A DNA stretch of 64,000 nucleotides from a virus. The number at the start of each line of letters is the position of its first letter. The stretch's first letter is position 1. Shown here in pieces: positions 1 to 64,000 of the stretch. The notes beneath the pieces are model-generated. The model made no database searches. It worked only from the letters and a program-made list of their open reading frames with translations, and had not been told where the DNA came from. The stretch covers positions 34,985 through 98,984 of IMG/VR virus record IMGVR_UViG_3300033753_000334. One strand, given 5' to 3'. Position numbers and translations under genes: made by a program.

Positions 1-3000
1 GCGCGGATGGCTGGAATAGCTGGTCTGCTACTCTAAAAACTGCTGAAGGTAATACGGTTCGCATGTCCGGTGTGATTAATATGCTGACCGGTGAAATCTA
101 TCGTCAATCTGAATCAATCCGGGAAGCGCAAAGTCGATTGGAACGGTATGCACAGATGTCAGCGATAGCGTCACCATTTGCCAATTCAATGCGTGGGGGT
201 CGCGGATGGCAGAAGGATTATTCTGTACAAAATTACAACCCGGTAACAAGTGGGGGTGCAGAAATCGATCCGGGCGGAGATACAAAAACGTTCATGGGTT
301 CCATTGTTAATACTATGCGATACATGCTGTCCGGGATGCTCATGGGAACACCTACTATGATGTTCCACTCTGCATTCGAAGCAGCAAAAGAATTTGATTA
401 TCAGCTTGAGAAAGCGCGTCAAAACTTCGTTATCAAAGACCCGAAAATGTGGAATCAAGCGATAGAACAAGTGAGTATGAGGCATGGTGATGTGAAGGAT
501 AAGGAAGAATTAAACAAACTTGTGAAAGAAGAATCAAACCGCCTTATATACGAAATCAGGGATGGAGCAGTTGAGCGTCTGCAAAACATTGCGATCACGT
601 ATGCAGTTCCGACTGCCGAAATATCGAAGGCATGGCAGATTGCTTCGCGTATCACAAATTCAGATGATGAAGCAATCGCCTTTACGCGAGAAGTAGCCAA
701 AGTTCGGACATTGGAACAAGTAGACGTAGAAAAGGCAGCAATGGGATTCGAAGCGGTAAAATCACAGTGGGGTTTGAACGGCTATCAGTTGGAGAAGTTC
801 AACAATATGATGATAAAAGCCGCGAACATTTCTACAGCTACAGTTGAGGACTTGCTGGATTTCCAAAAGCGTGCCGGTTCGATTATGCGTAATAATTTAG
901 AGGGGGCAGGATTGAGCAAAAATGATGCGGCTGCATCTTCCATTGCATTTGCATCCTTGTTCAGTCAGGGTTCGGGCAGAAGTGGGGCAGAAGGTGGTAC
1001 ATTTGCGAAAGCTGTAACAGAACGCCCATACCAAAGTGCGCAGGCTGAATATTTCAAGAAGAAGGCCGAACAGTTAAACATTGAGGAATTGAACCCATAC
1101 AAGATAGATGAGTTTGGAAATGTACACAAGAGAGCCTTCACTGACTGGTTTGCTGCGCTATCGAAAGCAATGGTGATAGCGATGCCGACCGACCAGACAG
1201 AAATACTCAAGCAAGCGGCAGGTGTATACCATTCCGGTTCATCAGCGGCAATTCAGGCGATGATTACAGATATGCAGAAAAATGCTGCGGAGATTGCAAA
1301 AAGAGTCAATAACAATCGCAGATCACTAGGGCTAGAAGAATTCGACCCGAAGGCTGATATGGACAAAATAATGAAAGAGTATATTAAGAAAATTAGCGAA
1401 GCAACACCGGAAGAGTCCGAAGTCATGCTCGCTGGAATGTCCACTACATGGAATTTTCAAATTGATCGTGTCAAAGCGATGTGGGAGTCCTCTACATTCA
1501 GAGTGCTTGATGCTTTGAAACCGGAGTTTCAGGATCTGACGACCACATTAGGGGTTTTACTTCGTTCGATGCGAGAAAATGCTACAACATGGGCACAGGC
1601 AATCACAGGAATCACCAATATCGGTATGATGTTAGCAGTTGGATATGGCATGAATACACTCTATAACAAATGGAAGGGATTCGGTCAGCAAACGAGAATG
1701 GATGAAATTGACAGACAACGGGGCTTGTTGCAGGCAGAACGTGGAGCCATTAGTCTTCGCAAGGATTTGTTGGAAGATCGCCTTGCACAATTCCATAGTC
1801 AACATGGGAAAGAAATTGAACGTTTTAACGCGGTAAAAGATGAAAAAGTGTATAAATCGCGTACTGAGTTGATGCAGGCGGAGTGGGATGTGCAGCAAGC
1901 ACGAGACAACTATGAGCGTAGAAAAGGTACGCTCACACCATTCGAGGATGAACAGGAACGGGCGAAAATGTACAGCCTAGAGCGTACAGTGGCGGACAAA
2001 CGAAAAGTAGCGGAGGAACAGGAAAGCAAGCATGGACTTGATTCCAAAGTATTGGATGAATATAGCCGCCTGCAAACGGAAATGGCGCAAGTGGCGGTGC
2101 AGGCTACACGATTAAACCAACGCATGGATATGCTGGACAGAGGGGCGCAACAGTGGGGAGTGGATGTATCGCAATTACAAGTGAAGATGGACAGGTTAGA
2201 CAAAGAGTTTCGGAACGGCTCCATCAATATGGACATGTACAATCAAATGATGAAAGAAACAGCAAGAGCGGCAGGTGTGGCAGAGGATAATATCGAACGC
2301 TTGCAGAAGGAAATGGATAAACTTGAACGCGAATTTAGAGAAGGTGGAATGAGCGCACGAGTCTTCAATAAACAAGTCGATCATCTACGAAACATGCACT
2401 TAGCCGGAGATGCGGCACTTCCGGGCGGCGGGTACGGCGGGAGAGCAAATCAGGGCGGCGCAGATATGTTAAATATGGTTGCGCAAGCTTCCTTGTTCGG
2501 CGCACTCATGGGAGGGTTCAGTGACCGCTCCATATTCACACGCACAGGAGATTTATTCGCGCTAATGAAAGAAGCGGTACGAGAAGGCTCAGCGAGTGGA
2601 TTTATTCGTAGTTTTGGAAGTTTCTTCGGTCGTGGACTTGAACGAGATGAAAACGGGAAAATCGTGCGTGATGAAAATGGGCGCGTCCGTAAAAGACAAC
2701 TTGCCCCAGAGCCAGAAGGTGAGCAGGGAAAAGGTAGGGGGGCGATGAGTAGGCTTGCAACGAGTTCACCACGATTAGCAGGGGCTTTAGGTGGCGGATT
2801 GTCGATGCTTCTTAGGTTATTAGCGGGCGGAGTCGGTTTAGGGCTGTTGACTGGTGGATTCGCTGCATTTACCTATGGTATGGCAAACGATAATGAGAAG
2901 ACGCAGATTGATATTCAGCAATTCAAGGATATCGAGAAGAATGTCATGGCGATGAAAGAATCTTCCTCTTGGTTTATCAGAAGCGTAGTCGGTGTAAAGG

Positions 3001-4343
3001 AAATCATCGACACACTTACCGATGGAGTCAAGTCGATTCTAACAGATGGTTCTCTTGATGGATTCAGAAAGCATGGTAACGCATGGGTGATGGGTTGGAA
3101 CGCACAAACACCGAAAGAGTTTGAGCAGCAGATGGAAGCGCAGGCAGGAGCTCGTATCCGTGAGCAAATGGTTGAGAGGTACGGAGAAGCTGAGGTAAAG
3201 AGACGGGAACAAGTGTTTAGCGAGATGTATTTTAAAGAAGCGAAGACGCTGGAAGATTACAAGAAGATTAGTCATTCATTCCTCGAAAAAGACAGGCAAA
3301 AAACAGAGGAAGAAGAGAAAAAGCTAAAAGAATTCTCAGATAGAGCAAATGGTGTAATAACATATGAGACGATGCAGAGTATCCAAGAATTTCTTGAACC
3401 GATTAAGCGAAAGTTAGAAGTTGCCCGCTCGAATTCAGAAACAGGATACGAAGTTGCCAAGACAAAAGCATTGTTATCAGGGATGCGTGAAGATTCAGAG
3501 CAGGTACGGAAACTAACCAATGATTTCTTGAAAGCACAAATCGGATTGCTTCGAGCGTATACAGCACAAATAGATGAGAAAATGAAGGAAATGATTAATC
3601 GGGCAAAAGAAGAAGAGAAAAAAGGAAAGGTAGGGGAAGTTGAAAAAGTAATGAACAGCCCGGAGTTTATCGCACTCCAACTGGATAAGAACACCCACAA
3701 CGCTCAAATAGTACAAATGCAACTCCAAATGCATCAAACAGATTTATCGGCGATCAGCAGTATCACAACCAAACTGGAACGTGCAAAACGCATGGCACAA
3801 GCAGAAGGAAATATCCGTCGTTCGAACTTGCTACTCGGTGGCGCAAAAGAAGATTCAATGGCTGTCAAAATGGCAGATCGGCAGACGATGTTGAATATCA
3901 ACAATCAAATTGGTCAGGCGATTGTGGAACTACAAAAGCAACTGAACAGTGGCAAGTTTCAAGGTGAAGATCGTAATGATATTTTGCTTCAAATCAAGGA
4001 GCTGCAAGCAGAAAGCCGGGATAACCTTGTTAAAATCCGCGAAAAGATGACAAACAGTCTGTCCACGTACAACTTGCCATCCGGGATTCAAGGAATGACC
4101 TTCCAGGAAGCGATGCAGCGTAAAAATGACTACCGCTCGTATGCGATTACGCAGGGTGGTTTGACAATCAACGTCAACGTACCGGTACAGGGGAATTTTG
4201 GCGATGAGAAGGTAGCGAAGCAGCGCGGGCAGGCAACGGCACGGCAGGTGGCACAAGAAGTATCGAATATCCTGAGTCGTCAGGTGAAATCGTTTGGAGC
4301 GGGAGTGGGGTATTTCAGCCCGTTCGCCGTTGGAAGAACATAG
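1..4343 (+). CDS. Phage tail tape measure protein (5' truncated by window edge)
   Basis: >1426 aa, helical/coiled-coil and Ala/Gly-rich, with tape-measure-like segments (KAANISTATVEDL, SGAEGGT) and hydrophobic stretches; the frame is open upstream of ATG 63 to the window edge; followed by tail genes. Confidence 0.88.
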   Translation, partial: ADGWNSWSATLKTAEGNTVRMSGVINMLTGEIYRQSESIREAQSRLERYAQMSAIASPFANSMRGGRGWQKDYSVQNYNPVTSGGAEIDPGGDTKTFMGSIVNTMRYMLSGMLMGTPTMMFHSAFEAAKEFDYQLEKARQNFVIKDPKMWNQAIEQVSMRHGDVKDKEELNKLVKEESNRLIYEIRDGAVERLQNIAITYAVPTAEISKAWQIASRITNSDDEAIAFTREVAKVRTLEQVDVEKAAMGFEAVKSQWGLNGYQLEKFNNMMIKAANISTATVEDLLDFQKRAGSIMRNNLEGAGLSKNDAAASSIAFASLFSQGSGRSGAEGGTFAKAVTERPYQSAQAEYFKKKAEQLNIEELNPYKIDEFGNVHKRAFTDWFAALSKAMVIAMPTDQTEILKQAAGVYHSGSSAAIQAMITDMQKNAAEIAKRVNNNRRSLGLEEFDPKADMDKIMKEYIKKISEATPEESEVMLAGMSTTWNFQIDRVKAMWESSTFRVLDALKPEFQDLTTTLGVLLRSMRENATTWAQAITGITNIGMMLAVGYGMNTLYNKWKGFGQQTRMDEIDRQRGLLQAERGAISLRKDLLEDRLAQFHSQHGKEIERFNAVKDEKVYKSRTELMQAEWDVQQARDNYERRKGTLTPFEDEQERAKMYSLERTVADKRKVAEEQESKHGLDSKVLDEYSRLQTEMAQVAVQATRLNQRMDMLDRGAQQWGVDVSQLQVKMDRLDKEFRNGSINMDMYNQMMKETARAAGVAEDNIERLQKEMDKLEREFREGGMSARVFNKQVDHLRNMHLAGDAALPGGGYGGRANQGGADMLNMVAQASLFGALMGGFSDRSIFTRTGDLFALMKEAVREGSASGFIRSFGSFFGRGLERDENGKIVRDENGRVRKRQLAPEPEGEQGKGRGAMSRLATSSPRLAGALGGGLSMLLRLLAGGVGLGLLTGGFAAFTYGMANDNEKTQIDIQQFKDIEKNVMAMKESSSWFIRSVVGVKEIIDTLTDGVKSILTDGSLDGFRKHGNAWVMGWNAQTPKEFEQQMEAQAGARIREQMVERYGEAEVKRREQVFSEMYFKEAKTLEDYKKISHSFLEKDRQKTEEEEKKLKEFSDRANGVITYETMQSIQEFLEPIKRKLEVARSNSETGYEVAKTKALLSGMREDSEQVRKLTNDFLKAQIGLLRAYTAQIDEKMKEMINRAKEEEKKGKVGEVEKVMNSPEFIALQLDKNTHNAQIVQMQLQMHQTDLSAISSITTKLERAKRMAQAEGNIRRSNLLLGGAKEDSMAVKMADRQTMLNINNQIGQAIVELQKQLNSGKFQGEDRNDILLQIKELQAESRDNLVKIREKMTNSLSTYNLPSGIQGMTFQEAMQRKNDYRSYAITQGGLTINVNVPVQGNFGDEKVAKQRGQATARQVAQEVSNILSRQVKSFGAGVGYFSPFAVGRT

Positions 4344-4352
4344 ATTAATTTG

Positions 4353-4381
4353 AGTCGCTACCGTTTGGTGGCGGCTTTTTT
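4353..4381 (+). terminator. Rho-independent terminator after the tape measure gene
   Basis: AGTCGCTACC-GTTT-GGTGGCGGCT stem followed by a T run. Confidence 0.75.
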
Positions 4382-4598
4382 GTGGTATGTTTCGTCAAAG
4401 CTATCGAAAATACAAAATGATTCACCATTGTATGCTAAATATTTACATGGTATGATAGAGTAAACCAAGAAAATGACGAACGATTCATACCCTATCATGC
4501 CATGTTCTCTAGTAGAATGATAAGCAAATTAGAGGACATATGGCTATCTTAAAAACTGGACAAGCCATATGCTATCTAGATAAAGGAGCTGATAGTGT

Positions 4599-4760
4599 AT
4601 GTGCGATAAGAACGGAAAGGGTGATGATGATATGATGGAAGTAAAAGAACAAAAAGTTCAAAACATGACTAAAGAAGAGCGCAAGCAGTATGCCCGTGAC
4701 CGTATTAAAAAAATCTGTGACCGTAATGATTCTGCATTAAGGAGATTGTCTAAAAATTGA
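4599..4760 (+). CDS. Small putative antitoxin for the Doc-family toxin (alternative start 4632)
   Basis: Not in the ORF track. AAAGGAG RBS; ends ...DRIKKICDRNDSALRRLSKN; its stop overlaps the TTG start of the doc-like gene; the C-terminus resembles Phd-type neutralising helices. Confidence 0.6.
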   Translation: MCDKNGKGDDDMMEVKEQKVQNMTKEERKQYARDRIKKICDRNDSALRRLSKN

Positions 4761-5173
4761 GTTTAGAAGAATTTGATATAGTTCCTTTAACTTTAGACGA
4801 TATATACGTAATTCATGAGGAAATGTTAGAACGTTACGGCGGGATTTCGGGGGCTAGAGAGCCAGGGTTAATAGAGTATATGACCGAAAAACCCTTTCAA
4901 GAAACTTTCGGCTATATTCTTTACCCTGGCTTATTTTTAAAAGCAGCTTGTTATATGGAGGGATTTGCTACTCATCAATATTTTAATGATGGTAATAAAA
5001 GAACAGCATATGGTTGTGCAGCTTTATTTTTAGATTATAACGGATTTACCATTATTGTTGATGATGAAGAGCTTTTCAATATGACTATGGACGTTGCTCT
5101 TAGAAGAGTTGACGTTAACGAACTTTCAAAGTGGCTTGAATCAGTTTCAGTTCCCTCAGAATACATAGAATAG
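4757..5173 (+). CDS. Doc/Fic-family (death-on-curing) toxin
   Basis: Doc-like layout (IHEEMLERYGG..G.R, LFLKAA) and motif THQYFNDGNKRTA. Confidence 0.88.
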   Translation: MSLEEFDIVPLTLDDIYVIHEEMLERYGGISGAREPGLIEYMTEKPFQETFGYILYPGLFLKAACYMEGFATHQYFNDGNKRTAYGCAALFLDYNGFTIIVDDEELFNMTMDVALRRVDVNELSKWLESVSVPSEYIE

Positions 5174-5174
5174 T

Positions 5175-5206
5175 AAAACACTCTCCTTCAACAGAGGGTG
5201 TTTTTT
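5175..5206 (+). terminator. Rho-independent terminator
   Basis: AAAACACTCTC...GAGGGTGTTTTTT inverted repeat. Confidence 0.7.
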
Positions 5207-5285
5207 ATTTCGCTTAATTTTCCGACAAATATAAAGGTGATTGATGTAAAATGTAGGAAAAAGAAAGAAAAGGGGAGAGGAAATT

Positions 5286-6328
5286 TTGAAGATTGTACAG
5301 TATGTTGGAATAACCATTATATGCCTGTGTTTGCTGATATTAGGTGGGGTGTATGTGCAGCAGACGTTTTTTCCGTTTGAGCGGGGCGCAAAGACGGTGG
5401 GTGTGGATAAACAACCTGAGCCGGAAGTGAAGAAAGATGAACAGGTGAAGGTGGCAGAAAAAGTAGCAGAGACAGAGCGTGAGGAGAAGAAGAAAGGCGC
5501 GATTGTTAGTGGGCAGTTTGCTGTAATAAACAATCCTTGCTTTGCAGCGACTTCAGAGGAAGCGCAAGACGAAATGTATGCGTACATTAGAGAGGGGAAT
5601 ACAGATGGAATTATGAGAATGATGGTCAGATACGATATTTTCAAACTTCCTAAAGGAACGGGAGTGAATGTTGTTAAGCGTGGCTTTACAACGGCGGTGG
5701 TGGAAGTTGTAAATACAGGTGAAGTCGGAATAGTCCCTGTGGAATTTTTGTCTCACCCTGATGATGAGCAGGTGGTTGGTGTTTCTAAAGGAGCAGATGT
5801 GACTAAACCATCAGCTTCTGCGTCTTCTCATCAAGCTAATAAGAACACTGGGAACAATCAAGTATCTTCTGTTGAACAATATTTCCGTGATTTGAAAACG
5901 TATGCAGGAAAAGGGCAGTTAAAGGGAGTAAGTGTAAAAATAGGAGATACACAAGATAAGGTAACAGCTAAATATAAAGAACCATTAGATACAACTTATT
6001 TTAACGGTGGGGATTGGCATGTGTACCCATCTTTCGTTATCATTTTCAACAAAAACGAAGAGGAAGAGACTAATAAAATAGTAGCGCTTGCGATTGACAA
6101 AGATAATATCAAGAAAAAACATGCTGATTTGACTTTTGCCCAAATCAAAAAATTCTTGGGAAACCATTTGAAGAAGCACACGACGAGGATAGTGGTGAAG
6201 GTGATAATGAGTGGCGCCTCGATTATAAAAGCGGTTCATATATACTTTCCTTTCGTGCTTATACTGAAAAAGGAAAAATAAAAGGGATTTACGTTTACAA
6301 ATATAATCCTAATAGCAGACCTGCTTAA
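5286..6328 (+). CDS. Membrane-anchored protein with a C-terminal YjgB/DUF4309-like domain; apparent frameshift near 6160
   Basis: N-terminal TM helix. The track ORF ends at 6281, but restoring one base at TTGGGAAACCA gives the family-like ...IKKFLGKPFEEAHDED...YKSGSYILSF... ending at TAA 6328. Confidence 0.55.
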
Positions 6329-6343
6329 AAATATATAGTAGAG

Positions 6344-7099
6344 GTGAGAATGATGAAAAAGTCAATTGGAAAACTTGTTTTGATTTTGTTGGTGGCAGTC
6401 GTATTATTTCCAGTTACAGTATCGAATGGGGTAGTGGAAGCAGGAACGGACCCAGCGCTTGTTGACAATATGAAAAAGAAGAGTCGTCAGTTTTTCGATA
6501 TGAAAGATGAGAATGGTGTGACGTATAACGTTTATATTTTCTCAAATAACGAAAAAAAGAAAGTGACAGGAAGAAGCGATATATGGGCAGGAGCAAGTGA
6601 AGGTGATATTTGGTATACAGGTGATTACCATATTGCTTTACGTAAGAAAGGAAGTAACGTTGTGCATATTCAACGATACGATGTAGTAGGATACGAGTAT
6701 AACTATACAAGAAAAATGATATACCTTCTTTCGTCCAAGAATATAGGGCAGCCAGATATTATTTCGTTCTCTACAACTGAGTGCTCGAATTGCAGAGAAG
6801 CAAGAATGTATTATATAAAAGATGGGAGAATAGAGAGAGTTAAAATAAAAACTGATGATGATGTGGATGAAACACTGTGGTATTCAGAAAAGCCGAAGGT
6901 AATCGGTAAAAACTTGTATCAATCAGTGGTTTTTACAAATACAGAAGACATCGGAGTTCATTTCAACACCTACTCGTTTAATCCAAAAACAGGTGTTATG
7001 ACACTGATTAAAACGAAGAGTTATATCAACGATCAACAAGAACTAGGCGATGCCATTTATAAAAAGTGGAAAGCGAGTCCTGCCTATGTAGTCAATTGA
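6344..7099 (+). CDS. Secreted protein of unknown function (moron)
   Basis: Signal peptide MKKSIGKLVLILLVAVVLFP...VEA; 251 aa. Confidence 0.7.
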   Translation: MRMMKKSIGKLVLILLVAVVLFPVTVSNGVVEAGTDPALVDNMKKKSRQFFDMKDENGVTYNVYIFSNNEKKKVTGRSDIWAGASEGDIWYTGDYHIALRKKGSNVVHIQRYDVVGYEYNYTRKMIYLLSSKNIGQPDIISFSTTECSNCREARMYYIKDGRIERVKIKTDDDVDETLWYSEKPKVIGKNLYQSVVFTNTEDIGVHFNTYSFNPKTGVMTLIKTKSYINDQQELGDAIYKKWKASPAYVVN

Positions 7100-7179
7100 A
7101 CTTTAACCAAAGAGGGCATCTGTCCTCTCTAATGTTTTCGCGTCGTATCATCACGGGTTGCGGCGGTTTCGTCGTTCTG

Positions 7180-7236
7180 AAAAAATGAGGATGAACTAAC
7201 GGAATGAGACGAAGTTCCGCCGGCTCATCCTCAATT
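7180..7236 (-). terminator. Long hairpin terminator for the XRE gene
   Basis: Minus strand TGAGGATGAGCCGGCGGAA...TTCCGTTAGTTCATCCTCA followed by TTTTTT directly after the stop. Confidence 0.65.
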
Positions 7237-7674
7237 TTATGCTTCTGATTTCGCGGCGGCCTCTTCTCTTTCGTTTCCATTCACTGACTTGGACGACGTT
7301 ACTGTCCTGTCTCGTTGGCGCACCTCACTTCCCTGGCCAAGCAACAAGCCTTCGATGATTCCCTCCACTTTGATTCGGTTCTCCCTGGTCAACCGCCGGA
7401 ATTTGGCCAGAAACTCGATGTCTGCGGGAGAAAAATCCCCTCCGATTGCTTGCTCTGATATACGTGCGGATTTTTCACCCTCCCCTCTTAAAATCCAATC
7501 AGCCGAAACGTCAAAAAAATCGGATAACGCGATCAAAGCGTCGGCTCCAGGTTTAACCTTGTCCAACTCCCAGTCACCAACATTCCCGCGCGAAACGCCG
7601 ATAGCCTCCGCCAAATCCTTCTGACTAATTTTTTTGGTAGCCCGAAGCTCTTTGATCCTTTGGCCAATACTCAT
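7237..7674 (-). CDS. XRE-family HTH repressor, divergent from the Cas12f operon
   Basis: MSIGQRIKELRATKKISQKDLAEAIGVSRGNVGDWE...P; GGAGGGTG RBS supports ATG 7674. Confidence 0.92.
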   Translation of the reverse strand: MSIGQRIKELRATKKISQKDLAEAIGVSRGNVGDWELDKVKPGADALIALSDFFDVSADWILRGEGEKSARISEQAIGGDFSPADIEFLAKFRRLTRENRIKVEGIIEGLLLGQGSEVRQRDRTVTSSKSVNGNEREEAAAKSEA

Positions 7675-7717
7675 TAGATCACCCTCCGCATTAATATTCG
7701 AGCAATACAAGAAAAAT

Positions 7718-7770
7718 ACACGTAAAATTACGCGTTTATTGTTGATTATACACTAATATACGTGTATTAT
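7718..7770 (+). promoter_or_regulatory. SigA-type promoter with two operator-like inverted repeats
   Basis: TTGATT (7742-7747)-17 nt-TATTAT (7765-7770); imperfect palindromes ACACGTAA-AA-TTACGCGT and ATACAC...GTGTAT, the second filling the -35/-10 spacer. Confidence 0.65.
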
Positions 7771-7835
7771 ATTGGTAGATAGAAAACCACATCACAAACC
7801 GATTCTACCATACCGCAATAGGTGCAAACAGTCGA

Positions 7836-7852
7836 ACCTTGACAACTGAATA
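7836..7852 (+). promoter_or_regulatory. boxA-like antitermination element
   Basis: ACCTTGACAACTGAATA resembles the Firmicutes rrn boxA (CTTTGAAAACT..A); lies in the 5' UTR of the Cas12f operon. Confidence 0.45.
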
Positions 7853-7889
7853 GCAAGATTCAGTGGATATTTGTGAGGAGGGAAATCGT

Positions 7890-8387
7890 ATGAACCAAAA
7901 AACTGGTTTGCTAGACGAGATGATGGCATTTTTGCTTCAACCTCATAGACTCACATACAAAGACGTATACACAGCACTTGATATACTCATTTTATGTCCG
8001 GAGTGGGAGCGAGAGCAAGCATGGGATATTTTGAAGGCGGTGACTCGTAGATACGAAATTGCCCCCGCTGATGATTGGCAGGAAGAAACAGGGGATTTTC
8101 TCGAAGATATGAAAATTATTTTGGACAGACCGGAACGACCGGATGATATTGAACTGTACGATGCCATTATTTCGCTAATGTTGTGCCAGGAATCGGAACG
8201 CGAGGAAGCGTGGAATATCATGCGAGCTATCGTGTATCGGTATGAGAACGAGCCAATCGTTTCGACACAAGATGTAGTTGATGTAGAAGAGTTGTTTCAA
8301 GAAATATTTCGTCTGATTAGCTTGGCAGAGCAGTTAAATCAAGAAGAAGTAGAATACTACGATGGCTATTCTGTGCTGGTGAGCTAA
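7890..8387 (+). CDS. Acidic two-repeat hypothetical protein, first gene of the Cas12f operon
   Basis: GAGGAGG RBS; internal duplication LCPEWEREQAWDILKAVTRRYE / LCQESEREEAWNIMRAIVYRYE; D/E-rich. Confidence 0.75.
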   Translation: MNQKTGLLDEMMAFLLQPHRLTYKDVYTALDILILCPEWEREQAWDILKAVTRRYEIAPADDWQEETGDFLEDMKIILDRPERPDDIELYDAIISLMLCQESEREEAWNIMRAIVYRYENEPIVSTQDVVDVEELFQEIFRLISLAEQLNQEEVEYYDGYSVLVS

Positions 8388-8413
8388 ACACAGGGCAGGA
8401 GTTGTTTGGGCTG

Positions 8414-8580
8414 ATTCGGCAGCCTCAAGTCGAGAAGTGCGCTAGAAAGGATAGCGCAACACTCGATAAGGTACACGCTTATGCGTGGGAAACGTCATAC
8501 ATGAAAACCGTATGACCACCATCGTCGGTCAGGAATGATGTGAAAGTATCAGGAGAGCGACGAATACAAAGAGCAGGAAT
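8414..8580 (+). ncRNA. Cas12f1 tracrRNA, copy 1
   Basis: Same layout as the AsCas12f1 tracrRNA as I recall it (5' ATTCG, CGAGAAGTGC stem, CTCG.TAAGGTA); anti-repeat ATACAAAGAGCAGGAAT (8564-8580) complementary to the array 1 repeat. Confidence 0.85.
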
Positions 8581-8664
8581 ATCACAGTTTCTGCAAGATA
8601 TGAGCAGAAAAGTGCAAGACATGCTGATGACCTGAAAATATAGAGGTTTCAAGGCTTCGCATGA

Positions 8665-8892
8665 GTTTCTGCTCGATGTAACTGGAGTGCGAAGTTGGCT
8701 CTTATCTTCCTGCCCGAGCAACAGTCCTTCGTTTCTGCTCGATGTAACTGGAGTGCGAAGATAATTTGATCGAGCTGTGCTTTTTCATCCAGCTTTGTTT
8801 CTGCTCGATGTAACTGGAGTGCGAAGGTAAGTAAGGTCGGCGATAATGGAAGGGAGAGCAGTGTTTCTGCTCAATGTAGCTGGGGTGCGAAG
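8665..8892 (+). CRISPR. CRISPR mini-array 1: 4 repeats, 3 spacers
   Basis: 30-nt repeat GTTTCTGCTCGATGTAACTGGAGTGCGAAG at 8665, 8731 and 8797, with a degenerate copy at 8863; three 36-nt spacers (8695-8730, 8761-8796, 8827-8862). Confidence 0.96.
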
Positions 8893-8924
8893 TTCAATGC
8901 AGCCAAAACAAGGGAGGCAAGAAA

Positions 8925-10193
8925 ATGAAACACACGAAAGTCATGCGCTATCAAATTATCAAACCAATCAACGACACGTGGGAAACGTTGGGACATGTTC
9001 TGCGAGAAATCCAGCGAGAGACACGCGCGGCGCTAAACAAGACTATTCAACTCGCTTGGGAATGGCAGGGATTCAGGGCAGAATATAAGCAACGTTATGA
9101 AGAATATCCAAAAACAAAAGATCATCTTGGATATTCAGCGCTGCATGGCTATGCCTACAATCGCCTGAAAGATGAGTTCTACCGAATGAACACAGCTAAC
9201 CTATCCCAGACGGTTAAACGTGCGGCAGACAAGTGGAAATCCGACCTAAAAGACGTTATGCGCGGCGACAAGTCAATCGCCAGCTTTAAAAAAGATTGTC
9301 CGATTGATATCGTGTCCCAGGCGCTTAGAATTCGCAAAGATGGTAGTGACTATATTCTGACACTAAGCCTAGTGAGCATTAAATACAGAAAGGAACTGGA
9401 ACGCAAGCAATCATCATTTGATGTTCTGATAAGTGCAAATGATAAAACACAGCGTGATATTCTTGACAGGCTCATCGCTGGAGAATACAAGCTTGGAGCA
9501 TCACAATTGCTCTATCACAAGAAAAAATGGTTCGTTAATGTGAACTACCAGTTTGAGAAAGAAGAAACAGCATTCGACCAGGATAACATCATGGGTGTTG
9601 ACCTGGGGATCGTCTATCCGGTATACATGGCGTTCAATAACTCGTTACATCGGTATAAAATAGAAGGTGGGGAGATTGAACGGTTCCGAGCACAAGTAGA
9701 ACGTCGGAAGAAACAATTACTTCAGCAAGCCAAATACTGCGGCGAGGGGCGGCGTGGTCACGGAACGAAAACACGTATCCAGCCAATTGAAGTTGTCTCA
9801 GACAAAGTAGCCAATTTTCGAGATACAGTGAATCACCGATACTCACGCTATGTTGTGGATATGGCTATCAAGCATCGTTGCGGTACAATTCAGATGGAAG
9901 ACTTGACTGGTATTGCAACAGACAATACTTTTTTGAAAAGTTGGCCGTACTATGATCTGCAACAGAAAATAGAATACAAGGCTCATGAAGCAGGTATACA
10001 AGTTGTCTATATCAAGCCTGATTATACAAGCCAACGTTGCTCGAAATGCGGTCATATTGAACGCGATAATCGAACAGAACAGGCGACATTTGAATGTAAG
10101 TCATGTGGCTTTAAGACGAATGCTGATTTTAATGCAGCACGAAACATTGCCACAAAGGATATTGAGAAGATTATCGCAGAAACATTGAAATAA
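8925..10193 (+). CDS. cas12f1: Type V-F CRISPR effector Cas12f1 (compact, TnpB-derived RuvC nuclease)
   Basis: 422 aa, collinear with AsCas12f1 as I recall it (ALNKTIQLAWEW, NLSQTVKRA, YKIEGGEIERFR, ANFRDTVNHRYSRY); RuvC residues GVDLG / QMEDL / NADFNAARNI and Zn finger CSKC..CKSC intact; adjacent arrays and tracrRNAs. Confidence 0.94.
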   Translation: MKHTKVMRYQIIKPINDTWETLGHVLREIQRETRAALNKTIQLAWEWQGFRAEYKQRYEEYPKTKDHLGYSALHGYAYNRLKDEFYRMNTANLSQTVKRAADKWKSDLKDVMRGDKSIASFKKDCPIDIVSQALRIRKDGSDYILTLSLVSIKYRKELERKQSSFDVLISANDKTQRDILDRLIAGEYKLGASQLLYHKKKWFVNVNYQFEKEETAFDQDNIMGVDLGIVYPVYMAFNNSLHRYKIEGGEIERFRAQVERRKKQLLQQAKYCGEGRRGHGTKTRIQPIEVVSDKVANFRDTVNHRYSRYVVDMAIKHRCGTIQMEDLTGIATDNTFLKSWPYYDLQQKIEYKAHEAGIQVVYIKPDYTSQRCSKCGHIERDNRTEQATFECKSCGFKTNADFNAARNIATKDIEKIIAETLK

Positions 10194-10219
10194 TGAGCTG
10201 TTTAAAAATTTTCGGGGCG

Positions 10220-10387
10220 ATTCGGCGTCCTTGAGTCGAGAAGTGCTTTGGAAAGTACAAAGTGGCACTCGATAAGGTACACGCTTATGCGTGGGAAACG
10301 CTATGCATGAAAACCGCATAGCCACCATCGTCGACCGATAGTAGCGTCAAAACTACTGAGGATCGACGACATACAGAACGCAGGAAT
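10220..10387 (+). ncRNA. Cas12f1 tracrRNA, copy 2
   Basis: Paralog of 8414-8580: identical 35-nt block (10266-10300 = 8460-8494), compensatory changes in stems, anti-repeat CATACAGAACGCAGGAAT (10370-10387) complementary to the array 2 repeat. Confidence 0.85.
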
Positions 10388-10470
10388 GACGGTAGGTTTT
10401 CGCATTCAAGCAGAGATATCTTTCTGAATATAAGAAGCGAGAAAAGTAGTAATATCAAGCTACTTCGTGT

Positions 10471-10568
10471 TTTTCTGCGAAATGTATATGGAATGCGAAG
10501 GAGAACAAGGTAGAACGATAAGTCTTGAGGAAGCCAAGTTTTCTGCGGAATGTATATGGAATGCGAAG
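10471..10568 (+). CRISPR. CRISPR mini-array 2: 2 repeats, 1 spacer, different repeat type
   Basis: TTTTCTGCG(A/G)AATGTATATGGAATGCGAAG at 10471-10500 and 10539-10568; spacer 10501-10538; shares the TTTCTGC and TGCGAAG ends with array 1. Confidence 0.88.
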
Positions 10569-10578
10569 AGGTGATCGC

Positions 10579-11187
10579 ATGTCACAGGTTAAAGTTTTTG
10601 ACAATGCTAACGAACCACACAAACGAAAACTTTTCTACGCCACAGGTATCGCAGGGGCGGAATGGAAAGAAGTCCCGGCACGTATCATCGAGCCATACTC
10701 TCCACCGACTCCATCCTTGCGTGTCAAAGAAAACAAAGTACTGAACGCTCCATCAGATTTAGTCGGCAGTACCACAGCAAGCTATCGAATGAAAGCGCGG
10801 CTACTATTCCAGACGCGGCAAGATTTGACTGCATACCTTGTTTATATCAATTATCCGCACAAGTTTTATGATGAGCGCGGCGTGATTTATATTGGCTCAG
10901 TCGATGACCACATTCCAAGTGTTCACGAAGGGTTGCAGCGTTACACAGTCGAAATTTCCATGCTTATGACAAGGAAAGACCAGTATGATAAGAAGTACGA
11001 GAATCCATTTTCTGATACGAATCCTGATGCATGGTATTACAAAGATTTACTGGAGCTTATTGACATGGGCGTTATCGCTGGAAAAACAGATACAACATTC
11101 CGGCCTAACGACTACATTTCTCGTGCCGAGTTTGCCGCGCTGTTGAACAGGATACGCAGGCTTGCTGAGTTAACAATTCGGACATAG
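10579..11187 (+). CDS. Tail protein (distal-tail position) with a C-terminal SLH domain
   Basis: Likely start is ATG 10579 (GAGGTG RBS), not 10525 inside the array; FSDTNPDAWY...GVIAG..TFRPNDYISRAEFAALL is an SLH motif. Confidence 0.75.
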   Translation: MSQVKVFDNANEPHKRKLFYATGIAGAEWKEVPARIIEPYSPPTPSLRVKENKVLNAPSDLVGSTTASYRMKARLLFQTRQDLTAYLVYINYPHKFYDERGVIYIGSVDDHIPSVHEGLQRYTVEISMLMTRKDQYDKKYENPFSDTNPDAWYYKDLLELIDMGVIAGKTDTTFRPNDYISRAEFAALLNRIRRLAELTIRT

Positions 11188-11200
11188 AGGGGGCGAAAGT

Positions 11201-12490
11201 GTGACAGTTAGAGGTTTTGTTGACGTAACCCCGGACAAATGGTTTTACGACGATGTCATGGACTGTGCGAATTACTTGCTGGAAGATGACTCGCCGTTGA
11301 TAGTGGGGATTCCGTATTGTTCATTCGAAGCTGGTAAGCCAAATCATACACAGGAATTCAAAGGGAATGGACAGTCAGTGTTTACACTAGACAAAGCATT
11401 AACAATAACGCCGGATAACCCATTATTCGTATATATTGACGGTGTGCAGACGTTCTACAAGGAAGCCAAAATCGAGGGGAGCAAAACGAAAGTAACGCTC
11501 TATTCTCCTGTTACCAATGCACAATCGATTTTGTTTAAATATATCGGTTCCCCGCGAATGAAACCGGACAAAAAACCATACGGTGATTGTGGGTCGGTTG
11601 AATACCCACATTATCAATTACAGTTCGGCAAAGAGGCAGATAAATCGATTTATCAGTACGTTTATAATCTCGATGGAAGGGGCTTCAGTGAAGTTGTATC
11701 ATGCTTCGGAACACAGTTGAAACGAATCCGTATTTCAGAGGGTGAGTGGTACCTTTCCAATCACAATGAACTGCTGGCGAAGTATATAGGTGATAAACCA
11801 AACCTCTACACTATAACACCGGGCGGTATTGTCTACTGTTCGTTCAACGTGGCTAATATGAAATGCAAAATCCGTTATCAGATGAAAGTGAGAGGGATTC
11901 TTGTAACGACTGGTGGCGAGTTTATTCCCGCATCTCAAAAAGTGAAGTATCTGGACCGTTTCTTCCCAGATGGGCAGTTGACGCGGGCAGAAGGTTTTTC
12001 AATCATTGACAGATTGCGACGTTCTTATTATCAGCGTTTTACTGACGCAGAGCCACCTGGTGCGACGATAGATGATACTTTCGTCGTTGAAGATTGTCAG
12101 GACACGTTTGTAACTTCGTCACGCTTCAGGATCGGAGAACCGTTGGAAGTGAAAGTGAATGGTTTTTTAAAAACGTTGGGAATTGATTATATTCAGGTTA
12201 ATGACCATGCTGTTCAGTTTAAGTATTTGCTTCCAGCAGGAGCTGTTGTCACTATTAAACGAATAAAGAAGGAAAGTCATTTTGCGGATAGAGATTCACT
12301 AGGAGCATGGTACAAGGATGCGGTTATCTCAATGGAAAATGAACGAACGAGAGCAGGAGAACCGCTGATCGAAGGTGTTTTAAGTGGAGGACAGTTGTAT
12401 TTTGACGGAGAATCCTATATGACTCGTGCCCAAGCAATAGTGCTGCTCAACAGGTTCAGAAAATGGGCAATCGAAACGTTCAAGGGTTAG
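11201..12490 (+). CDS. SLH-domain-containing virion protein
   Basis: FVDVTPDKWF, FFPDGQLTRAE, and FAD...WYKDAV...FDGESYMTRAQAIVLLNR; beta-rich inserts. Confidence 0.7.
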   Translation: MTVRGFVDVTPDKWFYDDVMDCANYLLEDDSPLIVGIPYCSFEAGKPNHTQEFKGNGQSVFTLDKALTITPDNPLFVYIDGVQTFYKEAKIEGSKTKVTLYSPVTNAQSILFKYIGSPRMKPDKKPYGDCGSVEYPHYQLQFGKEADKSIYQYVYNLDGRGFSEVVSCFGTQLKRIRISEGEWYLSNHNELLAKYIGDKPNLYTITPGGIVYCSFNVANMKCKIRYQMKVRGILVTTGGEFIPASQKVKYLDRFFPDGQLTRAEGFSIIDRLRRSYYQRFTDAEPPGATIDDTFVVEDCQDTFVTSSRFRIGEPLEVKVNGFLKTLGIDYIQVNDHAVQFKYLLPAGAVVTIKRIKKESHFADRDSLGAWYKDAVISMENERTRAGEPLIEGVLSGGQLYFDGESYMTRAQAIVLLNRFRKWAIETFKG

Positions 12491-15400
12491 ATGGTGGGAA
12501 ATGTGCAACCGGTATCAGACGAATTTAGAGAGCTTATCAAGAAGCATGTCAAAGTTGGCCCGCATGAAATGCCTGTGTGTATTGTAGAGGTTGACAGGAT
12601 GGCATTTATCCCCGGCTGTACTGAGGAGATACAGTACCTGGTCGGCGATCCAAACGTAAAAACGATACAGGATAGTGATATTGTGGGCGATGGTGAAACG
12701 GTACCTACTGATGAAATTGTATTCCCGGTAAAAGGGAAAGGAATAGGAGATGTTGGTTCAAAGTTTGGCAATCGGTTCCACCCAAGAGATAAAATATGGA
12801 AGAAACATACAGGAGTAGATATTCCGGCACCGCAAGGGACTCCTATTTTATCTGCATGGGGCGGTGTAGTGAGACAGGCCGGACCTGTAAATGGGTACGG
12901 AAACATGGTCACTCTCGATCATGGAAATGGATATTATACTCGTTATGCTCACATGTGTAATGGATGTATCGAAGTGAATGTCGGTGATACGGTAAATGCA
13001 GGACAAAAAATTGGATCTGTAGGGAGTACAGGAAAAACTACCGGGCCACATTTGCATTTTGAAGTGCTTCAAGGTGGAATGAACAAAAACTATGCTGTTG
13101 ATCCAATGCCATTTTTGCAAAAGAAAAAAACAATTCCTACTTCCGTCAAAAATGAAGGTACAGGAGTAGAAACAGGAGAGCCGAAAAAAGTAAAGGTTGG
13201 TGAGAAAGCGTTCTCGGTTACATTCGTTTCTAATAAATGGGAGAACATGCCGCAGCTAAAATACCCGTCTAGCAAGACAGATGGATACTACAAAGGGATA
13301 AATCCAGCTGTTACAGGAATTCCGGTTCTTTATTTTGAATTCGACCCTGCTAAAGAAAAGGGAGCGGGTGTGAATCCTTCAATAAGCCGCGTGCTGATTT
13401 TGAAACTTCATTTGGAGAAAAATGCGCTGCTTGATGTATCATTTCTAACAAACTTCGCTTCGGATTCAGGAGATTCTTTCTCTATCATGGTTAATGGAGT
13501 AACGAAAGTAGACTTGCGGAAATTCAAGCCGGGAGCAACTTTAGATCGGCTTTCGGACATTGTTTTGCCGGAAGGCGATGTCGAAGTCCAGTTTGTTGTG
13601 TACTGGAACAGAGCGGCTCATCCTAATGATAAGGTAGTGAGACGCTTTGGCTTTCGAACGATCAATGTACATTATATAGATGAAATCATTGACCCCGGCG
13701 ACCCAGAATCAGGTGATCCGTCTCTCATTGCACGATCATTATCCAGTGCATTTAATCCCACACGGCGGGAGAAAGTATCGTTACCTGTAGGAACATTCAT
13801 TCCGATGGAGACGATTCGCCTCGATAACGTCAAAGAGGTGGAGATAGACGATAAGTTCGAGATGGAAGCAGCAGAAGCGCGGATTATCCTGTCAAACCCT
13901 AAAGGTTTTTATTCACCAACATACGACCCCGGACAATTTCCTGAATTAAAAGGGAAAACACCATTTTCATATATCGCTAACGGTTTTCATATCAATGTAC
14001 TGTCTGAAAATACTCCTATTCGTATCTATATGGGATACGGCCCGCATACGATTCGCATGTTTACTGGATTAGTTGATAAAGTGGACAGCAACAGCGAAGA
14101 AGAAACGATTACGATAAATTGTCGAAACATGTACAAGCGGTTGATCGAAAAAGTGATTCCAGAAGATTTGGAGTATGGATATTCATCAAGTGACGCGGTG
14201 ATAGCAGCGGTTGCTTCTGCGTTAAATGATGGGACGGATGTAGATTCCTTGCCACGGTTGAAGAAAATTATCTACTACGCTCAAAAATGGGCTAAGCATT
14301 TTGAGGTAGATCCTATCGTCATATTAGCTGTTGCACGAAAAGAAACGGCGTTAGGTACAGCCGGGGCTGGTCGGGAAGAAAGTGGTGATTATATTTGTGG
14401 ATTTGGGGTGTTGGGACCGAACAAGAAATTGGAGAAGTACAAAGGGATTGAAGCGCAATGTAAAGCAGTAGCCGAAAGAATGAAAAAAGTGTGCGGTACA
14501 GGGCAAGTAGATCGTGAGTACATTTATCGATTATGGTTATCTTACAAAAATGGTGACAACACATGGACACCGCAGGTATGGCAGTTCTACCAGGAGATGA
14601 AAGGTGATACTCAGTTCACAGAAGCGGTGTTTAAAGCTGATGCGGTTCCACCTCCTAACCAAACGCCGAAACAGGAAAAATCAAGAGATGAGATCGAAGC
14701 AAGTTCTTCATACTGGTTGAAGTCTGCTATTCTACAAGACTTGATTCGTGTAGGCGGCCTTGTCGGTTGGAGAAGTCAATATGAAGATCGATTGTATCCG
14801 GATTCCATCATCGAAGAAACATACTATATCGATGTAAAACCGGAAAAGCGAATGGTGGTCAAAGCAAACCCGGCAGAAAACGGAGAATACACGTTTTCGG
14901 AAGTACCGCTTTCCAATATCAAGACGATTGACGGCTGGAAAAACGGATTGTATCAACTCCCCATTACATTTGCAGCTTTCAAACATAAAGTGAACGAGTG
15001 CATCCGAGAAATTACGAAGGATACGAATTACCGGACATGGTGCGACCGTTACGGAACGTTTAGAGCAGAGCCGGTTGAGTACGATTCGCCAGTAGTTGAA
15101 CGATTTTCTGATACCGAAAATCTGTGCATCGTAAACTCATCTATCGACTATTCACGCGCTCGTTCGCATGTCATTGTGGTTGGTGATGATGAAGAAGGAA
15201 AAGCCCGACATTGCATTGATCCTGAATTGTTACTTGAACTTAAAGGGGAGATTCGTAGTGCGGTAGTGGAGGTTCCGTGGGCAAAAACGGATGAGCAAAA
15301 GGATGAAGTAGCACGGCGGATATTTTGGGATATGAAACGTATGTGCCGGACCCTACAAGTCTCGGTCCCAGCCCACCCACATCTTGATGTGCTGGACTGT

Positions 15401-15580
15401 ATTCATATTTCTGATTTACGGACATGTACACGTGGGGAATTCACTATCAAAGGAATCCATACTGTGTTCAAAGAAAGTGGAGAATTTATGCAGACGCTGG
15501 ATCTAACATGGATGGAAACGAGCGAGATGATTACAAATAAAAGTGTGCATATGATTTCGACTGAACCAAAGCAGGCGTAA
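12491..15580 (+). CDS. Tail tip/hub protein with M23 peptidase and lysozyme-like domains
   Basis: M23 motifs HTGVD, YAH, TTGPHLHFEV; ILAVARKETALG lysozyme-fold-like segment; hub-like segments (IRIYMGY...FTGLVD). Confidence 0.85.
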   Translation: MVGNVQPVSDEFRELIKKHVKVGPHEMPVCIVEVDRMAFIPGCTEEIQYLVGDPNVKTIQDSDIVGDGETVPTDEIVFPVKGKGIGDVGSKFGNRFHPRDKIWKKHTGVDIPAPQGTPILSAWGGVVRQAGPVNGYGNMVTLDHGNGYYTRYAHMCNGCIEVNVGDTVNAGQKIGSVGSTGKTTGPHLHFEVLQGGMNKNYAVDPMPFLQKKKTIPTSVKNEGTGVETGEPKKVKVGEKAFSVTFVSNKWENMPQLKYPSSKTDGYYKGINPAVTGIPVLYFEFDPAKEKGAGVNPSISRVLILKLHLEKNALLDVSFLTNFASDSGDSFSIMVNGVTKVDLRKFKPGATLDRLSDIVLPEGDVEVQFVVYWNRAAHPNDKVVRRFGFRTINVHYIDEIIDPGDPESGDPSLIARSLSSAFNPTRREKVSLPVGTFIPMETIRLDNVKEVEIDDKFEMEAAEARIILSNPKGFYSPTYDPGQFPELKGKTPFSYIANGFHINVLSENTPIRIYMGYGPHTIRMFTGLVDKVDSNSEEETITINCRNMYKRLIEKVIPEDLEYGYSSSDAVIAAVASALNDGTDVDSLPRLKKIIYYAQKWAKHFEVDPIVILAVARKETALGTAGAGREESGDYICGFGVLGPNKKLEKYKGIEAQCKAVAERMKKVCGTGQVDREYIYRLWLSYKNGDNTWTPQVWQFYQEMKGDTQFTEAVFKADAVPPPNQTPKQEKSRDEIEASSSYWLKSAILQDLIRVGGLVGWRSQYEDRLYPDSIIEETYYIDVKPEKRMVVKANPAENGEYTFSEVPLSNIKTIDGWKNGLYQLPITFAAFKHKVNECIREITKDTNYRTWCDRYGTFRAEPVEYDSPVVERFSDTENLCIVNSSIDYSRARSHVIVVGDDEEGKARHCIDPELLLELKGEIRSAVVEVPWAKTDEQKDEVARRIFWDMKRMCRTLQVSVPAHPHLDVLDCIHISDLRTCTRGEFTIKGIHTVFKESGEFMQTLDLTWMETSEMITNKSVHMISTEPKQA

Positions 15581-15598
15581 ACGAGCGTCTGCTTTTTT
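15569..15598 (+). terminator. Probable terminator
   Basis: AAGCAGGCG...CGTCTGCTTTTTT. Confidence 0.55.
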
Positions 15599-15616
15599 GA
15601 CTATTCTACGAGTGAG

Positions 15617-16090
15617 GTGGAGCGCATGTCCGGTGTTGTCAATGATTATCTTATTTATCCAATTCTGGATTTAATTAAAGCAGGAGTGCAAAACTCATCA
15701 GGTGGCATTATCGAAAGCGAGCGAGAAACCAATGATGATTTTGATCCGTTTACAGGAATTCCTTCGATTGAGTTAATTCGGAATCATCCTGATGACTGGT
15801 CGAAAACATTTTTGACACGCGTGATTCAAACCTATGAGACGGGATATGTGGTTGAAGTAGGACTTATTTATGGGGATAATGCCACTTCTTCACAGGACAA
15901 ATGGAGATTAAACGCGGTAACAGCAAGTCTAACGGATGATGAAGGAGAATTGCTGTTATTGTATCATATCACCTTGCATTATGGTAGAGAGCGAAACGAG
16001 CTAGAAAGAACAGAAGTTGAGTGTCTATACGATCCAGAATATGTGGAGGACGAAGAGTACGAGGGGGGCGAAAATGATGAAGAAGATTAA
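15617..16090 (+). CDS. Hypothetical tail-module protein (acidic)
   Basis: ORF in the tail operon with an RBS. Confidence 0.6.
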   Translation: MERMSGVVNDYLIYPILDLIKAGVQNSSGGIIESERETNDDFDPFTGIPSIELIRNHPDDWSKTFLTRVIQTYETGYVVEVGLIYGDNATSSQDKWRLNAVTASLTDDEGELLLLYHITLHYGRERNELERTEVECLYDPEYVEDEEYEGGENDEED

Positions 16091-16484
16091 TCATATGTCC
16101 AGTCCGTTTGCTGTATCGCATGTCGCAGGTGGGCGTTTAGATTGGCCGTTCTTTCCTTCTAAGATGCGTCCTTTTATCAAAGGTTTCAATCTTTCTGTTC
16201 CAGGCATTGAGGAAGTCTGTGAAATGACTTATGAACCTCCAATGGATGCAGAACTACTATGTGTAGCGGTCGGAGCCAGTAAGTACAATCCGGATGATAA
16301 CTGGAATGTAGAAATCAATGGGGAACGTTTTATAGAAACAATTTATACAAAAGATTTACCTGAAGGCATGTACCTTATGGTAGTAAAGCCGCTTAGCGCA
16401 GGAGATGAAATGAAGTTTATTTTTGACAATCAGAGTGGTGAGCCAAAAGAAGTCTGGTTCAATTATCAGTTTTTGATCGATTAG
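16074..16484 (+). CDS. Hypothetical tail-module protein
   Basis: GAGGGGGG RBS before ATG 16074; beta-rich. Confidence 0.6.
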   Translation: MMKKINHMSSPFAVSHVAGGRLDWPFFPSKMRPFIKGFNLSVPGIEEVCEMTYEPPMDAELLCVAVGASKYNPDDNWNVEINGERFIETIYTKDLPEGMYLMVVKPLSAGDEMKFIFDNQSGEPKEVWFNYQFLID

Positions 16485-16492
16485 GAGACGTT

Positions 16493-17791
16493 ATGGAGAG
16501 ATGGATTGATTTTTATGCAGAGGACAAAGATTTTGCGGATAAGTTGGCAGAACGACTCATTCCGTTTGGATGGAAAGTGCATGTCTTTTGTCAGGCTGTC
16601 TTTGATTTTGACGTAGAAGATCCACCTGAAGAAGCGGAGATTCAGGTTGCCCATCACTATATTTTTGAGAATGTGGCAGGGGCATTGGGTGGATTGGCGT
16701 TTACCGGAAAAGAAATGATAACGATACCGAAGACGGTACAAGGAAGTACGGATGTAAAGCAACTGAAAAAGATTTGTGCGAGAACGGTAAGGCACGATTT
16801 CGATTGGTATTGTTATATGTTGGATGAACTCGTTCATGTCGAAGAAAATGTAATTCTTATTCAATCGCATGATTTGCTTGTTCAGGCTTTGGATGCGAAG
16901 AAATTGGGTGGGCGGAGACAGTCCTACATTCCTAAAATCCAGTACCGGGATATTGAAAGGATTCAAACTGTTCAAACGTATAATAGGGCATATAAGGTAG
17001 TAGATACCAAAACGAATTGGTGGCCAGATAGTCAGATGCGGGTGGTTGGGAATTGCTCGGATTTACATTTTTTTGTTGTGATTCAATATGATACATCCCC
17101 ACTATGGACCGGAATGCATTTTCCATATGTGCCGTTATTCTTTGGGCATTTTGTTTTGCAAAGTAAAGAGAAACTTCCCAGTAATTTTAATGGAAATGTG
17201 GCTTTGTTTACTGGATCCTGTAAGAGGGAGACTGATTTACCCGTTGTTCCGGGAGGGTATGTTTTTAAGCCGGATCGTGGGGATGGGGTGAATAATATCA
17301 TCGTTAGAAAAGATATTGAAGGGTATTATTATAAAGCGCATTATTTGATGGAAGGCGCTATACCGGATACAGCACCTCCCTACAATACAATTGAATTCAA
17401 TGAATATCGGAAGTTAATTTATCACGAGGCTTACTCCTATCATTTCGAGGCAAATCCTTCGAAGTACGATGATTATGTACAAACGTCACCTTATTACATT
17501 TTTGAAAAAGATAAGGGGGTGTATGGATACTTACCTGATGTTGTAGCTATATCATCTACTGTATCTATGACGAATGAGTACAACTTAGTGACAGATATTC
17601 ATTGCGGCGAGTCTCTATTTGATCGGGGGATATATGAGTATCGTGTTATAGATGCCCCTACTTCCCCATTTGTTGCAAAATATAGGAGGTATCGATGTGG
17701 ACCGCTTGATCCTATAAATGGAAAGTTTGCAGGAGCGGGATTGTTGAAAAAAGGAAAGAGCTTTGTTTCGCGAAGTGATATGACTATGTAA
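16493..17791 (+). CDS. Virion structural protein, paralog 1 of 3
   Basis: Shares DTKTNWW.DS, PL.FG, G.G.NN.IVRKD and PS.Y motifs with the next two ORFs. Confidence 0.7.
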   Translation: MERWIDFYAEDKDFADKLAERLIPFGWKVHVFCQAVFDFDVEDPPEEAEIQVAHHYIFENVAGALGGLAFTGKEMITIPKTVQGSTDVKQLKKICARTVRHDFDWYCYMLDELVHVEENVILIQSHDLLVQALDAKKLGGRRQSYIPKIQYRDIERIQTVQTYNRAYKVVDTKTNWWPDSQMRVVGNCSDLHFFVVIQYDTSPLWTGMHFPYVPLFFGHFVLQSKEKLPSNFNGNVALFTGSCKRETDLPVVPGGYVFKPDRGDGVNNIIVRKDIEGYYYKAHYLMEGAIPDTAPPYNTIEFNEYRKLIYHEAYSYHFEANPSKYDDYVQTSPYYIFEKDKGVYGYLPDVVAISSTVSMTNEYNLVTDIHCGESLFDRGIYEYRVIDAPTSPFVAKYRRYRCGPLDPINGKFAGAGLLKKGKSFVSRSDMTM

Positions 17792-17804
17792 GGAGAGGAT
17801 ATGT

Positions 17805-19400
17805 ATGCCGCATATTGATACAAGCATATTGCAAGAAGATCAAAGGTTGAAAGAGCCATATTTTCAGGAGAGGTTTGCTAATCTAATCACAGGATACACA
17901 GATAGCACATGGGAGATTGAAAGGGTATTTTATAAAGCAGTGTATGATTCGTCCGCTTTGCACGAAGAGATTTTACAAATGAAACCTGACTCTGTGCCGG
18001 AGCCGCAATCGCTTGTTGATGTAGCTGTGGCAAGACACTATGTATTTAAAAACGAAAATCTTCCAAAAGCTTTCTTTGGGGTAGTAGTGGTTGGATCGCT
18101 ATGTCTAGAGTATGAACAGCTAAAAAAGGATGGGAAGTTACCCAAAAATGATCAGCAAAGTGCAGAAACAGCAGCATTTTTAGAACTGATTCAAGAAAAG
18201 ATTGATAAACTAGAGCCTTCACCGACAGACGATCCGCCGAAAGTAACGAAGTTCTATGATGCTTCTACCCTGTACTTTTACACTTGTGAGTATATGCCAT
18301 CCATTCAGGACGGCGAATGGCGCATTATGCCGTGGGATAACTGGAGATACGGAACGGTAGATGAAGTGGACCGCCGAACCATGAATAACGCAGCGGTTGA
18401 TATCGAAGTGTGGAAAACAAAATACAACGAGAATGCTGATTTTATTATTCAAGAGCCGGAAACCTATTGTGTGCAGTCGCCAATTGTAAAAGCGGTGCTG
18501 CGGTGGGCGGAATTACCGCTTGAGCGCAGATATAACCCTTCCTATAAAGTAGAGGATACGAAAACAAACTGGTGGTATGATTCGGAGATTCGACTTACAG
18601 GATTTATCGACAATTACAGTATGTTCTTCTCGTTGCAGGCGGATAACACACCAGCCTGGGAAGATAATGTTGTGCCGAAGATTCCACTTTACTTCGGGGC
18701 ATTTGAGCCGTTGAAAAAAGAGGATGAGACAGGAAATAAAGTAGATTCCGAGCCACTAGGAGAAGTTACTGTCTTATTCGCAGGGACGATGCCCCAAGTA
18801 GGAAAAAGCTCAACCGCTCAATTTGAGAATATCTCTAAATATGATTTTGACAATTATGATAAACAATATGTGACACCACCGATGTTTCCTATTCTCAAAA
18901 ACTACACCCGCCATCCTGGTAATGGCATAAATAATTGCATTGTTCGAAAAGATAAAGCGGGCGGAAGGTATGAAGGATATTACCTTTCATGGGATGCAGT
19001 GCCGAATGATATGCCACCGAAACGTACCGGAAAGTACAGCACGGAATTTAGTGGAGAATTTGAACGTGACTATCCGCGAGCATGGCAGAATCATATGAAT
19101 CCAGCTTATAACTACGAACATACACCTTCGCGATATACAGAACGCGCCCATGTTTCTAAGATTTATATCGACCATCCCGAATCAGGGAAGCGCGGGGCGC
19201 TTCGTCATGCAATTGGATTTGTTCCGATTGGAAAAGTGGCGGCCAGGATTCGATTAGAGAAAGAACCATGTGCAGCGACTACTTCAGGGAATAAATATGA
19301 TTACTTTAAAATGCATGTGTTCGATGGATTATCTCCACTTACAGCCCGGCCAGGGACACCTTTTAGACCTGTTGGGGTAGGAATTAAGGATACGGAATAG
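17805..19400 (+). CDS. Virion structural protein, paralog 2 of 3
   Basis: YKVEDTKTNWWYDS, IPLYFG, GNGINNCIVRKD, TPSRY. Confidence 0.7.
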   Translation: MPHIDTSILQEDQRLKEPYFQERFANLITGYTDSTWEIERVFYKAVYDSSALHEEILQMKPDSVPEPQSLVDVAVARHYVFKNENLPKAFFGVVVVGSLCLEYEQLKKDGKLPKNDQQSAETAAFLELIQEKIDKLEPSPTDDPPKVTKFYDASTLYFYTCEYMPSIQDGEWRIMPWDNWRYGTVDEVDRRTMNNAAVDIEVWKTKYNENADFIIQEPETYCVQSPIVKAVLRWAELPLERRYNPSYKVEDTKTNWWYDSEIRLTGFIDNYSMFFSLQADNTPAWEDNVVPKIPLYFGAFEPLKKEDETGNKVDSEPLGEVTVLFAGTMPQVGKSSTAQFENISKYDFDNYDKQYVTPPMFPILKNYTRHPGNGINNCIVRKDKAGGRYEGYYLSWDAVPNDMPPKRTGKYSTEFSGEFERDYPRAWQNHMNPAYNYEHTPSRYTERAHVSKIYIDHPESGKRGALRHAIGFVPIGKVAARIRLEKEPCAATTSGNKYDYFKMHVFDGLSPLTARPGTPFRPVGVGIKDTE

Positions 19401-19423
19401 AAAAAGAGCGGGGTGAGTAAAAG

Positions 19424-21220
19424 ATGTTTGTAAAAGAGAAGTTTCTAGTACAACTTCTTCCAGAAAGCCTAGAAAAGTTGTTCAATGATTGGGGATGGGA
19501 GACGATTTTCCGTTATAAAATTCATTTTGATTCACAGCCGAATGTGAAGTCAAAAGATTATGCTAGGATTCTTTTCTTCCGTTCAACCGGATCGGATGGA
19601 GTGATTCGTCATTTTGGAATGGTTCAGTCGCATGGAAGAGAAGATTTGCCTGCGCTGGGTGGGGAAGAGATTATTTCCCATACCTCTCCGTTAGGAACTA
19701 TTACAAGAGCGATAGATAATACGGATACCCCATTGGTTGATAAATTTTTTCTGCCTGTCTATCCAATAACTACGCCGTATGTCAAAGTGTTTAATGACGC
19801 GGGGGTTCCTCTTAATCCGAATGAATACAGTATAGAAAATGAAGAAGACGGGAAGCGCGGGATTATTACCATTGTGTCTGGAACAGAAAATTATAAGGTG
19901 ACATATGGGATTCACCCCGATGCACCAGATGTTCCGCGTAAAACATTGTTCTTCCTGTTTGATGAAGTAATTTTGAAAAGGGTAGATAAAGCGACTCAAA
20001 AGAATTTTGAAGAGGTAATGTTCAATCCTAAACAGTCGCATCGTTATGATGTCGATTTAAAGGCTGCACAGGCATTTAATCCAGATAACGGATACGAAAC
20101 ATTTGAAGCCATTTTAAATTCCTTCTTAATGGACGACCCCGATGACCCGGATTCGATGTATTTTATACGTATCCTTAACCCCTCGTTTCCATCCACCGCT
20201 ACATATATCGATAAATACGAAGCTGGGTGGGGACGTGATACTGAAATTACGATATGGGGAAATATTACAAAGAATCGTATTGCGCTGAATCTGCGTGTTG
20301 ACCCTGCGCCGGGACCGGAAAAAGCCTTCTTTGTGCCACTCTATATCGGTAAACTCATCACGATGGGGAAATGGCCACAGCTGAACAGCGTGTTGATTTC
20401 GGGAACAACGGAAAAAGACGAGGTGAGGGTGACATCACAATCGGCAGGGTTAACGCCAGATAAACTATCTAAACGTGATAATGCCCCGACTGTCAAAGTA
20501 ATTAAAGAACAAGCAGGCGTATTGGATCATGGTGCGTGGGGATCAAATGGTAATGATAGTGTCATGCTTCATCGAACGATTGGTGGAGCAAATTATCAGC
20601 GGCATGTTCTTCAATTTATTACGTTTGATGATAAGGCAGCTCCAGATCCAGAGCACAAATATAACCCATCTGCCTATACCGATAGATACCATGTCTCTCC
20701 TATGGCTATTGCGCACTGCAATGACGGAACAATTGGCGTATTGGATGAAGTGTATGCCGTTCATCCTAAAAACATTGGGCAGAGTGAAGAAGTCGAAATT
20801 GTCGAAGATGTGCACAACGAGATGATCAGTATTGGAGACGGTATAACGGATGTTTTCCATCTTCGTCATGCGCCGAAAGATGGGACATTAAAATTGCGAC
20901 TGGGCACGATGCCGGGGCAGGATCAATGTATCGACGTTCTGGAAGATGAATACATCATTTATGAAGAAGAAGGATTGAAGCCGGATGGTTCTCCGAATCC
21001 GAATAAGGATAAAGAACAGAAAATGGTAAAGATCATTAGGAAAGAGAAAATACCGAAAAAAGGACAAGTTCTGTATGCGGATTACCAGTTCGAACAGACA
21101 TATGTATTTAACCTGCCAACGACACCAATTACACCGTTCCGTCTGCCAGATGTAACGCCATACGCTCCAATTGGGTGGGGATTGCTAAAATCGAATACGA
21201 AATTTACACCAACGTCATGA
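19424..21220 (+). CDS. Virion structural protein, paralog 3 of 3
   Basis: VPLYIG, SNGNDSV, NPSAY, TPFR..P.G.G shared with paralogs 1-2. Confidence 0.7.
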   Translation: MFVKEKFLVQLLPESLEKLFNDWGWETIFRYKIHFDSQPNVKSKDYARILFFRSTGSDGVIRHFGMVQSHGREDLPALGGEEIISHTSPLGTITRAIDNTDTPLVDKFFLPVYPITTPYVKVFNDAGVPLNPNEYSIENEEDGKRGIITIVSGTENYKVTYGIHPDAPDVPRKTLFFLFDEVILKRVDKATQKNFEEVMFNPKQSHRYDVDLKAAQAFNPDNGYETFEAILNSFLMDDPDDPDSMYFIRILNPSFPSTATYIDKYEAGWGRDTEITIWGNITKNRIALNLRVDPAPGPEKAFFVPLYIGKLITMGKWPQLNSVLISGTTEKDEVRVTSQSAGLTPDKLSKRDNAPTVKVIKEQAGVLDHGAWGSNGNDSVMLHRTIGGANYQRHVLQFITFDDKAAPDPEHKYNPSAYTDRYHVSPMAIAHCNDGTIGVLDEVYAVHPKNIGQSEEVEIVEDVHNEMISIGDGITDVFHLRHAPKDGTLKLRLGTMPGQDQCIDVLEDEYIIYEEEGLKPDGSPNPNKDKEQKMVKIIRKEKIPKKGQVLYADYQFEQTYVFNLPTTPITPFRLPDVTPYAPIGWGLLKSNTKFTPTS

Positions 21221-21237
21221 TATAGGAGGGGAAGTCA

Positions 21238-24200
21238 GTGCAAAAGAAAAAACAATATCTTTTCCAGGCTTCTCCTTTTTCTTTAATCCAGTTATCATAC
21301 CTCATTCAATTTACCCCGCTAGTGGGTGGAGCAGAAAGCTACAAAGTCGAAGTGGATATAAACAATCGATATGAAGCGATAGAGAATAAAAAAATGTATA
21401 CCACAGTGAAACGGAAAAGGTCAAAAATATCTGAAATGTTGGATTCAAGGATGAAAGTGCGGAAAAGAGCGAAGCGCATGATAGAGCATGAAATAAATCA
21501 TGCCCAGTTCCCCGAACTTATTCTGGATGGAGTTATTTCTGATGGCATTCCTATTAAAAGTGTGTCTACACGCGAAGGGATTGTAAGCAAGGATATTCAT
21601 ATTTCCTCTAAAGACCAAGAAGCATGCACGGCTATATTTGAAGACGGACCAGATACGAGAAGAAGAATAACGCACGGATGGGAACAAGTGAAAGAAGTAA
21701 GCGGAGAGAAAAAAGAATTTCAAGAAGGAGATTTACACAAGAGCACTTCTTTCGTGCCTGTTGAGTATAAAAATGGGATTCAGCCTGTAAGTTTGATTCC
21801 TGCCAATGCTTACAAAAAATACGAAGAAGCTTTTTTGAAACAGGTGCAAGATAGTGCAATTCGTATGGAAAAGAACGGTTTAGAAAAACAATTGTTGGAT
21901 GTACATAAATGGGATAGACGCAATGGAATTTTATTTGATATGCATGATTCAAAAACCCCTAGTGCTAATGTAGGAATGCTGCCATCTATATTTTGGATGC
22001 AGGAAAATAGAAAAATAGATGGTCATCTCCCTCTTATCACCATCAGTAAGTGCAACATAGAGAAGGCAGAGATGCCAAACAAGCCGGATATGTTGATTCC
22101 TAGCCAAGATATGCAAGTAACTATGCGAGAAATAATAAGTATGATATCGCACGACAAAGAAGGTATGCAGCAGGAGACTAACTTTTTAACTAGACGTGAT
22201 TTGGATACAGGGATGTTAAATAGAATAGTGGACAGTGCAGAAATGGCTGCTTTTGGTCAGAAGATGAAGGAAGAGCAGATCCAAAAAGAACGAATACTGC
22301 ATGTTTTAATGAATAACGCCAGTTTAGCTAGGGTAAGTGAGCAAGAAATATATCAATTACAAGAAGGGAATTCAGCTAATTTCTATGTTGAAAAAGATGG
22401 TGTGGTAAGTAGACCTGCCGATTTCACCTTAGGCTTAAATACAGGGTATCAAAGTAACAAAGTACACCAATTAGATCAAGATAAGGATATAGGAGAGACA
22501 ATGTTATATGGTGAAGAAGAAAGCCGCGCAACTATATTGAATATGCTCTCATATGAGGATGTTTTTACAGGCAAGACGAATATCGAAGTAAATGCGAATG
22601 AGAAACAGGTGACGAGCTTGAATACAATGCCCGTAACTTTGATTGTTGTATCAGATGGCGCGGAAGGTCATTTGTTTTCAGAGAGCGATGGGGCGATAGA
22701 GCGTGAATATGAAGGAATAAGAACAGATATATCAGGCAGTACGGTTGAAGGGGATAGCGGGGGAAAGGACGATACAAGGGATGCTTTTCTTGTTCACGCT
22801 CAGGTAGACGGAAAGTTGACCATTCCATTCGCTATTACAGCGAAAGAAAATGAAGTAAAAGCAAGCAAAGATGTAATGGATTCAGTCGTCAGTAATAATA
22901 CTGAATTTGAAAAATTAATGCTGCATGCGAACGAATCACCTAAATTTTTGGCAGGTACTTTTTATACGGATATTGAAGCATCTATAGACAAAATGGGTAG
23001 CGGAGATGCGCGTTTTAAGCATGCCATAGAGCCATATTTTGAGGATAATGGACGGATAAAAAATGAAACATATGGGTGGCACGAGGATAAAGTAGGTTCA
23101 GGAATAGCGGTTGAGAAGCTATCTATAGAGACGAGAAGGGATGCGACTTCTGTAGAACCTATATTATTAGATTTAATAGTAGAAAGTAAACATAAGACGG
23201 TGGAACAAAACGTCATCCTTGCTGATTCCAATACGACGGAACAGGTTTATAAGGATCATACGCTCATTGATTCCTTTGGTTCTCAACAAACACAAGGAAA
23301 AATAGTAACAATAATCGATTCTATGCAAAAGGGAACGGAAGAAGTAAGCGATAAGGGTGAAACATTGGAGTCTATTGTCGAAAGTCCTATTATTGCTTTA
23401 GAAGCTACAGTACTTGATTCAAACGAAAATAAAAATAAAGTAACCTTTACGGATCACACGTCCATAGATTCTGCAACATCCTATCAATCCGAAGTTCATA
23501 TAGGACAACAGATTGAAGCTATTGATACCAAGCAGCAGCAATTCACTCTACAAAAAGAAGTTGAAGGTAGTGTACATAGCCTAGAGGATGGAACCTCTGT
23601 TATTACATTTGCCATTCATCCAAGTGATCAAGAGGAAGCTAACGTACATCATGAAATGGTTGGGGAGCAAGAAGGCGCAGAGGAAGTAAGAAATAAGGCT
23701 ATAGTAGATAACTCGATGCTACATGTAGAAGTTATACAGCCAGATCATCGAATTCATGATATGGTACAGACACGAACGGATGCTATTGAAATTGTGGATG
23801 TAGTTAGTGATATGGCACAAGACAACAGAGTTGATAAAGATTATACATTTGATGCATTGGATACTGAGTTGTTCACGGGGGATAAAAAAGTAATGATTGC
23901 CCTGAAAGATAAGAGCGAACAAAACGCCAAGGGAATAGAACAGGAAATAGAGTCAATAGGGAATAAGAATGTAGTAATATCGTACCGCATGTCATTACCA
24001 AGTGCCTTTCATGAACCCGCATCAGCATCATTCGGTCTCCCTGCTGCAACGATGTTGTTTGAACAGAATCAAGGAAAGGCTCAATTTGATTTTCTTGGTG
24101 TATCTAACGTTTTGGATTCAAGTCAAATCACTTCTTTGTTTGATAGTATGATGACGCAGATAAAGCAAGTAAGCATACAGTCACAACTATTTGATGTAAT

Positions 24201-24972
24201 TATCAATAATGATGAATGCGGCATAAATGCTGAAATATTAGATTCATTCGAAAGGGGATCGAATGAAAATGGAGGTATGCTACCTGTTGATGGGTTGTCT
24301 GATGTGAAAGATGATGCGAAGCATAGTTACCTTATCGATTCGATGAAAGAAGATTCGTTGCAAGGTAAACACAGCACAACGTTTGATTTAATAAAAAAAG
24401 GTTCGATACAAGTCGAACATAGTACAACATTTGACTCCATTAAGCGAGAAGATTATGTTACAAGTCATGCGACTGTACTTGATACATGGTTATCTGATGA
24501 TGTGCATGCTGTGGAGATTACAGAGTTACCTGCAATAGAGCAGCTAACTAAACAAGTAGATAAGATGTGGTCAGTAGGAATAATTGAATCTGATCTTCAC
24601 CAGGTTATTAAAACGTTTGTAGATAGTGTTCTTTTTGAGGGAGATATAGTAGATACTGTTCCGTTTGACTTTACGCTGGATGAGTACCACTTAGGTTTAT
24701 TGTGGTTGGATGCCGAAGAAACACCGCTAGAGGTGGCTGAAATGGGCTGGATTGATGCGAGAGAGATTGAGTTTCCTTCATCCAGTCTTGGATACGACAA
24801 GATAAAGATTTGGATACTTGGTGAAGGGAAGAAATCTGACTTAGAGCCTGGTAATCCCGATCCAGATCCCGGTGATCCTGAGCCAAAACCTGGAGAGAAG
24901 AAACCAAGAGTTTGGTTGATTATGGGTAAGCCGTATTTTTGGAGTAACTGGGATTGGAAGAAAAGCAGATAG
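21238..24972 (+). CDS. Large acidic repetitive protein (probable fibre or shaft)
   Basis: 1244 aa, degenerate ~16-aa repeats (HSTTFDLIKKGSIQVE / HSTTFDSIKREDYVTS), Pro-rich C-terminal linker. Confidence 0.65.
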   Translation: MQKKKQYLFQASPFSLIQLSYLIQFTPLVGGAESYKVEVDINNRYEAIENKKMYTTVKRKRSKISEMLDSRMKVRKRAKRMIEHEINHAQFPELILDGVISDGIPIKSVSTREGIVSKDIHISSKDQEACTAIFEDGPDTRRRITHGWEQVKEVSGEKKEFQEGDLHKSTSFVPVEYKNGIQPVSLIPANAYKKYEEAFLKQVQDSAIRMEKNGLEKQLLDVHKWDRRNGILFDMHDSKTPSANVGMLPSIFWMQENRKIDGHLPLITISKCNIEKAEMPNKPDMLIPSQDMQVTMREIISMISHDKEGMQQETNFLTRRDLDTGMLNRIVDSAEMAAFGQKMKEEQIQKERILHVLMNNASLARVSEQEIYQLQEGNSANFYVEKDGVVSRPADFTLGLNTGYQSNKVHQLDQDKDIGETMLYGEEESRATILNMLSYEDVFTGKTNIEVNANEKQVTSLNTMPVTLIVVSDGAEGHLFSESDGAIEREYEGIRTDISGSTVEGDSGGKDDTRDAFLVHAQVDGKLTIPFAITAKENEVKASKDVMDSVVSNNTEFEKLMLHANESPKFLAGTFYTDIEASIDKMGSGDARFKHAIEPYFEDNGRIKNETYGWHEDKVGSGIAVEKLSIETRRDATSVEPILLDLIVESKHKTVEQNVILADSNTTEQVYKDHTLIDSFGSQQTQGKIVTIIDSMQKGTEEVSDKGETLESIVESPIIALEATVLDSNENKNKVTFTDHTSIDSATSYQSEVHIGQQIEAIDTKQQQFTLQKEVEGSVHSLEDGTSVITFAIHPSDQEEANVHHEMVGEQEGAEEVRNKAIVDNSMLHVEVIQPDHRIHDMVQTRTDAIEIVDVVSDMAQDNRVDKDYTFDALDTELFTGDKKVMIALKDKSEQNAKGIEQEIESIGNKNVVISYRMSLPSAFHEPASASFGLPAATMLFEQNQGKAQFDFLGVSNVLDSSQITSLFDSMMTQIKQVSIQSQLFDVIINNDECGINAEILDSFERGSNENGGMLPVDGLSDVKDDAKHSYLIDSMKEDSLQGKHSTTFDLIKKGSIQVEHSTTFDSIKREDYVTSHATVLDTWLSDDVHAVEITELPAIEQLTKQVDKMWSVGIIESDLHQVIKTFVDSVLFEGDIVDTVPFDFTLDEYHLGLLWLDAEETPLEVAEMGWIDAREIEFPSSSLGYDKIKIWILGEGKKSDLEPGNPDPDPGDPEPKPGEKKPRVWLIMGKPYFWSNWDWKKSR

Positions 24973-24975
24973 GGG

Positions 24976-26700
24976 ATGATAGACATGCGTTGGGACTATA
25001 TGTATGGTGGGGGACAGTTGTTAGAAAAGGAAGATCCGCCATTTACGTTAAAACAAACACAGCCAAGTTATGTCGGAGTAGACGATAAAAAGAATCTTAT
25101 TTTACGAACGTGGTGTCACTGGTATTGGAACTCGAAAGTATGCGGATCGATTAAGTATGAAATAAAAGACATTTTTCGTACCGATCGACTTTTCGCTATC
25201 GAATTTAATGGTAAGTTTATGATTGGGGAGGGAGGAGCATCGATTAGAATCGGGAATGGCGAATATGAAGCTATTTTTCGATTCAGCGCTAATGCTGTGA
25301 CATTGAATGGCATTAAGTTGCCGATTAAGCCTAGCCAATTTAATACAGTTACAATGCTTCAGGCATACGGTCCACGAGTGGAATTATATTTGGGAACAAA
25401 GAAATTCTTCAACAGGGATGTATTAAAGCCATCCAAGTATAATGGCATCGAAATTTCTTTAAGTGGCGAAGCAACAGTCATTTTACGCTATCTGTTTTTT
25501 TCAACCGATTACAATCCCTGCCGTCTTGTGTTACTTTCTAAAAACAATACTGAATCTCCTGCTTGTCACGTGAAGAAATTTGTGTTTGCAGAAAAAGGTA
25601 TTAATCAGTACGGTGTTGAGACAGTAGAAGTGTATGAAATAACAGAAGTTGGTAACTGGCAGGACTTTGATCGTTTTCAATCAACATCTATCTATAAGTT
25701 TCAGGTAAAGTTATATAAAGCGGCATCGGGAGAAGTGGTTGCTGCATTCAGGAGAAATGGAAATTCAGAGCCTTTAGATATTATGGGGGGATACATCGAA
25801 TTGTCTGGCGGTAAAAAATGGCCGTGGGTGCATGTGATTGGACAAGAAGGAGCAGCCATCATTGATGTCCCTTGGTCTGAAGCACATACTTATCCAGGAT
25901 TCGAAGATGTAGAAGAAAAAACGCCGCATATGCTGAGTGCAACGATGGACAATAGCACAGATAAGGACAAAAAAGGACAAATTACGTTCGGGTTTGATGT
26001 AAAGTGTGAGGTGCAGGAGAATCCGCCAATAGACGGACAACCTGGGGGAGATTATGATATTGCCATTAACTTAAGATGGACAGTGCCAGATGAAAGGGCA
26101 GACCCACAATATCCGTTTGTGGATCTTGATTTGTGGGCAGTGTCGGCGGAGAAGAAGGACGGGAAATATGTGTACAATCGAGCCACTTATCTGGATTACA
26201 CGACATCAACAGAACTAGGGGCGAGAGTGGTTGAAATTGATGATTGGTTGCGAATGAGTTTGATTAAAGATAACCGGACGAACCACAGGACAGGACAGGA
26301 TGTGCGTCATGTTTGGGAAACATTGTTAGAGACTATCACGATAAAAGGGAACTATGGAAAGATACTGACTGTTGGAGTGGGGAATTATGCGGCTCCAAGT
26401 AATTATGCCTCTGCGGAGAATGTAATGTATTTGGTAGAGCATCAGGGACGAAAAATCGAACTGGAGATTATTGATAAAAATACGAATACGATTGTGAAAA
26501 GTATTGTGATTCAGCCGGAGTGGTTATATCAAGCAGGAGCAACAGGAGGATGTGTATTGCCAGTATGTGATATTCTGATTCACCCAGATAAGCGTATTGA
26601 TATTATTAGCGAACGTACATCTTCCCCAAACACTATTCCACTACCGATTTATTCAAATGATTTTAAGGGTAATTTAGACATTAAGCTACAACCGCAATAA
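24976..26700 (+). CDS. Hypothetical tail-associated protein
   Basis: 574 aa, beta-rich, in the tail operon. Confidence 0.6.
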   Translation: MIDMRWDYMYGGGQLLEKEDPPFTLKQTQPSYVGVDDKKNLILRTWCHWYWNSKVCGSIKYEIKDIFRTDRLFAIEFNGKFMIGEGGASIRIGNGEYEAIFRFSANAVTLNGIKLPIKPSQFNTVTMLQAYGPRVELYLGTKKFFNRDVLKPSKYNGIEISLSGEATVILRYLFFSTDYNPCRLVLLSKNNTESPACHVKKFVFAEKGINQYGVETVEVYEITEVGNWQDFDRFQSTSIYKFQVKLYKAASGEVVAAFRRNGNSEPLDIMGGYIELSGGKKWPWVHVIGQEGAAIIDVPWSEAHTYPGFEDVEEKTPHMLSATMDNSTDKDKKGQITFGFDVKCEVQENPPIDGQPGGDYDIAINLRWTVPDERADPQYPFVDLDLWAVSAEKKDGKYVYNRATYLDYTTSTELGARVVEIDDWLRMSLIKDNRTNHRTGQDVRHVWETLLETITIKGNYGKILTVGVGNYAAPSNYASAENVMYLVEHQGRKIELEIIDKNTNTIVKSIVIQPEWLYQAGATGGCVLPVCDILIHPDKRIDIISERTSSPNTIPLPIYSNDFKGNLDIKLQPQ

Positions 26701-26762
26701 TGCAAAAAAAAATGAAGGGAAGGGATGATAAGGTTCCTTCCCTATTCTCGAAGTAGTAGTTA

Positions 26763-27377
26763 CTATCCTTCAAAAGTAACTAATTTATTGACTATTGATA
26801 CTTTGGAGGTAGGTACACCATTTGCTTTTCTGAACCCCCAGATTTCAACTTTGAATTCTACCGTTTTTCCTTGATAAGTCACAAATAAAGTTCCCTGCCC
26901 GTCGCGAATCGGAACAACTTTATTTTTATCTTGTATTGTAAATGGAGCATCTTTCCCTGATTTAAAAGTTACCTTATTTGTAATACGCTCACTTCTGTAT
27001 GATTTCCAACCTGGTTCATGTCCAGGAGTTATATATACAGCCGCAATATCTAGTCTATTCTCTGGTACTTTATTTTTTATTTTTGTTTCTACGCCGAGAG
27101 ATAATTGAATTTGTTCATTTTTGGTGGGCGTTTCTTGTTGGTTTTCATTATGTGTGGGATTTTTCGGTGGTGTGGATGGTTGCGTAGGCTGCTGTGTTTC
27201 TGTTTTTGGTGGTGCAACTGGCTTATCGATAACAAGTTGTCGATCAGTCTCAATTACTTTCAGTCCTGCACGTTCGGCCATCGCCTTAATTTCTGCAATA
27301 CTATCATTTGCTAACACCACAATAGGAGACAACAACAAAGTAGCCGCTGCCGTTGAGGCAACGATTAGTTTTTTCAT
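26763..27377 (-). CDS. Secreted protein, antisense moron inside the tail module
   Basis: Signal peptide MKKLIVASTAAATLLLSPIVVLA, P/T/Q linker, Ig-like C-terminus (G.GTLFVTYQGKTVEFKVEI); opposite strand; hairpin at ~26715-26743. Confidence 0.7.
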   Translation of the reverse strand: MKKLIVASTAAATLLLSPIVVLANDSIAEIKAMAERAGLKVIETDRQLVIDKPVAPPKTETQQPTQPSTPPKNPTHNENQQETPTKNEQIQLSLGVETKIKNKVPENRLDIAAVYITPGHEPGWKSYRSERITNKVTFKSGKDAPFTIQDKNKVVPIRDGQGTLFVTYQGKTVEFKVEIWGFRKANGVPTSKVSIVNKLVTFEG

Positions 27378-27489
27378 TTTCCTCTCCCCTTTTTCCAAGA
27401 TATGTTTATGTTAGTCCTATTGTACGATACGGACAAGTAGATCGTCACTTGTTTTTTGGAAAAATTTATATGTGTAAGTAGGTGAGCAG

Positions 27490-28536
27490 ATGCTTTACAA
27501 ATATAGAAGTGGTCTAGTTTTCGACGACAAGTTTCAAACGATGAAAAATAACTGGATATGTAGCGTTCCATCAGCGGTACGTCTTCATACAGACGTAGTG
27601 AGACTGTCTCACAGCCAAGCAGGTACGATGATGTTACTTGATTTGCCCGTAAATGAATATGAGTTGGTATTTGAAGTAGAGGCGAGTTACAGCCCGGTAG
27701 AAGCAGAAGATGTAGGTGGAATCGTCATTTGGAAATCACCGGATGAGTGTCTGGAATTTTTGGAGAGTATGGATACAAGCCGCGGTGATTACTCCCGATG
27801 GCGGGTGGTAAAGCGTGGTACCATGTGGGATTTCTATGCACGTATCAATCAGGAGTGGGAGTATTTTGATACCGGAGAGCTGGACGCAAATAAAATGGGC
27901 ATAACGTTGCAAGGAGAAAGTGGCGTTCCGCTTGATGTTACAAGGGTAACGGTGTGTAGAGGAGAGTATGTGGGAATCGGAAACTTGACGGCTGAGTCCG
28001 TAGTTAGGTTGAAGGATACGACCGGAGCCGTGATTGAAACACAGACTGTGACAGATGGATACAGCGGCGTGAATATTCGTTTACCACTTGCGGTGTTTGA
28101 GGGAGAGATTGAGGTTGTAGAAGGTGGGGAGACACAGGCGATTGCAACCACGTTTTACGGTGGAGATGTTTACCTGTATGCGACAACTCCATTGAAAATA
28201 TGTAAGGATGGAGTGGAGTTGAATAAGATAGATTTTTCAGACTTGGGGTATTTTCGGCAACGTGTCGTGGAGATGAAATTACAGCTTGTTAATACGGCTG
28301 CTGAAGTCTTGCATACTATAAAGGTAAAGGCATCGCAGTACGAATCGGATGCCGCATACCAATGGATTAGTCTAGCAGAAGATGTGAATGGTTCGCCTGG
28401 AATGTATCAGGGAGATGTGACGTTCTCACAGATGGAAGGCAATGAAACGAAAGATTTTTGGTTGCGGATTGAACGAGATCGGGAGTATTTCAGCCTTGAT
28501 CCATTGCGGTTCAAGCTAGATATTCTGCACGATTAG
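27490..28536 (+). CDS. Tail-associated protein with a ConA/lectin-like beta-sandwich
   Basis: Beta-sandwich pattern (DVGGIVIW, WRVVKRG, EWEYF); upstream of the fibre gene. Confidence 0.55.
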   Translation: MLYKYRSGLVFDDKFQTMKNNWICSVPSAVRLHTDVVRLSHSQAGTMMLLDLPVNEYELVFEVEASYSPVEAEDVGGIVIWKSPDECLEFLESMDTSRGDYSRWRVVKRGTMWDFYARINQEWEYFDTGELDANKMGITLQGESGVPLDVTRVTVCRGEYVGIGNLTAESVVRLKDTTGAVIETQTVTDGYSGVNIRLPLAVFEGEIEVVEGGETQAIATTFYGGDVYLYATTPLKICKDGVELNKIDFSDLGYFRQRVVEMKLQLVNTAAEVLHTIKVKASQYESDAAYQWISLAEDVNGSPGMYQGDVTFSQMEGNETKDFWLRIERDREYFSLDPLRFKLDILHD

Positions 28537-28543
28537 GGGATGG

Positions 28544-29710
28544 ATGCTTGTGACACGAATGAGTTTGCGAAGAAAAACAGCGACTCCTCCACTAGACCCG
28601 CGTATTTCTGCATTAGAAGAGGAGATTAGGCGAGCGAGAAGGTATAGAGAATATGATGCACCCCATGCATCTTTGGACGATAGATTAGATGGTTTGGAGC
28701 AACGTATAAGCAATGCAGGGACAGGAGATATGAAGAAATCCCAATATGATACAGATGGGGATGGGAAAGTAGATCGAGCGGAGATTGCAGACTGGTCATA
28801 TGGTGTAGATTGGTTGGATGTTCACAACAAGCCTTATATTCCACCTGAGTATGTATTGCCAGTAGCAACGGAATATCGACTTGGCGGGATAAAGTCAGGC
28901 GGTGATATTGAAGTACAACAGGATGGAACGATTCGTGTTATTCGTGGCGGCGTGGGAAGTGCTATCGAAGATTCACCTTATAATGGCTATATTCGGGTGG
29001 ATGGGCAAGACATTGAAGTTTATCGACATCCAGATAATGAGCATATTCGGCACGTAACAGACAGCCAAATTCAATATTGGAATAATAAAGCATCTACAAA
29101 TACGGCAACGCGTTATTCTGATGGATTACTATCTTGGGAAGATAAAAGAAAATTGGATGAACTTGTACAAGGGATCTCAGAATCAGAAGCGGATGAGAAA
29201 TATGCGGATAAATTTCATACACATATACTTGCTACTCAACTTTCCAATGGTTTTATGAGTGCAGAGGATAAGAAGAAGTTAGATAATCTTTCAAGTATTG
29301 ATACAAGCGGATTTGCAACAAAAGATGAGATGAATGGGCTAGCGTTACGGTTAGACAATTTTGAGAATGGAGGGGGCGGTGTGCCAAAACTGGAAGAAAT
29401 AACGGGAACAATTACTGTGCCTGCGGATGCGATAGTAAGACAATCATTCCAGACTTCATTCGGAAAGTTTGATATTCGAACAATAAAAGCGAAAGGTGCG
29501 AACAATTCTCCTATTGTTGTACAAATAAATGAGAAATCGGATGGTACAATTCCTGTTTATCGTAGTAATCAAGAGACCGTAGTTGAGGACAACGCTCTTG
29601 TTCCCTATATAGACAAAGAGAATCAAAATAAATTACATCTTCAGATTGAAAACAAAGGCGGGACAAGCGATATCATAACATTCACTATTAAAATTGTACA
29701 ACTAATTTAA
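28544..29710 (+). CDS. Tail fibre protein
   Basis: Fibre repeats ATRYSDGLLSWEDKRKLD / ATQLSNGFMSAEDKKKLD, YVLPVATEYRLGGIKSG, YDTDGDGKVD. Confidence 0.8.
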   Translation: MLVTRMSLRRKTATPPLDPRISALEEEIRRARRYREYDAPHASLDDRLDGLEQRISNAGTGDMKKSQYDTDGDGKVDRAEIADWSYGVDWLDVHNKPYIPPEYVLPVATEYRLGGIKSGGDIEVQQDGTIRVIRGGVGSAIEDSPYNGYIRVDGQDIEVYRHPDNEHIRHVTDSQIQYWNNKASTNTATRYSDGLLSWEDKRKLDELVQGISESEADEKYADKFHTHILATQLSNGFMSAEDKKKLDNLSSIDTSGFATKDEMNGLALRLDNFENGGGGVPKLEEITGTITVPADAIVRQSFQTSFGKFDIRTIKAKGANNSPIVVQINEKSDGTIPVYRSNQETVVEDNALVPYIDKENQNKLHLQIENKGGTSDIITFTIKIVQLI

Positions 29711-29719
29711 AGGGGTGGG

Positions 29720-30580
29720 ATGATGGGATACAAAATGACTTCTGGTACTTGCTTAGTATCAAACTTATACGAAACATTTACAGAATTAATGATAGCGGCA
29801 GGATGGCAGAACATAAGCTCTAAACCAGCTACTGACTATGATGTGTGGTATTCTCCTGGTGAACAAGGAGATAAACGATTAATCATTCAAACGAGAAAAG
29901 AGTCAAATGGGAATTTAGGGCATAGATTTATTGCTGATTATACCCCTGGGGCGGCAGGTACAGCAGGAATTATACAAAGAACAACCGCCGCATGGAGATC
30001 AGTAAGTTTCTTTTCACATCACAATGTTACTTCGTTTCCTCAATCAAACCAGGTAAACTATAAGTATCACGCAAATAAAGACAGAATTATCTTTTACTGT
30101 GAAGCTAATCATTCTACCGGAACTATGTACAACGGAATTATTTATTTAGGGTTATCCGATGTACGCTATCGTTCTGAATCTGGAAGTAGAGGTCTGTATT
30201 TACTTAATTCGAATTATGGTAGTAACTCTTTTGTATCTGATTATATAGACGGTGTAACTGCATCTACTGATGCGTTAACTACAAGAATGTTTTTTATAAA
30301 TCCTTATGGTTTGTCATCAACTTTCGAATTCATAAAAAGCCCCGATGAATCAGGTAACTATATTTTATTGTCTTACTATGTGGGAGATAATATCACCTTA
30401 CGAGGTAAGTTATCAGGAATATATTTAGTACATGCGAAAAATGCAGTACATGGAGATGTCATAAAAGTTGGTACGAGAAGTTTTCAACTTATACGTCTTA
30501 CTAAGTCAACTATAAATAGCAATGAATTCTTATCATCTTCAGTACAGGAATACACTATATTCTTAGCCTTCGAGGTGTGA
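29720..30580 (+). CDS. Putative receptor-binding or fibre-associated protein
   Basis: 286 aa after the fibre gene; AT-rich. Confidence 0.55.
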   Translation: MMGYKMTSGTCLVSNLYETFTELMIAAGWQNISSKPATDYDVWYSPGEQGDKRLIIQTRKESNGNLGHRFIADYTPGAAGTAGIIQRTTAAWRSVSFFSHHNVTSFPQSNQVNYKYHANKDRIIFYCEANHSTGTMYNGIIYLGLSDVRYRSESGSRGLYLLNSNYGSNSFVSDYIDGVTASTDALTTRMFFINPYGLSSTFEFIKSPDESGNYILLSYYVGDNITLRGKLSGIYLVHAKNAVHGDVIKVGTRSFQLIRLTKSTINSNEFLSSSVQEYTIFLAFEV

Positions 30581-30581
30581 T

Positions 30582-30758
30582 ATGGCTACGTACAATGGAT
30601 TAATCATAGATGAAGATGATTGTGTATTAATTGCTTCTCCTCCACCTTCGCGTGTGTTTACAGGTGGGGTACTGGTAGAGGATTGTTCGTGCGAAAGCAT
30701 GTATAAACCTCCACGTCAAATTCCATTAGAGATAAGCTGGACAAAAGGGAGAGATTGA
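30582..30758 (+). CDS. Small hypothetical protein (58 aa)
   Basis: Not in the track. GAGGTG RBS, MATYNGLIIDEDD...; fills the gap between neighbours exactly. Confidence 0.55.
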   Translation: MATYNGLIIDEDDCVLIASPPPSRVFTGGVLVEDCSCESMYKPPRQIPLEISWTKGRD

Positions 30759-30759
30759 T

Positions 30760-31489
30760 ATGGGCGAAGAAGTAAAGCGCGTAATACTATCCCCCAACGT
30801 AGAACACGTATTCACTTATGCTAAGCAGCAACATAAAGTAGAGGTTCATAACTTGGGAGATGGAGACCTGTATTTTAGACGCGATGGTGTAGCTACGGTA
30901 AACGGAGATGATTGTATCAAAATCCTTGGGGATTCGGCATGACCTATTCTCCTAAGGGTACGTAGCTGTCCTTGCATGTAATCAGTGATACAGGTACAGA
31001 TTGTACAGGTGCAAGGGGAACTGGATAAGTATTTGTAAGGGGGATGATGAGATGTATCCGATTAAACCTGGTAACGGCGGGGGAACAGGAAGTACAGAAC
31101 CTGTAACAGCCAATAATGTGACGGAAACCTCGTCACGTGTATTTGTTTCTCCAAGTGAAAAAGCGCAGATAACTACAAATAAGAATGATATCTCATCTTT
31201 GAAAGCGAATGTGAGCGAAGCAAAACGTATTATAGTAGATTGTAGCACTGGTAAAACTAAAGAAGAAATATTTGAATTTACACCGTATGTTCCAACTGTA
31301 GAAGAACTTATGGAAAAAATTCGCCAAGAACGCAATATTGAGCTTTTCGCGTGCGATTGGACAGTATTTGCCTGATTCTCCTTTGACAGACGAGCAAAAG
31401 CAAGAGTGGATGATATACAGACAAGCGTTGCGTGATTTCACGGAGAATATGATTCTACGAAGCCAGTTTGGCCCGAACAACCAGAATAG
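30760..31489 (+). pseudogene. Decayed second tail-fibre/assembly-chaperone module
   Basis: Chaperone motif CDWTV-LPDSPLTDEQKQEW..YRQALRD...PVWPEQPE is recoverable only with two frameshifts (~31367, ~31441); upstream fragment 30760-30942 stops early. Confidence 0.7.
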
Positions 31490-31529
31490 AATATCACCGT
31501 AAAAACTTGTTCATACTGGCAGGTAAGAG

Positions 31530-31988
31530 GTGATATTTTTGGAATATGCGCTACCAATCATAGTAGTGATGGGAGCCCCACTGATTCTATCTCTAAAACC
31601 GATTGAGCCAACATTTTCGAAAGTTGACTGGTCAGAGCGAATAAAATGCCAATCAAATCCGGAAAGGTTACTGTTTGATGCGTTGGCAAAATGGGATGTA
31701 GTGATTCTGACTCAAGTTCCGATTAAGCAGTATCAAATTGACTTGTTCTTGCCTGAGTATAAAGTGGCTATTGAGTGCGAAAGTGTATTTCATGATACGC
31801 GAGAAGCACAGGAACGCGACAGGAAGAAGGGTGCTACTATTGCGGAGGCAGGATGGAGAGTTATCAGGGTACGTGATGAGGAAATCAAAAAGGATATAGC
31901 AGGTGTACTAGCTAAAGTTGCTCAGGCTATGGATTTGATACCAAGAAGATGTAGAGAAGAAAGTGAAATGATCTATTATAAAAACTAG
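31530..31988 (+). CDS. DUF559/Vsr-like PD-(D/E)xK endonuclease
   Basis: SNPERLL, QVPIKQYQIDL, VAIECES.FH, DRKK...GWRVIRV. Confidence 0.8.
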   Translation: MIFLEYALPIIVVMGAPLILSLKPIEPTFSKVDWSERIKCQSNPERLLFDALAKWDVVILTQVPIKQYQIDLFLPEYKVAIECESVFHDTREAQERDRKKGATIAEAGWRVIRVRDEEIKKDIAGVLAKVAQAMDLIPRRCREESEMIYYKN

Positions 31989-31997
31989 AATTCAGTA

Positions 31998-32030
31998 ATA
32001 AGACATCCAAAATATTGGATGTCTTATTTA
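31998..32030. terminator. Perfect hairpin terminator
   Basis: AATAAGACATCCAA-AATA-TTGGATGTCTTATT. Confidence 0.75.
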
Positions 32031-32170
32031 TATTTAAAGAAAAATATGGTAATATGTATTCGATATTTTTATGGAGGGGTATTTTTGCTAGATTAACCAA
32101 GAAGATTTTTTGATGTAGAAAGAGAATATAAATTTAAGATCGAACATCGCATATTAGAGGAAGTGGCATA

Positions 32171-32569
32171 ATGGGTGGGAGTCTAGATATTACTGTAAGC
32201 TCGGATAAGTTGATAAGTGCTTGTATACATAAATCTAAATACATTGTAATCAGTACGGATTCTTTAAAGGTAAAGTTGCAAGAATACGAAAAAGCAGTAA
32301 ATAAACAAAACGAATGGACAATACCGTTTTCAATTCTTGTGACCGCTCTTGCAACAATTTTAACAGCACAGTTTCAAGATATGATTTTTTCAAAAGAGAC
32401 TTGGAGAATAATTTATAATATAGTTTCAATATCAACGTGTCTCTGGCTTGTAAAAAGCTTAGTTGATAAATTCAAATATAAAAAGCAGTGTAGTCTTACA
32501 CATATTATAGACCAGTTAGCCGCGGAAACTGAGCAGGTTGACGAACTTAAATTAAAGAGTGAGGAATGA
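32171..32569 (+). CDS. Two-TM membrane protein (AT-rich moron)
   Basis: Two hydrophobic helices; overlaps the next gene. Confidence 0.65.
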   Translation: MGGSLDITVSSDKLISACIHKSKYIVISTDSLKVKLQEYEKAVNKQNEWTIPFSILVTALATILTAQFQDMIFSKETWRIIYNIVSISTCLWLVKSLVDKFKYKKQCSLTHIIDQLAAETEQVDELKLKSEE

Positions 32570-33038
32570 TTTTATGTCAGATGCAAACTTAAGTTTACAT
32601 GAAGTCCTAAATTATATTAAAGAAAGAGAATTAAATATTCCATTAACTGTGGCTGATGAAGAGAACAAAGTTATTTCTTTGTTAGTAAAGACTGATAAGC
32701 AGCGAGTTATTAAAATTAAAAATTCAAAGAGAGTATCTGTAGAGGCGATATATACTGAAAATTTGAATGGTATTACTATAATTATGGCTCCTATGACTAC
32801 TGATTTACTTGTTAATACAAACTACGCATATGAAGTTAATGGAGTTGCTGCTCTTATTGACTTAAATGGCGAACAAAATGTAGAGTTACTGAAAAAAGTA
32901 GTAGATGGAAACGCAAGAATTGAATTTTATGTTATAAGTGAAGACTTATCAGAAATATCAATAAAGCCTATCTTTAACTCTGAATTATCAAAGGCAGGGC
33001 TTAAAAGAAGTTTAATAGCAGCAAATATTTATAGTTAA
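32559..33038 (+). CDS. Hypothetical protein (AT-rich moron)
   Basis: 159 aa, coupled to the upstream TM gene. Confidence 0.6.
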   Translation: MRNDFMSDANLSLHEVLNYIKERELNIPLTVADEENKVISLLVKTDKQRVIKIKNSKRVSVEAIYTENLNGITIIMAPMTTDLLVNTNYAYEVNGVAALIDLNGEQNVELLKKVVDGNARIEFYVISEDLSEISIKPIFNSELSKAGLKRSLIAANIYS

Positions 33039-33057
33039 AAATAAATGTAGAATAGTC

Positions 33058-33897
33058 TTAGTATCGATTTGCCCTGGGATGAAATTTCTTATAATCCTGC
33101 AACTTCTTCTCCATTGTCACTGCCGTATAGCGTTGAGTGGTTGCTAATGACTCATGGCCCAGAAATTCCTGAATCGTACGTAAATCAGCACCATTCGTCA
33201 ACAAATCAGTCGCAAACGAGTGCCGCAGTTTGTGTGGCGTAATCGCCGTGTTGCCCCGCCACTTCCGAATAATTGCCCCGACTTGCCATGCGCATAGTTG
33301 GGGTTTCTTTCTGCCTGGAAACAGGTACGTTGGATCGCCTTCGCCTTCCACTTTCCTCTCATGCAACCACTCAGCAATCATATCCATCGTCGCTGGAGCA
33401 AGTGGTACAATGCGCTCCTTGCCACCTTTGCCAAACACTCGAATGTATCCCTGATAATTGATGTCCTGCACTTTAATGCTGACCAATTCACTGCGGCGGA
33501 CACCGGTGCAGTAGAGCAATTCAATCATCAGCTTATCACGAAGGTTATCCGCTTTTTCTACCGCTGCGTCGATTTCTGCTACATCGACCGGGCGAGGCAG
33601 TTTCTTCTCCTGTTTTGCCCCTTCTACAAACTCGGCAGGATTATGTTTAAGCTTACCTTTTTTGGCAAGAAATCTGAAGTATGCTTTTAGAGATGAAAGC
33701 TTACGGTTAGACGTGGTTGCGCTAGCACCTTGTTCGCGGATATGAAGAATAAAAGCAGAGATGTCGTTTGAGGTAATCTTGGAGTTTGGCTTGGAAACAA
33801 AGGCGAAGAATTGGGCAACGTCACGGCAATAGTTTTCAACTGTGTGAACAGACAGATTACGCTCGTATTGTAGGTACTTTTTGAACTCCTCAATCAT
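33058..33897 (-). CDS. XerC/XerD-like tyrosine recombinase
   Basis: SAM-like N-domain (LSVHTVENYCRD), TGVRRSEL, GKGGKER, HKLRHSFAT, LGH, TQRY. Confidence 0.95.
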   Translation of the reverse strand: MIEEFKKYLQYERNLSVHTVENYCRDVAQFFAFVSKPNSKITSNDISAFILHIREQGASATTSNRKLSSLKAYFRFLAKKGKLKHNPAEFVEGAKQEKKLPRPVDVAEIDAAVEKADNLRDKLMIELLYCTGVRRSELVSIKVQDINYQGYIRVFGKGGKERIVPLAPATMDMIAEWLHERKVEGEGDPTYLFPGRKKPQLCAWQVGAIIRKWRGNTAITPHKLRHSFATDLLTNGADLRTIQEFLGHESLATTQRYTAVTMEKKLQDYKKFHPRANRY

Positions 33898-34008
33898 CGT
33901 TCATATCATCTCCTCAAATATCTACTTTTGACACCTACTTTATCATCTGCCATAATTTTTATCAATAATTTTCTGAAAAATAACCTCGAAAAAAATTTAT
34001 TTTGGCCT

Positions 34009-34039
34009 AAAAAATCACCTATATGCTTCGTATAGAGTA
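34009..34039 (+). promoter_or_regulatory. Phage-specific promoter motif, copy 1
   Basis: AAAAAAT-N13-CGTATAGAGTA; one of four intergenic copies. Confidence 0.75.
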
Positions 34040-34070
34040 GATGAAAGCAATTAATCAAGGTGGTGGCGTA

Positions 34071-34463
34071 ATGAGAAAAAAGATTTGGTATTGGCTTATT
34101 CCTTCTTATCGCAGGCTGCATCAGGATAGGGAATTGCTTCTTCGGCAGGTGGATGCTGACCAGTGTAACTTGGGTTTGTATGAGCGGTTGTATCAGGAGA
34201 TGGCTGACATGGTTGTGAAGCAAGACAAATGTATTCAGTTTTTGCACGCTGAAAAAGAGCGTCTGGAAAAGCGAGTGGCTGAACTGGAGAAATATTGCGG
34301 TGAATTGGGCGATGAAGGCGTCGATATAGTAGATGTGCAGACATCTACCGATATGGATAAAGCAGAGCAATGTCTAGGAGATGTCGTTGCGGTCGTTTCA
34401 GAAGTGCAGCAGGGGATAGAGCAGTCTAAGTATGAGGTTCATAAGGGCGGTACTGAAGGATGA
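34071..34463 (+). CDS. Coiled-coil hypothetical protein
   Basis: First ORF after the promoter motif. Confidence 0.55.
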   Translation: MRKKIWYWLIPSYRRLHQDRELLLRQVDADQCNLGLYERLYQEMADMVVKQDKCIQFLHAEKERLEKRVAELEKYCGELGDEGVDIVDVQTSTDMDKAEQCLGDVVAVVSEVQQGIEQSKYEVHKGGTEG

Positions 34464-34915
34464 AAGCGTATCTCAATCGCAAAGAACGTGAAAACATCGT
34501 CACAATGCTGATATTTGAGTTGACAATGGACAACCTGCTTGAAGCCAGTCCGCGTGTGAAGCAGTTATTCGGCAAGCACTGGTCGGATATGAAACGAGCG
34601 CGGACGTATATCCATAAAGCGTTAAAAGAAGGGCTTGCCGAGTCGCTTGATCAGAAAGAAATCATACGTATTCACCGTATCGCACAAAAGTGTGATTTCA
34701 TTGTGAGGGAACGAGCGGGTAAAGCGTTACCTGATAAGCGAACAGTAGCCGTACCGGATACATTGATTAGTGACCTGGCGGAACTGGCGATAGGGAATAA
34801 CTGCACAGGTTGCAAACGATATGATTGGGAGAACTGTCGTGTGTTCACAGTGATGCAGGAAGCGGATATACCAGCAGCGCATACGGAAACAGGCGATTGC
34901 CCGTATCGACAGTGA
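34460..34915 (+). CDS. Cys-rich phage protein (DUF5651-like)
   Basis: MKAYLNRKERE...CTGC...C...CPY. Confidence 0.55.
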   Translation: MKAYLNRKERENIVTMLIFELTMDNLLEASPRVKQLFGKHWSDMKRARTYIHKALKEGLAESLDQKEIIRIHRIAQKCDFIVRERAGKALPDKRTVAVPDTLISDLAELAIGNNCTGCKRYDWENCRVFTVMQEADIPAAHTETGDCPYRQ

Positions 34916-34927
34916 GGAGATGCAGGG

Positions 34928-35428
34928 ATGAATGGTGAGTTTTATATAACACCGGAGGAATATGAAAAAGCTCAAAAGAATGGCATAAATGCTTTCAATC
35001 TGGAGCGACGCATCCGTTTGCTTGGTTGGAGAAAGGAAAAAGCGATAAACACACCTGTGCGAAAAAGGTGTGATCGAAGTAAATGGGTGAAAATCGCAAA
35101 GGAAAACGGTATTAAGTACAATACGTTTATGAGCCGGGTAAATGTTTACGGGTGGGATGAAGAGCGTGCTGCGAGCGAGCCTCTACAAAATCGGCAGGCA
35201 GCAGCACATAAGGCGCATGAGAAAATCCGGGTGCTTCCACGTGAATATGTTGAATTAGCTAAACAAAACGGAATTTCCTATTATACTTTCCGTCGGAGGA
35301 TTAAAAAAGGATGGGATGCTGAGAAAGCAGCTACACATCCAGTTATGTCCAGCATTGAAGCTGGAAGAATGGGGGCGCGGAAAGTCAGAGAGTTGTATGG
35401 TGACTGGAACAGGGTTTCTTTTAAATAA
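34928..35428 (+). CDS. Phage protein with three tandem HTH-like repeats
   Basis: A..NGI...TF..R....GW..E.A...P repeated three times. Confidence 0.7.
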
Positions 35429-35435
35429 CAGGGAG

Positions 35436-36365
35436 ATGATATGCTTGACCAAAATTGAATGGACGGACAGAACGTGGAATCCCGTTACGGGATGCGCCAA
35501 AGTGAGTGAAGGTTGTAGGAATTGTTACGCTGAGCGTATGGCGAAGTGATTGGCTGGGAGATGCGGATATCCGAAAGAGAATCCGTTTCAGGTCACATTG
35601 CATCCTGAACGATTAGATGAGCCGAAGCGATGGAAAAAGCCACAGCGGATATTCATAAACTCAATGTCAGATTTGTTCCATGATGATGTGCCGGAAGAAT
35701 TTATCCGCGAAGTATTCCGTGTCATAGCAGAGTGCCCGCATCATATATTCATGATTCTGACGAAGAGGCCGGAGCGAATGAATGATGTTGTTCACAGAAT
35801 TTATGCGGATGGCTTCGCTTTTGGTCAAGAGATATACACGCAACTACAACATGTGTGGTTGGGAGTCTCGATCGAAAATCAAGCGGCAGCGGATGAACGG
35901 ATACCTTACCTGTTAGAAACACCAGCAGTGATTCGATTTTTAAGTTGCGAGCCGTTACTTGGCGAAGTGGATTTGATGAATGTGCAGCGTACACTGATGG
36001 GACGGATTGATGTTTTACGAGGTCAGCGACATGTACTCAGAAGCATCCAGCAGATTAATAAAGTGAACTGGGTAATATGTGGTGGAGAGAGCGGTCATGG
36101 AGCGCGTCCGGTACATCCCGATTGGATACGCAGTTTGCGTGATCAATGTACGGCTACTGAAACATCTTTTTTCTTTAAGCAGTATGGGGAGTGGGCTCCA
36201 ATTCATGAGTTGCGGGCCAATGAACCGGGGATTAAGGGTAAGCAGTGGCACAACTTTGATCCAGATACGTCTGTTTGCAGAATCGGAAAAAAGAAAGCTG
36301 GCCGTCTGCTGGATGGTCGGGAATGGAATGAGATGCCGGAACTACCGGAAGTGGAGAAAGAATGA
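35436..36365 (+). pseudogene. Phage Gp37/Gp68 (DUF5131) radical-SAM-like gene with an in-frame TGA at 35547-35549
   Basis: [37 protein letters not shown]...IFINSMSDLFH, LTKRPER, FLSCEPLL, WVICGGESG, all in one frame. Confidence 0.85.
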
Positions 36366-36589
36366 GAAAGTATCGGTGGCTATCTGAAGGCATGACAGTC
36401 GTATACACTAACAAGCAGTGTGAAAAGCGCGGTATGGTATGTGCGGTGCCGGGCGGAACCACAGGGAGAATCATTACAATTGCGCCGGGCAAGATCAAAA
36501 ACTGTCTGGTGGATTTTTCAGGGAAAAAAGTTGTCACAAGTTGGGCGAATTTACGACCTACTCAGCGAAGGGATAGGAGGATGCCGTGA
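36362..36589 (+). CDS. Small hypothetical protein (SH3-like)
   Basis: Overlapping start/stop coupling on both sides. Confidence 0.55.
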   Translation: MRKYRWLSEGMTVVYTNKQCEKRGMVCAVPGGTTGRIITIAPGKIKNCLVDFSGKKVVTSWANLRPTQRRDRRMP

Positions 36590-37815
36590 CAAGTAAAGAA
36601 AAAATAGCGACTGCGCTACGCAATATACTGTTTACATTTGATGCAGAAAACTATGTGTTCGCCTGCATTGGTACAGACCGCTCGACAGGAGATAGTCTCG
36701 GTCCATTGGTTGGCAGCAAGTTAGCCGCGAACGGATACAATGTGATTGGCACGTTGGAGGAACCGTTGCATGCGGCCAATTTAGAAGAACGCTTAGGAAA
36801 AGTGCCAGCAGAAAAAACGGTGATTGCAATTGATGCTTGTTTAGGGAAAGTAGAGAGTGTTGGAAGCGTAAATGTGATAAACGGTCCGTTGAAACCAGGT
36901 GAAGGTGTTGGTAAAAAGCTACACAGTGTGGGTGATTATAGCATCAAAGGCATTGTAAATGCTAGTTCGGGAAACAAAGAGTTGAATCACTTAACAGTTA
37001 TGAGTACTCGACTATCAGTGGTCGTAAAACTAGCAGGCCTGATTTCTTCTGCCATTATGGATGTAATAAAGCCTGTTAATCTGAAAGAAATAGCGGTTAG
37101 TAAGGAATCGAATGAAGCGCCCAAAAAAGAAGCTCTACACAGTGAATCGGTATGGGGAGAGATAGCAGAGAAGAAATACAATGTCATATTGGCAGATCCG
37201 CCTTGGCAATATCGAGACAAGGCGAACGCCGGAAAGCGCGGTGCGGATCACAAATATTCAACGATGAGCGTTGATTCTATCAAAGCATTACCGGTTCAGG
37301 ATATCGCTGCTGATGACTGTGCATTGTTTTTGTGGGTAACGAATCCGTTTCTGCCAGCAGCGTTCGAAGTAATAAAAGCATGGGGATTTGAGTATAAGAC
37401 GGTCGCCTTTACATGGGTAAAGACGATAAAGAGCGGGCCTGCTGTGTTGCGTAAATACTATAACGATAATATACGAGCGAATGGCTGTTTTACCCATGAG
37501 TTTGAAGGGATGTATGAAGATATGATTGGTAGTTTGGCTGTAATGGGTATGGGGAACTGGACGCGGCAGAATACGGAAATATGTTTATTAGGCGTGAAAG
37601 GGAAACCGAAGCGAATGAACGCCGGAGTACATCAGGTTATATTTGCGCCGCGCCGGGAACATAGCAGAAAGCCGGATGAGCAGTATGAGCGTATAGAGAG
37701 ATTACTCGGCGGTCCCGAAGGAGCTGGGCCACACTTGGAGATGTTTGCAAGACAGACGTGGTCTAATTGGAATAGCTGGGGTATGGAAGTTGGAAAATTT
37801 GATCGAGGTGAGTAG
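36586..37815 (+). CDS. Fusion of a YyaC-like spore protease (N-terminal) and an MT-A70 family DNA methyltransferase (C-terminal)
   Basis: CIGTDRSTGDSLGPLVG, IAIDACLG, LKPGEGVGK.L..VGD (YyaC/DUF1256); VILADPPW, LFLWVT, WGFEYKT, EHSRKPDE, LEMFAR (MT-A70). Confidence 0.88.
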   Translation: MTSKEKIATALRNILFTFDAENYVFACIGTDRSTGDSLGPLVGSKLAANGYNVIGTLEEPLHAANLEERLGKVPAEKTVIAIDACLGKVESVGSVNVINGPLKPGEGVGKKLHSVGDYSIKGIVNASSGNKELNHLTVMSTRLSVVVKLAGLISSAIMDVIKPVNLKEIAVSKESNEAPKKEALHSESVWGEIAEKKYNVILADPPWQYRDKANAGKRGADHKYSTMSVDSIKALPVQDIAADDCALFLWVTNPFLPAAFEVIKAWGFEYKTVAFTWVKTIKSGPAVLRKYYNDNIRANGCFTHEFEGMYEDMIGSLAVMGMGNWTRQNTEICLLGVKGKPKRMNAGVHQVIFAPRREHSRKPDEQYERIERLLGGPEGAGPHLEMFARQTWSNWNSWGMEVGKFDRGE

Positions 37816-38004
37816 ATGGACAGATTTTCGGTAGGCTTGCCTGACCCACAGGAAAAGAAAGTTGTAGGTGAATGTCTTGGGTGTGGTGGTGAAGTGTATG
37901 CAGGAGAAAGTGTATGGATTATAGATGGTGATATGCTACACCAGTGCGATGAGTGTGCGGTGAAATATGTGGAGAGTAATTCGTGCGAGAAAGTAGCGGA
38001 GTAA
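37816..38004 (+). CDS. Small zinc-ribbon protein
   Basis: CxxC...HxCxxC; GAGGTG RBS. Confidence 0.6.
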   Translation: MDRFSVGLPDPQEKKVVGECLGCGGEVYAGESVWIIDGDMLHQCDECAVKYVESNSCEKVAE

Positions 38005-38073
38005 GTCTACTGTTATCAAAATGGAGAGATTTCTAGAGTGAGGCAATAAAAAATTGTTTATGGAAAATCAAAT

Positions 38074-39120
38074 ATGGAGGGATTATCTATGTCGAATAAC
38101 GGAAGTCTTCGCGTGGCTACTGAGTTACAAGCAGAAAATGCAGAACTGCGTAAACAGATTGATCAATACAAGAGCATGGTAGAAGCAGCAAAGCGTGAAA
38201 ACGTAGCTGTTCTTGGAAATGGGGAAGTTTTTGTAAAACGCATTCCGGGTGGGCAAATTCGAGCTGTAAAGGGTGCGCCTGTTTTGCGCGAGTCTAATGG
38301 AGAGTTTGCAGTAATTCAAGGAAAGGCAATGACAACCGCAAAAGGGTTTAACACTTTAAACCAAATCGCAGGTCTATCCATTGTTACTCCGGAGAAATTG
38401 ACGCTGCCAGATGGTCAAATTGTGGTAAATCCCTACCCGATTATCGATCCGGAGAGCGGAACGATTAGTAAGGTATGGGTAAAGAAAATCGCGATCGGAT
38501 ACAGTCCGATTGGGAATTTAGTCGTAACGTCAGCCACACTCCTCTACGATATTCGGATGTATTTTATCCAAGATGTTATGAAAAAAGTACAGTATAACCA
38601 GGGTGCTGGCCGGGTGTGTATGGAGCAAATGCTGACGGAAGAAGAAAAGAGAACAGGTATTTTTCTTAAAATTGACAACTTCCTGGGGGTTCTAGCGAAT
38701 GTCAACCATAAGGAGATTTTGAAAGCGATTGATACCTTTATAAACAAAAAGCAGTTTGCTGAACGGAATGCACAATCAATTTGTGAACGGCTTGCAATGT
38801 CGAAACATCCAGCACTTGCGCATGCTGCCTATTTGGAAGTGGTAGGAAATGAAAAGAATCGGGTAGCTAAAGTCCCGGTAGTAGGTTTTGTAAACGACTT
38901 TACTCGTGAACAAGTATTGGAGATTGCAGAGAAGGCAGAAAAAGGTGAAGAAATTGTAATTGAAGGTCAGAAAGTAGAATCTATTGAGGTCACTGCAGAA
39001 GCCACTACAGAAGATATGGCAGTAGATGTAGATGATGAGGAACGCATTCAACAGGAAGGTCCTACAGAGGAGCAAACATCCGTGCCACAGGGATTTTTCG
39101 ATGGAGAGGAGAAATTCTGA
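38074..39120 (+). CDS. Hypothetical protein, possible single-strand annealing/recombination protein
   Basis: Acidic C-terminal tail ending FFDGEEKF; directly upstream of the SMC-like ATPase and helicase. Confidence 0.45.
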   Translation: MEGLSMSNNGSLRVATELQAENAELRKQIDQYKSMVEAAKRENVAVLGNGEVFVKRIPGGQIRAVKGAPVLRESNGEFAVIQGKAMTTAKGFNTLNQIAGLSIVTPEKLTLPDGQIVVNPYPIIDPESGTISKVWVKKIAIGYSPIGNLVVTSATLLYDIRMYFIQDVMKKVQYNQGAGRVCMEQMLTEEEKRTGIFLKIDNFLGVLANVNHKEILKAIDTFINKKQFAERNAQSICERLAMSKHPALAHAAYLEVVGNEKNRVAKVPVVGFVNDFTREQVLEIAEKAEKGEEIVIEGQKVESIEVTAEATTEDMAVDVDDEERIQQEGPTEEQTSVPQGFFDGEEKF

Positions 39121-41267
39121 TGCTGAAAGCGATTGAAATTAAAAGTGTAAAGGGACAAACGGTTACACAGCCGCTTACTGGCCGAGATTTGTTCATTGGT
39201 CGCAACGGATCCGGGAAAACCACCCGGATTCAGGCCCTTGGATTAGCAATGCTTGGATATGTACCAGGAAACGGGAAGACGGCAAATGATACTTTTAAAT
39301 TAGCCACAGGAGATGAAATGTGTGTAGGTCTTGTAACGGATGAGTTTCGGTTTGTACGTACGTTTAAGAGAAATGAAAAAATAAACAAGGCAACAGGAGA
39401 GACGAAAACCAGCATTAAGGAATCGCTAACGGTTTCTCCCGGGCGTGGGGAACGGACAGAAACGGAAAAGAAAGAGCGTATCACAGCAGAAATCGGGAAC
39501 TTTCCGGTTATGATGGATTTTAACGACTTCCTTTCCTTATCCGATGCTAAACGGCGTGATTTCATTTACTCACTTTCACCGATCACATCAGACACTTGGA
39601 ACCGTGAGAGGGTGCAAAATTATCTAGAAAGCAAATTGTTGCGTGTAGAAATACAGGAGAATAACCCGGACCAATATAATGCCTTGCAAGAAATGATTCG
39701 TGAGGCGATGCAGCAGTTTCCAATGGATTTTGGCGTACATGAAGGGCTACAATCGATGCTTGACTGGACAGCTACTCAATTATCTTTCTGGAACAGCAAA
39801 AAGAAGGATGCACAGGGTGCAGTTCGCCAGATGGCGGAGATGAAAAATGAGTTGACAGAGACAGACCGAAATATCGCAACTCAAAAGAAAGAGCTAGAAG
39901 ATCTCCAGCAACAACTTATTGATGTGGAAAAGAAAATTTCCGCGGATGAAGAAAAGAAAAAAGCCATCGATGCACGCTTAAAAAGAATTCAAGAGCTCGG
40001 CAAACTTATTGCCAATCTGACAAATGCACCAGTGCTGACAGATACAGCAGATGTGGACCAAAAAATCGCCCAATTACAACAGCAGCTAGTTGAAGAAAAC
40101 GATCCGGCTGAGCAGTTAGATACGTTGAATCGAAAAGCACAGGAAGCTAAGAAATCCTATAACCAATTGGAGAAAAAAGCACAACAGCTAAAAGAGCAAA
40201 TTATTCACTTAAATGCAGGTGTAAAAACGTTGGTAGGATCCGCAGAAACGATTAGCGGGCTTGGTGGCAACTGCGTCATTGATAAACGCATCGGATGTAC
40301 AAAAGATTTTACCCCGTTTATGCAGTTTGTGGCGCAGAAAAAACAAGAAGCTACTGAAATGGTTGCCAAAGTACAAGCAGAGTTAGATGGAATCGAAAAA
40401 CAGATGGCAGATGCAGAAAGTGAAGGACTGGCTGCTCAGGAAGAACGAGATGCCTTACAAAAGCGTGCGAACGAGATTGTGCAGTCCAATAACCGGATAC
40501 AAAAGCAAATCATAGAGTTGGAAAAAGAGCGTGAGAAGCACCTAACCGAAAAAGAACGGCGCGAACATCAAATCAAGATGTACGAAGAAGAACGTAGCAA
40601 ATTGATGAATCACCCTGCTGAACCAATTGGCGACATCATGATTATGCGGGTGCAGGTTGGGGGCATTCGTTCCCGTATCGATGAACTGAAAATATCTATT
40701 CAGGAAAAAGAAAAAGCAAAACAAGCACTTCTACTTTTACAGCAAAGCTTACTTGATAATCGGAAAGCAGACTACAATGTTAATGCCTTGAAGTTACTTC
40801 AGGATGCATTGGGAGCCAAAGGGATTCAGGGCGAGTTGGTTAAGGAAATATTAGAGCCAATACGGAATATGATTGCGGAGAACTTGCAGCTTATGGGCTT
40901 CGATTTTGAACCGTTCTTCCAAACGGAGAGTGAAACCGGCAAGGAAATTTTTCAGTTTGGATGGGTAAATGAGAAAGGTCATTTTGTAAATTTTGATGCA
41001 ATGTCTACAGGGCAACAGACAGTATTTCTGGCTGCCATGATGATGACGATTATCGATCGGGCAAAACCAAAGCTGCGGTTATTGGTCATGGACAACTTAA
41101 ATCACTTGGACCGAACCAATTTCCAGCTGCTCATTAATGGTTTGAACAAGCTAGCGCATAAAGTGGACAATATCATTCTGGCCGGAGCTATTGAATTTCC
41201 GTTTGAAGCGGAAGGATGGAATGTATGCGATGTAACACCGGGTAAGGAGGAAAGTCTCCGTGAGTAG
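39120..41267 (+). CDS. SbcC/Rad50-like (SMC-family) ATPase
   Basis: Walker A GRNGSGKT, long coiled coil with a central Cys pair, signature MSTGQQ, Walker B LLVMDN. Confidence 0.88.
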   Translation: MLKAIEIKSVKGQTVTQPLTGRDLFIGRNGSGKTTRIQALGLAMLGYVPGNGKTANDTFKLATGDEMCVGLVTDEFRFVRTFKRNEKINKATGETKTSIKESLTVSPGRGERTETEKKERITAEIGNFPVMMDFNDFLSLSDAKRRDFIYSLSPITSDTWNRERVQNYLESKLLRVEIQENNPDQYNALQEMIREAMQQFPMDFGVHEGLQSMLDWTATQLSFWNSKKKDAQGAVRQMAEMKNELTETDRNIATQKKELEDLQQQLIDVEKKISADEEKKKAIDARLKRIQELGKLIANLTNAPVLTDTADVDQKIAQLQQQLVEENDPAEQLDTLNRKAQEAKKSYNQLEKKAQQLKEQIIHLNAGVKTLVGSAETISGLGGNCVIDKRIGCTKDFTPFMQFVAQKKQEATEMVAKVQAELDGIEKQMADAESEGLAAQEERDALQKRANEIVQSNNRIQKQIIELEKEREKHLTEKERREHQIKMYEEERSKLMNHPAEPIGDIMIMRVQVGGIRSRIDELKISIQEKEKAKQALLLLQQSLLDNRKADYNVNALKLLQDALGAKGIQGELVKEILEPIRNMIAENLQLMGFDFEPFFQTESETGKEIFQFGWVNEKGHFVNFDAMSTGQQTVFLAAMMMTIIDRAKPKLRLLVMDNLNHLDRTNFQLLINGLNKLAHKVDNIILAGAIEFPFEAEGWNVCDVTPGKEESLRE

Positions 41268-43140
41268 TTTGCTTACTGGTTTGAATCCACAGCAACAGCA
41301 GGCGGTTACATCAACAAGTCCGACTATTCTATGTCTTGCAGGTGCCGGATCGGGAAAGACAACGGTGTTGACGCGCCGGATCGCAAACTTGAATCAAGAA
41401 CATCGTGTAGGGACCAGCGATATGCTGGCCCTTACCTTCACCCGATTAGCCGGAAAAGAAATGAAAGAGCGTGTCATGAAACTGGTTGGTGAAGAGGAAG
41501 GAAAGAAGCTTTTTTGTAACACGTTTCATGCTTTTGCGGTGAGTGTTTTGCAGGAGTGGGGGCATGTCTTAGGGATTGACAAACAATTTACCATATACGA
41601 CCAAAGTGATCGGGAAGCCATTTTGGAACAAATCATTCAAGAGTTTGGTTCACGGACGACAATCAAAAAAGTACTGTCTCGCTTTGCACAGACGAAAGAT
41701 GTTCATAAAGAGCGTATGGAATACCCGGAAGAGTGCCGGGTGCTTGAAGAGTATGGATATCGGTTACGAAAAAACAATGCAGTAGATTTGGATCGATTAA
41801 TTGATTTGGTTACTCTTTTATGGCAGAAGAGTCCAGACACACTGAAATACTATCAACAAATGTACACCCATGTATTTGTAGATGAGTTTCAGGATACGAA
41901 CGATGAGCAAATGCAAATGATTCGTTTGTTGAATCCACAGAATCTATTCATAGTGGGCGATGATTTTCAGGCAATATATGGCTGGCGCGGAGCAAGAGTG
42001 CAATACATTTTGGACTTTCCATCGCAGTATCCGGGATGTGAAGTAGTGAAACTTGAAGACAATTATCGTTCAACGCATCCGATTGTGGCTGCGGCAAATA
42101 ATCTGATTGCTCACAATGTTTATCAGACGGAAAAGACGCTGCGAGCACATAAAGACGGAAGCGAACCACGCCTGATTGTGGTCGGTGACGAACGAATGGA
42201 GCCTTCAATATTGGCTAATTGTATACAGGAAGCCGTACATCAGCACGGAAGATCCTATCAAGATATCGCTATTCTAACACGTACCAATTCCCAAATTGAC
42301 CGAGTAAAAAAGCACCTTGAAGAGCGAAATATTCCGGTTGTAAAAGTCGGCGGTGGCGACATTTTTCAAAAGCACGATATAAAAGCGTTGATCGCCTGGT
42401 TGGAAGTCATTTTGAATCAAAAGGATGGTATGGCGTTACAAAAGGCTATTCAGTTTCCAGAGCCGTTCCTAACGGTGGATGAGCGTCAGCAGTTGGAACT
42501 TTATGCGGTTGCAGAAGACTTATCACTGTTGCAGGCTATGCATAAGTATCAAGACCAGTACCCAGGAGCGCAACGATTCATTCGAAAAGCCAAAGGCGTA
42601 TTTGAATCTTGGATTTGTTACGGTGTTTCAGAAGAACAGATACCTGAAATGACGGCATCGCTACAATTTGAAATCTTAACTCATGTACTGGAATTATCAA
42701 CATGGTATGAGCAGCGCGGACTACGAAATCGTATGGATGATATCGAGCAAGCTTTACAGTTCATTCGGGTGTGGGAGCGCTCGCGTAGGGATGTCGGAGA
42801 AGATGTAAGTTTGTCCTCTTTTTTACGCTGGCTGAAGCATAAAGACATACAGGAAAAGCTAGTGCAGGAACAAGATGCGGTTAAACTTCTTACGGTTCAT
42901 GCTAGCAAAGGATTGGAGTTCCCGGTTGTTATGTTGGCAGGTATGACGCAGGGGTGTTTTCCTTCACGTCGCACCAACGACATTGAAGAGGAACGCAGGC
43001 TTGCTTATGTAGCCGTTACCCGCGCAAAAGAGAAGTTGATTTTGACGCGAGCAGAAAAGGTATTTACTTGGAATAATCAGTTGGTGGATGCTTTGCCGAG
43101 TCAGTTTCTTGAAGAAATAAAAGAGAGTAAAAAAATATAG
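41260..43140 (+). CDS. UvrD/PcrA-family SF1 helicase
   Basis: AGAGSGKT, VDEFQD, VGDDFQAIYGWRGA, NYRS, TVHASKGLEF, EERRLAYVAVTRA. Confidence 0.96.
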   Translation: MSSLLTGLNPQQQQAVTSTSPTILCLAGAGSGKTTVLTRRIANLNQEHRVGTSDMLALTFTRLAGKEMKERVMKLVGEEEGKKLFCNTFHAFAVSVLQEWGHVLGIDKQFTIYDQSDREAILEQIIQEFGSRTTIKKVLSRFAQTKDVHKERMEYPEECRVLEEYGYRLRKNNAVDLDRLIDLVTLLWQKSPDTLKYYQQMYTHVFVDEFQDTNDEQMQMIRLLNPQNLFIVGDDFQAIYGWRGARVQYILDFPSQYPGCEVVKLEDNYRSTHPIVAAANNLIAHNVYQTEKTLRAHKDGSEPRLIVVGDERMEPSILANCIQEAVHQHGRSYQDIAILTRTNSQIDRVKKHLEERNIPVVKVGGGDIFQKHDIKALIAWLEVILNQKDGMALQKAIQFPEPFLTVDERQQLELYAVAEDLSLLQAMHKYQDQYPGAQRFIRKAKGVFESWICYGVSEEQIPEMTASLQFEILTHVLELSTWYEQRGLRNRMDDIEQALQFIRVWERSRRDVGEDVSLSSFLRWLKHKDIQEKLVQEQDAVKLLTVHASKGLEFPVVMLAGMTQGCFPSRRTNDIEEERRLAYVAVTRAKEKLILTRAEKVFTWNNQLVDALPSQFLEEIKESKKI

Positions 43141-43905
43141 GTGGATGACTCCAGATCAATAGATAGTTCAGATGGAAATGAGGTGGGCATCATCGATCTG
43201 TATTTCGTCGTGACGAGAAAAAGTACGGCTGAAATTGAAGTAGTGAGAGAGGTTAGACCGCCGAAAATATTGTGTTCGTATTTTTACTTTCGCAACAAGT
43301 TACTGGCTGATTTGGTGAAGGAAATTGGATATAAGCCAGATATTTTTGTCGATTCAGGCGCATACAGCGCTTGGACGACAGGTAGAAACATTTCACCGCT
43401 TGATTACATGAATTATCTACAGGAAAATCAAGCGTTTATACACAAGTATATCGCACTGGATGTGGTTGGTGACCCGGAGATGACATGGAAGTACTACGAG
43501 ATTATGCGGATGAAAGGATTTGTGCCTATCCCGGTCTATCACTATCAGACTCATGAGAGATATCTGGAACGTTATATTGCTGAGGGAGAAAGTTATATCG
43601 CATTGGGTGGAACAACGATTGATTGGAACAAAAAAGGTGTTGCGGGATGGGTTGCATATCTAATTCAAAAATACCCCAATATAAAGTTTCATCTTCTAGG
43701 GAGTTTTAGTGAAGTGATTGCGTCTATCGAAGGGTTAAAGAGCATGGATGTCGCTTCCTGGTTTATGCGGGCGATTAATGGGGAGCCGAAGCACATTCCG
43801 GGTACGAGTAGAGACGCAAAAATTAAACGTGCCAAATGGTGGATGCGGCACTTGTTAGAAAGAAAAATAGATCAACAACCGGATATACAACTTAGATTTT
43901 TATAG
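43141..43905 (+). CDS. TGT/DpdA-like transglycosylase-fold protein
   Basis: FVDSGAYS, IALDV, IPVYH, YIALGG, KFHLLG, SMD.ASW follow the queuine-tRNA-ribosyltransferase-like motif order. Confidence 0.65.
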   Translation: MDDSRSIDSSDGNEVGIIDLYFVVTRKSTAEIEVVREVRPPKILCSYFYFRNKLLADLVKEIGYKPDIFVDSGAYSAWTTGRNISPLDYMNYLQENQAFIHKYIALDVVGDPEMTWKYYEIMRMKGFVPIPVYHYQTHERYLERYIAEGESYIALGGTTIDWNKKGVAGWVAYLIQKYPNIKFHLLGSFSEVIASIEGLKSMDVASWFMRAINGEPKHIPGTSRDAKIKRAKWWMRHLLERKIDQQPDIQLRFL

Positions 43906-43918
43906 ATGGAGGTGAAAC

Positions 43919-44269
43919 ATGGCTAAATTCTCTAACTATCGACTGATTGATTACTACAAGGAGCGGTATCTCAACAAAACGTTCATCGATACACTGCTAT
44001 ATTGTGTACCATGCGACTTGCATTTCACGGTGAATATTCTGGATGCGAATGGACATGGTGTCATATGTCCTCGATGTCAGAGTGAGGATCTAATAGAAGT
44101 TGGTAGCGCTCAAGTGAAACTGGTGGAAATCTGGAATGAAGATTCCGTTGGCGTTTCATGGGACGACCCGACAGTTATTCGAATGGAAGAAGAAGGCGAA
44201 GAGATCGAGCCGACATGGGTGTATTATGGCAGTCGTCCTCAATCTGAGTACGACAAGGGAGATGATTGA
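43919..44269 (+). CDS. Zinc-ribbon hypothetical protein
   Basis: CVPC...CPRC. Confidence 0.6.
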   Translation: MAKFSNYRLIDYYKERYLNKTFIDTLLYCVPCDLHFTVNILDANGHGVICPRCQSEDLIEVGSAQVKLVEIWNEDSVGVSWDDPTVIRMEEEGEEIEPTWVYYGSRPQSEYDKGDD

Positions 44270-44503
44270 ATGGTTAAAGTTCGTCATATTGAAACGTGTG
44301 AGTTTCACTATGAATCGGAAGAAGAACGTAACGCGCATGTGGCAGAAATGGAAGAAGAGGGATGGAATGTAAGTCCGCAAATTCGTCAGTTTGTTGGACG
44401 AATTCGATACTACAAGGACGATAATAATCGCTTACGGATTGCCGAAAGCAAAGATGAGGACTATGTGTGGTACGGACACTTTGCACGCGAAGTAGTCGGT
44501 TGA
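44270..44503 (+). CDS. Hypothetical protein
   Basis: RBS and operon context. Confidence 0.55.
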   Translation: MVKVRHIETCEFHYESEEERNAHVAEMEEEGWNVSPQIRQFVGRIRYYKDDNNRLRIAESKDEDYVWYGHFAREVVG

Positions 44504-44574
44504 AAATATAAACCACTTGTCTATCCAGCCCTAGTATGTGGGGCTGGATAGATGAATATGCTTGGAGGTTAGAT

Positions 44575-45540
44575 ATGTCACAATTAAAGCGAGTTGTCAT
44601 CAAAGAGGAGTTTGTCAAACTTACGGGCGACTATAAAAAAGCGATCATCTTGCAACAGTTCATTTATTGGTCTGAGCGGACTAAAGATGTGGATAAATTC
44701 CTTGCAGAAGAAAAGAAACGTTTAGCAGATCACGGGATAGATGAAACGGATGCTAAAATCGATTTTCAAAATGGATGGATATATAAAACAGCGGAAGAAT
44801 TAAATGATGAAATTATGCTAGGTATGACAAAAACAGGAATATCACCCCACATTAGATACCTAGTTGAAAAAGGGTGGATTGACTCGAGGCGCAATCCTAA
44901 ATACAAATGGGATAGAACGATGCAGTATAGGGTTAACATTATCAAAATTCAGAAGGACCTGCATAATCTTGGCTATTCACTTGAAGGTTATCCATTACTA
45001 CAAGATAACGAAATGCAAGCAAGAAATTTAAACATACAAGTACGAATAGACGAACATGCAAGTGAGAAAATCTCACTTCAAGGTGAGAAATTCTCACTTC
45101 AAAACTCAAAAAATCTTACTGCAATACCAGAGATTACTACAGAGAATACTATAGAGATTAAAAAAGAAGAAGAGGGCGACGCGGACGACGCGGACCCGTT
45201 CCGGTTCTACCAGGAAAATATCATGCTTAACATCAAGCCATTTGTTGCTGAGGAAATCGTTTACTGGATTGATAGCGGTAAGTTCGAGAAACCGAAAACA
45301 GTGATTGTCGAAGCCATGAAGATAGCTGTGCGAAAAGAAGCGGTCAAAAACAAGTGGGACTACGCAAACAAACTGTTGATTGATTGGAGTGATAAAGGTC
45401 TACGGACCATCGAGAAAATCCGCAACGAGATGCAGGATACAAGTAAGTCGTATAATGTGTCGAACAGGAAAAGTAAACAGGAATCTACATTCGAGTTGTT
45501 GAAACGAATGGAAGAGAAAGCAGAGAGAGGGGAGTGGTAA
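44575..45540 (+). CDS. Phage replication initiator (wHTH + DnaD-like domain)
   Basis: AIILQQFIYW, GWIYKTAEEL; C-terminal FYQEN...EAMKIAV...WDYANKLLIDW..KGLRT; GGAGG RBS before 44575. Confidence 0.85.
   Translation: MSQLKRVVIKEEFVKLTGDYKKAIILQQFIYWSERTKDVDKFLAEEKKRLADHGIDETDAKIDFQNGWIYKTAEELNDEIMLGMTKTGISPHIRYLVEKGWIDSRRNPKYKWDRTMQYRVNIIKIQKDLHNLGYSLEGYPLLQDNEMQARNLNIQVRIDEHASEKISLQGEKFSLQNSKNLTAIPEITTENTIEIKKEEEGDADDADPFRFYQENIMLNIKPFVAEEIVYWIDSGKFEKPKTVIVEAMKIAVRKEAVKNKWDYANKLLIDWSDKGLRTIEKIRNEMQDTSKSYNVSNRKSKQESTFELLKRMEEKAERGEW
45062..45103. repeat. Two tandem 21-bp iteron-like repeats, candidate replication origin
   Basis: GTGAGAAAATCTCACTTCAAG / GTGAGAAATTCTCACTTCAAA, each containing the palindrome GTGAGA-N3-TCTCAC, in the initiator linker. 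Confidence 0.65.
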
Positions 45541-45797
45541 GATTGACGACAAAAGAGACAGTTGGTGTTTTGAAAAAAATAGCGGCTGCATATCACAACT
45601 TTGAGTTGTCGGAAGAGCGTACGCTATTGTGGCATGAATTTCTCGAACCGCATGATGTGGAACTGGTAAATAAAAACTTACGCCGACATATTGAATCAAA
45701 ACCATTTCCTCCAACCATATCAGATCTGGTAAAGCCTGATGAAGATTACGAGCGTGAATATGTACCGTTAGGAGAGATAGACTTGTTGGGAGAGTGA
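45534..45797 (+). CDS. Helicase loader/inhibitor (SPP1 G39P-like)
   Basis: LKKIAAAY..F, W...L, HIESKPFPPTISDL; between initiator and helicase. Confidence 0.8.
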   Translation: MVRLTTKETVGVLKKIAAAYHNFELSEERTLLWHEFLEPHDVELVNKNLRRHIESKPFPPTISDLVKPDEDYEREYVPLGEIDLLGE

Positions 45798-45803
45798 TAA
45801 ATC

Positions 45804-47178
45804 TTGAGCATCAAGGATTACAAGACACCTACGGACCAACAAGCAGAAATAGCGGTACTGAGTGGTATGTTGAACAACGAACAATGCCTTGATGATGCAC
45901 TGTCTAGCATAGACGAGGACTACTTCTACTACGACGAGACAAAGAAAGCATTCAAAGTGATCGTATCTCTTTCTACCGACACGCAACCCAATGTGCATAG
46001 TGTTTTAAAACGTATGGAGACGCAGAGAGAGAAGACATTAATTAGACGTGCCGAATATGTCCTTCGATGGGGTAGAATCGTTCAGAGCCGCCTTAAAAGA
46101 CCTCATAGACACATATTTGAAACGAGAGCAGTATTATACAGCTATGAAAATTCTTGTGATGACACAGGATGCTAATTCACACCCAGAAGAAATCCTGTCG
46201 GTCATGGATGCTGGAATGAGCAAGGTATTTTCAAGCGATGCAAAAGACGAGATTATCGAACCGAAAGAATATGCAACGGAAGCGCTAGAACGTTTTCAGA
46301 AAGTATGCCAAACGCCAGAAGAGGCATACGGGATACGGTTATCTATCGAACTATCGAACGGCCAGGTTATCGGGTTTCCGAGTATTGACGAAACGTTACT
46401 GGGCTTGCATGGTGGAGACCTAATCTTCATAGCAGCACAGACTGGAAAAGGGAAAACAGCACTTGCCCAAAATATTAGCCGTATCGTATCTATTCATCAG
46501 AAGTACCGGACTTATTACGAAAATACTGAGATGCGTAAGCTGGAAATGGCTGCGCGTTTAGCAGCTCAGCTTTCACAAGTACCTGTTAAGGAAATTATGG
46601 GCGGTAAATTAACTGGAACAGCGCAAGAGATTCAGTCGAAGAAGCAGAAAGTAGAAAAGGCGTACCAAAAAATAAGAGATTCACAGTTGTATCTATCCCG
46701 CCTGCCGAACCTTAACGTGGCAAAGTCGAGAGGGCTGGCTAAAAAGTTTAGAAATAAATATGGCAGTCTGGACATGCTAGTGATCGACTATGTAGGTCGC
46801 ATGAATCTTGATACGCCCGAGTTTCACGGTTTGCAGGACTGGCAAAAACTTGTCCGTGTATCGAAGAAGAGCAAGGAACTGGCGATGGAATTGAATGTAC
46901 CGATCATTCTATTAGGACAGTTAAACGAGGATGAACAGATTGAAGGTGCGAAAGCGATCGCGAACGAATGTGATGCTGTGTACTTCTTCAAACCACTGAA
47001 AAGCAAGGATGAGGACTTGCTCCGTAAATCGTTTCGTGATGAGGAGAAGGCAAAACAAGTGACGCATAAGCTTGAAAAACGAAAAGTACGTAGGGACGAC
47101 AGCGACACGCCGATATGGCTGCACTTTGATAAGAAGCGGCAATTTGTTACGGAAGTTGTGCCGGAGATAAGGAGATGA
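45804..47178 (+). pseudogene. DnaB-like replicative helicase split by a +1 frameshift near 46055
   Basis: N-domain (AEIAVLSGML) in ORF 45804-46175; the rest (GFPSID, AQTGKGKT, LVIDY, ELNVPIILLGQLN) in ORF 46048-47178. Confidence 0.8.
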
Positions 47179-47185
47179 GATTGAA

Positions 47186-47506
47186 ATGCGAATGGACGAA
47201 ATCAAGGAAGGGATAATGTACCACAATGGAAAGGGATTGCTCAGAATAGTAGTTCAAGCTCCGAAGCAAGGAGAATTCGGGGAGGTCACGTACCGAAAGT
47301 ATGGTTCTGAAAAGTTACATCGTTGTTGGATTAGCACATTTGCTAGTTGGGCAAAAGGCACTGTCCAAGAAGCTGAATTGTCGTTTTCGTTGAAATGTTC
47401 ATGTGGTACGGAGATGGATGGATTTTTTGGCAGTGTGGATTCAGAAGAAACGCTCCATTGTGATTGCGGAAACGTATGGAAGATTCAGCGCCCGACAAAC
47501 AAGTAA
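47186..47506 (+). CDS. Hypothetical protein with a C-terminal Zn ribbon
   Basis: CSCG...CDCG. Confidence 0.55.
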   Translation: MRMDEIKEGIMYHNGKGLLRIVVQAPKQGEFGEVTYRKYGSEKLHRCWISTFASWAKGTVQEAELSFSLKCSCGTEMDGFFGSVDSEETLHCDCGNVWKIQRPTNK

Positions 47507-47510
47507 GTAG

Positions 47511-48587
47511 GTGTGTGATATGCTGTATCCTGAATACAAATGGGTGGACGTAGCGGTCAACGGTGCGATGAACCGCAACCGACTGTGTGACATAACCAAA
47601 CTCGGTGACCCTACTGGCTATCGTGACGCATACATGACCTTCTTTCGCTACCCGGATGATATGAAGGAGTATTTTGAGCAGAATCTTGTACAAAACAAAC
47701 GTGGCGTAACACATAAAAGTGTTGAGGGGTATAGTGGTCTGGCTTATACAGATTGGATCCCCATTGACGTAGATGCGAAAACGATGGAAGAAGCGCAGGA
47801 CAACGCCATTCGCGTGATCGAAGTGCTTGAGATGTACAGTATTGATACAAACGCTTGCCGATTCTATTTTTCCGGTGCGAAGGGGTTCCATATCATGATT
47901 CCAACTGAAATGGCGGCACTAAAACCGAGTGAGGATATTCATAGGAGACTACGTTACCTGGTTACAAATTTGCTGAATGATAGTGTTAAAGTCGATACAA
48001 CTGTCTACGATAAGGTACGAATATTCCGTTTGCCCAACACAATCAACAGTAAATCAGGCTTGTATAAAGTGGAACTATATGAATTCGAGTTGCGGAACAT
48101 GAGTGTAGAACAAATTCGGGAGATGGCGAAAAATCCGCGTGAGGAACTGGACGTTGAAAAAGAGTATGAGCCGAACGAGTATTTGCTTGAGCTTAACCAG
48201 GCATATGAGCGGTCGCGGACAGAGGGAACGCAACCATACGCAGGAGTGAACGGTGATAAGGCAGCTATTCGCGTAAAGCTGTGCATGCAGTCCATTATGC
48301 AGGGAGTCGGAGAAGGAAGCAGGGACAATTGCGGCCTACGTGTTGTGACGCACCTTAAACACGCAGGATTGAATCCGAAAATGGTATGGGTAGCTTTCAA
48401 TGAGTGGAACAACAGCAATACACCACCCCTTGAGTCGGATGACATGGAACGGATTTACCGGCAAGGTATGGAGCGTGCATATGATTTCGGTTGCCGTGAC
48501 GCGATTTTACAAGAACACTGTGATAAGCGATGCAAGCTTTGGAAAGAGGAGTATACGATGAATAACGCGAGTAGGAGATGGCAATGA
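47511..48587 (+). CDS. AEP-family primase-polymerase with a PriCT-like C-terminus
   Basis: IDVD, FSGAKGFH, RIFRLPNTINSKSG, GEGSRDN, WN..N.PPL. Confidence 0.85.
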   Translation: MCDMLYPEYKWVDVAVNGAMNRNRLCDITKLGDPTGYRDAYMTFFRYPDDMKEYFEQNLVQNKRGVTHKSVEGYSGLAYTDWIPIDVDAKTMEEAQDNAIRVIEVLEMYSIDTNACRFYFSGAKGFHIMIPTEMAALKPSEDIHRRLRYLVTNLLNDSVKVDTTVYDKVRIFRLPNTINSKSGLYKVELYEFELRNMSVEQIREMAKNPREELDVEKEYEPNEYLLELNQAYERSRTEGTQPYAGVNGDKAAIRVKLCMQSIMQGVGEGSRDNCGLRVVTHLKHAGLNPKMVWVAFNEWNNSNTPPLESDDMERIYRQGMERAYDFGCRDAILQEHCDKRCKLWKEEYTMNNASRRWQ

Positions 48588-48838
48588 GCGACTTAGGTGA
48601 CATGCTCATGGATGCTGTGCCGAAAAGGGAAGGACAGCAGGAAAAAGCCAAGTCGAATCCTTCACCGGAGGAACAAGAGTACTTTGAGTTGTTAGAACGT
48701 GCATTAAAAGGCGCAGAGTATTTAGAGCGCAAAGATTTGACCAAAGAGCAGCGTAGAAAAGGAGAACTGTTATACGATGCACTTACTGAGAAGGTGCTGG
48801 AACTACGCCAGAGATTGGATGGTGAGCACAGGAGATGA
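48578..48838 (+). CDS. Hypothetical protein
   Basis: Operon context. Confidence 0.55.
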   Translation: MAMSDLGDMLMDAVPKREGQQEKAKSNPSPEEQEYFELLERALKGAEYLERKDLTKEQRRKGELLYDALTEKVLELRQRLDGEHRR

Positions 48839-49368
48839 GACGTTTTAAAAGTGGATATGCGAATCGCGGGATGTCATTTGAGCAGTTACTTGATTACTCA
48901 AACCGAATATATGAGAATGCCGGTGTTGCAATTATTAATAAGCGGCCAACGCCAGTCAAAATCATGGGACAAAACGAACGCGGCATGATACACGGGTATC
49001 TGGAGAAACCCTCAACAGTAGATTACGATGGCGTGTACAAAGGTAGAGCCATCGTTTTCGAAGCGAAAAGTACGAAGGAATTAACACGTTTCCCGCTCGG
49101 TAATATCCACGATCATCAGGTAGAGTACTTACGCAAGTGTCACGCATGCGGTGCGGTTGCGTTTCTATTGATCGAGTTTGTAGCTCATCAGACAGTATAT
49201 CTATTTCCATACGGGATGTTAGCGCAGTACTGGGAGAGGGCGAAGAGCGGCAAGAGGGGAACGAAGAGTATCCCATTATCGGAGATGGATGTGTATGCCT
49301 ACCAGGTGAATTCTGGGCGTGTTCCTGTAGATTATTTGAGTGTCGTAGATAAAGTTTGGAGCGTGTAG
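48835..49368 (+). CDS. recU: Holliday junction resolvase RecU
   Basis: ANRGMSFE, KRPTPVKI, STVDYDGVYKG..I.FEAKST, IHDHQ. Confidence 0.93.
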   Translation: MRRFKSGYANRGMSFEQLLDYSNRIYENAGVAIINKRPTPVKIMGQNERGMIHGYLEKPSTVDYDGVYKGRAIVFEAKSTKELTRFPLGNIHDHQVEYLRKCHACGAVAFLLIEFVAHQTVYLFPYGMLAQYWERAKSGKRGTKSIPLSEMDVYAYQVNSGRVPVDYLSVVDKVWSV

Positions 49369-49389
49369 AACTTTTTTTCGATTCGACTG

Positions 49390-49419
49390 AAAAAATACAG
49401 GGCTACTCCGTATAGAGTA
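49390..49419 (+). promoter_or_regulatory. Phage-specific promoter motif, copy 2
   Basis: AAAAAAT-N12-CGTATAGAGTA. Confidence 0.7.
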
Positions 49420-49453
49420 TGTGAGGACAACCTTTAGTAAGGAGATGATATGT

Positions 49454-49978
49454 ATGAGTGACGTGTATTTTGAAGAAGCGCCAGAGGTGAAGGAAATCGC
49501 GGAGCAACTGATTGATCGGCATCATCCACATCTGCAGGATGCAAAGGATGTTATCGGCTATCGTTTTCGCTGCGGTCAGAGCGACTGGGCGGGCAAGGCG
49601 AAGAAACTGACGGCATTTGAGAGATTCGAGACAGGGTACATGCTTATGGTTTTCATCAATAAGGAAGCATGGACAGTACTAAGTGAACCACAACAGGTTG
49701 CTTTGGTCGATCATGAACTTTGCCATTTCTCACGTAAAAGTGAACGTGTTTACGAAAAAGATACGGATGAGTGGGTGGACAAGTGGCTGCCGAAAGAAGA
49801 TCCGTCTAACTGGGTGATGCGTGAGCATGACGTGGAAGAGTTTAGCGATGTTATCAAGCGGCATGGCTTGTGGGAGACGGGAATTGAGAAGTTTGCGTCT
49901 GTGGTGCGAAATGCGGATCATCAGATGGACTTAGATGATTTGGAGCGTGAACAAAAAGGATTGCGTGTTGTGAAATAA
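49454..49978 (+). CDS. Putative phage metallopeptidase
   Basis: LVDHELCH (HExxH) and HDVEEF..V..RHG. Confidence 0.8.
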   Translation: MSDVYFEEAPEVKEIAEQLIDRHHPHLQDAKDVIGYRFRCGQSDWAGKAKKLTAFERFETGYMLMVFINKEAWTVLSEPQQVALVDHELCHFSRKSERVYEKDTDEWVDKWLPKEDPSNWVMREHDVEEFSDVIKRHGLWETGIEKFASVVRNADHQMDLDDLEREQKGLRVVK

Positions 49979-50046
49979 GTAGATGATACTGCTATCTGTC
50001 GAGGGAGATGTCGGCGGATAGCAGGTTTTCATTATCAGTATAGGAG

Positions 50047-51717
50047 ATGGCATGTAAGGAAAGGGGAGTAACCTTGAAAACTGTATACAAGTTTATGAGT
50101 ATATTTTGTGGAATCGGCGGCGGCACAAAGGGCTTCTTGCAGTCTCGTGGAGAATGGAAAGGGGCAGTTGGACGGTTTGAAGCATTAGTTGGTATTGATT
50201 CCGATCCAACGGTATGCCGTAATTATGAGCGAATCACGGGATCACCAGCAGCTTGCATGGACTTATTTTCTCGGAAGCAGTATATAGACTTCCATGGCCA
50301 AGAACCGCCGGAAGATTGGCAAGAAGTGACCTATGCTGATATACGAGATGCCTGCGGTGGAGAATATCCAGATGTGATTTTCACATCACCACCATGTAAA
50401 TCGTTTTCGGCTTTGCTTCCAGAAAAGAGTGCTAAAACGAAAAAGTATCAAGCTTTGAGCGAACTTACGGTTCGTGGAATCAGGCTGTGCTTAGAAGCTT
50501 TCGAGGATAATCTCCCGGCACTATTTCTACTGGAGAATGTACCGAGAATCAAAACACGGGGTAAGAAGCTGCTAGATGAAATCAAAGCACTACTGCACTC
50601 TTATGGCTATGTAACCGACGACGCCGACCATGACTGTGGGGAAATCGGTGGGCTCGGCCAGCGGCGGAAACGGTACCTACTGATTGCTCGGCAGGAGCAA
50701 AAATGTTGCAGCTTTGTCTATAAACCGGAGAAAAAGCCATTGAGAACCATTGGCGACATTATCGGTCCTCTACCGATGCCGGATGACCCGGCGGCAGGCC
50801 CTTTACATCGGTTGCCGCGCCTTCAATGGAAGACCTGGCAACGTCTCGCTTTGATACCGGCCGGCGGAGATTGGCGAGACCTTGAAAAAGTGGATTGGCA
50901 GAACCTGCGAATTACATATGAGCCACGAAAAGGAGCACTGGGAGTAGCGGATTGGGATGAGCCAAGCGGCGCTGTAACAGGAGCGGCTGGATACGGTCGG
51001 AGCAATGGTACTCAAGCGGTCGCGGATCCGCGTTTGCCTGAACGGGAAAGTAGGCATCCGGGAGTGTATCGGGTTGTCCGATTTGACGAAACGGCGCCAT
51101 GTGTGACAGGTACCCGGTTTGGCAGCGGCGCACTAGCTGTATCGGACCCAAGAACAGGCTTTGCCGAAGGAACGCATCGGTCGATTTACCGGGTGCATGG
51201 ATGGGAGGAGATTGCAGGCACCGTCACCGGAGCGATCGGCCCGAATAATGGCGCTGTCTGCGTGAATGATCCTCGCCTTGACTGCAATCCACGCTCGGGA
51301 ACGATGGGGGTGCAAGCGTGGGATGAACCAGGAAAAACGGTGATAGGCAGTGGAGATATCCACGCCGGCGCGGCGGCCGTCGCCGACCCGAGAATTCCTG
51401 AAGCGCACGAAAAAGGTGTGTTTGTAATTATTGCGGAAGATGGAACATGGCACAGACCTCTAACAACTTTCGAATTGGCAGCACTGCAGGGATTTGATTA
51501 TCTGGCAGACGGCAGCATCTTCACTCTGGAAGGTGGAAGCGATGCAAAATACCGTGAATGGATTGGAAACGCGGTACCACCAGCTGCTGCTGAAGCAATT
51601 GGCAATGTGATGCTTGCAGCACTCATGCCAAGCCAGGAAGGTGTATGGGTGCTTGGTAATACTGATATCTGGGTTGTTCCTGACGATGGAGAAAAAGAAG
51701 TCGAGCTTGTGCAGTAA
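50047..51717 (+). CDS. DNA cytosine-5 methyltransferase
   Basis: FCGIGG, SPPCKSFS, LENV, QRRKR, ELAALQGF, IGNAVPP; repeated DPR-containing variable region. Confidence 0.93.
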   Translation: MACKERGVTLKTVYKFMSIFCGIGGGTKGFLQSRGEWKGAVGRFEALVGIDSDPTVCRNYERITGSPAACMDLFSRKQYIDFHGQEPPEDWQEVTYADIRDACGGEYPDVIFTSPPCKSFSALLPEKSAKTKKYQALSELTVRGIRLCLEAFEDNLPALFLLENVPRIKTRGKKLLDEIKALLHSYGYVTDDADHDCGEIGGLGQRRKRYLLIARQEQKCCSFVYKPEKKPLRTIGDIIGPLPMPDDPAAGPLHRLPRLQWKTWQRLALIPAGGDWRDLEKVDWQNLRITYEPRKGALGVADWDEPSGAVTGAAGYGRSNGTQAVADPRLPERESRHPGVYRVVRFDETAPCVTGTRFGSGALAVSDPRTGFAEGTHRSIYRVHGWEEIAGTVTGAIGPNNGAVCVNDPRLDCNPRSGTMGVQAWDEPGKTVIGSGDIHAGAAAVADPRIPEAHEKGVFVIIAEDGTWHRPLTTFELAALQGFDYLADGSIFTLEGGSDAKYREWIGNAVPPAAAEAIGNVMLAALMPSQEGVWVLGNTDIWVVPDDGEKEVELVQ

Positions 51718-51759
51718 ATTTTTGCATAATCAGGAGATGAATGAGTAAGGAGGCGCTGT

Positions 51760-52038
51760 ATGGGATATCCACGAAGTGAGCAGGAGACGGTACTTGTGTT
51801 TGAAGCAGAGTCGGGCATGTGGAATGCGTATTCTACGATTCCGAAACACATCCGGCGTTTGCAGAAAATTACGGAGAACGTAGAAATTATGGAAACGGAC
51901 GAGAACGGGAATCCGCAGGCGGCCAGGTGTGTACTGGATGAGAAGCAAGTGCGGATGGTAGCGAAACGGGAGATGTCAGAGGAGCAGAGAGAAGCAGCAA
52001 GTGAGCGGTTGAAGAAAATGATTGTTAAGAAAATTTAA
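51760..52038 (+). CDS. Hypothetical phage protein
   Basis: EQETV...MSEEQREAASERL; AAGGAGG RBS. Confidence 0.65.
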   Translation: MGYPRSEQETVLVFEAESGMWNAYSTIPKHIRRLQKITENVEIMETDENGNPQAARCVLDEKQVRMVAKREMSEEQREAASERLKKMIVKKI

Positions 52039-52040
52039 AA

Positions 52041-52098
52041 TAAAAATAAATCCACTCACCATTTTAATATGTTTAAATAGTGAGTGGATTTATTTTTA
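52041..52098. terminator. Long inverted repeat (bidirectional terminator)
   Basis: TAAAAATAAATCCACTCAC...GTGAGTGGATTTATTTTTA. Confidence 0.75.
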
Positions 52099-52165
52099 TA
52101 AAAAGGTATTTTTTATGGAACTTGGCTTTTAAAAATTGTACAATCTAAAACAAGGGGGGAAATAT

Positions 52166-53671
52166 ATGGATATTGGCAGTAAACTATTACAAGTTGAATT
52201 TGGATCAATCGATGGAATGAATGATCCTAATCTTGAGAAATATTTCTTCGATGATAATTACTGGGATAGTATTGTTGAGAATAAAATGTTTTTTGTAATA
52301 GGTAGAAAAGGAACAGGAAAATCAGCTATTTATAACTGGATTAAAATTCAGGGTACTAAGGGAGGGCATCTTGTTAATAATTTATCGTTTAAAGAATTTC
52401 CTTTTGAAAAGCTATTACAATTGACAGACGATGATTATTCTACACCAAATCAGTATCAAAGTATATGGAGGAACATAATATTATCTGAGTTAGCTAGACA
52501 AATAGTTACTGATGAAAAGGCCATTCATAACGACATATTTAATAGTTTATCTGAGCATGTGAAATATACCTTTGGAAAAGATGTATTAGATGTTCATACT
52601 GTTGTGACTAGAATGGCTAAAAAGTTTACCGATACTATAAAAATACCTACACTTCCTATTTTAAAAAGCGGTTATGAACATAAAGAGGAAAGAAGTCGGG
52701 ATATCGAGCTGGATAAGAGATATGAAAATGTTACTATGCTAAATAGAAAGCTGGAAGATATGATATTGGATTATCTAAAGATATATCCACATAACACAAA
52801 GTTTATAGTTCAATTCGATCAATTGGACGATAACTATACAACATTTATAAACAAGGAAAAATATTTTCAATCTATTATAAGTTTGTTCAAAGTTATATAT
52901 AGTCTAAATCAATCTTTCCTTAGACTTCAACTACCAGCTTTAATTATTGCTTATCTAAGGTCAGATATTTTTTATAGAATTGATCAATATGATGCAGAGA
53001 GTGCTAGATGGGATGAACATAAGTATGATTTATATTGGACTGTCAAGACAACTAATGACTATAGTTTTGGTAAATTAAGGAAAATGATAAATCAACGAAT
53101 TAGATCTTCAATTTCAATTAAATCAAACGATCCGTGGAGTGAAATTTTTGATAACGAACAAATAAGCTTAAAAGTTGGAAATGATTTTAAATACGATGTT
53201 TTTAAATATATAGTAAATAGAACTTTTCATAGACCACGTGATGTTGTTCAGTTTTGCAAAAAAATACAAAAAAAATGTGAGGAAACTGGTATCTTGAATT
53301 TTAGGACTATTAGGGATGCAGAAAACGAGTATTCTCTTTGGTTACTACAAGAAATAAAGAATGAAATAGGCAATGAAGTAAAAAATATGGATGCTTTATA
53401 TGATTTCTTAAGAAGGGTAGGTTCTAGACCGACTAGCATTTCTCGCTTTAAATCTATTTACAATAGCTATAAAGATGATGTTGGATTAAATGACAATAAA
53501 ATATTAAAAATGCTCTATTTAAATGGAATTGTACTGAATGTTCAATATTTAAAGAGAGAAAAAAGATTTTATTCAGTACTTAGGAATGATCGTTCTAATT
53601 TAAATCCAGATTTAGAAATAGAAATACACAAAGGTTTATGGAAAGGGATACATGTATCTACATATATGTAA
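52166..53671 (+). CDS. P-loop NTPase (Sll1717-like), AT-rich moron
   Basis: FFVIGRKGTGKSA, VQFDQLDD, LRSDIF, RPRDVVQF; bounded by hairpins at 52041 and ~53708. Confidence 0.8.
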   Translation: MDIGSKLLQVEFGSIDGMNDPNLEKYFFDDNYWDSIVENKMFFVIGRKGTGKSAIYNWIKIQGTKGGHLVNNLSFKEFPFEKLLQLTDDDYSTPNQYQSIWRNIILSELARQIVTDEKAIHNDIFNSLSEHVKYTFGKDVLDVHTVVTRMAKKFTDTIKIPTLPILKSGYEHKEERSRDIELDKRYENVTMLNRKLEDMILDYLKIYPHNTKFIVQFDQLDDNYTTFINKEKYFQSIISLFKVIYSLNQSFLRLQLPALIIAYLRSDIFYRIDQYDAESARWDEHKYDLYWTVKTTNDYSFGKLRKMINQRIRSSISIKSNDPWSEIFDNEQISLKVGNDFKYDVFKYIVNRTFHRPRDVVQFCKKIQKKCEETGILNFRTIRDAENEYSLWLLQEIKNEIGNEVKNMDALYDFLRRVGSRPTSISRFKSIYNSYKDDVGLNDNKILKMLYLNGIVLNVQYLKREKRFYSVLRNDRSNLNPDLEIEIHKGLWKGIHVSTYM

Positions 53672-53830
53672 TCATTAGTATTACTGGGCTGAATGAGAGA
53701 CTATATTTAGACTACTGAGAGATTCTTAGTAGTCTTTTTCTTTTTCCAGTAACTTCATAGGAAATTACGGCACATTCATGGAATAATGTTCACTGAATAG
53801 TGAACAATCGGCCAGAGTAGAGAAATCACT

Positions 53831-54076
53831 CTACTCGTTTTGGCTCCTGCTTTTGCGACTTTTTGGTACTTCAACCCATTCGTATAGCTCATCCGGGTGA
53901 CAACCAAGGAAACGCGCAAAGGCGACTGCGGTAGGTAGGGACATTTTCTTTCTTCCACTGGCATAGTCACTAACCTGAGAACGTGCCATATCCAGGGCGT
54001 TAGCGGCATCTTGTTGTGTTTTCCCGGCCTCTCGCGGTCGTTGTCGAAGCAGCCACCTTCCATACTGAAGAGCCAT
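53831..54076 (-). CDS. Small XRE/Cro-like HTH protein
   Basis: KTQQDAANALDMARSQVSDYASG...FLGCHPDELYEW; start uncertain. Confidence 0.8.
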   Translation of the reverse strand: MALQYGRWLLRQRPREAGKTQQDAANALDMARSQVSDYASGRKKMSLPTAVAFARFLGCHPDELYEWVEVPKSRKSRSQNE

Positions 54077-54158
54077 TGGCCGATGGTCTACCTCCAACAA
54101 CAAAGATACCATTATATTACTACATGTCGCATGTATTGACATCAAGAGGCGATACATC

Positions 54159-54359
54159 GTGTTCGAAGAATTGTGTCGGACAGCAGAAGTTTATTTCCTC
54201 ATAAAACAGAAGAGCAAGCGAGCCAGGACGAAATTTATCAAAATCACGGATTGGAAGCAGGAGGGGGACACATATACGTTTTACGCCATGTTTCAGGGAA
54301 AAAATCAGATACGCATACATAAAGTGACTATTCACAAAGACGGTTCAATTGTCGAATAG
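54159..54359 (+). CDS. Small hypothetical protein
   Basis: GAGG RBS; 66 aa. Confidence 0.5.
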   Translation: MFEELCRTAEVYFLIKQKSKRARTKFIKITDWKQEGDTYTFYAMFQGKNQIRIHKVTIHKDGSIVE

Positions 54360-54547
54360 TCTTTTTTTGATGTCGAAAAATAGGAGAATTGTGTAAAAAG
54401 AATTATCGAATAGTATGAAAAACGAGGGATTAATGGTATTGTTTTGAAAAAAAGGGATAGAACAAAGGGAGTGGTTAATATGAACTATAAATGAAATAGC
54501 CTGTACAGTTATTAAACGGTACAGGCAACGTATAATCAATCAGTAAC

Positions 54548-54940
54548 CTATTTTTCATTAGTTGTGCTTCTCTCCTGGCTTTGGTTTTTCTTCAGTTTAG
54601 CTATCATGAGTAGTTCATACTGATCTTTATCGCTCAGGGAACGGAACAAGTCAAGTAACTCCTGTTCTCGATCGCTTAGTACTTGCGGTTGGACAAGGGT
54701 GTTCTCGATCTCGTTTTTTTCTAAGTCTTCAAAAAGAGAGCTTTTGGTGATTTTGAATTCGTTAGATATTTTTTCTATTACGCCTGCTCTAGGCATCTTT
54801 TTTGCTTTTTCCCAATCTGAAACTGTAGATATGCCAACACCCAGTTTTTCCGCTAATTCTTTTTGGGTTAAGTGATTATTTTTTCTAATTTTGCGTATAT
54901 TTTTTGCGAATATTTCCGTTAACAGCTTTTCATCTCCCAT
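54548..54940 (-). CDS. CI-like XRE repressor
   Basis: NIRKIRKNNHLTQKELAEKLGVGISTVSDWEKAKKMP; AAGGAG RBS before 54940; divergent from the Cro-like gene. Confidence 0.88.
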   Translation of the reverse strand: MGDEKLLTEIFAKNIRKIRKNNHLTQKELAEKLGVGISTVSDWEKAKKMPRAGVIEKISNEFKITKSSLFEDLEKNEIENTLVQPQVLSDREQELLDLFRSLSDKDQYELLMIAKLKKNQSQERSTTNEK

Positions 54941-54993
54941 AGTTATCAGCTCCTTTATTCGTTTTTTATTATAACCACTTAACAAAAAAATTC

Positions 54994-55056
54994 AACTAAA
55001 AGCGAAAAAAAATACGTTTTAAACGAAAAAATAATTGAAATTTCGCTTTTAGCGTA
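54994..55056. promoter_or_regulatory. CI/Cro switch operators
   Basis: Related imperfect palindromes CTAAAAGCGAA, ACGTTTTAAACGAA, TTCGCTTTTAGCGT; a further copy CCGCTTTTAGCGAA at ~55304-55317. Confidence 0.65.
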
Positions 55057-55087
55057 ATAAAATTAAAAATGAAAGGAGGCTATACTG

Positions 55088-55345
55088 ATGAACAATGAAA
55101 CACCTGCGTATTTGAGAAATACAATTCGTTCACTGCGTATAAAGTTAGGATATACGCAACAAGAAGCCGCTGAATTGATTGGTATTTCCCCTGTTACTTT
55201 ACGAGTTTGGGAAAAAGATTCATCGAACATACCGTTTAAAAAAATCAAGAAAATCGAAGAGGTTTATCATACGCCCCAGGACTATATTTTTTTTGGTAGC
55301 GAATCCGCTTTTAGCGAAATGATGAAATGCCAAAATATCTCTTAA
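55088..55345 (+). CDS. Cro-like HTH protein
   Basis: IRSLRIKLGYTQQEAAELIGISPVTLRVWE. Confidence 0.88.
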   Translation: MNNETPAYLRNTIRSLRIKLGYTQQEAAELIGISPVTLRVWEKDSSNIPFKKIKKIEEVYHTPQDYIFFGSESAFSEMMKCQNIS

Positions 55346-55492
55346 GCATCAGTTGTATAGAAAGCAGCATGATTGTGTGGAGAGGGAGCGGTTCCTTATA
55401 TACGGTAGGGAGCCGTCCCAGTATATCTAATTTCTAATTACATCTTAGATTAATACATACTATTCAGACTTTTAAAAAAGGAGTGTTCACAA

Positions 55493-56014
55493 TTGCGTGA
55501 AAGCCTTACTAACATGTTTGCTGGCGGAGACTATGAGCAAGCATACCAAAAGTTAAAGTCGGATGTGACTGCAAAAGTATGTAGTTGTAGTACGGAAGTA
55601 AAGGGAGAAGAGATCGATGATATTGTCCAGGATGCAGCCATTAAACTGATTTTGTCCATTGATAGATATGATAGTGAAAAAGGGAGAGTATCCACTTTTC
55701 GAGATCATATCATTACAAATGTGCTGATTGATCGGATACGGCGTTGGAGATCGTTTTCAAACCGGAGTGTCGTGTACGACAGTGAGATGATAAATCATGT
55801 GGTTGATGATAGGTGTGAGAAAGTAGATTTTGATATGGATTTTGAGCGTTGGTTCGATACATTATCGCATGTCGAACAGCAAATTGTTCGTATGCGATTG
55901 GATGGAAAGAATAATACAACGATTGCTCGAGAATTAGGATGTTCTAATTCCTCCATCACTACCTATCGACAGGCGGTTCGAAAAAAATGGAATCGTTTTT
56001 TCTGCGTAACATAG
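55493..56014 (+). CDS. ECF-like sigma-70 factor
   Basis: DDIVQDAAIKL...YDSEKG..ST; region 4 LSHVEQQIVRMRL.G....IARELG. Confidence 0.82.
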   Translation: MRESLTNMFAGGDYEQAYQKLKSDVTAKVCSCSTEVKGEEIDDIVQDAAIKLILSIDRYDSEKGRVSTFRDHIITNVLIDRIRRWRSFSNRSVVYDSEMINHVVDDRCEKVDFDMDFERWFDTLSHVEQQIVRMRLDGKNNTTIARELGCSNSSITTYRQAVRKKWNRFFCVT

Positions 56015-56063
56015 TCAGATAGTTGACCTCTACGAAAAAAGTAGGGGTCGTTCATTTTTCTTT

Positions 56064-56094
56064 AAAAAATCACCTAGATGCTTCGTATAGAGTA
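56064..56094 (+). promoter_or_regulatory. Phage-specific promoter motif, copy 3
   Basis: AAAAAATCACCTAGATGCTTCGTATAGAGTA, one mismatch to copy 1. Confidence 0.78.
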
Positions 56095-56121
56095 GATAGA
56101 AAACTTTGGAGGTGATAAATC

Positions 56122-56670
56122 ATGACAGCTAAAGAATTGGCAGAAGCCAATATTAAACTTGTGTATTTAATCGCTCATCGCTACAAAAACTTGGGAGAGT
56201 TTGAAGAATTAGTTGCAAATGGCATGGTAGGACTAGTGAAAGCAGCACGGAACTATCAGGAAGGTAGGGTTGCATTTTCTACTTATGCGTGTAGATGTAT
56301 CGAGAACGAAATCAAAATTCGGCATCGGTTTGAAAGGAACCCCAAACGGTACCCGGAGAAAAGCTTATTGAGCCTGGATTATACAATAGGAGACGATGAT
56401 AAAAACGAGGGGAGTTTTGATTGCTGGATACCAAGCTCGGAACAAACGCCGCTTGAGATTATAGAGAAGAAAGAATTCTGGAATATGACGAAAGCATTCA
56501 TCGAGCAACTTGACGAAAGGGAACGAACGGTATTTGAAGGTATTATGATTCATGGGTTGAATCAACCTCAAATCTCCTCGTCTCTTGGTGTTACACAGTC
56601 ATGGGTTTCAAGGATGCTTAAGAAATTGAAGCAGCAGTATCGCAATTTTGCGATGAGTTACGGTTTCTAG
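56122..56670 (+). CDS. SigE/SigK-like sigma factor
   Basis: NIKLVYLIAHRY, GMVGLVKA, FSTYACRCIENEI, GVTQSWVSR. Confidence 0.85.
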   Translation: MTAKELAEANIKLVYLIAHRYKNLGEFEELVANGMVGLVKAARNYQEGRVAFSTYACRCIENEIKIRHRFERNPKRYPEKSLLSLDYTIGDDDKNEGSFDCWIPSSEQTPLEIIEKKEFWNMTKAFIEQLDERERTVFEGIMIHGLNQPQISSSLGVTQSWVSRMLKKLKQQYRNFAMSYGF

Positions 56671-56679
56671 TAAAGGGGT

Positions 56680-57819
56680 ATGGGGGAGATGAGATACAAC
56701 GCTTTTTTGGGAGATGTAGATGTGTTTGTAGAGCAACATCAACGATTGGTGTGGAACTGTGTTCAGCGTTTTATTAAACCAGCAGCATCTAAAGGAATAG
56801 AAGCAGATGACTTATTTCAAGTAGGTTGTATTGGACTTCTTAGGGCATATGAGAAATTTGATCCAGATAATTTCACTGGTGTTACCAGGTTTTCAACGTA
56901 TGGAGTACCAATGATTATTGGGGAAATTCGGCGGTTTTTGCGTGATTATAATTCTGTTAAGGTATCACGTAGTTATAGGGGATTGTTGAAAAGAATAAAA
57001 GATGAAAATTTATTGGGGCTACCTGTATCAGAAATTGCAATAAAATTTGATGTGTCCGAAAAAAGTGTAGAAGAAGCACTGAGATTGCAAGAGCTCCAGA
57101 TTACATCAATGGACGCTACGTTTGATTTGAAAGATGATAGTGAGTCTCTTTCATTACATGACCAAATACCTTCAAATGTTGATTATACAGGCATATCTGT
57201 GTATGAATTTTTAGGTTCATTGTCGGAACGCGAACAGAAGATTGCGGAGATGTTGATGGATGGTAAAGTGCAACAAGAAATTGCGTCAGTTTTAGGGATA
57301 AGTCAGGTTCAGGTTTCGCGTTTGTTAAAGAAGATACGCCGGAAATATCAAGAATATTATGAAGGAGAGGGTGTTATGGGAGAAAAAAAGAAACGTGTTA
57401 AATTGACACGTGGGTTGTATGAAAGTATGGTGCGCCAAGGGAAAAGTGATAAGGAGATTGCGGTAGAGTTGGGATATCAGCCGACCACAATCACGTATTA
57501 CCGGAAAAAGTGGGAACAAGAGGACAAGCAGACAAAGGAGGGAGTTTTTCAACAGCAGGTACCTGAGGAGTCCGAGAAAAAACAGGAAAGTCAACCTGGT
57601 GAAAACAGAACGCAGGAGATGGATGATATGAAGAATGAAGAATCGAAAGTGAAAATTTCGGCTGCGAAAGTAGAAAACACAGCATTGCATACATTGCTAA
57701 ATGGTGAGGAAGTTGAATTATCGGAATCTGCGGCTGACAAATTATGCGCTGCTCTCCAAGCACTGAAAATCAAATATGTTCGGGAGAAATTGACGATTGT
57801 CAAAGTGAAACTGAAATGA
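56680..57819 (+). CDS. SigF/SigG-like sigma factor with an extra C-terminal HTH and extension
   Basis: DDLFQVGCIGL, FSTYGVPMIIGEIRRFLRD, GISQVQVSR; then GKSDKEIAVELGYQPTTI. Confidence 0.9.
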   Translation: MGEMRYNAFLGDVDVFVEQHQRLVWNCVQRFIKPAASKGIEADDLFQVGCIGLLRAYEKFDPDNFTGVTRFSTYGVPMIIGEIRRFLRDYNSVKVSRSYRGLLKRIKDENLLGLPVSEIAIKFDVSEKSVEEALRLQELQITSMDATFDLKDDSESLSLHDQIPSNVDYTGISVYEFLGSLSEREQKIAEMLMDGKVQQEIASVLGISQVQVSRLLKKIRRKYQEYYEGEGVMGEKKKRVKLTRGLYESMVRQGKSDKEIAVELGYQPTTITYYRKKWEQEDKQTKEGVFQQQVPEESEKKQESQPGENRTQEMDDMKNEESKVKISAAKVENTALHTLLNGEEVELSESAADKLCAALQALKIKYVREKLTIVKVKLK

Positions 57820-58358
57820 GAAATGAAGAGCTGCTTGCTTTGGCACGGGCCGGGGATGCGGAAGCATATCAAAGGTTGTATGAGAACAATACAAAGCTCA
57901 TCTGGCGTGTGATTCATACGTTTTCTCCATCGCAGCGGGATATGGATGATTTTTATTCGGTTGCTTGTATCGGCTTCATGAAAGCGTGCATTCACTATCA
58001 AGTTGGTAAGAGCAAGTTCTCTACTTATCTCTATAAATGTGTGCAATCGGAGATTCATCATTATCTTCGGAAGCTGAAATATCGACGGCATGAAGTACCG
58101 ATGCTGGGAATGCCGGAGAAGGCGACAAACACGGAGAATATGTCGAACTTTCATCAGATTGTAGGAGAGTTCATTGCTAGCTTAGGAGAAGTAGATAAGC
58201 AAATATTTGTGAAACGGTATCTCATTGGGCAGTCACAGGCATACGTGGCGCGAAGTTTGGGAATTTCGCAGACGACAGTATGGCGGAGGGAGAAGGCGAT
58301 CATTCAAAAATTGGGTCAAAAAGTGAGAGAGGTGGAAGGAGATGAAACCACCGTTTGA
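57816..58358 (+). CDS. Short sporulation-type sigma factor
   Basis: NEELLALARAGD.EA..L, ACIGFMKA, KFSTY, SQAYVARSLGISQTTVWRREK. Confidence 0.82.
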   Translation: MRNEELLALARAGDAEAYQRLYENNTKLIWRVIHTFSPSQRDMDDFYSVACIGFMKACIHYQVGKSKFSTYLYKCVQSEIHHYLRKLKYRRHEVPMLGMPEKATNTENMSNFHQIVGEFIASLGEVDKQIFVKRYLIGQSQAYVARSLGISQTTVWRREKAIIQKLGQKVREVEGDETTV

Positions 58359-59123
58359 TCGTACAGGGAACAAATATCAGCATCTGCCCCTGATTAACAA
58401 ACTGGTAAGGGACACAGATATTATGCCGTATACGATTTGTTCATGGGTAGCGGAAGTATTTTGCTGAACATAGCGTGTGAAGCCAGAAGGTTGATAGGAG
58501 TAGATATTCGTCCTTTATTTCCTAAGTGGTATGATTTTCTTCGCTCTAAAGCACCGCTTTTTACGATGGAAATGGCAAGGGAACGGGCCGAGAAAATCCG
58601 GCTAGATAGCGCACATCGCCAGTTTTTACAGCGAGTGATAGATGAAGGTTGGTTGCATGAAGAAATCGGATGGCGTTTAGCACTCGATGTTTCGTTATTT
58701 TCAAAGTGTTTACAGGAGGGACAAGATGAGAGGAAAGTAACTTTTACAGAAGATGGGTTGTTATCTATCGTGCAGCAGTTAAATGAACTGACTCGGCAAT
58801 TGCAAAGTCGCAAGTATACTTTCAAAGTCGGAGATTTTTCGGAGTATGTGCTGAATACAAACCATGACCTGTTGATTCTCGATCCGCCATGTATTTTAGC
58901 CGAAGATTCTAGCATGTATAGAGATGTTCATGAGTTTATTCTGTATGACATGCTTGTGAATACCAAAAATGACTTCATTTTGTTTGGCTACCTGGAGCGA
59001 GACGGTATCGTGAATCTGAAGTTGCGGCAATTTACCAGATATTTTGGCCTGAAAATGATATATCTTCCTCCGAAGGAACGGAGCGAGAGACGGTCAATCG
59101 AAGTCATGGTTACAAATATTTAA
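58342..59123 (+). pseudogene. Degenerate Dam/D12-class adenine methyltransferase
   Basis: MKPPFDRTGNK is in a different frame from YDLFMGSGS (frameshift ~58408); catalytic motif reads DPPC instead of DPPY. Confidence 0.75.
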
Positions 59124-59153
59124 GCTGTTTAAGAAAAAAGTTAAGTACGCGCT

Positions 59154-59184
59154 AAAAAATCTTCCTGCTACTTCGTATAGAGTA
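59154..59184 (+). promoter_or_regulatory. Phage-specific promoter motif, copy 4
   Basis: AAAAAAT-N13-CGTATAGAGTA. Confidence 0.75.
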
Positions 59185-59206
59185 AATGGAAAGGAGATGA
59201 GAGTAG

Positions 59207-60412
59207 ATGTCGATGCGCAATCGTGAAATTAATTACACGGTTGAGTGTTTGAGCAAGTCTGATAAAGAGTTTCATGTACGAAAATACTGCGTAAAAAATA
59301 ACCTCAACTATGAACTGAAATTTAGTCTCAAAAAACAGACATGCGAAGTACTAAAAAATGGAGAGCCGTTACGGACTAATATTTCGAACGTGAATTTCTT
59401 TTTTGCTGGTATGAATAACGAAGAAATATTGGATTTAATCTCTACTGAAGCCAATAGAGCGCTGTATCAGTTTGTTTGGAATCGAATGGGCGCTATGGGT
59501 GACGAGGTAGTGAGCTACTTTTCACGCGGGTTGCTACGGCTGCTCGATTATCCAGTTATTGAGCTGTTCTATTTTTACGGCTTTAAAGCGTTAGGTGATA
59601 TCTGGTTGTACTGGCGTGATAAAAAGTTGGCAGCACCGCACAAAGTACTGGGTTGTCAGAAATATATGATGAAATATCTTAAAGAAATGAGCCGTGTTTT
59701 GCCGGATAATATCGCTACTCTGAACTCTTTGCACATGGCGGTAAACGGAAACAACGTGGTTACATTACTCGAAATCTTCCTTGAAGAAAGCGATTTTCAC
59801 ATTCTGATGAACAGCGTAGACTTGATCGTGGAATTGTACCGGGATTACGACTACCGAGACGTGAAGCGGCTTGGATTATACGCCACAAGGGAGGTGAAGC
59901 TGGAACAGGGAATTACATCGCCAAATAATGCTTTGGTTTTACTGCGTGACTACGCCCGTATGTGCAAAGTAATGGGGCGCGAATACGAAAAATATCCGAA
60001 GTCACTCAAGAAAGTGCATGATATCGCACAAATGAATTATCAGGTGCGCGATGATGCGACAAAGACGCAACAGTTTACCCGGATCGTTGAGTTGGAAGGC
60101 TATAAAATGTTGGAGTATAAGGATCGGGAGTATGTTGTTGTCATACCGCAATCGCCAAAGGATTTAATTGATGAAGGAAGTAACCTGTCACATTGTGTAG
60201 CTTCCTATGTAGACGATGTGATAAATGGAAAGTGTAAGATCGTATTTCTACGTTCTAAGAAAGAACCAGATGTTTCACTGGTGACGGTTGAAGTTCGCGG
60301 AAATACCATCCGCCAAGTGAAAGGCAAACGGAACCGGCGGCCAAGCGAAGAGGAGATGGCGTTTATCTCGAAATGGGCGAAGAAAAAAGGATTGCTCGTG
60401 AATATTTATTAA
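59207..60412 (+). CDS. PcfJ-domain protein
   Basis: YPKSLKKVHD, DLIDEGSNLSHCVASY, IVFLR, TVEV..QVKG..N. Confidence 0.85.
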   Translation: MSMRNREINYTVECLSKSDKEFHVRKYCVKNNLNYELKFSLKKQTCEVLKNGEPLRTNISNVNFFFAGMNNEEILDLISTEANRALYQFVWNRMGAMGDEVVSYFSRGLLRLLDYPVIELFYFYGFKALGDIWLYWRDKKLAAPHKVLGCQKYMMKYLKEMSRVLPDNIATLNSLHMAVNGNNVVTLLEIFLEESDFHILMNSVDLIVELYRDYDYRDVKRLGLYATREVKLEQGITSPNNALVLLRDYARMCKVMGREYEKYPKSLKKVHDIAQMNYQVRDDATKTQQFTRIVELEGYKMLEYKDREYVVVIPQSPKDLIDEGSNLSHCVASYVDDVINGKCKIVFLRSKKEPDVSLVTVEVRGNTIRQVKGKRNRRPSEEEMAFISKWAKKKGLLVNIY

Positions 60413-60747
60413 AAAATGGTACAGGAGTTTTGAATACCACTGTACCAACATCGAATGGTGGTTATGAACCTTGTTTCTTACGGTTCTTATATGCCCGGTC
60501 ATAAGCTATGAAGTGTAGAATGAGCAGGAGCAACATATAAATACCGATTGATTTATCAGCTATTACTCCGTGTTCTGGGTAAGTTACATTTACAGCAATA
60601 TCTAACATGCCAGCAGGGATGCATAGTGCAAATACAGTTTTCCAATCTAATAATCGTTCCAGTGTTAAAAAGCTATATGAGTTATTTAGTAACCGCCCTA
60701 ACCATTTCAGAAAATAATAGTTTAATTTAAAAGGAGATGTATGCTCA

Positions 60748-62379
60748 ATGAAAACAATTAAAATTCCGTTCGGAGAAAACGGATATAAGCGTATTTATAA
60801 TGTGCTTGATCGCATGGTGCTGCCTGGAGATACAGTGTTGGTGAATGAAAAAGATTTGCATACAGTAACAGCGGTAGATAATAGCTTAAACATCTTGGTA
60901 GAAGGCTGCGCTGCTTTTGTACGTGATGATTACCAGGTTGTAGAGTTTAGCGGTTTAGGAGAGTTGGATGGTGTAAGGTACAAGGAGGAAATGCGGAAAC
61001 CAAATATAGGGGAGAGCATTTTAATCACAAAAGGTGATAGCTTAGACAACTATGTTCAAAAGGGTGAAATTGGTGAGGTTAATTTAGTGTGTGTTTCTAA
61101 TATAAGAGCAAAATTATCTACAGGTTGGCGGTATGTAGGTAATGCAAGCTCTGAAGGCGACGATGCTGAATATGTTGTACTTGTGCCAGCTTTAACCCGT
61201 GAGGAAGTGATAGAAAAAGCGAAGCAGGATATTGAGGATTTGAAAGCAGGCAAGTACTACGCAGTTAAAAACAATAACAATGATAAGATAGCATGTGAAG
61301 CGTATTTCATTCGATCATTCAATAAAATAACTGTCTCTTTAAAAGTAGCTGATACAGGAGAAGTATTGGGACGCGGACATGCTATATGTTTGCCAAATGA
61401 CTGTTTCAACTGGCACATTGGCTGCGCTATAGCGCTACACCGAGCATTAGGACTGAATGTACCGCGCTATTACACATACGCGCCGCAGCCGACAAAGGTA
61501 CATGTTGGTGACATTGTGACTCACAAGATTGACAAGCAAATATTTAAAGTGGGGAAAGTGGATGGAGAAAGTTGCTTTATCGTACATGAAGGAAAAACAT
61601 ATCCTGTCCGTACATCCCACTTAATTGTGCTGGATGATTCACGTTTGCTCAGCATACCACAAGATGAACATGATAGATGGATTTCTACGGAGGAAATGTT
61701 TGCGCGGATTCAAACAGGAGAACGATATGAAGTTTTGCTTCCAGACACTCATCCGGTGCATGATTGTTATAGAGGATATGCTACACGTTTGGAGAACGGT
61801 GAGATTGTGTGGCAGGGTACATCATCATTGACACATCCAGTAAATCCAGCGACTTGCAAGTGGAGAAAGCTGGCTGATGATGAAGATGTTAAGAAGGATG
61901 ACGCTTCAGAGCAAGAGGAGATTAACGAGCGCGAGTATGTGATTCGTGCGGCGAAGCATTTGCTTGAACAGTATAAGAATGACGAGTTGGACGGCAATTA
62001 TCTGGTCGATGGTAAGGAATGTAACGCTGAATTCGTTGTAAATCGGGAAAAGCGCACCGTTGTATGCTTAATACGTGGTATTAATACGAAAAAGGTTCAT
62101 GCACGGGGAATCGCTAAATGTATGCCGTACGACTGCTTCAATATTCACATCGGAAAAGCGATTGCATTGTGCCGGGCTTTAGGAAAAGCGGTTCCGGATT
62201 ATCTGCTGAACGCGCCGAATCCAACGGAGCCGCAAGTAGGAGATGTAGTAGAGTTTCATCACCATAACGGCAGTGTATGCGGTGTTTTGAAGGTTACGGA
62301 AAATCGGGAGAGAGATCCTGGATTATGGGTGTTTAGGCCAGAATATGGTGACCGTGTTATAGATGATAGTCGTGAGTAG
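60748..62379 (+). CDS. Phage protein with a duplicated G.A.C.P.D.FN..IG.AIAL.RA domain
   Basis: Two copies of the module, each followed by P.PT...VGD.V. Confidence 0.75.
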   Translation: MKTIKIPFGENGYKRIYNVLDRMVLPGDTVLVNEKDLHTVTAVDNSLNILVEGCAAFVRDDYQVVEFSGLGELDGVRYKEEMRKPNIGESILITKGDSLDNYVQKGEIGEVNLVCVSNIRAKLSTGWRYVGNASSEGDDAEYVVLVPALTREEVIEKAKQDIEDLKAGKYYAVKNNNNDKIACEAYFIRSFNKITVSLKVADTGEVLGRGHAICLPNDCFNWHIGCAIALHRALGLNVPRYYTYAPQPTKVHVGDIVTHKIDKQIFKVGKVDGESCFIVHEGKTYPVRTSHLIVLDDSRLLSIPQDEHDRWISTEEMFARIQTGERYEVLLPDTHPVHDCYRGYATRLENGEIVWQGTSSLTHPVNPATCKWRKLADDEDVKKDDASEQEEINEREYVIRAAKHLLEQYKNDELDGNYLVDGKECNAEFVVNREKRTVVCLIRGINTKKVHARGIAKCMPYDCFNIHIGKAIALCRALGKAVPDYLLNAPNPTEPQVGDVVEFHHHNGSVCGVLKVTENRERDPGLWVFRPEYGDRVIDDSRE

Positions 62380-62415
62380 AATATTTTTAAAAGTAGACTG
62401 AAGGGAGATGTTTAC

Positions 62416-62577
62416 ATGGTAGATGTGATTAAAAAGTGTGTTGTATATATGGAGATGGTTGGCGTTGAGCCAAAGCGAGTAGAGGAAGAGGTGACGCTGC
62501 TGCAATTTCAGGGGTTGTTGGTGAAGGAGTCGCAGGGATTGGTGAAAATTATTGAAGCACCGGATTTTAGCGAATAG
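62416..62577 (+). CDS. Small hypothetical protein (53 aa)
   Basis: Not in the track. GGGAGA RBS, MVDVIKKCVVY... Confidence 0.45.
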   Translation: MVDVIKKCVVYMEMVGVEPKRVEEEVTLLQFQGLLVKESQGLVKIIEAPDFSE

Positions 62578-62633
62578 AAGAAAAGCAAGGGAAGTGTAAC
62601 ATGTGATTCCCTTGCCCAAAGGAGATGAAATGA

Positions 62634-63260
62634 ATGGAAAAAGGAGCTAAGTTTCAACATTATAAAGGCGGTATCTATACTTTTCATGGGATGGGGCTTC
62701 ATTCGGAGACGCAGGAAGTTATGGTCGCCTATTCAGGAGAGAACAACTCACTTTGGTTTCGTCCGGCAAGCATGTTTTTTGGGATGGTAGAGAAAGCAGG
62801 GCGTAGTTTTCCGCGTTTCCGGTTGATGACAAGTAGTGAGAAAAGTACCGAATATCGTAAAGTAGAAGTGTTTTTTGATGGTAAATGGACTGAAATTCCT
62901 TTTACAGCATTACAACCTCATGACGTTTTTCGTTTAGATGGAAAAGGTTGCTATATTGCTACAACAATACCATATCCGTATGGAGGCTTCTGGAAAATCA
63001 GGTATATACAAGTGTTCAAATTTAATGATGGGAATTGTTATTGGATTGTAGCGGAAAGCCAACAGCAAGCAGAGGAGTATTACGTTCACGACTACGGTGG
63101 CGAAAAAGAATACACTGTTAAACTCTTGTCCGCTAAAGAACTAACTGAGAATGTGTCAAGTCAAGAAGGACAGTACAATTCATGGCTGAAGATAGCACTG
63201 GAGAGTAACATCGTTCCGAACTGCATTGGTGATGATTCGGGGTATGGTGATCCGCTTTAA
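62634..63260 (+). CDS. DUF1653-domain protein
   Basis: FQHYKGGIY, HSETQEVMVAY, LWFRPASMF, PRF. Confidence 0.82.
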   Translation: MEKGAKFQHYKGGIYTFHGMGLHSETQEVMVAYSGENNSLWFRPASMFFGMVEKAGRSFPRFRLMTSSEKSTEYRKVEVFFDGKWTEIPFTALQPHDVFRLDGKGCYIATTIPYPYGGFWKIRYIQVFKFNDGNCYWIVAESQQQAEEYYVHDYGGEKEYTVKLLSAKELTENVSSQEGQYNSWLKIALESNIVPNCIGDDSGYGDPL

Positions 63261-63371
63261 TTATAAAGTCTTTCGTTATTATCCCTTCTACATGGAGGGA
63301 TTTTTTGTATTTTGAGCGAAAAAAATAAAACTTTTTTTGGTAGAATTAAAGAAAAATAAGGGGCGATTTTC

Positions 63372-63884
63372 ATGTCAAAAAATAAAAAAATAACAACTCC
63401 CGCTGATAGGATTTTGGAACAACAAAAACGAATAGAGCTTGTTTCTCAAGCACAAAGTATAGCTTATCAAATGTCCCCTGTCTTAGTGCAAGCCATGCAA
63501 GTAACAATACCACAGAAAATAGAAACTGTGGAATTTGCGATGAGGCAGGCTGTGAAATCAATGGCCTTATATGAACATGTCGCTAATCAGATGGCGTGGA
63601 AGTTAAATGAAATATATAAACGAATTCATTTAAGTCTACAGCCAATAGATGAAACCATGAAACAGATTTCTCACGTTTTGACTTTAGCAGAAACTCGTCT
63701 GAACCTTTCAACTCAATTAATACAGCATAGTATTTCTCAGGCAAGCCAAGCTTTACAGCAGGCAATAGCTTCTAATACAGAGATTGAGAATAAGATTCCG
63801 AATATTTCTCAAGTTTTGATGAAATACTTGGTGATAGATTCATTTCAGGAAAATGCGAAAATGGGCTTTACAGAACAACTTCTA
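63372..63884 (+). pseudogene. Gln-rich hypothetical gene truncated by IS insertion
   Basis: The last ~18 codons of the track ORF run into the IS end that begins at CTAG 63882-63885. Confidence 0.55.
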
Positions 63885-64000
63885 GTGCCCCATCAGACAA
63901 CCTTGATCTTCTTTTGCTCACGTAAAATGGCTTCATGACGTTTATTCTTATTTCGCCAGCGTACATACGCTTGAATCGCCTGTGCCAGTTCTTTGTGGTT
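63883..64000 (-). mobile_element. 3' end of an IS630-family insertion sequence (transposase C-terminus at 63893-64000)
   Basis: Minus frame NHKELAQAIQAYVRWRNKNKRHEAILREQKKIKVV* resembles IS630 C-termini; the element ends ...GGGGCACTAG at a TA target. Confidence 0.68.

Follow-up and report, generated by a model that had tools for sequence, protein, structure and literature searches.

Two diverged tracrRNA-array cassettes flank a single predicted type V-F1 Cas12f1 gene in a phage genome

Why would a phage with a single miniature Cas nuclease carry two different tracrRNA-array cassettes beside it? This question is raised by a locus in a 64,000-nucleotide stretch of viral DNA (positions 34,985 to 98,984 of IMG/VR record IMGVR_UViG_3300033753_000334), hereafter the window. 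The locus spans 8408-10568 in the order tracrRNA 1, array 1 (four repeats), cas12f1, tracrRNA 2 and array 2 (two repeats), all on the plus strand, and every element was found where the original prediction had placed it. TracrRNA 1 (8408-8582) consists of stem 1 (8408-8427, loop AUUCGG), stems 2, 3 and 4 (to 8516), a CACCA segment (8517-8521), a hairpin (8522-8563) and a post-hairpin anti-repeat (8564-8580), directly 3' of which lies a degenerate repeat-like stretch (8587-8620) that starts GTTTCTGC, has the tail GCAAGAC instead of GCGAAG and folds back on the anti-repeat in cofold predictions. Array 1 (8665-8892) contains four 30-nt repeats GTTTCTGCTCGATGTAACTGGAGTGCGAAG (8665-8694, 8731-8760, 8797-8826 and 8863-8892), the last copy being degenerate with three changes, and three 36-nt spacers (8695-8730, 8761-8796 and 8827-8862). 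The cas12f1 gene (8925-10193) is followed by tracrRNA 2 (10214-10389), which has the same fold as tracrRNA 1 (CACCA 10323-10327, hairpin 10328-10369, post-hairpin anti-repeat 10370-10387), and by array 2 (10471-10568), with two 30-nt repeats TTTTCTGCGRAATGTATATGGAATGCGAAG (10471-10500 and 10539-10568) and one 38-nt spacer (10501-10538); its final repeat runs up to the ribosome-binding site of the following phage gene. A scan for promoters and terminators gave counts not above those of shuffled sequences, with no convincing promoter before either tracrRNA.

The 422-amino-acid product of cas12f1 matched Pfam PF07282 (E 9.9e-25) and the AsCas12f structures PDB 8j12 and 7wju (E 1e-153 over residues 4-422), and its tree placement was within the AsCas12f clade. 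In the HMMER alignment the RuvC motifs GVDLG, TIQMEDLT (QMEDL) and NADFNAARN and the CxxC...CxxC zinc ribbon match their AsCas12f counterparts, with the catalytic positions taken from the AsCas12f paper; this bears out the expectation that the RuvC residues are intact. The predicted absence of cas1, cas2 and cas4 also holds, as PF01867, PF09827 and PF01930 had no match in the whole 98,984-base record, itself estimated to be 77% complete. The locus has a miniature effector with a C-terminal TNB/zinc-ribbon domain and an intact RuvC triad, no cas1/cas2/cas4, an AsCas12f-type tracrRNA scaffold, computed repeat:anti-repeat pairing that includes a pseudoknot, repeats of about 30 nt and spacers in the 33-39-nt range, and is, as judged from its sequence, a type V-F1 (formerly V-U3) CRISPR-Cas12f1 system of the AsCas12f clade. 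The hallmark of this type is PAM-dependent double-strand DNA cleavage guided by crRNA:tracrRNA and carried out by an asymmetric Cas12f dimer. The closest relative of the window Cas12f1 shares 64% protein identity, which is too distant to date the age and route of the cassette duplication discussed below.

The two tracrRNAs were examined with a covariance model, R1, which was built from relatives (185 positions, 41 pairs) and finds exactly two tracrRNAs in the 99-kb record, both far beyond chance: tracrRNA 1 at 176.3 bits (E 1.5e-50) and tracrRNA 2 at 176.5 bits (E 1.3e-50). In the consensus fold, 17 of the 41 pairs are compensated among five sequences. Between the two window copies, seven of the 30 modelled pairs in stems 1-4 have changed on both sides and none is broken, so that the compensatory stem changes quoted in the original prediction are real. 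The same is true of the identical 35-nt core (8460-8494 = 10266-10300), which in its exact form occurs nowhere else in IMG/VR. The two RNAs are each other's nearest relatives, being 73% alike (figures 73-81%) against at most 66% to any other locus. The large TCGTCG...CGACGA hairpin does lie inside the anti-repeat, as had been noticed, and its absence from the published AsCas12f scaffold agrees with the AsCas12f paper, which describes stems 1-4 plus two repeat:anti-repeat duplexes; however, it is encoded in AsCas12f-type loci and is not peculiar to this phage, being conserved in the AsCas12f-type locus of Sulfoacidibacillus (L005) and in L016, L030 and L002. What differs is its position, which elsewhere is 3' of most of the anti-repeat. 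The segment between stem 4 and the hairpin contains most of the anti-repeat in L005, L016 and L002, whereas in the window it consists only of CACCA and the main anti-repeat follows the hairpin.

A search for other double-tracrRNA cas12f loci, as had been proposed, showed that the doubled layout recurs in at least three other Cas12f1 clades, represented by L045/L046 from metagenomes, L014 (Neobacillus paridis) with L075, and L024 from IMG/VR; in all, 4 of about 50 non-redundant Cas12f1 loci were doubled when close relatives are not counted. Like the window, these loci have one cas12f1 and two different cassettes with each tracrRNA matched to its own repeat, but their cassettes stand in tandem on one side of the gene. 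The cas12f reading frame of L014 contains an internal stop.

Evidence for transcription was taken from assembled contigs of phyllosphere metatranscriptomes, which give neither strand, ends nor true levels. Both cassettes are present on RNA contigs in two metatranscriptomes (X5 and X20) at word depths of 116-194; other contigs on the stretch have depths of 2-4, and the DNA runs 4-8. For cassette 1, the X5 contigs are 100% identical to 8465-8902 at depth 194, X20 holds the same stretch in pieces at depth 92-163, and RNA contig cover extends over 8429-8902. For cassette 2, contigs lie on 10271-10616 at depths of 147 (X5) and 125 (X20), and no listed RNA contig reaches the 5' third of tracrRNA 2 (10214-10270). 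That contigs begin at 8465 and 10271 reflects breaks in the assembly at the identical core and not RNA ends, and stretches between the RNA contigs (the cas12f body, the tail genes and 10214-10270) were not read as silent. In X20, a loose end resembling adapter sequence precedes 8429 and may correspond to the end of an RNA or cDNA. Furthermore, the word share in 20 RNA runs, which come from 20 study codes, is 0.31-0.38, where both cassettes together would give 0.34; in the 18 runs beyond X5 and X20 it is 0.31-0.33, as expected for both cassettes together. With both cassettes on high-depth RNA contigs, the data do not show expression of only one of them. Nor do the data favor the earlier suggestion that the cassettes are used at different life-cycle stages, as the same two RNA runs contain both at similar contig depth and the word share of the 18 further runs fits both.

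If both cassettes are transcribed, it must be asked whether each tracrRNA serves only its own array. Across about 35 Cas12f1 loci, the stem-1 loop pairs with the 3' tail of the repeat through at least 10 different Watson-Crick combinations of tetranucleotides, and in the window the two cassettes have this pseudoknot in identical form (UUCG in the loop, CGAA in the repeat tail). The cofold predictions form a three-way junction in which the long duplex is split around the conserved hairpin, with energies of -17.3 and -15.3 kcal/mol for the cognate pairs and -11.8 to -12.7 kcal/mol for the swapped pairs. The claim that each anti-repeat tracks its own repeat is correct for one compensated pair (U:A to G:C) and its neighbor and does not extend beyond those. 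Likewise, the proposal that one nuclease uses two semi-orthogonal guide scaffolds is supported in that a single Cas12f1 gene is accompanied by two complete, structurally conserved cassettes, but the term semi-orthogonal is unsupported. Because the pseudoknot is identical and the predicted preference for the cognate long duplex is only 3-5 kcal/mol, the cassettes are co-adapted paralogues that probably cross-react and not orthogonal scaffolds, and cross-loading between them looks likely. We consider it very unlikely that the cassettes are functionally orthogonal or used at different stages, with each tracrRNA acting only with its own array and thereby allowing separate regulation or spacer sources. 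This possibility would agree with the greater predicted stability of the cognate duplexes and with the compensated base pair, and real orthogonality does occur in the Cas12f1 family, since the tandem cassettes of L045 and L046 have private pseudoknots (CUCA:UGAG versus CUUG:CAAG). In the window, however, the pseudoknot is shared, the swapped duplexes are still predicted at about -12 kcal/mol, the distal part of the tracrRNA:crRNA long duplex can be truncated according to the AsCas12f paper, and the two cassettes reach similar depth in the same RNA libraries.

Alternatively, one cassette could be a duplicate that is in decay or without function and can just still be recognized. For instance, array 2 consists of no more than two repeats and a single spacer, the final repeat of array 1 is degenerate, and the flanking layout of L002 seems to have decayed in a complementary manner, with a full tracrRNA and a solo repeat upstream and a hairpin-only remnant and a long array downstream. 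Against such decay, R1 scores the two tracrRNAs equally, the copies differ by compensatory changes with no broken pair in stems 1-4, the pseudoknot loop and the repeat tails are intact, both cassettes are on high-depth RNA contigs, and L045/L046 and L014/L075 keep both of their cassettes across speciation-level divergence; decay is thus unlikely. A different origin for the second cassette is also conceivable, in which it was not duplicated in place but captured by recombination from the Cas12f locus of a related phage, or left from a tandem duplication of the whole unit with loss of one cas12f. Among close relatives a single cassette is found upstream of the gene in L017 and L031 and downstream in L016, L030 and L005. 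In addition, the Cas12f module is the sole thing in common with the nearest relatives and therefore moves between contexts, and DNA run X3 holds both a variant phage whose sequence parts from that of the window precisely where array 2 ends (10568) and a cas12f variant of about 90% identity. We nevertheless regard this origin as somewhat unlikely, as the two tracrRNAs are nearest to each other and share derived features and a conserved phage gene stands directly 3' of array 2. It had been anticipated that one cassette might prove to be the remnant of a second, deleted cas12f, but the whole record holds no second cas12f and no fragment of one. Capture or unit duplication concerns the origin of the cassettes alone and is compatible with the use of both.

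Taken jointly, the data are probably best explained by a phage-borne V-F1 Cas12f1 whose guide module was duplicated within the lineage, with both units transcribed, both RNA pairs loading one nuclease and the system targeting competing mobile DNA. The duplication within the lineage is suggested by the closeness of the two tracrRNAs to each other and by the CACCA segment and 35-nt core that they have in common. In the proposed mechanism, two paralogous units (tracrRNA, leader and mini-array) would flank the single nuclease gene and both would be transcribed. Each tracrRNA would take the family scaffold of stems 1-4 and bind its crRNA through the 4-bp pseudoknot UUCG:CGAA and a longer duplex split around the hairpin, with CCA:UGG before it and UAC(A):GUA and (G)AGCAGGAA:UUUCUGCU(C) after it. 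Both RNA pairs would then load the same Cas12f1 dimer, and because the pairs co-evolved in the long duplex but have the pseudoknot in common, the partners would be preferred and not exclusive.

The setting of the locus is that of a phage. The tape measure gene (63-4343) lies upstream, genes for virion structural proteins are found from 16493 on, a tail-associated peptidase is encoded, and the record is labeled as a provirus in IMG/VR. The system would form an accessory island among the tail genes of a temperate phage of about 100 kb with a Bacillota host. The variable island (4343-10579, without assigned strand) lies between the tape measure gene and a tail gene with an SLH domain and is delimited by a break in synteny with L096, a related phage without a Cas12f locus, with which homology resumes at 10569-10579. 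By Pfam and PHROGs, the island contains a Fic/DOC gene, an XRE repressor-like gene on the minus strand, an acidic 174-amino-acid ORF and the Cas12f locus. The 174-amino-acid ORF, the XRE and Fic genes and two unknown ORFs were considered as possible Cas12f accessory factors and rejected, as they are beside no other cas12f locus examined. We also considered a guide formed from the terminal repeat and the downstream phage sequence and aimed at relatives such as L096, and dropped this idea because the sequences of the window and L096 differ there. With respect to the host and to the earlier suggestion that the cassettes may draw spacers from different host adaptation modules, a degenerate repeat pattern allowing three mismatches was absent from three genomes with a related Cas12f, and a repeat of the same type was absent from the 61 genomes of the L001 (Brevibacillus) family, the likeliest host family; a related tail gene (about 40% identity) is present in 14 of these 61 genomes.

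Due to the absence of adaptation genes, the four spacers would constitute a fixed repertoire, most likely directed against mobile DNA that enters into competition in the lysogen, such as other phages. Spacer 2 of array 1 has a protospacer on a contig of the co-occurring DNA run X3, where the match is limited to the spacer, with both flanks unlike, and where the sequence directly 5' is ...CTTTA; this TTTA flank fits the 5'-NTTR PAM reported for AsCas12f. For the other three spacers no target is known from the record itself, about 95 fetched loci, INPHARED or IMG/VR: no spacer target was found in the record or the loci, blastn against INPHARED phages gave one chance 22-nt hit, and exact 22-mers of all four spacers were absent from IMG/VR. 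A derivation of spacer 1 from a homologue of the neighboring XRE gene was tried (23/36 matches overall, 17/21 in the best sub-window) and rejected as not above chance, because shuffled spacers reach at least 17/21 in 27 of 200 trials and none of 42 XRE homologues carries the predicted peptide.

We tentatively suggest that in Cas12f1 systems without adaptation genes the unit of guide renewal might be not the spacer but a self-contained cassette of tracrRNA, leader and mini-array, which could be duplicated, diverge and be exchanged between phages; the window would then represent an early state, and the private pseudoknots of L045/L046 the end state. Since every array would come with a tracrRNA that matches it, the resident nuclease could go on using an array that had newly arrived or had drifted. 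If true, this would account for the way in which targets continue to change in systems that lack Cas1-Cas2, and it would supply natural scaffold pairs accepted by one miniature nuclease. Few genome editors in use are as small as AsCas12f1, whose guide scaffold is a main engineering target. Two scaffolds that apparently serve one 422-amino-acid nuclease provide a map of variable positions (stems 1, 2 and 4 and the hairpin position) and of the invariant 35-nt core, and the private pseudoknots of L045/L046, which differ between cassettes where those of the window are identical, suggest that one Cas12f could run two non-interfering guide sets. The recurrence of doubled cassettes in phage-borne systems without Cas1-Cas2 also bears on guide acquisition and retention and on phage-against-phage conflict in lysogens.

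Among known systems, the closest is that of AsCas12f1 from Acidibacillus/Sulfoacidibacillus sulfuroxidans (PDB 8j12, 7wju and 8dzj), with which the window has in common the length of 422 amino acids, the catalytic and zinc-ribbon residues, tracrRNA stems 1-4, a pseudoknot between the stem-1 loop and the repeat tail, repeats of about 30 nt, the absence of adaptation genes and a T-rich PAM compatible with the single protospacer flank seen. In contrast, a single tracrRNA with a single array stands downstream of the gene in the As-type locus (L005) and in most relatives, while the window has two, one on each side, and the As-type copy is chromosomal while the window copy is on a phage. The AsCas12f-type V-F1 system itself is already known; what appears from the sequence to be new here is the doubling and divergence of tracrRNA-array cassettes around one Cas12f1, a layout of which no description was found in the literature searched. 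Viral CRISPR mini-arrays, which borrow host Cas proteins and are thought to target related viruses (PMC11656645), resemble those of the window in being virus-borne and in having one to three spacers; they have host-type repeats and use host effectors, whereas the window phage has its own nuclease and tracrRNAs and a repeat found in none of the host-family genomes searched. The type I-F system of Vibrio phage ICP1, as outlined in a preprint (bioRxiv 10.64898/2026.04.20.719267), is similar in that the effector is encoded by the phage itself, together with more than one array directed against competing mobile elements. As described there, however, it belongs to class 1 and has adaptation genes, one repeat type and no tracrRNA, whereas in the window the helper RNA itself appears to have been duplicated and to have diverged.

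The Cas12f locus (8408-10568) consists of five elements, all on the + strand: a structured RNA gene of 175 nt (tracrRNA 1, 8408-8582), a CRISPR array of four repeats (array 1, 8665-8892), an ORF of 422 aa (8925-10193), a second copy of the RNA gene 3' of this ORF (tracrRNA 2, 10214-10389), and an array of two repeats (array 2, 10471-10568). The 422-aa protein contains the Cas12f1 TNB domain and aligned over its whole length with two solved structures of AsCas12f, 8j12 and 7wju (E ~1e-153), and in this alignment the RuvC motifs, which the original prediction had described as intact, and the zinc ribbon were conserved. The adaptation genes cas1/2/4, already noted as missing from the window, were not found in the whole 98,984-base record either, which is the usual state of the Cas12f1 subtype.

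Loci encoding Cas12f relatives were fetched for comparison, 25 of them from genomes or IMG/VR and another 66 from metagenomes. The two window copies were aligned with the tracrRNAs of L016, L002 (Croceifilum oryzae) and L005 (Sulfoacidibacillus, AsCas12f type), giving a consensus of five stems in which 17 of 41 pairs were compensated. The covariance model built from these five sequences scored the window copies at 176.5 and 176.3 bits and detected no third tracrRNA in the record; the two RNA genes are AsCas12f-type tracrRNAs. A comparison of the copies showed 28 of the 41 modelled pairs without change, 2 with a one-sided change to a wobble, and 7 altered on both sides with pairing kept, which bears out the compensatory stem changes that had been proposed. 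Stems 1-4 contain no broken pair, and the four pairs scored as "broken" are confined to the TCGTCG...CGACGA hairpin, where each copy has its own register.

This hairpin had been noted as not known from the AsCas12f scaffold. It is indeed lacking from the published single-guide scaffold as described, but its sequence and structure are kept in L005, L016, L030, and L002, and it is thus a feature of the clade, not peculiar to the window. These four relatives have the bulk of the anti-repeat between stem 4 and the hairpin, whereas both window copies have CACCA alone at this position and carry their main anti-repeat 3' of the hairpin, as (G)AGCAGGAA or CGCAGGAA with AUAC/AUACA in front; cofolding therefore predicted a three-way junction for the tracrRNA:repeat complex. 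This placement is a genuine local peculiarity. A degenerate repeat-like stretch was also observed immediately 3' of each anti-repeat (8587-8620, starting GTTTCTGC, in cassette 1, and ~10393-10425 in cassette 2), which can pair back onto the anti-repeat to form a natural single-guide-like hairpin; in cassette 1 its tail is GCAAGAC, without the CGAAG required for the pseudoknot.

The sequence search of public runs showed that 20 metatranscriptome runs (20 study codes) contained 0.31-0.38 of the sampled words of 8390-10600. RNA contigs identical to the window covered cassette 1 (X5, 8465-8902, depth 194; X20, 8429-8903 in pieces, depth 92-163) and cassette 2 (X5, 10271-10616, depth 147; X20, 10271-10574, depth 125), while the remaining X5 and X20 contigs on the 3.6-kb stretch were few (depth 2-4), and two DNA runs were flat over it at a depth of 4-8. 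The two cassettes make up 0.34 of the query, in agreement with the word share of the other 18 RNA runs. Carry-over of DNA would not yield such a contrast in depth between the cassettes and the rest. Thus, at the level of assembled contigs, which carry neither strand nor ends nor true levels, deep RNA contigs represent both cassettes, and expression of a single cassette, named in the original prediction as a refuting outcome, is not what was observed. Where contigs begin at 8465 and 10271, the cause is an assembly break, these being the first copy-unique 31-mers past the identical 35-nt core. One X20 contig (depth 92) starts at 8429, just past stem 1, with Illumina adapter sequence in front of it, which hints at a frequent fragment end, either a processing site or a reverse-transcription stop.

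The stem-1 loop of approximately 35 loci shows complementarity to the 3'-terminal four or five bases of their own repeat, with at least 10 Watson-Crick combinations (UUCG:CGAA, UUCA:UGAA, CUCG:CGAG, CUCA:UGAG, CUUG:CAAG, CUCU:AGAG, CUCC:GGAG, CUUC:GAAG, and others). Because loop and tail vary jointly, this pseudoknot is strongly supported as a specificity contact. It is the same in cassettes 1 and 2 of the window, whereas in the metagenomic loci L045 and L046 it differs between the cassettes, each fitting its own repeat tail, a case of true private pairing. For the long duplex, binding of tracrRNA 1 to its cognate repeat was predicted at -17.3 kcal/mol and that of tracrRNA 2 to its own repeat at -15.2 to -15.4 kcal/mol, against -11.8 to -12.7 kcal/mol for the swapped pairs. 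The covariation of each anti-repeat with its own repeat exists, but amounts to one compensated pair plus its neighbour, and AsCas12f is reported to tolerate a shortening of this duplex in its distal part. Taken with the shared pseudoknot and the modest energy gap, this makes cross-use between the cassettes seem likely, and "co-adapted paralogues" describes them better than the semi-orthogonal scaffolds originally proposed.

The two tracrRNAs are 73% alike in the model alignment, while either is at most 66% alike to that of any other locus, and they have in common a shortened pre-hairpin segment and the identical 35-nt core. Such mutual closeness and common derived traits point to a duplication within the lineage. 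It had been considered that one cassette might be the remnant of a second, deleted cas12f; no second gene or piece of one was found in the record, where the sole other match is an open frame of 392 aa, distantly TnpB/Cas12f-like, at the left end, outside the window (G000:C1:1-1179, 22% identity over residues 202-413). Among close relatives, L017 and L031 carry one cassette upstream of the gene, and L016, L030, L005, and L001 (Brevibacillus) one downstream; these loci share with the window only the cas12f gene. In L002 (5589-8823), cas12f is preceded by a full tracrRNA with one solitary, degenerate repeat, and is followed by a hairpin-only tracrRNA remnant and a long array of at least 19 repeats in heterogeneous variants; this arrangement resembles a flanking double layout whose two sides have decayed in a complementary way. 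Besides duplication, recombination at the cassette borders is possible, since the DNA run X3 (mixed culture) contains a phage variant that departs from the window phage exactly at the end of array 2, being unrelated leftwards of 10568 upstream of the SLH gene, and also a cas12f variant ~90% identical (58 differences in 612 bases, window 9432-10043). That sample therefore contains related phages both with this cassette and lacking it.

Across all loci, model and profile searches detected multiple tracrRNAs in the window, L014 (Neobacillus paridis), L045, and L046, with L047 and L044 as truncated copies within this set; L024 (IMG/VR) and L075 were also judged by eye to be doubled. In these doubled relatives the cassettes are in tandem on one side of the gene, whereas those of the window flank it, and the doubled loci fell into four separate clades in a quick maximum-likelihood tree of 52 proteins. 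The A-type tracrRNAs of L045 and L046 are 75% alike and the B-types 68%, compared with 56-65% for A versus B; their doubling therefore predates the split, and both copies were retained. The cas12f frame of L014 (6001-7191) has an internal stop at approximately codon 338; the gene may be a pseudogene, or the sequence may contain an error.

The window makes up the right-hand 64 kb of an IMG/VR provirus record, in which the Cas12f locus is flanked by the tape measure gene (63-4343) on one side and by SLH-domain, peptidase, and virion structural genes on the other. The related phage L096, whose neighbouring tail gene shows 71% protein identity, has the same flanks with other content in between and no tracrRNA, and its homology restarts at the ribosome-binding site right behind the final repeat of array 2; this comparison places the Cas12f locus within an accessory island of 6 kb. 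This island also encodes a Fic/DOC family protein (4757-5173), an XRE/CI-type repressor on the minus strand, divergent from the Cas12f operon (7237-7710), and, just 5' of tracrRNA 1, an acidic protein of 174 aa containing two ~55-aa internal repeats (7863-8387), which had no Pfam or PHROG match and was absent beside every other cas12f locus fetched. A derivation of spacer 1 from an XRE repressor gene was rejected: the reverse complement of 8695-8730 resembles the codons for EGLLLGQ in the XRE gene of the island (17/21), but shuffled spacers did equally well in 13% of trials.

No targets were found for three of the four spacers. For spacer 2, an X3 DNA contig matches just its 36 bases, with 255 unlike bases on each side; this match is a protospacer in other DNA of that community, and the CTTTA immediately 5' of it fits the AsCas12f PAM, 5'-NTTR. 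The system most likely defends the lysogen, or competes with other mobile elements, by means of a fixed, small guide set. Full-text literature searches yielded no account of two tracrRNAs in a natural Cas12f locus, and a review of CRISPR on mobile elements (PMC11656645) makes no mention of doubled tracrRNAs in Cas12f loci. Both the nuclease family and its RNA are already well known; the novelty lies in a cassette of helper RNA plus array that is doubled and co-evolving.

Follow-up and report, generated by a model that had tools for sequence, protein, structure and literature searches.

A temperate phage that carries its own Cas12f nuclease together with CRISPR arrays raises the question of where its spacers come from and against whom they are directed. 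We asked this of spacer 1, the leader-proximal spacer of array A in a 98,984-bp provirus record from IMG/VR, of which bases 34985-98984 were analysed as a stretch of 64,000 nucleotides (the window). The reverse complement of this spacer contains no stop codon and encodes the peptide EGLLLGQEDKSQ, which resembles a part of the XRE-family protein encoded in the same accessory island. From this resemblance, an earlier note had proposed that the spacer came from a sister element with a homologous XRE gene, possibly within the same XRE-Cas12f cassette, and that it serves competition between related phages by aiming at a variable region, thereby sparing self.

The array is carried by a virus genome, as the record is an IMG/VR provirus and genes for a tape measure, a Doc-like toxin and an M23 tail lysin surround the island. 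The island lies between the tape-measure gene and the distal tail-region genes, which encode an SLH-domain protein, a 429-aa protein and an M23 peptidase of 1029 aa. It comprises, in this order, the Doc/Fic toxin gene, two ORFs, the XRE gene, an acidic ORF (ORF174), tracrRNA-like region A, array A, cas12f, tracrRNA-like region B and array B (Table 1). The XRE gene is divergent from ORF174 and the CRISPR-Cas12f genes, and ORF174, which has no Pfam or PHROG match, is the first gene 3' of the divergent intergenic region. Regulation of the cassette by the XRE protein is plausible from this arrangement of genes. No Cas1 or Cas2 gene was found in the 99-kb provirus record. Coming from the tape measure, the Doc/Fic toxin gene is the island's first module, and a second, non-identical copy of the cassette from JGI metagenomes (L002) has other genes at this place. 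In the region 4599-5173 of the window, a 53-codon ORF precedes the toxin gene and is a candidate antitoxin.

Table 1. Features of the accessory island and sites compared with spacers (positions in the window).
Feature	Position	Strand	Remarks
Tape-measure gene	63-4343		PHROG tape-measure families
Self site for spacer 2, in tape-measure gene	1337-1372	-	19/36 identity; PAM-equivalent 1373-1376 is TTTC
Doc/Fic toxin gene	4757-5173		PF02661; PHROG Doc-like toxin
Two ORFs	5286-6281, 6344-7099		No Pfam or PHROG match
XRE-family gene	7237-7674	-	145 aa; HTH_3 N-terminal domain, E=4e-14
XRE site resembling spacer 1	7318-7353	-	Reads EGLLLGQGSEVR; 23/36 identity
Acidic ORF174	7863-8387	+	174 aa from GTG; ATG at ~7890
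tracrRNA-like region A, conserved core	8405-8527	+	
CRISPR array A	8665-8892	+	Four 30-nt repeats (last degenerate), three 36-nt spacers
Array A spacers	8695-8730, 8761-8796, 8827-8862	+	
Spacer 1 of array A	8695-8730	+	36 nt, leader-proximal; reverse complement encodes EGLLLGQEDKSQ
Spacer 2 of array A	8761-8796	+	Perfect 36/36 protospacer with 5' TTTA in non-array context, contigs of runs X3 and X4
cas12f1	8925-10193	+	422 aa; close AsCas12f1 relative
tracrRNA-like region B, conserved core	10211-10333	+	
Mini-array B	10471-10568	+	Two repeats and one spacer
SLH-domain tail-region gene	from 10579		
SLH gene start resembling the X4 sister spacer	10584-10618	-	25/35 identity, in frame; 8/11 residues

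The Cas12f protein aligned over its full length with the structures of AsCas12f1 (8J12, 7WJU and 8DZJ; E~1e-153) and contains the PF07282 domain (E=1e-24), with the RuvC aspartate and the zinc-finger cysteines (CxxC pairs) aligned. AsCas12f1 recognizes the PAM 5'-NTTR, uses a guide of 20 nt and contacts the PAM through H72, Y76, S92 and K96 (10.1101/2023.07.03.547593). The equivalents of these four residues are all conserved in the prophage protein, as seen in the alignment with 7WJU, and by analogy this orthologue would be expected to use a crRNA of similar length and a similar PAM. A cluster mate of the protein, at least 90% identical, is annotated in Aneurinibacillus danicus, and the host of the prophage is therefore probably a member of the Bacillota, Aneurinibacillus.

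Array A lies 33 nt upstream of cas12f on the same strand, with a repeat spacing of 66 nt and repeats that end in GCGAAG beside the spacer when read on the cas12f strand. Since the degenerate repeat is the fourth (8863-8892), and related viral Cas12f arrays likewise have their degenerate repeat at the end away from the first repeat, spacer 1 is leader-proximal, as had been noted. The repeats of array B are 66% identical to repeat A in the repeat-finding register. The second repeat of array B abuts the ribosome-binding site and the ATG (10579) of the SLH-domain gene, within 10539-10581. Each array is preceded by its own tracrRNA-like region of ~300 nt (8388-8694 for A and 10194-10500 for B) and has its own repeat variant, with a single cas12f gene between the two sets. 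The two regions are 81% identical, with compensatory differences in the stems, and the duplexes between repeats and tracrRNA-like regions are predicted to have energies of -20 to -24 kcal/mol. In related viral Cas12f loci the array may lie upstream or downstream, and one of them (L011) has two different arrays upstream. As judged from its sequence, the locus is a prophage-borne type V-F system with an AsCas12f1-like effector, which would be expected to cleave double-stranded DNA.

We then compared spacer 1, which lies directly 3' of a 30-nt repeat, with the resident XRE gene. The alignment was found as described in the earlier note. In the ungapped register, 17 of the 21 PAM-distal nucleotides match, and all four differences are synonymous (GGA/GGC, CTG/TTG, CTC/CTT and GGG/GGC). 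Only 6 of the 15 PAM-proximal nucleotides match, and a TTG at 7315-7317 (+ strand) adjoins the aligned site. This TTG was not retained as evidence on the PAM of the donor, as the sequence next to the self site carries no information on the donor. Over the guide part of the spacer, namely its first 20 nt, the resident XRE gene matches at 10 positions.

The C-terminal part of the XRE protein provided a wider frame for this comparison. Following the N-terminal HTH_3 domain come a C-terminal helix, KVEGIIEGLLLGQ, and a variable linker, with the conserved tail ..EEAAA.SEA behind it. An exhaustive HMMER search with the C-terminal 70 residues against 1.84 billion representatives gave eight proteins at E<=0.001. 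In this small family, the C-terminal part is made up of a helix of the form ..K(V/I)EG(I/M)(I/V)EG(L/I)L.., a linker that is hydrophilic and variable, and the tail ..NG.EEAA..SE.A; at least three different types of HTH are found attached to it. The heptapeptide EGLLLGQ, identical to the spacer peptide at 7/7 residues, occurs in three separate clusters (P0001, P0008 and P0044), and near variants of it are found in P0046, P0048 and the provirus gene L044; the variable hydrophilic linker then follows the helix end. The conserved tail behind the linker, ..S.S.NG.(R)EEAA..SE.A (7237-7300 in the resident gene), is present regardless of the HTH type; a degron or a protease site is a possible role for it.

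L044 was the sole further IMG/VR gene with the helix motif, in a search whose motif ended in the first two codons (E, G) of the aligned 36 nt. At the corresponding position L044 encodes EGMLLGQGGASQ, which agrees with spacer 1, in register, at 25/36 nucleotides and 8/12 residues, 12 residues being too few for a formal family assignment. In the linker codons the agreement is 10/15 and includes AGCCAA (SQ), for which the binomial p is ~0.001-0.004 if a single pre-specified site is considered. Apart from the L044 site and the arrays themselves, no place with at least 24/36 identity was found in ~300 kb of retrieved loci and the whole provirus.

A search for the protospacer itself gave no target for spacer 1. 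In IMG/VR, none was found with the exact 36-mer, with both 20-nt halves, with a third-position-N pattern or with a back-translation of EGLLLGQEDKSQ, and in GTDB (one genome per species) there was none with the third-position-N pattern or the back-translation of the 12 residues. The back-translation had a single hit in the JGI metagenomes, which was the copy of spacer 1 in the array of L002 and not a target. A near-perfect blastn hit with a 5' TTR had been expected; the GenBank phages and PLSDB plasmids yielded only chance matches of 18-23 nt in unrelated hosts. Contigs of the metagenome runs X3-X5 also held no protospacer for spacer 1. Spacers 2 and 3 of array A and the spacer of array B had no match in GenBank phages.

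The sister copies of the cassette in L002, X3 and X4 all keep the resident XRE allele, with one synonymous change in the aligned site in L002 and 7 differences in 756 nt in X4, so that spacer 1 would miss them; this speaks against the same XRE-Cas12f cassette as the donor. In addition, this XRE gene was found beside Cas12f in 0 of 10 related viral Cas12f loci, neither Cas12f nor ORF174 was found beside the XRE homologue in any of 32 viral XRE-homologue loci, and the L044 provirus has no Cas12f. Four synonymous changes in seven conserved codons indicate that the donor would be a distant member of the family. An origin in the XRE family is the most likely one, in a distant member and not in a sister allele. 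The repeat-proximal part of the spacer corresponds to the hypervariable linker of the family, and with the guide part placed there the resident XRE gene would be spared, in agreement with the proposal that a variable region is aimed at.

In contrast to spacer 1, spacer 2 led to a target. We compared Logan contigs of three metagenomes with positions 7100-10650 of the window, and found that runs X3 and X4, which contain the perfect protospacer of spacer 2, also hold the Cas12f cassette or a sister of it. The X4 contig with the target is 4399 bp long and shows 0 differences from the spacer, and the flanks of the target are not repeats. The 31 residues encoded by a stretch of 96 nt at the target share 58% identity with the tape measure of the phage itself, in the same frame (tblastx E=2.6e-9). 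The TTTA beside this one protospacer is a natural 5' T-rich PAM and fits NTTR; spacer 2 thus provides a natural pair of PAM and target that can be tested directly. The carrier's own sites have diverged for both spacers, to 10/20 in the guide part for spacer 1, and to 19/36 with TTTC in place of TTTA for spacer 2. The earlier suggestion, in its general form of phage-borne spacers directed at relatives where self is different, holds for spacer 2, whose perfect target was found in a co-occurring element; for spacer 1, no protospacer could be added to it. In X4, the target contig and the sister cassette have the same depth (~960 and 956-980, respectively), and the target may therefore sit within the sister phage itself.

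Run X4 is a hot-spring metagenome, and its sister element differs from the window at 46 of ~870 nt in the tracrRNA-like region and at 95 of ~1640 nt in cas12f (~5-6%). Its array A has one spacer, of 35 nt, which is different from those of the window. The best match of this spacer in the whole record is the start of the SLH gene, where QVRLFDTANEP is aligned with QVKVFDNANEP; the nucleotide identity is 25/35 and there is no NTTR alongside. The sister also has a different spacer in array B, and its ORF174 lacks 9 nt at 8318, while its XRE gene is nearly identical. The arrays thus change faster than the remaining island, though the phage is without Cas1 and Cas2. All three traceable spacers map to homologues of the carrier's own genes (at 1337-1372, 7318-7353 and 10584-10618), and in this 99-kb record those genes lie no more than ~7.5 kb from the array. 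Such a clustered ancestry may reflect mosaic variable genes or a homing of the island that is directed by guides.

Taken together, we favour the reading, with a probability of about 0.7, that spacer 1 is a genuine crRNA spacer, that it came from, and is aimed at, a distant XRE-family gene carried by a different temperate phage or mobile element, and that array A works as a means of heterotypic exclusion against related phages. The prophage would express Cas12f together with the crRNAs of array A. With its first ~20 nt as guide 1, spacer 1 would pair with the hypervariable linker codons in the XRE-family gene of a rival, with an NTTR PAM adjoining, and guide 2 would pair with the tape-measure allele of the rival. 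Rival genomes would be cut on entry, and the resident alleles would be immune through their PAM-proximal differences. The resemblance over seven residues would then represent the conserved helix end, carried in the PAM-distal part of the spacer only. For spacer 1, targeting of a hypervariable region within a family of repressor-like genes is thus probable but unproven.

The similarity to the XRE gene could also be fortuitous, with spacer 1 aimed at an unrelated, unsampled gene and the Leu/Gly-rich heptapeptide in the XRE protein a coincidence. At the nucleotide level the match is indeed no better than chance. Equal matches occur in the window at 12411 (17/21) and 23884 (23/36), and in ~15% of shuffles the spacer finds a 17/21 site somewhere in the window. 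For ungapped BLOSUM62, the best score of 34 was reached by 32% of shuffled spacers and exceeded by the match at 12411 (37), which lies outside the frame of its gene, and a tblastn search of the XRE protein against the provirus found the spacer 1 region only at E=1.2. Further, the linker peptide EDKSQ is absent from all ~55 family proteins retrieved. On the other hand, exact identity over seven residues in the true frame of a real gene is unusual, as just 27 of 5000 shuffles (0.54%) reached 7 or more identical residues against ORF-like segments anywhere in the 99-kb provirus, and EDKSQ resembles the family linkers ELRSQ and DNYSQ at p=0.03-0.08 against composition-matched 5-mers, both being statistics in favour of homology that were picked after the match was seen. 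L044 adds an independent in-register agreement in the linker codons. Moreover, homologues of genes carried by the phage itself are demonstrably the source of two other spacers in the array lineage, so that homology of spacer 1 has a higher prior. We therefore regard coincidence as unlikely, and descent of spacer 1 from a member of the protein family of the adjacent XRE as the most likely origin.

A different selective role, compatible with exclusion, would be guide-directed homing or marker exclusion, in which cuts in a rival's alleles of the island-flanking tape-measure, XRE and SLH genes are repaired from the resident phage, and the island is copied into the rival along with linked alleles. 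Copying by cut and repair has been described for TnpB and for phage homing endonucleases, and Cas12f descends from TnpB, so that a homing role, if true, would be a CRISPR-era continuation of TnpB homing. The proximity of the three traceable sites to the array is in keeping with this, and two of them came from unbiased searches of the whole record. However, the sample is small and was examined post hoc, mosaic variable genes that separate sister phages would give the same clustering, and no cassette-free rival allele was seen. We consider such a role improbable, and still more so a remnant of self-targeting or autoregulation, in which the spacer would have been taken from the phage's own XRE gene that later mutated to escape, or the partial match would allow Cas12f to bind there and regulate that gene. 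The spacer does adjoin the gene, and the GTTG beside the self site is compatible with NTTR. Yet 9 of the 15 PAM-proximal positions differ and a different peptide is encoded, which is more than a few escape mutations would produce, and the conserved part already contains the four synonymous differences. Type V effectors require PAM-proximal pairing, and X3, X4 and L002 retain the same non-matching allele. Self-targeting followed by escape was rejected, given the too large difference in the linker, and the self-directed reading as a whole is very improbable.

Exclusion of related phages can be compared with what is known of similar systems. This Cas12f and AsCas12f1 are alike in length (422 aa), full-length alignment and PAM residues, and TTTA fits NTTR; the present locus also has a tracrRNA-like region next to an array whose repeats measure 30 nt and whose spacers measure 36 nt. 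Unlike the AsCas12f1 system, the present locus lies in the accessory island of a prophage, has two different sets of tracrRNA-like region and array flanking the effector gene, and has natural targets that can be traced. To our knowledge, traced natural targets have not been documented for AsCas12f1, and we are aware of few reports on natural targets for the miniature Cas12f nucleases used in genome editing. The presence of an AsCas12f1 relative in a temperate phage, along with a spacer 2 target in the tape measure of a related element, suggests that the native role of this Cas12f system is the exclusion of one phage by another.

The prophage Cas12f array appears to be a case of CRISPR warfare between phages, of a kind already known. 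Virus-borne mini-CRISPR arrays have been described in interviral conflicts (Medvedeva et al. 2019, PMC6858448) and their role has been modelled (PMC7099407). Like array A, the archaeal mini-arrays are short, lie in a viral genome and have spacers against related viruses at sites where the carrier differs, resulting in heterotypic superinfection exclusion (PMC6858448). Spacer 2, with its perfect target in a co-occurring element, follows the same logic. The archaeal arrays are without cas genes and use the systems of the host (PMC6858448), whereas this phage of a putative Bacillota host has its own effector and tracrRNA-like regions. The 'Cas12 hacker' (10.1101/2025.01.20.633832) is likewise a phage-borne compact type V effector with an array, presumably degrading the nucleic acids of rivals, and the Thermus phage Cas12r (10.64898/2026.04.20.719267) is likewise a miniature Cas12 carried by a phage and presumably directed against rivals. 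Both differ from the present system in effector subtype and host, and the present system is known from computation alone. Outside the window, at 475-1119 of the provirus record, a second, distant TnpB/Cas12f-like stretch was detected by tblastn with Cas12f (20% identity, E=5e-10).
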